Shown: piece after piece, positions 1 to 219 of the stretch | Position numbering within the stretch: position 1 is the first letter of the stretch | How the letters are laid out: the number at the start of each line of letters is the position of its first letter | Assembly (NCBI RefSeq): GCF_003334405.1 | Contig: NZ_QOWM01000076.1 | From: Escherichia coli | GTDB taxonomy: Bacteria; Pseudomonadota; Gammaproteobacteria; Enterobacterales; Enterobacteriaceae | Strand: one strand, 5' to 3' | DNA length: 219 nt | Translations under genes and position numbers: made by a program | The notes under the pieces: model-generated | Told to the model about the DNA's origin: nothing | Databases searched by the model: none | The model's input: the letters and a program-made list of their open reading frames with translations, nothing else

Positions 1-1
1 G

Positions 2-77
2 TGGCGTCCCCTAGGGGATTCGAACCCCTGTTACCGCCGTGAAAGGGCGGTGTCCTGGGCCTCTAGACGAAGGGGAC
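2..77 (-). tRNA. tRNA-Glu (anticodon UUC), complete 76-nt gene with genomically encoded 3' CCA
   Basis: Reverse complement of 2-77 reads GTCCCCTTCGTCTAGAGGCCCAGGACACCGCCCTTTCACGGCGGTAACAGGGGTTCGAATCCCCTAGGGGACGCCA. It folds as a cloverleaf: 7-bp acceptor stem GTCCCCT/AGGGGAC, anticodon stem CCGCC/GGCGG around loop CUUUCAC (anticodon UUC, encoded as gaa at window 41-43), T-arm GGGG-TTCGAAT-CCCC, and terminal CCA (window 2-4). From memory this matches the E. coli tRNA-Glu found in rrn spacers (gltT/U/V/W family); which copy cannot be told from the sequence. Confidence 0.95.
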
Positions 78-162
78 GTATCAGTCTGCTTCGCAAGACG
101 CCTTGCTTTTCACTTTCTATCAGACAATCTGTGTGAGCACTGCAAAGAACGCTTCTTTAAGG
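78..162 (-). other. 16S-tRNA-Glu internal transcribed spacer (16S-proximal part of ITS1), part of the rrn primary transcript
   Basis: The 85 nt lie between the mature 16S 3' end and the tRNA-Glu 5' end. The transcript-sense sequence is CCTTAAAGAAGCGTTCTTTGCAGTGCTCACACAGATTGTCTGATAGAAAGTGAAAAGCAAGGCGTCTTGCGAAGCAGACTGATAC. Its start (CCTTAAAGAAGCG...GTGCTCACACAGATTGTCTGATAGAAAGTGAAAAGCAAGGCG) matches my recollection of the enterobacterial 16S 3'-flanking spacer. Boundaries are set by the adjacent RNA genes. Confidence 0.85.
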
Positions 163-219
163 TAAGGAGGTGATCCAACCGCAGGTTCCCCTACGGTTAC
201 CTTGTTACGACTTCACCCC
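163..219 (-). rRNA. rrs: 16S ribosomal RNA, 3'-terminal 57 nt (partial; gene continues beyond the window end)
   Basis: Reverse complement of 163-219 is GGGGTGAAGTCGTAACAAGGTAACCGTAGGGGAACCTGCGGTTGGATCACCTCCTTA, the universally conserved 3' terminus of bacterial 16S rRNA. It includes the anti-Shine-Dalgarno CCUCC (window 166-170 as ggagg on the + strand). The mature 3' end ...CCUCCUUA maps to window 163; the exact end may differ by a nucleotide or two between species. Confidence 0.97.

Follow-up and report, generated by a model that had tools for sequence, protein, structure and literature searches.

The rrn operons of Escherichia coli are divided into type-A operons, which carry a tRNA-Glu gene, and type-B operons, which carry tRNA-Ile and tRNA-Ala genes (PMC5179076). 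The labels of individual operons vary among K-12 sublines, the Glu-type operon with gltV being named rrnD in W3110 and rrnE in MG1655 (PMC5179076), so the strain must accompany any operon label taken from the literature. The 17S pre-rRNA has 115 extra nucleotides at its 5' end and 33 at its 3' end, and the sequences on either side of 16S pair into a helix that RNase III cuts (PMC3996153). Formation of active 30S subunits requires this leader-trailer helix, and does so even independently of RNase III; the helix displays two-sided covariation in 1,441 Enterobacteriaceae sequences, and its published hallmark is a long complementarity (>17-30 bp) between the 3' flank of 16S and the leader (PMC10250234). 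In addition, riRNA has been proposed as a stationary-phase transcript that spans the spacer and tRNA-Glu and arises independently of rRNA (PMC5179076).

Here we analysed a stretch of DNA of 219 nucleotides, hereafter the window. It is almost certain from our results that the window comes from inside a type-A (tRNA-Glu) rrn operon, that this operon belongs to E. coli or to a very close relative in the Enterobacteriaceae, that the window lies on the minus strand with the short-spacer allele, and that it acts as part of the rRNA precursor; no observation contradicts this. The locus is already known and the window holds nothing new.

Layout of the window and identity of its parts

The following features were assigned:

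163-219, minus strand: 3'-terminal 57 nt of 16S rRNA (Rfam RF00177 and RefSeq feature boundary)
78-162, minus strand: proximal 16S-tRNA spacer of 85 nt, short form (gap between the annotated 16S and tRNA-Glu)
116-157, minus strand: predicted trailer strand of the 16S leader-trailer helix (spacer +6 to +47, duplex prediction)
2-77, minus strand: tRNA-Glu(UUC) gene of 76 nt with encoded CCA (ARAGORN and Rfam RF00005)
1, minus strand: first base of the distal spacer between tRNA-Glu and 23S (one base past the annotated 3' end of the tRNA)

The right-hand part of the window is the very 3' end of a bacterial 16S gene, in agreement with the preliminary description, which had recognized it and proposed an Rfam search. 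The SSU model RF00177 matched positions 163-219 on the minus strand with its last positions (1477-1533 of 1533) at 56.9 bits (E 5.4e-16; gathering score 50), the 5' side of the match being cut by the window edge. These nucleotides correspond to E. coli 16S positions 1486-1542, and the end of the RefSeq 16S feature, at position 7057 of locus L001, falls on window position 163. The structure line of the Rfam alignment places helix 45 at 176-199, where a hairpin of 10 bp is capped by a GGAA loop (185-188); the same alignment places the anti-Shine-Dalgarno CCUCC at 166-170, the 16S 3' end reading ...GAUCACCUCCUUA. Segment 163-219 would thus provide the 3' end of mature 16S rRNA, with helix 45 and the anti-Shine-Dalgarno.

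The left-hand part is occupied by the single gene that ARAGORN found in the window, a tRNA-Glu with anticodon TTC at 2-77 on the minus strand, exactly where the preliminary description had put a Glu-UUC tRNA. The Rfam tRNA model (RF00005) matched 5-77 on the same strand with its full length (1-71) and a full cloverleaf (60.1 bits, E 5.6e-13); the anticodon lies at 41-43 and the 3' CCA is genomically encoded at 2-4. All 76 of its 76 nucleotides are identical to those of MG1655 gltT, gltU, gltV and gltW, each of which is annotated in RefSeq as tRNA-Glu(UUC). The Rfam scan was run permissively and only these two matches, both on the minus strand, exceeded the gathering score. The remaining rows (mascRNA, a Tymovirus tRNA-like element and the plastid psbI-rps4 3'UTR element) lie far below it and overlap the tRNA, and we rejected them; such weak rows, including those on the plus strand, are echoes of the T-arm and acceptor stem of the tRNA.

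Congruently with these assignments, megablast aligned the window to E. coli chromosomes at 219/219 identity (E 4e-110) and matched each of the 5,426 complete E. coli genomes searched (5,426/5,426), at a median of 7 places per genome. The annotation beneath the match is 'tRNA-Glu | 16S ribosomal RNA', and the RefSeq feature edges fall at 163-219 for 16S, 78-162 for the spacer and 2-77 for the tRNA. The three-part identity of the window is far above chance level. One tRNA-Glu gene located 85 nt after 16S, with the ARAGORN and Rfam matches for both genes on the minus strand, bears out what had been proposed from the letters: an rrn operon of the tRNA-Glu spacer class, transcribed from right to left, that is an ordinary housekeeping locus. 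The window is in fact a textbook E. coli-type rrn fragment.

A protein-coding role or a function on the plus strand was considered and rejected: the open reading frames span only 20-44 amino acids and overlap the structural RNAs, with no promoter-like site and no credible ORF in the window. A terminator-like hairpin was found at 93-106 on the plus strand, GCAAGACGCCTTGC followed by TTTTCACTTT, which is antisense to the rrn transcript, and the count of such hairpins is within chance (1 found, 0.3 ± 0.7 expected). On the sense strand the same palindrome forms a small spacer hairpin at about +55 to +68.

The surroundings of homologous loci complete this picture. The gene order around two 100% matches is 16S - tRNA-Glu - 23S - 5S; the match in ER1709, a K-12 derivative, is rrnE, between purH and yjaA/metA, and the match in strain E2863 is rrnC, between yieP and aspT-trpT-hdfR. 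In all six of the identical or near-identical E. coli loci (6/6), 23S and 5S lie downstream and a full 16S with P1/P2 promoters lies upstream, and the 23S gene starts 193 nt past the 3' end of the tRNA in all six annotated E. coli loci fetched. A 23S gene beyond position 1 and the body of 16S beyond position 219, which had been predicted earlier, are thus true of six E. coli contexts and would hold for the window itself by extension. The window includes neither the 23S gene nor the leader of 16S; both the operon context and the helix partner discussed below are borrowed from identical E. coli loci, and their assignment to the window is to be read as a prediction from sequence identity.

The proximal spacer in the leader-trailer helix

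Next to the 16S end lies the segment expected to pair with the leader. We folded the 180-nt leader of MG1655 rrnE as an RNA duplex against the window spacer, with 500 shuffles of the spacer as control. The duplex reached -80.4 kcal/mol, compared with -36.0 ± 4.5 for the shuffles, none of which attained that value (0/500; z = -9.9). The prediction consists of about 40 near-continuous pairs between spacer positions +6 to +47 (window 157-116) and leader positions -89 to -131, so that the window spacer and the MG1655 rrnE leader have the long complementarity by which a processing stem is recognized in print. Moreover, the predicted pairs -115:+31 and -117:+33 are offset by 2 nt, as expected of RNase III cuts. 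This register fits the published ends of 17S, which would make window 130-162 the 33-nt 3' extension of 17S pre-rRNA and would place the RNase III cut after spacer +33, between window positions 130 and 129.

The sequence of events that we propose for this locus would start with transcription from right to left, from the upstream P1/P2 promoters, within a long 16S-tRNAGlu-23S-5S precursor. Pairing between the first ~47 nt of the spacer and the leader, which lies upstream of 16S, would then give the leader-trailer helix, and RNase III would cut this helix ~33 nt past the 16S 3' end, releasing 17S pre-rRNA. Later removal of the 3' extension from 17S falls to 3' exonucleases and/or YbeY. The 5' end of tRNA-Glu is generated by RNase P and its 3' end by trimming back to the encoded CCA. 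In the window, the remaining 33 nt of the 3' extension would be removed by these other RNases, RNase P would cut between positions 78 and 77, and trimming would stop at the CCA in positions 2-4. Established here are what the three parts are and where each ends, the operon context of homologous loci, and the strong leader-spacer complementarity in the expected register; that the cleavages take place, and by which enzymes, we infer from the literature.

To see how the helix varies, five operons can be compared: the leader strand is invariant among rrnE, rrnC, rrnB, rrnG and the operon of Salmonella enterica Senftenberg, and the changes in the trailer are one-sided and keep the pairing. Among the predicted pairs, the change at +47 turns U-A into U-G and that at +52 turns U-G into U-A, and the T/A change at +15 can shift pairing to a neighbouring bulged U. 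Since the leader is the same in all five operons, this comparison adds no two-sided covariation to that already described. Between E. coli and Salmonella Senftenberg the spacer is ~98% identical, compared with 86% for clpB, a difference in keeping with a strongly constrained helix strand, to which conversion or transfer between rrn copies may have added.

Source of the window and alternative readings

The taxonomic anchor given in the preliminary description, E. coli or another member of the Enterobacteriaceae, stands: identity is 100% in E. coli and drops stepwise in its relatives. In PLSDB, a 'plasmid' collection with many chromosome fragments among its records, it goes from 98.6-100% in E. 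coli to 94.5% in Citrobacter, 94.1% in Enterobacter and 92.3-92.7% in Klebsiella, and further out to 88-90% in Proteus, 85.7% in Acinetobacter and 79.5% in Pasteurella. The match is sharper than the 'Enterobacterales-like' of that description, as it is to the short-spacer rrnE/rrnC allele of E. coli. A strict species assignment had to be softened by a rrn operon downstream of clpB in Salmonella enterica Senftenberg, which has the same architecture and is 217/219 identical (99.1%), differing at spacer +15 (T to A) and +52 (G to A). This copy lies on NZ_LN868944.1 (L010), labelled 'plasmid 2' of strain NCTC10384 (727,905 bp); since this record carries pheA-raiA-bamD-rluD-clpB and then the rrn operon, it is a chromosome fragment, and its clpB, only 86% identical to that of E. 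coli, marks it as genuine Salmonella. The 219 nt alone therefore cannot fix the species, and the cautious earlier wording was apt. That the same biology comes from another member of the family such as Salmonella, instead of E. coli/Shigella, is nevertheless very improbable. E. coli operons and strains vary among themselves to a degree comparable with the two mismatches of the NCTC10384 copy, but the exact 219/219 sequence appeared only in E. coli records in the E. coli genome and PLSDB searches, and other Salmonella, Citrobacter and Enterobacter copies are ~94% identical. A pattern of 57 nt across the 16S end and the proximal spacer, allowing two free positions, was scanned against 100,044 species at one genome each, and all sequence that it matched was E. 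coli-derived. The anchor is thus the Enterobacteriaceae, and most probably E. coli/Shigella.

The matches of that scan were three contigs, an E. coli chromosome and two metagenome-assembled genomes (MAGs) labelled 'uncultured Desulfovibrio' and 'Oxalobacter sp.', and these labels bear on the question of whether the best matches lie outside the Gammaproteobacteria, which would have spoken against the preliminary description. They do not, as both contigs are, by their identity profiles, assembly chimeras, joined through conserved rRNA, that carry E. coli rrn sequence. We rejected a non-gammaproteobacterial origin because the identity of both to MG1655 rrnE flips abruptly inside the rRNA genes and their non-rRNA flanks have no E. 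coli match. In USBZ01000017.1 (L008, 'uncultured Desulfovibrio sp.') the first 12 kb have no E. coli match and a diverged 5' half of 16S (38-93% per 100 nt) is followed by 700 nt at 100%. In JAHAYL010000010.1 (L009, 'MAG: Oxalobacter sp.'), which holds the entire window at 219/219, the E. coli match covers the rRNA segment only: from the 16S end through ~2.8 kb of 23S there are 0-1 differences to rrnE per 200 nt, apart from one block with 8, and beyond that point identity falls to 90%, 67% and 58%. The chimeric segments span 9600-13266 of L009, with the switch near the 3' end of 23S, and 11600-14492 of L008, with the switch at about mid-16S; the rRNA genes of these contigs would mislead the taxonomy of their bins. 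We also give very little credence to a source record for the window itself in which E. coli rrn sequence bears some other label, be it a metagenome contig that is chimeric or mis-binned or an entry wrongly filed as a plasmid or phage. The Oxalobacter-labelled contig is one such case, and among the 'phage' and 'plasmid' records several of 1.6-22 kb consist of rrn fragments alone, but records of this kind are a tiny minority (a plasmid location in 10 of the 37,973 places in complete E. coli genomes), and a mislabelled source would leave the sequence identity and role unchanged. A phage or plasmid origin as such was rejected, the 'phage' matches being short unannotated rrn fragments and the 'plasmid' matches largely chromosome pieces. 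As rrn is highly conserved, the same 219 nt recurs in chimeric MAGs and in mislabelled plasmid and phage records, and the database label of such a match is therefore not to be taken as its taxon.

Several observations accompany these records. The phage-collection matches H61-H66 are short and unannotated, carry the 16S-tRNAGlu segment at 92-99.5% identity and look like host or contaminant rrn fragments and not phage genomes; examples are OR844775.1 ('Escherichia phage ECO111 5-P', 5,386 bp) and OR850364.1 ('Staphylococcus phage SA 1298 Kay', 1,627 bp), and one 'Staphylococcus phage' record carries enterobacterial-type sequence. Some E. coli 'plasmids' with rrn operons measure 0.65-1.4 Mb, such as H36/H37 (655,459 bp) and H39 (1,005,770 bp), and could come from split-chromosome or engineered strains or be mis-assigned chromosome pieces. 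Outside the window, the StyR-44 family (RF01830, ~125 bits) matched L007 at 656-762, L008 at 13631-13739 and L009 at 12813-12921. In these three loci it matches the distal spacer directly 5' of 23S, hence this 'npcRNA' family coincides with the 23S leader region.

Another reading concerns transcription instead of origin: tRNA-Glu would also, or mainly under starvation, be expressed apart from rRNA, with the spacer-tRNA segment transcribed alone as riRNA from a promoter inside 16S, or from a weak promoter in the spacer. Within 16S, Takada et al. (2016) described an RpoD promoter from which transcription runs through the spacer and tRNA-Glu and for the most part ends ahead of 23S; they also cited a weak spacer promoter, Pi, in rrnB (PMC5179076). 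Were this the case here, the window would serve both as a processing intermediate and within a regulatory transcript of its own, and riRNA would keep the supply of tRNA-Glu uncoupled from rRNA synthesis during starvation. We consider it unlikely for this locus. The riRNA promoter lies upstream in 16S, outside the window, and neither strand of the 219-nt window contains a sigma-70-like promoter match; in any case this reading supplements the standard model and does not replace it. Even if true, it would be no discovery from the window, since a published proposal of riRNA in E. coli exists already (PMC5179076).

Comparison with the other rrn operons of E. coli

Read as an internal piece of a type-A operon, the window has value only as an anchor for annotation. 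The strand and direction of the rrn operon follow from it, a 23S gene is predicted ~193 nt past position 1 and ~1.5 kb of 16S past position 219, and the source of the window falls in the Enterobacteriaceae, most probably E. coli.

We aligned the window with the four Glu-type operons of MG1655 (rrnE, rrnC, rrnB and rrnG). The 16S 3' segment, with helix 45 and CCUCC, is the same in all of them. The rrnE operon (3' end of rrsE, ITS and gltV) is identical at 219/219 with the same 85-nt spacing, and rrnC (rrsC, ITS and gltU) shares the short spacer and is identical at 218/219, differing by A to G at window 116 (spacer +47). Assignment to one operon was rejected: the identical 219-mer occupies rrnE in K-12 strains but rrnC in strain E2863, and with such identical rrnC copies in other strains the sequence is compatible with more than one operon and strain. 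Of 5,433 E. coli records, 1,597 had the exact 85-nt spacer as their best match and the remainder had at least one mismatch, so the spacer is slightly polymorphic and the window carries a common allele of it.

The rrnB and rrnG operons (gltT and gltW) have the same 16S end and the same tRNA-Glu as the window, and the first ~65 nt of their spacer agree with it save for 1-5 substitutions; window position 148 (spacer +15) is T in rrnE and rrnC but A in rrnB, rrnG and Salmonella. In contrast to the 85 nt of the window, 171 nt separate 16S from the tRNA in these two operons because of an 86-nt net insertion just upstream of the tRNA, and the absence of this insertion assigns the window to the short-spacer subtype (rrnC/rrnE). 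The type-B operons rrnA, rrnD and rrnH differ more deeply, in that they carry two tRNAs, Ile and Ala, whereas the window has one tRNA-Glu. As seen in L007 and L008, which have Ile/Ala-type spacers, type-B operons have the 16S 3' end and ~53 nt of spacer, the trailer strand of the helix, in common with the window, and diverge from it thereafter.

Follow-up and report, generated by a model that had tools for sequence, protein, structure and literature searches.

A 219-nucleotide piece of an Escherichia coli rRNA operon with the short tRNA-Glu spacer: near-identical copies at shifting loci and a most likely origin as a stand-alone assembly-graph contig

The best-described relatives of the sequence considered here are the seven rrn operons of Escherichia coli K-12 MG1655, across all of which the ITS1 region was compared. 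A tRNA-Glu gene is found in four of the seven operons. Two of these, rrnC (rrsC-gltU) and rrnE (rrsE-gltV), belong to a short spacer class and are one base apart, whereas the ITS1 of rrnB and rrnG is 171 nt long, with 86 extra nucleotides. The remaining three operons (rrnA, rrnD, and rrnH) carry tRNA-Ile and tRNA-Ala in place of tRNA-Glu. The ITS1-Glu regions of other Enterobacteriaceae, including Salmonella, Citrobacter, Enterobacter, and Klebsiella, have the same gene order as the short E. coli class, with a highly similar 16S tail and tRNA-Glu.

The window (the whole stretch of DNA that was analyzed, 219 nt) is an ordinary piece of an E. coli rRNA operon presented on its antisense strand and consists of the end of the 16S rRNA gene, a short spacer, and a tRNA-Glu gene. 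It is identical at 219 of 219 positions to K-12 rrnE (rrsE 3' end, ITS1, and gltV; NC_000913.3 4209632-4209850), in which the 16S gene, the 85-nt spacer, and tRNA-Glu follow in the same order and spacing between purH and yjaA flanks. No sequence difference separates the two, but the window carries no flanks, and a shared sequence does not by itself establish a shared locus. The rrnC operon is identical at 218 of 219 positions, differing by a G rather than an A at RNA position 104 (window 116), and these two matches place the window in the short ITS1-Glu class. In rrnB and rrnG, the 16S tail and tRNA-Glu are identical to those of the window and the spacer differs little over its first ~65 nt, but in addition to their greater spacer length they carry substitutions at RNA positions 72, 78, 102-103, and 112. 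Likewise, rrnA, rrnD, and rrnH have an identical 16S tail and share their initial ~44 nt of spacer with the window, diverging after RNA position ~101; rrnA matches the window exactly over RNA positions 1-77, and its first difference is at position 78 (window 142). The window thereby covers the part of the operon that is most variable between copies, and its ITS1 rules out the Ile/Ala-type and long-Glu-type operons, excluding five of the seven K-12 operons. Coordinates of the individual features are collected in Table 1.

Table 1. Features of the 219-nt window, with positions counted from its first letter
Feature	Position(s)	Strand	Evidence or remark
Distal spacer, first base downstream of tRNA-Glu	1..1	-	Alignment with K-12 operons
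tRNA-Glu(UUC) gene, 76 nt	2..77	-	ARAGORN; Rfam RF00005; identical to K-12 gltV
Copy-class-specific core, 65 nt	78..142		Alignment of K-12 operons
ITS1 proximal part, 85-nt "short tRNA-Glu" class	78..162	-	Lies between both RNA genes; K-12 alignment
Copy-polymorphic site	116		Window T (RNA A104); K-12 rrnC C (RNA G)
16S RNase III processing stem, 3' strand (predicted)	116..157	-	RNA duplexfold, rrnE leader versus spacer
Polymorphic site, between copies and between strains	148		Window A (RNA T72); most E. coli short spacers T (RNA A72)
16S rRNA 3'-terminal 57 nt	163..219	-	Rfam RF00177; annotated 16S in E. coli records
Anti-Shine-Dalgarno CCUCC of 16S rRNA	166..170	-	Direct sequence reading and Rfam alignment ...GGAUCACCUCCUUA
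16S helix 45	176-199	-	Within 16S tail

Read along the minus strand, the window runs from the 16S tail (57 nt) through the 85-nt spacer to tRNA-Glu(UUC) with its CCA and ends one base later. The 16S tail matched the bacterial small-subunit rRNA family (RF00177, SSU_rRNA_bacteria) over model positions 1477-1533 of 1533 with 56.9 bits against a gathering score of 50 (E = 5.4e-16), a match that reaches the 3' end of the model and is truncated on its 5' side by the window edge. This tail is identical to that of K-12 rrsE and corresponds to E. coli 16S positions 1486-1542; window positions 186-189 are the GGAA loop of helix 45. The tRNA gene was recognized as a full-length tRNA (RF00005 at 77..5, 60.1 bits against a gathering score of 29, E = 5.6e-13, full model 1-71) and has a cloverleaf, a UUC anticodon (ttc in ARAGORN, window 41-43), and a complete acceptor stem with an encoded CCA at window 2-4. 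The preliminary description had placed the window entirely inside an rrn operon, and the Rfam and ARAGORN results, together with 219/219 identity to annotated E. coli chromosomes, agree with that placement. Many E. coli chromosomes are 100% identical to the window over 219 nt (E = 4e-110) and are annotated there as tRNA-Glu and 16S ribosomal RNA.

Several other features that might be read from the window were rejected. The plus-strand GGAGG inside AAGGAGGTGATC (window 164-175) could be mistaken for a ribosome-binding site, but it is simply the complement of the anti-Shine-Dalgarno sequence at the 16S 3' end. Neither strand of the window contained an open reading frame longer than 44 amino acids, and coding potential was rejected, as the longest frame (44 amino acids) lies within the RNA genes. 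The only internal repeats in the window were the tRNA stems and chance matches of 8 to 10 nt. Rfam matches to mascRNA, Tymo_tRNA-like, and Plastid-psbI-rps4 fell below their gathering scores and overlapped the tRNA.

The spacer has the pairing capacity of a 16S processing stem. The 17S precursor has a 5' extension of 115 nt and a 3' extension of 33 nt, and its complementary ends constitute a substrate for RNase III (PMC3996153). When the spacer was paired with the rrnE leader using duplexfold, spacer positions +6 to +47 (window 157 to 116) paired with leader positions -89 to -131, and the resulting duplex had an energy of -80.4 kcal/mol, compared with -36.6 +/- 4.3 kcal/mol for 200 shuffled spacers. 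This extended complementarity, of the kind that marks an RNase III stem, brackets the known sites at -115 and +33, the latter being a cleavage after window position 130. In the pair map, leader -115 is matched with spacer +31 and leader -117 with spacer +33, both inside an unbroken run of 26 bp; this predicted pairing would give the 2-nt stagger that is expected of RNase III. Folded alone, the 85-nt spacer was not more stable than its shuffled versions (z = +1.23); a self-structured spacer RNA was rejected on this basis, the structure arising from pairing with the distant leader.

The window segment is transcribed within a single long pre-rRNA, in which the first ~47 nt of the spacer and the leader upstream of the 16S gene would form a helix that is cut by RNase III, so that the 17S precursor would keep 33 extra nucleotides at its 3' terminus. 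Release of the tRNA follows, through tRNA-processing nucleases (RNase P and 3' nucleases). The common T72A variant (window 148, spacer +15) converts a predicted U-A pair of the stem to an A/A mismatch, and no compensating leader change was seen for it in the operons compared, as leader position -100 remains an A in four of four.

The ends of the window fall at positions that have a meaning in an assembly graph. On either side of the copy-class-specific core, the flanks (window 1-77 and 143-219) are exactly 77 nt long and are common to other operons; on the tRNA-Glu side, the window and the long Glu spacers come together again at RNA position 143 (window 77). A de Bruijn graph was built from the seven K-12 operons only, with the A/G bubble between rrnC and rrnE popped toward A. 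The k = 77 edge running through the short spacer of this graph, including its terminal vertices, reproduced the window base for base, while k values of 55, 99, and 127 gave edges of 175, 263, and 438 nt. The branch points thus coincide with the ends of the window, with overlaps of length k on both sides, as in a collapsed repeat. The rrnA-type branch (T72/A78), which is needed for the left boundary, was present in 2,788 of 5,426 genomes. Exact overlaps at k = 77 are typical of SPAdes-type assembly output. With both ends exactly 77 nt beyond the core, the window is most likely a complete stand-alone small contig, a SPAdes-style k = 77 edge that merges sister copies one base apart; we infer this from the boundaries alone and consider it well supported. 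The metagenome scan contained no 219-nt twin contig, and the four contigs with the core that it did return were longer.

The copy number of the sequence class was estimated across complete E. coli genomes by using short queries, with every 28-mer seed spanning diagnostic sites, and two genomes were resolved by hand. With the full window as the query, all 5,426 genomes matched; the median of 7 places per genome arises from the 16S tail, which every operon has. A more discriminating 36-mer (window 89-124), which includes A104 and the breakpoint between short and long spacers, was found at 16,995 places in 5,267 of the 5,426 genomes, with a median of 3 per genome and a range of 1 to 9; K-12 strains have one. 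The G104 version of this 36-mer was confined to 351 of the 5,426 genomes, mostly laboratory derivatives of K-12. A 42-mer across the short junction was present in 5,283 of the 5,426 genomes (median of 3 places), and the 16S-proximal variant T72/C78 was present in 2,466 genomes (median of 2 places). Among 5,433 matching records, with the ranking sampled at even steps, the best match to the window was exact in ~30%, had one mismatch in ~52%, and had two mismatches in ~15%.

These counts agree with the earlier expectation of several near-identical copies per genome, for which the K-12 operons, with tRNA-Glu in four and a single base separating rrnC from rrnE, are an example, and they qualify what is meant by a copy. 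The class occurs two or more times per genome, and copies within one base of the window typically number three, yet sister copies are distinguishable over the 219 nt in both K-12 and the bovine strain E2863, where they differ by one base. The exact 219-nt string may be single copy, as it is in those two genomes, and the term multicopy strictly applies to copies differing by no more than one base and not to the exact string.

Comparisons between strains indicated that the loci occupied by this repeat family are not fixed. The exact 219-mer was found once per genome in both of the genomes that were resolved, at rrnE in K-12 and at rrnC in E2863, the latter operon being flanked by yieP and aspT-trpT-hdfR. 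E2863 also has more short-spacer copies (at least three) than K-12 (two). Two loci that have long spacers in K-12, rrnB and rrnG, hold short spacers in other strains; the rrnB locus of E2863 has a short spacer with A>T at window 148, and this one-base variant recurs in an ST131 strain (at rrnG) and in O157:H7 (at rrnE). It is also found in the short spacer of an E2863 operon with the head of rrnE and the tail of rrnD. The T72/C78 49-mer occurs once in the E2863 genome, which leaves rrnC as the only locus of the exact 219-mer there. In E2863 (NZ_AP018802.1; L016 5003-10259), the purH-side operon ends with 5S-tRNA-Thr-5S followed by yhdZYX, which is the tail of rrnD; a hybrid of this kind implies that a large inversion has occurred between rrnD and rrnE. 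Window position 148 varies between operons of E2863, between operons of K-12, and among strains.

As the loci differ from strain to strain, the window is not placeable without flanking sequence, which is what the preliminary description had maintained: the exact 219-mer alternates between rrnE and rrnC, and its one-base variants are spread over rrnG, rrnE, rrnB, and the rrnE/rrnD hybrid in the strains above. The suggestion that single-base differences may reflect heterogeneity between copies also held, at window 116 (rrnE versus rrnC of K-12) and at window 148 (within E2863 and K-12, and also between strains). An alternative is that the window can be assigned after all, to rrnE (rrsE-gltV) in a K-12-like genome, where its exact sequence is unique. 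In MG1655, rrnE is the only operon that matches at 219 of 219 positions, with rrnC off at window 116, the spacers of rrnB and rrnG at 171 nt, and rrnA, rrnD, and rrnH of the Ile/Ala type; K-12 records such as those of RP437 and JME64 have the A-variant 36-mer at one place, and the k = 77 edge was reproduced from the K-12 operon configuration. However, complete E. coli genomes of many lineages, ~30% of the total, contain the exact window, which lies at rrnC in E2863, and if the window is the product of a popped bubble, it represents rrnC and rrnE merged and not rrnE alone. Assignment to rrnE therefore appears rather unlikely. We have high confidence in the reading of the window as an E. coli rrn segment that occurs in one to nine near-identical copies per genome, cannot be placed, and is most likely a k = 77 stand-alone contig.

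Chimeric assembly offers a different explanation, in which the window was drawn from a metagenome or metagenome-assembled genome contig that fused an E. coli rrn operon to foreign DNA. Contigs were scanned with a 101-nt IUPAC core of the window that tolerated common variants. Among species-representative genomes, one contig matched, the 49-kb JAHAYL010000010.1 ("MAG: Oxalobacter sp. MBin.057"), which holds the exact 219-mer (L006 12998-13216). The contig is a mosaic. Within L006 9676-13266, the E. coli-like part starts at ~10364 (23S position ~2440) and runs to the end of the contig, 107 nt into the 16S gene, with 11 differences from K-12 rrnE, whereas the last ~455 nt of its 23S gene are ~86% identical to E. 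coli (65 differences). Its 5S gene gave no alignment to K-12 rrnE by direct blastn, and a 4-kb sample of its 9.6-kb flank had no match in E. coli genomes. An assembler chimera with its junction in domain V of the 23S rRNA is the probable explanation. Just outside the window, between tRNA-Glu and the 23S gene, the same contig has an Rfam match to StyR-44 (L006 12813-12921, 124.9 bits); StyR-44 is a known feature of the enterobacterial ITS.

The metagenome scan yielded comparable cases. One of the four contigs with the core (L017) is E. coli-like throughout, and the other three (L018 1-2109, L019 1-3775, and L020 8769-13494) switch abruptly from no more than 1% to 25 to 30% divergence, either near position 900 of the 16S gene or at the 23S 3' end. 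These three are chimeras between taxa that were joined in conserved rRNA, so that four of the five public metagenomic contigs with the spacer core are chimeric. Together with the coincidence of the window with a k = 77 graph edge, this is in keeping with the warning, given at the outset, that such regions are often collapsed or chimeric in short-read assemblies. As a source of the window itself, a contig of this kind is improbable. JAHAYL010000010.1 is the sole match for the core among species-representative genomes and is mosaic in the manner that this explanation calls for, but it continues past the window on both sides and leaves the 77-nt-symmetric ends of the window unexplained. Its status as the only match also carries little weight, as the same scan, unexpectedly, returned no Escherichia representative. 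This absence extended to Shigella representatives; that of Escherichia contrasts with the presence of the 36-nt core in ~97% of complete E. coli genomes, and it could reflect sequence variants, drafts that lack ITS1, or a scan that was not exhaustive.

A third possibility, that the window originates in a different enterobacterial species, or in a plasmid or phage bearing an rrn fragment, is very improbable. Plasmid- and phage-labeled records do contain the window at 99 to 100% identity, and the one exception outside Escherichia, a 728-kb "Salmonella enterica" plasmid record (NZ_LN868944.1), reached 99.1%. However, the plasmid and phage matches are mislabeled contigs of chromosome or rrn size, such as 655-kb and 4.8-Mb "plasmids," unannotated 5- to 7-kb "phages," and NZ_CP170379.1, which has the purH-hemE region. 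Most matches from other genera were far less similar than those from E. coli: ITS1-Glu of other Enterobacteriaceae typically shows 92 to 94.5% identity over the window, with the differences located in the spacer, and the identities were ~91 to 94.5% for Salmonella, 94.5% for Citrobacter, 94.1% for Enterobacter, 92.7% for Klebsiella, and 87% for Dickeya. Since other genera lie mostly well below the identity of E. coli, the source of the window is E. coli in the broad sense.

Database records that contain the window or its core included several with unusual rrn content, some of which look like artifacts of the rrn repeats. Unannotated phage and plasmid records of 1.6 to 8 kb, including OR844775.1, OR850364.1, and CP088871.1, are just rrn contigs, and one "Staphylococcus phage" record contains an enterobacterial 16S-tRNA-Glu segment at 94% identity. 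The 294-kb "plasmid unnamed01" NZ_CP170379.1 (L013 1-14919) begins inside a 23S gene, has the short spacer at three places, and carries purH, purD, zraRS, hupA, and hemE; it is an rrn-bounded chromosomal segment whose circular form is due to the assembler or to recombination between rrn operons. In strain C8 (NZ_CP010125.1; L014 7914-9617), the rrnH locus (gmhB to dkgB) has tRNA-Glu instead of tRNA-Ile/Ala, and the short-Glu 36-mer is found at 7 places, covering all seven operons, as it is at 7 places in strain S21 (NZ_CP010230.1). Strain C8 would consequently have no spacer tRNA-Ile(GAU) or tRNA-Ala(UGC), and the rrn copies were probably filled in from a single consensus. The "complete" record of Nissle 1917 (NZ_CP007799.1) has 20 matches to the window along with the annotation note "rRNA prediction is too short" and appears to hold fragmented or duplicated rrn pieces.

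It is exceedingly unlikely that the E. coli-type segment (16S 3' end, ITS1, tRNA-Glu, and most of the 23S gene) truly resides in a nonenterobacterial genome such as that of the Oxalobacter MAG, having been acquired by recombination inside conserved rRNA sequence and not by assembler joining; if it did, the window would be evidence of rRNA operon transfer between phyla or classes.

The observation made in the preliminary description was therefore confirmed and its interpretation supported, with the refinement that the window is informative on species (E. coli), spacer class, and strain subset and is uninformative on locus. Nothing in the window is new, as it is textbook E. coli rrn sequence that was already known. 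Its significance is practical. Because the bases at window positions 116 and 148 differ among the operons of a single genome, a fragment of this kind is unfit for strain SNP calls, and it is equally unsuitable for locus placement and for the taxonomic assignment of bins. Contigs of rrn size are deposited as plasmids and phages, and the 77 + 65 + 77 layout provides a quick flag with which assembly-graph edges can be told from genomic loci.

Follow-up and report, generated by a model that had tools for sequence, protein, structure and literature searches.

An 85-nt 16S-to-tRNA-Glu spacer in an Escherichia coli rRNA operon fragment is the short form of a known dimorphism and is identical to that of K-12 rrnE

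The stretch of DNA analysed here (219 nt, henceforth the window) carries part of an rRNA operon, and all of its features lie on the minus strand: the 3' end of a 16S rRNA gene, a spacer, and a tRNA-Glu gene with anticodon UUC. Positions 163..219 hold the final 57 nt of 16S rRNA, which comprise helix 45 and the anti-Shine-Dalgarno tail (...GGAUCACCUCCUUA); read from 219 to 163, they match model positions 1477-1533 of 1533 of the Rfam bacterial SSU rRNA family (RF00177; 56.9 bits, E = 5.4e-16), and they are identical to the end of K-12 rrsE. The tRNA-Glu gene, its encoded CCA included, was placed at 2..77 by ARAGORN and Rfam (the Rfam tRNA model scores 60.1 bits at 77..5), and gltT, gltU, gltV and gltW of K-12 are all identical to it. 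ARAGORN found this single tRNA-Glu(UUC) 3' of the spacer, and not tRNA-Ile plus tRNA-Ala; the window ends at this tRNA. Apart from SSU rRNA and tRNA, the Rfam scan of the window returned only sub-threshold tRNA-like chance matches; no sigma-70-like promoter was found in the window, and its five open reading frames (20-44 aa) lie in an rRNA/tRNA context, with nothing supporting any of them.

Between the boundaries set by ARAGORN and Rfam lies a spacer of 85 nt (78..162), the Glu-type rrn spacer in its short allele; position +n in it corresponds to window coordinate 163-n. The 85-nt gap reported for this interval in a preliminary description of the DNA is thus present, and the strings quoted there (GAAAGTGAAAAGCAAGGCG and GTCTTGCGAAGCAGACTGATAC) are found on the minus strand; a test against chance has no bearing on a gap between two genes. 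What called for examination was the reading placed on this length, i.e., that so compact an interval might mark a different species or a short allele of the internal transcribed spacer (ITS).

In a megablast search of 5,426 complete E. coli genomes, the window matched many genomes, including K-12 MG1655, at 219/219 positions (E = 4e-110). The K-12 match is the rrn operon between purH and yjaA/metA, i.e., rrnE, and the RefSeq annotation of NC_000913.3 gives the same 85-nt gap there, with rrsE ending at 4209688 and gltV starting at 4209774; the rrsE-gltV spacer itself (4209689-4209773) agrees with that of the window at 85/85 positions, with no difference across the rest of the window. The rrnC spacer (rrsC-gltU) has the same length and the same 20-nt distal block, and it differs from the window by one substitution at spacer +47 (window 116), where the window has A and rrnC has G (84/85). 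The preliminary description had entertained a novel or foreign length variant, to be given up if K-12 itself proved to carry the same spacer, and at rrnE it does. In the wider set, the exact 85-nt allele of the window was the best match in 1,597 of 5,432 records, most of the others being 1-4 bases off. A 219-nt rrn fragment alone separates neither E. coli from Shigella, which falls within the E. coli lineage, nor one strain or operon of origin from another.

These lengths have appeared in print: S1 Table of PMC5179076 lists spacers of 171, 85, 85 and 171 nt, the value of 85 being given for gltU and gltV. The operon names in that paper follow strain W3110, in which, owing to the rrnD-rrnE inversion, rrnD corresponds to rrnE of MG1655. 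Both PMC4696680 and PMC5179076 accordingly put tRNA-Glu in 'rrnD' and the Ile/Ala tRNAs in 'rrnE', so that the operons are easily confused across the two sets of names; we considered whether this statement from the Ishihama laboratory was an error and rejected that idea, because the W3110 naming accounts for it. The machine-read S3 Fig of PMC5179076/PMC4696680 shows the short block as ggcgtcttgcaagcagactgatac, with one g fewer than the genome sequence.

Annotation and a five-way alignment of the Glu-type operons of NC_000913.3 give gaps of 85 nt in rrnC and rrnE and of 171 nt in rrnB and rrnG; the preliminary description was therefore right that the K-12 rrnB spacer is much longer than the one in the window. 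An ungapped comparison located the difference: Both alleles have 65 nt in common, followed either by 20 nt (the window, rrnE and rrnC) or by 106 nt (rrnB and rrnG). Within the common part, the long allele matches the window save for 2-5 substitutions, this being the strand that contributes to the processing stem, and the tRNA-Glu that follows is the same. The short-allele-specific block (spacer +66..+85, window 78..97, CUUGCGAAGCAGACUGAUAC) forms the immediate 5' leader of tRNA-Glu, and it is with this block that the 85-nt interval closes (CTTGCGAAGCAGACTGATAC): Between GCAAGGCGT and tRNA-Glu, the window has 20 nt and not the 106-nt block of the long allele. The two blocks are unrelated or barely related, and the 106-nt block does not contain the 20-nt one as a subsequence.

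To gauge how common each form is, we counted both across the 5,426 E. coli genomes. The short-allele junction, sought with a 52-nt probe that spans it and is unable to seed on the long allele, occurred at 17,570 places in 5,368 genomes (median 3 per genome), and the 106-nt block at 4,008 places in 2,791 genomes (51%; median 1). The two counts sum to 21,578, which is near four Glu-type operons per genome; the short allele thus accounts for some 81% of Glu-type copies, and roughly one genome in two has no long copy. The short form is the majority allele in E. coli and, if either form is unusual, it is the long form of rrnB and rrnG. The long form was the first to be sequenced and is the best remembered. 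Harvey, Hill, Squires and Squires (1988; J Bacteriol 170:1235) reportedly described its extra segment as a 'ribosomal spacer loop' (rsl), 106 nt in length, with about 20 nt taking its place. The figures of 106 and 20 used in this text are those measured in our analysis.

E. coli has long been known to be dimorphic for these two lengths, 85 and 171 nt, and the spacer of the window is an ordinary one that has already been published. A text search of the open literature found no paper describing the dimorphism itself, beyond the lengths given in PMC5179076. Spacer types are exchanged among E. coli rrn operons by gene conversion (PMC8022953), and it is by this process that the 20-nt/106-nt dimorphism would move from operon to operon. 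For typing by ITS length, the consequence is that both lengths coexist in single genomes (K-12 has two short and two long copies); in most strains, 3-4 short copies are accompanied by 0-1 long copies, so that a short band identifies neither species nor strain. The outcome corrects an impression rather than the biology, in that the spacer remembered from rrnB is the minority, long form.

Two observations concern the long allele itself. The 106-nt block of K-12 rrnB and rrnG (positions 2267-2372 and 946-1051 of the extracted loci) folds at -35.8 kcal/mol, with z = -2.8 relative to shuffled sequences. The first ~17 aligned nucleotides of this block (GTTGGGAGTGAGGCTGA) resemble, by eye, the short-type block of Dryocola/Buttiauxella (CTTGCGAGTGAGACTT), and the long allele may be a diverged short block with an insertion of ~80 nt.

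The comparison with Salmonella, Klebsiella, Enterobacter and related genera that the preliminary description had proposed places the window among ordinary spacers. We scanned one genome per species for a 16S end followed by 70-100 nt and a tRNA-Glu, a search that was not exhaustive (one E. coli record was returned) and that, being blind to longer intervals, says nothing on long alleles in other genera. Spacers of 80-86 nt were recovered in 44 DNA stretches from about 40 assemblies and about 20 genera (including Citrobacter, Enterobacter, Kluyvera, Leclercia, Phytobacter, Pantoea, Rosenbergiella, Mixta, Morganella and Dickeya); 85 nt was the commonest length, and identity to the window ranged from 74 to 88%. 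Among rrn-bearing records of a plasmid collection, Klebsiella pneumoniae, K. aerogenes and two operons of Salmonella Senftenberg had exactly 85 nt each. Besides their length, these Glu-type spacers share with the window the invariant core GTG(CT/TC)CACACAGATTGTCTGAT and the conserved GCAAGGCGTCTTGCGA..GAC, and they differ from it at +6..+19, at +45..+55 and in the last 6 nt before the tRNA. The short spacer is the general enterobacterial layout. The impression that the interval departs from the reference does not hold: This is the sequence of K-12 rrnE, the E. coli majority form and the usual length in other Enterobacterales. That the long form is specific to Escherichia is only suggested, as the 106-nt block was found in none of the non-E. 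coli entries among the rrn-bearing plasmid-collection records (one E. coli record only; few non-E. coli records).

Much of the spacer can be accounted for by its pairing with the rrn leader. Because the leader lies ~1.6 kb upstream and outside the window, the pairing was computed on the identical K-12 rrnE locus, where the duplex of spacer and leader reaches -80.4 kcal/mol, as against -35.9 +/- 4.5 for shuffled spacers. The leader pairs with 51 spacer positions between +6 and +63 in a near-continuous duplex that runs from the boxA region to about -88, and the predicted 3' strand of this 16S processing stem occupies window positions 100..157. A 2-nt 3' overhang is a hallmark of RNase III. In the computed register, leader -115 stands opposite spacer +31, and since 17S RNA extends beyond 16S by 115 nt at the 5' end and by 33 nt at the 3' end (PMC3996153, where the helix of Young & Steitz (1978) is cited), cleavage at -115/+33 would leave just such an overhang; on these 17S ends, the cut after +33 maps between window positions 130 and 129.

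The same helix was recovered in a consensus fold of 11 operons from seven genera, in which 97.8% of cells were paired, as against 38-50% with slid partners, a control that is generous in that the consensus helix was derived from the same 11 sequences. The pairs are mostly invariant, and the variable ones swap G-U for G-C or U-A for U-G; two-sided compensation is scarce, with two pairs, both from the poorly aligned Morganella row. In Enterobacter EA-1 (CP025776.1), 2 nt have been lost from each strand, exactly at the paired columns 32-33 and 101-102. Its leader lacks GT (CTGTG--GGCAC) and its spacer lacks the bases paired with them (GCTCAC--AG), beside the RNase III site; such a deletion of two base pairs shortens the helix without breaking it, although an artefact of sequencing or assembly in this single record is another possibility. 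As judged from these alignments, the helix is supported by its conservation, by switches between G-U and G-C and by a single double deletion at paired positions, and not by many compensatory changes.

A route of maturation can be proposed from this arrangement, with the identity, lengths, frequencies, complementarity and conservation observed here and the two cleavages inferred from established knowledge and the literature. The spacer would be transcribed within the rrn precursor, and its positions +6..+63 would base-pair with the leader upstream of 16S to form a long processing helix; RNase III would cut this helix after +33 and before -115, thereby freeing the 17S pre-16S rRNA; and the remainder, +34..+85, would serve as the 5' leader of tRNA-Glu until RNase P, along with other nucleases, takes it off at the 5' end of the tRNA, so that the whole spacer is eventually removed. 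An internal promoter in 16S, from which the spacer and tRNA-Glu are transcribed independently of rRNA synthesis, has been reported (PMC5179076); if this is right, the spacer doubles as the leader of that transcript. We regard it as nearly certain that the window is a piece of an E. coli Glu-type (type-A) rRNA operon, identical to rrnE of K-12 MG1655, whose spacer is transcribed, helps in 16S processing and is then removed; no result of the analysis speaks against this.

Position-wise identity to the window among 42 distinct Enterobacterales spacers varies along the spacer in segments. The helix core (+20..+44, window 119..143, GCAGUGCUCACACAGAUUGUCUGAU) is nearly invariant across genera, with a mean identity of 0.94; the lower stem (+6..+19) averages 0.53, and the purine-rich segment that faces the U-rich boxA region (+45..+55) averages 0.56. 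A conserved distal block (+56..+79, window 84..107, GCAAGGCGUCUUGCGAAGCAGACU) returns to 0.89, and the last 6 nt before the tRNA (+80..+85) fall to 0.32. That the two E. coli alleles are alike in exactly their first 65 nt follows from the constraint that the helix places on this part, the part in which they differ being the linker to the tRNA.

Several attempts were made to find a structure within the distal block. Its first positions, +56..+63, have the boxA region of the leader as their predicted partner, and pairing with this invariant region would explain their conservation. The 3' part (+64..+79) is conserved and was left without an assigned structure after the fold, hairpin and spacer-pairing tests. 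Two mutually exclusive hairpins, GCAAG/CUUGC and GUCU..AGAC, had 84-90% of cells paired among 24 distinct sequences, with no compensatory change and no excess over shuffled sequences, and neither the 34-nt tail nor the spacer as a whole folded better than shuffles. By eye, Morganella has a seemingly compensated GCAGA/UCUGC form of the first hairpin, which is out of register in the alignment and was not counted. We also asked whether the spacer tail pairs with the tRNA-23S spacer in a stem that would flank the tRNA, and rejected this pairing (-20.5 kcal/mol vs. -20.7 +/- 3.1 for shuffles).

Three other accounts of this spacer deserve consideration. The first is that the window is a fragment from a different species with a Glu-type spacer shorter than those of E. 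coli, which is the part of the preliminary description's either-or that fails (the short-allele part stands, 85 nt being one of the two E. coli lengths). Spacers of 80-86 nt do exist in other Enterobacterales, one Salmonella Senftenberg record is only two bases off the window spacer, and a contig labelled as an Oxalobacter metagenome-assembled genome (MAG) has an identical one. Against these stands the fact that the window agrees at all 219 positions with K-12 rrnE, as it does with many further E. coli genomes; moreover, with the Oxalobacter-labelled contig set aside, all of the recovered non-Escherichia spacers are at least 2/85 bases off, and mostly 12-26%. That contig is itself probably chimeric, with an rRNA part that is 97.7% identical to E. 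coli and a flank without an E. coli match, and origin in another species is, on balance, very improbable. We give still less credence, indeed hardly any, to the view that the 85-nt form arose recently by deletion from the 171-nt spacer and is, as such, a rare allele useful for typing. The 171-nt spacers of K-12 rrnB and rrnG would supply the parent, and the title of Harvey et al. 1988 speaks of a 'spacer loop' lost from rrnB in a K-12 subline; but a form that accounts for some four-fifths of the Glu-type spacers in the E. coli genomes is not rare, and its 20-nt block is a replacement rather than a remnant of the 106-nt block. In addition, the block GCGTCTTGCGA..GAC of the short layout is kept from Salmonella and Klebsiella to Morganella and Dickeya, and the short layout is therefore shared and probably ancestral. 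The confinement of the 106-nt block to E. coli among the rrn-bearing plasmid-collection records points the same way, as a weak check with few non-E. coli records.

The remaining account credits the distal block (+56..+79) with a function of its own at the RNA level: It might be recognized by a nuclease or a maturation factor that works on the leader of tRNA-Glu or on the 3' trailer of 16S, or it might form the core of a stable small RNA derived from the spacer. Its identity, 0.89 as against 0.56 and 0.32 in the neighbouring segments, is sustained from Escherichia to Morganella and Dickeya, and a promoter within 16S is reported to transcribe the spacer and tRNA-Glu apart from rRNA (PMC5179076). 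However, neither hairpin covaries, pairing with the tRNA-23S spacer is at the level of chance, the folds resemble those of shuffles, and the block belongs to no Rfam family; furthermore, rrnB and rrnG of E. coli work with +66..+85 replaced, and pairing with the boxA region already accounts for the conservation of +56..+63. We consider a dedicated element here unlikely, and the preferred reading of the spacer remains that of a transcribed strand that assists 16S processing and is then discarded.

On the plus strand, window positions 93..106 with a T-rich tail extending to 116 (GCAAGACGCCTTGC followed by TTTTCACTTT) fit a simple intrinsic-terminator pattern. This pattern is antisense to the rRNA transcript and mirrors the GCAAG/CUUGC hairpin; one was found, as against 0.3 +/- 0.7 in shuffled sequences, and it is probably meaningless.

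Some database records that carry this segment under unexpected labels merit description. In JAHAYL010000010.1 ('MAG: Oxalobacter sp. MBin.057'; match at 13049-13173), the spacer is identical to that of the window at 85/85 positions, and positions 9909-13266 (tRNA-23S-5S) agree with K-12 rrnE at 97.7%. The other 9.9 kb matched neither the rrnE flank nor any of the 5,426 E. coli genomes (positions 2000-9000 were tested), and the contig probably arose by chimeric assembly or mis-binning of metagenome sequence, with the join at the rRNA operon. A 455-nt contig assigned to Bacteroidota, CACSKA010000057.1 ('Chryseobacterium sp. 18061'), has an enterobacterial spacer that equals that of Citrobacter sp. 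18056 from the same project, and cross-contamination of assemblies is the likely source. Plasmid-typed records carrying this rrn segment number 95, of which 90 are non-mobilizable, and ten 'plasmid' places occur among the megablast matches to the E. coli genomes. Several of the rrn-bearing 'plasmid' records are 4.8-5.4 Mb long, several are pieces of 0.4-1.4 Mb and others are fragments of 7-22 kb; they appear to be whole or partial chromosomes that were deposited as plasmids, and not rrn-bearing plasmids.

Follow-up and report, generated by a model that had tools for sequence, protein, structure and literature searches.

Is the short hairpin that can be drawn a few nucleotides upstream of a spacer tRNA an element of precursor structure or processing, or a by-product of some other feature of the leader? 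The question is raised by a 219-nt stretch of Escherichia coli DNA from contig NZ_QOWM01000076.1, hereafter called the window, whose minus strand carries a portion of an rrn operon running from the 3' end of the 16S rRNA through an 85-nt spacer to tRNA-Glu(UUC). The initial annotation, made from the sequence alone, had placed the hairpin in a pre-rRNA spacer forming the leader of tRNA-Glu. This context is confirmed by the ARAGORN prediction at 2-77 on the minus strand and by the Rfam match to the 16S 3' end at 163-219, a segment that matching E. coli genomes likewise label 16S rRNA. As the hairpin lies directly upstream of tRNA +1 in the same transcript and inside the rrn operon, it belongs to a pre-tRNA leader, which in established tRNA maturation is removed by RNase P at the -1/+1 junction. 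The window matches only the tRNA and SSU rRNA families of Rfam, with no covariance model matching over the hairpin segment; when the whole K-12 rrnC spacer was searched, the sole further significant match was StyR-44, well downstream of the tRNA. The features discussed below are collected in Table 1.

Many E. coli genomes contain sequences 100% identical to the window, which differs by one mismatch from K-12 rrnC in an alignment with rrnC and rrnB. The window represents the short (non-rsl) allele of the Glu-type spacer, with 85 nt from 16S to tRNA, as compared to 171 nt in the long allele of rrnB. Short and long ('rsl', for ribosomal spacer loop) alleles of this spacer were reportedly distinguished in E. 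coli by Harvey, Hill, Squires and Squires in 1988, in a study said to deal with DNA heterogeneity and inter-operon gene conversion, RNA structure being outside its topic. In what we take to be the basis of the two alleles, GCAAGGCGT is separated from the tRNA by 20 nt (CTTGCGAAGCAGACTGATAC) in the window and in K-12 rrnC and by 106 nt in rrnB. The hairpin segment is located exactly within this polymorphic stretch. The short allele is present in 5,283 of 5,426 E. coli genomes and is nearly identical across 16,210 copies.

Table 1. Window coordinates of the features considered in this analysis
Feature	Position	Strand	Basis
3' end of 16S rRNA (to ...CCUCCUUA)	163..219	-	Rfam SSU_rRNA_bacteria, model positions 1477-1533, 56.9 bits
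Predicted trailer side of the RNase III helix formed by the 16S leader and trailer (about +6 to +47 of the spacer)	116..157	-	Co-fold with K-12 rrnC 16S leader
5' arm AGCAAG (A56-G61) of the tRNA-bracketing helix	102..107	-	Covariation and constrained folds
Competing local hairpin H1, GCAAG-GCGU-CUUGC (G57-C70)	93..106	-	-6.1 kcal/mol; MFE without trailer
Conserved 19-nt 'anti-tRNA' block (G61-C79), imperfect inverted copy of tRNA-Glu nt 1-20	84..102	-	Complementarity and duplex energy
Hairpin of the initial annotation, GUCUUGCGAAGCAGAC (G64-C79): 4 bp, bulged U, 2 bp, GAA loop	84..99	-	MFE of the isolated 16-mer
Unpaired linker UGAUAC (-6 to -1), between hairpin and RNase P cleavage site	78..83	-	Tail comparison
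tRNA-Glu(UUC), CCA encoded	2..77	-	ARAGORN; Rfam tRNA 60.1 bits; cloverleaf recovered by RNAalifold

Stability and conservation of the hairpin

The hairpin had been assigned to positions 85-100, which read CGUCUUGCGAAGCAGA; the segment described is in fact found at 84-99. Its last paired C occupies -7 (window 84) with tRNA +1 at window 77, in agreement with the original statement that it ends 7 nt upstream of the tRNA. Folding the isolated 16-mer yields exactly the by-eye pairing (G-C, U-A, C-G, U-A, a bulged U, then G-C and C-G closing a GAA loop) as its minimum free energy (MFE) structure. This structure has an energy of -3.0 kcal/mol, versus -1.32 +/- 1.51 kcal/mol in dinucleotide shuffles (z = -1.11), of which 23 in 200 are at least as stable; taken alone, the hairpin is no stronger than chance. 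Its top had also been described as a GCGAAGC mini-hairpin core. The heptamer is indeed present (window 95-89, minus strand), but its exceptional stability, a property of DNA, does not carry over to RNA, RNA versions being considerably less stable (PMC13037366). The segment thus resembles the d(GCGAAGC)/GCGNAGC mini-hairpins of Hirao and co-workers (PMC13037366) in the heptamer and in the GAA loop closed by C-G, and differs from them in that the whole RNA 16-mer lacks unusual stability and the heptamer is not conserved.

Covariation was assessed on about 50 Enterobacterales spacers comprising 18 distinct variants. Plain MAFFT alignments shift the register between taxa carrying GUCUUG and GUCUG and scramble the GCA motif. 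Owing to these shifts, RNAalifold recovered only the cloverleaf and the trailer hairpin on such alignments of the spacers, with no local helix at the hairpin segment. Anchor-based alignments with N as gap symbol were used for the covariation tests in place of MAFFT columns. The compensatory changes at stem positions by which the initial annotation proposed to check the hairpin were not found among the 18 variants beyond the level of shuffles, with 80.0% of paired cells versus 78.9% (144 of 500 shuffles), and the lone double change comes from a poorly alignable row. The pairs are therefore not upheld by compensatory changes as in a selected structured RNA. At the base of the stem, G-C is kept in 17 of the 18 variants, U-A or U-G in 15 and C-G in all 18. 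Of 16 variants, 10 lack the fourth pair; the upper G-C pair is missing in 5 and the upper C-G pair in 3. The GC-GAA-GC top does not survive in the Citrobacter/Enterobacter/Kluyvera type (GCGAUUGAGAC), and Xenorhabdus has a modified version of it. Moreover, the bases G71 and A72, assigned to the loop, never vary, whereas C75 and A76, assigned to the stem, do; selection on a hairpin should give the reverse pattern. Folding predicts a hairpin at the same place in most Enterobacterales, built on the conserved GUC...GAC base. The role in processing that had been suggested for it is only putative; the rrnB long allele makes the same tRNA without the hairpin.

A helix bracketing tRNA-Glu and its effect on leader folding

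Strong covariation newly supports a different structure, a helix common to both spacer alleles and formed by the two flanks of tRNA-Glu. Its 3' arm, CUUGCU, comprises the first six nucleotides after the tRNA CCA; it starts at window position 1 and runs on past the window edge. Among 28 distinct arm combinations, six of eight pairs are changed on both sides, and the compensated cells number 18 as compared to 8.4 +/- 2.4 in shuffles (0 of 500), with a score of 0.221 versus 0.112. The arms are 74.6% paired, versus 28-38% in slid controls. Cognate leader-trailer duplexes average -8.0 kcal/mol and non-cognate ones -6.1 kcal/mol (0 of 20000 permutations), and the helix has a probability of 0.97-1.00 in constrained folds of both the short and the long allele. 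It reaches only 5-9 contiguous pairs in any species. The leader-trailer helices of rRNA (Young & Steitz 1978; Warner et al. 2023, PMC10250234; Gemler et al. 2024, PMC11404451) are similar in that the flanks pair across a mature RNA and co-vary despite drift. However, those helices extend over 25-40 bp, whereas the bracketing helix encloses a tRNA, abuts its CCA end and falls short of the length of an RNase III substrate: the co-varying flanking arms of an rRNA-type processing helix are present here, the long helix (about 17-40 bp) is not. No earlier description of a helix pairing the flanks of tRNA-Glu, or of a block mirroring the tRNA, was found in the searchable literature. By analogy, spacer tRNAs of archaeal rRNA operons are also enclosed by flank pairing, in processing stems whose bulge-helix-bulge motif is cut by the splicing endonuclease; no such motif occurs here, and bacteria rely on RNase P and RNase E or exonucleases instead.

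The upstream part of the spacer is predicted to be engaged elsewhere. In the co-fold, the stretch at 116..157 pairs with the boxC region of the K-12 rrnC 16S leader and would thus be unavailable for local folding in the primary transcript. The base of this 16S helix lies near nt 1584-1589, and truncation beyond that point left 30S activity unaffected in the work of Warner et al., who analyzed the 16S trailer only to about +57 (PMC10250234). A pairing of distal GUCUG (125-121) with CAGAC (88-84), seen in a 53-nt fold, was discarded as GUCUGAU belongs to the 16S stalk in the primary transcript. A perfect 10-nt complement also exists between the spacer sequence CGUCUUGCGA and helix hA of the 16S leader (CGUC-GCAA-GACG, -86 to -75; duplex z = -2.4). 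This partner was rejected on three grounds: hA carries UUCG, GAAA, CUCG or UCAG loops and a UGUC/GACA stem in other operons and genera with the spacer block unchanged, Photorhabdus and Morganella lack hA and keep the block, and the pairing would need a pseudoknot across the RNase III stalk.

The fold predicted for the hairpin segment depends on how much of the tRNA flanks is included, and the expectation of the initial annotation that the segment folds on itself survives only in longer constructs with the cloverleaf enforced. Within the window the segment pairs elsewhere, in the local hairpin H1, which shares 7 nt with the hairpin and has a probability of 0.96 versus 0.03 for the latter. Once the cloverleaf is enforced and the construct extended by 8 nt of trailer, the prediction switches to the hairpin, whose probability rises to about 0.95 as that of H1 falls to 0.02. 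The hairpin remains in the MFE structure of cloverleaf-enforced folds with 45-70 nt of trailer, at probabilities of 0.07-0.47 with the longer trailers. Relative to the tRNA alone, the bracketing helix plus hairpin contribute -10.6 kcal/mol and H1 -5.8 kcal/mol. When 12 nt of trailer were considered in 54 species, at least 4 leader-trailer pairs formed in 51, and 40 of these also displayed an inner hairpin, mostly on the GUC...GAC base. The unconstrained full-length construct prefers a duplex between the conserved block and the tRNA (-46.5 versus -43.2 kcal/mol), leaving the hairpin a probability of 0.1-0.2. Little weight was given to a wobble-rich pairing of leader 59-77 with trailer 5-33 that appears with long trailers (-49.0 versus -49.9 kcal/mol): it needs the Enterobacteriaceae GUGAGUGA repeat, breaks the covarying trailer hairpin and, by inspection, has no counterpart in Photorhabdus trailers.

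The reading to which we give a guarded preference is that the hairpin would be the self-folded, 'parked' form of the conserved block (G61-C79) inside the 6-bp AGCAAG/CUUGCU helix, at a junction with the acceptor stem. This junction of bracketing helix, hairpin and acceptor stem would exist in the precursor that is competent for processing; it would prevent the block from pairing elsewhere and leave single-stranded both leader positions -6 to -1 and the 3' GCCA, the parts that RNase P needs. The thermodynamic model suggests an order of events in the growing transcript: the 5' part of the block would first pair with the upstream GCAAG to form H1, the block would then pair with the nascent 5' half of the tRNA and, once the tRNA 3' strand and the trailer have been made, it would be released into the hairpin. 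The occurrence of the hairpin in living cells, the succession of states just given and any influence on RNase P are inferred.

Complementarity of the block to tRNA-Glu and competing explanations

The conservation pattern of the block is fitted better by its complementarity to the tRNA than by the hairpin. The block is identical at 15 of 20 positions to the reverse complement of tRNA nt 1-20 (shuffle P about 0.0005), and the duplex that it forms with the tRNA reaches -21.6 kcal/mol as compared to -11.3 +/- 2.5 kcal/mol (z = -4.0). Over 47 distinct leaders the median z is -2.4, with 31 leaders below -2. Two endosymbiont leaders that cannot be aligned retain the complementarity (Ca. Pantoea carbekii, z = -6.0; Wigglesworthia, z = -4.1). 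The signal is specific to the own tRNA: z is +0.3 for Ile leaders and -0.1 for Ala leaders, and +1.0 and -1.2 when the Glu leader is set against other tRNAs. Complementarity beyond chance near the cleavage site, as expected of an inhibitory leader:tRNA interaction, is therefore found here, with negative controls for other tRNAs and other leaders. In the duplex the invariant positions 66, 69-72 and 77 are paired, G71 and A72 with tRNA C9 and U8, and the most variable ones, 68, 75 and 76, are unpaired.

These observations point to a first alternative, in which the hairpin is incidental and the selected feature is the block itself. The latter would pair transiently with nascent tRNA nt 1-20 as a placeholder or delay, hiding the RNase P site until displaced by the 3' acceptor strand and the trailer. 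In its favor, the duplex has a probability of 1.00 in the folding-pathway model while tRNA nt 21-66 are exposed. Several points weigh against it. The tRNA is invariant, so that covariation cannot serve as a test; A73 and G74, which pair in E. coli, differ in the Citrobacter type with no rescuing change; and the complementarity signal is absent in 5 of 8 divergent outgroups. Furthermore, neither tRNA tertiary structure nor Mg2+ nor modifications enter into the stability predicted for the duplex relative to the cloverleaf. The block is also lacking in the rrnB long allele (complementarity z = +1.4) and in 143 E. coli genomes, which means that it is dispensable and cannot be essential. Selection for transient pairing is regarded as distinctly less likely than the parked hairpin.

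A second alternative would dispense with any function at the RNA level. Quasi-palindromes are known to be corrected by template switching, and the block could be the quasi-palindrome partner left by an old partial inverted duplication of the 5' end of the tRNA gene, kept by such correction and by concerted evolution among rrn operons, with the various folds as by-products. The inverted-repeat similarity noted above, with arms separated by a spacer of only 6 nt, is in line with this origin, as are the dispensability of the block and the missing covariation of the hairpin; the near-identity of the E. coli short-allele copies fits homogenization. On the other hand, the block is kept across several Enterobacterales families, whereas the sequences on either side of it, the 4-7-nt linker and an A-rich stretch upstream, are free to diverge, which argues for purifying selection. 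Correction should also perfect the palindrome, whereas many genera retain the same mismatches, at 5 of 20 positions, and the constant length of the linker suggests a constraint on the RNA. An origin of this type without RNA function is considered unlikely.

Even less probable is the proposal that H1 is the functional leader structure, holding the segment and leaving 15 nt single-stranded before the tRNA. H1 is more stable than the hairpin (-6.1 versus -3.0 kcal/mol), retains its probability of 0.96 in leader-only and leader plus tRNA constructs and is the MFE structure in nearly all Enterobacteriaceae tails. Its arms occur as GCAG/CUGC, GCAGA/UCUGC and GUAGA/UCUGC variants, and some covariation is detected (score 0.153 versus 0.111; 2 of 500 shuffles). 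This covariation is weaker and only partial: double changes affect 3 of 8 pairs and 2.7 are obtained in shuffles. Of 52 tails, 32 have a 5-bp stem and 17 a stem of only 2-3 bp; per-sequence shuffle P values are 0.1-0.25. In addition, the 5' arm of H1 is better supported with its trailer partner, 8 nt of which suffice to displace H1, and H1 cannot form in the long allele.

Lastly, a signal acting on the DNA or on the antisense strand is very improbable: the d(GCGAAGC) heptamer, a known and very stable DNA mini-hairpin (PMC13037366) that would here form on the non-template strand, reads GCGAUUG in Citrobacter-type leaders and, in Xenorhabdus, GCGAAGA, and the candidate antisense intrinsic terminator (GCAAGACGCCTTGC then TTTTCACTTT, + strand 93-106) is a single, marginal site where 0.3 +/- 0.7 are expected, with a 5-bp stem that has 3 G-C pairs and is followed by TTTTCACTTT. 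An internal promoter just upstream of the tRNA was also considered and rejected, no promoter-like site being found in a scan of the window; the internal riRNA promoter that has been reported is located inside the 16S gene (PMC5179076).

The RNase P site and significance for tRNA-Glu processing

The linker between the hairpin and the cleavage site measures 4-7 nt in all 51 tails compared (mode 6), and its sequence varies freely. This constant spacing fits the leader requirements of RNase P as reviewed: a stable structure located 2 nt from the cleavage site slows the enzyme about 10-fold, and pairing of the proximal leader with the RCCA or with the distal leader costs orders of magnitude in rate (PMC10731613). 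The E. coli leader shares with the structured and inhibitory pre-tRNA leaders covered in the same review a stem-loop near the cleavage site and complementarity around it. It differs from them in that the hairpin stops at -7, outside the reported N(-3) and N(-4) contacts, and in that the complementarity reaches 20 nt into the tRNA body.

A more ambitious version of these ideas would make the block a co-transcriptional chaperone or timer. The anti-tRNA duplex would mask the RNase P site, be displaced by the 3' acceptor strand and the trailer arm and collapse into the hairpin, so that cleavage would be licensed only on complete, correctly folded precursors. We hold this version to be improbable as it stands. 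In our judgment, the hairpin is an unremarkable, weak element of the leader whose surroundings are of greater interest, and its function is only putative.

The analysis also carries a caution for window-based scans, as the decisive partner of the leader, a few nucleotides past the window edge, was sufficient to flip the thermodynamic verdict. The hairpin alone matters little, being a weak, lineage-variable stem-loop of the kind known to tune RNase P. If the bracketing helix or the block does affect the order of folding or processing of tRNA-Glu, it would offer an easily mutable handle on the coordination of tRNA and rRNA processing, and might also explain the coexistence of two very different spacer alleles.

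Window layout and spacer alleles

Spacer position +n corresponds to window position 163-n. The window is 100% identical to rrn operons of many E. coli genomes, and related copies are found in all 5,426 complete E. coli genomes. One base distinguishes it from the rrnC operon of K-12 (record L001), while alignment with the 171-nt spacer of K-12 rrnB reveals 106 other nucleotides in place of the 20-nt CTTGCGAAGCAGACTGATAC. This difference is the short/long ('spacer loop') heterogeneity already described for Glu-type spacers (1988 paper). The short allele, virtually invariant, occurs in 5,283 of the 5,426 genomes, with 16,210 copies in total and a median of 3 in each genome; its junction has no match in 143 complete genomes and up to 7 copies in others. 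Such wide variation in allele number fits gene conversion between rrn operons. Since 143 genomes have no match and K-12 rrnB and rrnG lack the block (the conserved leader segment G61-C79, window 84-102), the block is not essential. A strong StyR-44 match (RF01830; 124.9 bits, E = 1e-21) at L001 2289-2397, in the spacer before 23S, is unrelated to the leader.

Layout of the window (Rfam and ARAGORN in agreement) and pairing of the block with tRNA-Glu
Feature	Coordinates	Strand	Remark
16S rRNA, last 57 nt	window 219-163	minus	
85-nt spacer	window 162-78	minus	between 16S and tRNA-Glu
tRNA-Glu(UUC), CCA encoded	window 77-2	minus	ARAGORN and Rfam
Trailer, single nucleotide	window 1	minus	3' of tRNA-Glu
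Block:tRNA pairing	G61-C63 with G18-C20		unconstrained fold
Block:tRNA pairing	U65-U67 with A14-A16		unconstrained fold
Block:tRNA pairing	G69-G74 with C6-U11		unconstrained fold
Block:tRNA pairing	G77-C79 with G1-C3		unconstrained fold

The leader hairpin within the window

The GAA-triloop hairpin placed at 85-100 by the initial annotation (GUCUUGCGAAGCAGAC) is present, one base away from that range at window 99-84 (G64-C79). Its last base lies at -7 relative to tRNA-Glu, as claimed, and the 16-mer folded on its own adopts precisely the proposed structure. Judged on energy alone it is unremarkable, with -3.0 kcal/mol vs -1.32 +/- 1.51 for shuffled sequences (z = -1.11; 23/200 equally stable). 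The comparison with the GCGAAGC mini-hairpin does not hold for this transcript, exceptional stability being a property of DNA and the RNA versions considerably less stable (reviewed in PMC13037366).

Inside the window the predicted fold pairs the segment elsewhere. Seven extra upstream nucleotides suffice for a competing local hairpin, H1 (GCAAG-GCGU-CUUGC; G57-C70, -6.1 kcal/mol), to displace the annotated one. In vivo, the spacer as far as GUCUGAU (+38 to +44) serves as the trailer side of the RNase III helix of 16S, as co-folding with the 16S leader indicates; published work likewise puts the base of that helix at nt 1584-1589 and reports everything past it to be dispensable for 30S activity (Warner et al. 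2023, PMC10250234). The free tail (+45 to +85) folded alone adopts H1 with P = 0.97 and the annotated hairpin with P = 0.03. In a 53-nt fold, GUCUG of the 16S stalk strand (window 121-125) is able to pair with CAGAC (84-88) of the hairpin 3' arm; this could be relevant only where a transcript does not include the 16S leader, as with the 'riRNA' whose promoter was reported inside the 16S gene (PMC5179076).

Homologous spacers were retrieved from one genome per species as a 16S 3' end followed by 70-100 nt and a tRNA-Glu 5' end, yielding 89 stretches with 76 distinct spacers among them, for the most part from Enterobacterales. Conservation of the block, GCGUCU(U)GCGA...GAC, is striking in Enterobacteriaceae, Erwiniaceae, Morganellaceae and others, and both the adjacent linker and the A-rich stretch upstream drift. 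This pattern does not match the annotated hairpin. When the sequences were aligned in the correct register and the U indel was set at the proposed bulge, the placement most favourable to the annotation, 80.0% of the cells were paired vs 78.9% in shuffles (144/500), and the compensatory stem changes looked for among homologous spacers were absent. In 10 of 16 variants the bases of the fourth pair do not match (U.U, U.C, A.C), and the upper G-C and C-G pairs are unpaired in 5 and 3 variants, respectively; the sole 'double change' originates from one poorly alignable Pantoea row, and the GC-GAA-GC top becomes GCGAUUG in the Citrobacter/Enterobacter/Kluyvera type. No local helix was detected in the leader by RNAalifold. 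Among 52 distinct tails, 41 pair the invariant G of UGCGA with an upstream partner and 4 with a downstream one. Because H1 wins within the window and conservation does not track the hairpin, the latter seemed refuted on both counts before the trailer was included.

Spacers identical to the E. coli and Enterobacter types in 'MAG: Oxalobacter sp.' (L063, JAHAYL010000010.1) and 'Chryseobacterium sp. 18061' (L071, CACSKA010000057.1), respectively, look like enterobacterial rrn fragments that entered these records by contamination or mis-binning. The tRNA-Glu of 75 or 77 nt in E. coli E69 (L029, CP089930.1), Enterobacter sp. EA-1 (L053, CP025776.1) and Mixta mediterraneensis (L067) displays single-base indels in homopolymer runs (e.g. 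GAAT-CCCT), probably assembly errors and not true variants. The 16S leader helix hA (CGUCGCAAGACG; L001 423-434, -86 to -75) includes a perfect 10-nt complement of the spacer CGUCUUGCGA (window 100-91); the spacer block is unchanged where hA has a different loop and stem or is missing, and this complement without co-variation is treated as coincidental or E. coli-specific. On the antisense (plus) strand, GCAAGACGCCTTGC followed by TTTTCACTTT (window 93-116) resembles a terminator with a 5-bp stem, and is marginal since one such site was found vs 0.3 +/- 0.7 expected.

A helix bracketing tRNA-Glu

When leaders were compared with post-tRNA sequences, the nucleotides immediately past CCA proved to be the complement of the leader motif (R)AGCAAG, with changes on one side accompanied by changes on the other.

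Arms of the bracketing helix
Organism	Leader	Trailer
E. coli	AGCAAG	CUUGCU
X. hominickii	GCAGCG	CGCUGC
X. bovienii	UGAGCAGGA	UCCUGUUCA
X. indica	CGAGCAAG	CUUUGCUCG
Edwardsiella	GCAAA	UUUGC
P. luminescens	UGCAAGC	GCUUGCG
M. morganii	GCAGA	UCUGC

With the GCA and UGC cores as the sole alignment anchors, 28 distinct arm combinations were compared; two-sided changes were observed in 6/8 pairs, with 18 compensated cells vs 8.4 +/- 2.4 in shuffles (0/500) and a covariation score of 0.221 vs 0.112 (0/500 shuffles). Pairing dropped from 74.6% to 28-38% when the partner was slid, and leaders bound their own trailers at -8.0 vs -6.1 kcal/mol for those of others (0/20000 permutations, uncorrected for relatedness). 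As H1 covariation is weaker and partial (score 0.153 vs 0.111; 3/8 pairs, not above shuffles) and H1 is merely 2-3 bp long in 17/52 tails, there is more support for the trailer, which falls outside the window, as the partner of GCAAG. This helix is also predicted in the long rrnB allele (P = 1.00), where the hairpins it encloses are different.

Folds were then constrained to the cloverleaf, using tRNA pairs from the RNAalifold consensus, and the trailer length was varied. Without trailer, H1 reaches P = 0.96 and the annotated hairpin P = 0.03; with 8 nt, the minimum free energy (MFE) fold combines the bracketing helix (P = 0.97) and the annotated hairpin (P = 0.95), at -10.6 vs -5.8 kcal/mol for H1 relative to the tRNA alone. 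This combination is still the MFE with 45-70 nt (P = 0.3-0.5) and is beaten at 110 nt by a wobble-rich alternative. In E. coli such an alternative pairs leader 59-77 with trailer 5-33 (window 104-86 with L001 2216-2244), lies within 1 kcal/mol of the MFE, uses the second register of the GUGAGUGA repeat and appears lineage-specific. Across species, with a 12-nt trailer, the MFE of 51/54 sequences contains 4 or more leader-trailer pairs, with an inner hairpin in 40 of those 51, mostly on the conserved GUC...GAC base. From hairpin base to tRNA +1, the linker measures 4-7 nt in 51/51 tails. The predicted combination of helix and hairpin leaves positions -6 to -1 single-stranded, and GCCA as well. 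For RNase P, the literature reports protein contacts at N(-3) and N(-4), inhibition of about 10-fold when a stem-loop lies 2 nt from the cleavage site, and far larger effects of pairing between the proximal leader and RCCA or distal leader (PMC10731613); the linker length is consistent with these reports. The annotated hairpin is real as a drawable fold, and the processing-competent precursor probably adopts it; the hairpin is weak, without compensatory evolution, and dispensable.

No Rfam family covers the leader, bracketing helix or trailer hairpin in the window and K-12 rrnC. The helix is not discussed in the searchable 16S leader-trailer papers, whose analyses end at about +57; an earlier, pre-1990 drawing is possible. 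The trailer hairpin (L001 2218-2242, 7-31 nt past tRNA-Glu in K-12 rrnC, outside the window) carries an invariant GUGAAAG loop on a clearly co-varying stem (one pair GC 31, AU 16, UG 4, CG 2; another GC 49, AU 6), and lies directly 3' of the bracketing helix in all Enterobacterales examined. Two operons of Enterobacter sp. EA-1 display a 2-nt deletion both in boxC and in its matching trailer. In P. luminescens (L043), the leader GUCUGCGAAGCUGAC and trailer start GCUUGCGAAGAUGAC are direct repeats (~11/14 identical by eye) spanning the block and the first 15 nt downstream of the tRNA; E. coli keeps only CUUGC on both sides. Such a repeat accounts for the two alternative partners of GCAAG and could be a trace of the origin of the tRNA gene or its flanks.

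Complementarity of the block to tRNA-Glu

The block is an imperfect inverted copy of tRNA-Glu nt 1-20, matching their reverse complement at 15/20 positions (P about 0.0005), and the block:tRNA duplex reaches -21.6 vs -11.3 +/- 2.5 kcal/mol in shuffles (z = -4.0). This complementarity is above chance and specific: no signal was obtained when the Ile and Ala leaders of other spacers were matched to their cognate tRNAs (z = +0.3 and -0.1) or when the Glu leader was matched to tRNA-Ile or tRNA-Ala (z = +1.0 and -1.2). The z value is below -2 in 31 of 47 distinct leaders, and complementarity is kept in the otherwise unalignable leaders of two endosymbionts, Ca. Pantoea carbekii (z = -6.0, CUUCUAGACGA) and Wigglesworthia (z = -4.1). 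The conservation pattern fits the duplex, which pairs G71 and A72, the invariant 'loop' bases, and leaves unpaired the most variable positions, 68, 75 and 76 (the last two being hairpin stem positions). The tRNA partner is itself invariant. A73 and G74 are changed without rescue in the Citrobacter type, and the signal is missing in 5/8 outgroups and in the long allele (z = +1.4).

In the growing transcript, H1 is predicted to form first; the anti-tRNA duplex would follow while tRNA nt 21-66 are exposed (predicted P = 1.00), and would then compete with the cloverleaf, bracketing helix and hairpin. The respective folds reach -46.5 vs -43.2 kcal/mol in a model giving no credit to tRNA tertiary structure. 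The annotated hairpin and its context belong to known kinds, the structured pre-tRNA leader and the leader-trailer helix. The covarying helix bracketing tRNA-Glu and the tRNA-mirroring block are better supported than the annotated hairpin, and the mechanism is inferred.

Follow-up and report, generated by a model that had tools for sequence, protein, structure and literature searches.

Genomic context of the window

The stretch of Escherichia coli DNA analysed here (219 nt, referred to as the window) holds the 3' end of a 16S rRNA gene, the spacer that follows it and a tRNA-Glu gene, and corresponds to the minus strand of E. coli rrnE, both genes being encoded on that strand (Table 1). Spacer positions are numbered from the mature end of the 16S rRNA (window 163), such that position +n is window 163 - n. 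Over its whole 219 nt the window matches E. coli rrn operons with 100% identity, and it was found in 5,426 of the 5,426 complete genomes searched. One exact copy lies beside purH, which assigns it to rrnE, and in MG1655 the exact 219 nt occur only in rrsE-gltV, with rrnC differing by 1 base. Among E. coli complete genomes, 10 of 37,973 matches to the window fall on plasmid-labelled records, which represent either rrn fragments on plasmids or mis-assigned replicons.

On the transcribed strand the segment of interest begins immediately after the mature 16S rRNA, with window 162..120 equivalent to spacer positions +1..+43. In an Rfam cmscan of the window (E<=10, 4227 families) the spacer at 78-162 gave no credible match, and elsewhere in the window only tRNA, SSU and chance-level matches were returned. 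Similarly, a repeat search inside the window recovered only the tRNA stems and chance matches; no stem partner appears among these repeats because the partner strand is located outside the window.

Table 1. Features of the 219-nt window and the evidence for each.
Feature	Window position	Strand	Basis
16S rRNA 3' end (rrsE, nt 1486-1542), including helix 45 and the anti-Shine-Dalgarno CCUCC	163..219	-	Rfam RF00177 model positions 1477-1533, 56.9 bits; RefSeq annotation
16S-tRNA spacer, 85 nt	78..162	-	Lies between the Rfam/ARAGORN genes
tRNA-Glu(UUC), gltV, CCA encoded	2..77	-	ARAGORN; Rfam RF00005, 60.1 bits; annotation
16S trailer, pre-rRNA nt 1543-1589, +1..+47, hLT 3' strand	116..162	-	Pair table; mini pre-16S MFE; trailer span deleted in PMC10250234
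Core strand of the 26-bp helix with -131..-106	116..141	-	Pair table; shuffles; RNAalifold consensus helix lies inside
boxC complement CUCACACAGA, pairing with boxC UCUGUGUGGG at -119..-110	128..137	-	Pair table; boxC consensus from PMC10250234
Putative RNase III cut on the trailer, +33 (window 130) / +34 (window 129)	129..130	-	Published 17S ends placed on the pair table
16S-proximal, interrupted part of hLT, +6..+20, with leader -105..-89	143..157	-	Pair table; MFE; cognate versus non-cognate test; truncations in PMC10250234
Bulged nucleotide +21, unpaired in the model	142	-	Pair table; MFE; K-12 operon comparison
Distal spacer from hLT to tRNA-Glu; weak predicted boxA/boxB pairing; 5-bp local hairpin at 93-106	78..115	-	Duplex prediction versus MFE

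Two further sequences at the locus resemble known signals. On the plus strand, window 164-175 reads AAGGAGGTGATC, a perfect Shine-Dalgarno look-alike, which is not a translation signal since it is merely the complement of the anti-Shine-Dalgarno tail of the 16S rRNA. Outside the window, in the spacer between tRNA-Glu and the 23S rRNA gene (positions 2893-2905 of the rrnE locus described below), there is a second boxA-like sequence, TGCTCTTTAAAAA, which is presumably the known spacer antitermination boxA ahead of the 23S leader-trailer helix.

Pairing of the trailer with the leader of the same operon

A helix between the leader and trailer of pre-16S rRNA was reportedly proposed by Young and Steitz in 1978, and it is among the earliest long-range RNA-RNA interactions described in bacteria. 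The original prediction, made from the window only, took window 120-162 to be a conserved block flanking the 16S 3' end and likely one strand of the stem processed by RNase III, with its partner in a leader beyond the reach of the window. For the present analysis the leader of the same operon was fetched as part of the rrnE locus (L001, 5.4 kb), in which the 16S rRNA gene occupies positions 1117-2657.

Using RNAduplex we find 26 uninterrupted base pairs between leader -131..-106 and spacer +47..+22 (window 116-141), 24 of them Watson-Crick and two G.U, and beyond this core the predicted helix runs on, past a 1-nt bulge and two small internal loops, to -89/+6 (window 157), which adds about 14 bp and brings the total to about 40 bp. 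The partner strand in the leader, L001 986-1028, lies some 1.7 kb upstream of the trailer. It begins downstream of the leader boxA (TGCTCTTTAACAA, -144..-132, L001 973-985), and its segment -131..-106, TTTATCAGACAATCTGTGTGGGCACT, includes boxC (TCTGTGTGGG at L001 998-1007, just 3' of boxA), whose partner is window 128-137.

This complementarity is far beyond chance. The spacer against the 296-nt leader gives a dG of -80.4 kcal/mol, for a full predicted duplex spanning -168..-89 / +6..+81, compared with -43.0 +/- 3.9 for 500 dinucleotide shuffles (z = -9.6), and window 120-162 alone against the leader gives -52.9, where shuffles average -25.1 +/- 3.0 (z = -9.4). The longest perfect helix, at 26 bp, may be compared with a maximum of 15 bp in the 500 shuffles, and the best of the other 296-nt chunks of the 5.4-kb locus reaches only -55.5. 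The prediction that the segment is a strand of the RNase III stem is thereby supported, in that extended pairing with the leader of the same operon, and not a lack of it, is what was found. The string quoted there in transcript sense, GTGCTCACACAGATTGTCTGATAG, has a single occurrence in the window, at 117-140 of the minus strand. The bounds of 120-162 shift, however: the quoted string itself overruns position 120 by 3 nt, and the strand that pairs is 116-157 (+6..+47).

We also folded a mini pre-16S RNA, in which an A6 linker joins a 5' part, running from approximately the P2 start through the leader and 24 nt into the 16S, to a 3' part made up of the final 13 nt of 16S and the spacer. With local hairpins competing, its minimum free energy (MFE) structure keeps the pairing of -131..-89 with +6..+47 at a mean pair probability of 0.89, and in addition gives the boxB hairpin, hairpins corresponding to hA (short) and hB (long), and an h0 pairing of -11..-3 with 16S nt 7-17. 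This architecture of boxB hairpin, hA, hB and h0 is the one published for the Escherichia clade (PMC10250234). Positions +1..+5 (window 158-162) are unpaired in the models.

The duplex prediction extends further than the folded structure, pairing window 81-115 with the boxA/boxB region, and we do not credit this as part of the element, because in the MFE structure boxB and the distal spacer form hairpins of their own and because truncations here are harmless (PMC10250234); the distal pairing is probably an over-prediction. A separate observation in this region is a palindrome, GCAAGACGCCTTGC then TTTTCACTTT, at window 93-106, which together with a T-run to 116 scores like a terminator on the plus strand, which is not the transcribed one. 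Read in the direction of transcription, it is the 5-bp hairpin (+57..+70) that the MFE structure shows between the helix and tRNA-Glu; this hairpin occurs in the short rrnE/rrnC spacer type, while the rrnB/rrnG spacer differs in the hairpin region (GCAAGGCGTTTACGC) and is 171 nt long as opposed to 85.

The near-perfect complementarity has a consequence for how the plus strand of the window is read. Window 116-141 on that strand, TCTATCAGACAATCTGTGTGAGCACT, resembles an rrn leader with boxC and is identical to the real leader -131..-106 at 24 of 26 positions, and it could be taken for an antitermination leader element. The likeness follows from the complementarity, the two mismatches being the two G.U positions, and the flanking 16S and tRNA-Glu genes are both on the minus strand, no boxA (TGCTCTTTAACAA) precedes the block on the plus strand, and no promoter-like sites were found in the window. 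We give an antitermination leader on the plus strand next to no probability.

Variation among E. coli operons

In the seven rrn operons of MG1655, positions +1..+44 are identical save for +15 (U/A) and +21 (C/A/U), and beyond about +44 the spacers diverge by spacer type. Within the strand that forms the helix the only positions that vary among the seven are window 142 (+21), 148 (+15) and 116-118 (+45..+47). At +45/+46 there is an exchange of AG and GA facing UU, and at +47 of A and G facing U, all of which are wobble-compatible. The U and A variants of +15 pair in alternative registers with -100 or -99, such that the pairing of -99..-96 with +12..+15 is register-ambiguous between paralogs; covariation support for this same pairing was not found in the Escherichia clade (PMC10250234). 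All of the helix-strand differences in K-12 are therefore compatible with pairing.

Near-identity of this kind, which in K-12 extends from the leader through to spacer +44, is what concerted evolution by gene conversion would produce, and the block could in principle be uniform for this reason only, with no function of its own. Such an explanation leaves unaccounted for a 26-40 bp complementarity to a segment 1.7 kb away, which is kept with different flanks in other genera and orders (see below), and it does not explain why disruption of the helix abolishes activity (PMC10250234). It is in effect refuted by the complementarity and the covariation, and we regard it as exceedingly improbable.

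Conservation across genera

A mid-16S pattern scan of contigs from one genome per species returned 120 loci, from which 78 operons with a complete 16S and both flanks gave 68 unique leader/spacer pairs from at least 15 genera. The sample included Enterobacter, Citrobacter, Kluyvera, Pantoea, Erwinia, Mixta, Tatumella, Serratia symbiotica, Buttiauxella, Mangrovibacter, Vibrio, Photodesmus, Moritella and Shewanella, among others. In all 68 unique pairs the longest helix between leader and spacer measures 14-30 bp and always involves the same core. The trailer core GUGYYCACACAGAUU is found in nearly all sampled loci of Enterobacterales, Vibrionaceae and Shewanella, and the view that the block adjoining the 16S end is conserved is upheld both by this recurrence across genera and by the near-identity of the seven operons.

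Whereas the core, AAUCUGUGUGGGCAC/GUGYYCACACAGAUU, is almost invariant, the adjoining positions vary jointly on both strands. In enterics the flank reads CAGAC/GUCUG, in Shewanella frigidimarina CAAGU/ACUUG and in Moritella CAAGC/GCUUG, and in Vibrio there is a shorter UAUCAAUCUG/CAGAUUGAUA. Enterobacterales, Vibrio, Shewanella, Moritella and Photodesmus all retain the complementarity in this way, and the flanks of the helix show compensatory changes.

Applied to 31 representatives of three orders, RNAalifold gives a 20-bp consensus helix inside the 26-bp core; it is confined to the core because MAFFT could not align the divergent flanks in a construct of leader arm, linker and trailer arm. 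Double-sided changes are seen in 4 of the 20 pairs and exchanges between G.U and G-C in 3 more, while the 11 aligned pairs that are invariant are uninformative for or against pairing. In the consensus helix 98.2% of cells are paired, a share that drops to 26-53% on sliding the partners by 1-3 columns, and double-change cells number 42 against 14.7 +/- 3.5 in shuffles, a control that overstates significance because the aligned sequences are related. Over the stretch complementary to boxC the central pairs are invariant in the 31 sequences, and its edge shows only G.U/G-C exchanges.

Since the flanks are unalignable across orders, they were assessed with an alignment-free comparison of cognate and non-cognate strands. 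For 12 lineages the summed cognate flank energy was better than that of 20,000 out of 20,000 permutations, and this held for the proximal and the distal flank each, the 16S-proximal flank being equivalent to window about 141-162 in E. coli.

Some loci depart from the common form. Four loci (Tatumella and Pantoea sp. IMH) appeared to be without the element when a regex anchor was used, a classification we rejected, as boxC is intact in them and the trailer has one additional nt (CACAACAG), which makes a 1-nt bulge rather than a different structure. In loci L021, L029, L031 and L032, from Pantoea sp. IMH and Tatumella morbirosei, CCACAACAGATT replaces CCACACAGATT at approximately +26..+34 of the trailer, with leader boxC intact; the resulting 1-nt bulge adjoins the site where RNase III cuts in E. 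coli and is conserved in several operons of these genomes. Moritella (L019) and Photodesmus (L076) have the trailer sequence CACACAAATT, in which a G to A change gives a C.A mismatch with an unchanged leader C, and in both boxC has GAG for GGG, the same pair of changes being found in two distant lineages.

RNase III sites and published dissection of the helix

A 2-nt 3' overhang is the signature geometry of RNase III. The 17S precursor that this enzyme produces in E. coli has 115 extra nt at its 5' end and 33 at its 3' end (PMC3985665, PMC8708148), and when these published ends are mapped onto the rrnE pairing both fall inside the helix, the trailer cut being at window 130|129. In the model leader -115 pairs with +31, so that a 3' end at +33 would leave a 2-nt 3' overhang (+32, +33), and the complementary cut product, ending at -116, would have an overhang of -117/-116. 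The mapped RNase III sites accordingly fit a processing stem here with exactly the stagger expected of the enzyme, in agreement with the original prediction. On the basis of ends reported for E. coli generally, the rrnE copy would be cut at window 130|129, and +1..+33 (window 162-130) would stay on the 17S until 3' trimming.

In rnc mutants a 17S* species with 133 + 49 extra nt accumulates (review, PMC8708148). Both of its termini fall 2 nt beyond the uninterrupted helix, whose base is at -131:+47, positions that might be expected if the duplex blocks single-strand nucleases. A 2026 preprint reports that a stably assembled rrn antitermination complex leads to more co-transcriptional RNase III processing, and gives as the cause that the 5' end is kept close to the polymerase, which allows the two strands of the helix to meet (10.64898/2026.03.17.712431).

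For cleavage itself, for the essential nature of the helix and for compensatory rescue we draw on the literature. Warner, Bundschuh and Fredrick (NAR 2023) have dissected the helix again by mutagenesis, with the trailer defined as nt 1543-1589, which is window 162-116 (PMC10250234). Removal of either the trailer or the leader strand abolished the activity of an orthogonal ribosome; cutting the trailer back to 1589 or 1584 was harmless, cutting it to 1579 or 1574 reduced activity by about 75%, and cutting it to 1569 or further abolished activity (PMC10250234). The most critical pairs are those of -113..-89 with 1548-1570 (PMC10250234), and thus window 157-135, which takes in the whole of the 16S-proximal segment at 143-157 together with 135-142, as the part of the window reported to matter most for 30S activity. 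Substitutions in boxC or in the trailer facing it lowered activity by a factor of 15 to 100, a defect that compensatory changes rescued, and in a delta-rnc background the effects of helix mutations were similar, from which it follows that the helix contributes to 30S biogenesis in addition to being an RNase III substrate (PMC10250234). Cleavage by RNase III is consequently one use of the helix, and not its sole or most critical role (PMC10250234).

Discussion

The assignment of the locus to rrnE, the statistically significant complementarity, the maintenance of pairing in evolution and the way the published cut sites fit its geometry, all observed here, leave us as good as certain that window 116-162, on the minus strand, is the trailer of E. 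coli rrnE pre-16S rRNA and the 3' strand of its leader-trailer helix. We came across no evidence that contradicts this reading. The element is already known, being the textbook 16S leader-trailer helix (hLT), and it is the same as the E. coli hLT described in PMC10250234, since the organism, nt 1543-1589, the boxC partner and the span of -131..-89 / +6..+47 all match. In the predicted fold the surrounding hA, hB and h0 agree as well, and the cut sites given in the literature fit the helix. The differences are not substantive: most of the published work has been on rrnB and the window represents rrnE, and the rrnE and rrnB trailers differ at +15 (U versus A) and +21 (C versus U), and both forms are compatible with the helix.

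The sequence of events that we envisage is that RNA polymerase would transcribe the trailer about 1.7 kb after the leader, and that the trailer would then pair with leader -131..-89, with boxC inside, to form a helix of about 40 bp bracketing the 16S. RNase III would recognise this duplex and make a staggered double cut, at leader -116|-115 and trailer +33|+34 (window 130|129), freeing the 17S precursor, the 33 trailer nt of which would be trimmed later. Independently of cleavage, the helix would tie the two ends of the nascent 16S together, and published mutagenesis shows it to be needed for active 30S subunits (PMC10250234).

Two known systems bear comparison with this element. The pre-23S leader-trailer helix of the same operon shares its principle, namely long-range pairing of the flanks, cutting by RNase III and a requirement in subunit biogenesis (PMC10250234), but has its own sequence and partner, comprises about 27 bp, leaves helix H1 in the mature 23S and lies outside the window. 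The boxB-boxA-boxC signal of lambda nut and rrn is related in that the leader strand pairing with the window carries boxC directly 3' of boxA; the window, in contrast, has the complement of boxC, on the trailer side, rather than an antitermination signal, and contains no boxA or boxB.

A different interpretation of the conservation is that the block is maintained chiefly for recognition of its sequence, for example by a binding protein or by RNase III (an 'anti-boxC' signal), and that pairing with the leader is secondary. It would account for a core that is more invariant than pairing needs, 11 of 20 pairs being fixed in 31 sequences from three orders, and it finds an echo in the boxC sequence having a role that has been termed 'elusive' (PMC10250234). 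However, 4- or 6-nt substitutions in boxC or the trailer are rescued in E. coli by compensation on the opposite strand, and the authors of that work rank the structure of hLT far above the boxC sequence in importance (PMC10250234). In the flanks, moreover, the exchanges between G.U and G-C and the double changes show selection on pairing. We therefore consider recognition of sequence quite unlikely to be the main reason for conservation, and we retain pairing with the leader as the explanation of the trailer.

For annotation, the analysis places the trailer strand, the boxC complement and the putative RNase III cut exactly within the window, and it indicates that a strand-blind motif search for boxC or the leader would wrongly match the plus strand of the trailer at 116-141. 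It also touches on the question of why the boxC/anti-boxC core is kept as sequence although compensated mutants work. Because conservation of the core is near letter-for-letter on both strands and exceeds what pairing alone demands, while the flanks covary freely, it is conceivable, if unlikely, that the trailer core GUGYYCACACAGAUU, besides boxC, carries a signal in its sequence that escapes reporter assays on compensated mutants. Such a signal might act in RNase III site selection, in rrnTAC-assisted capture of the trailer, or in a fidelity or quality-control step.
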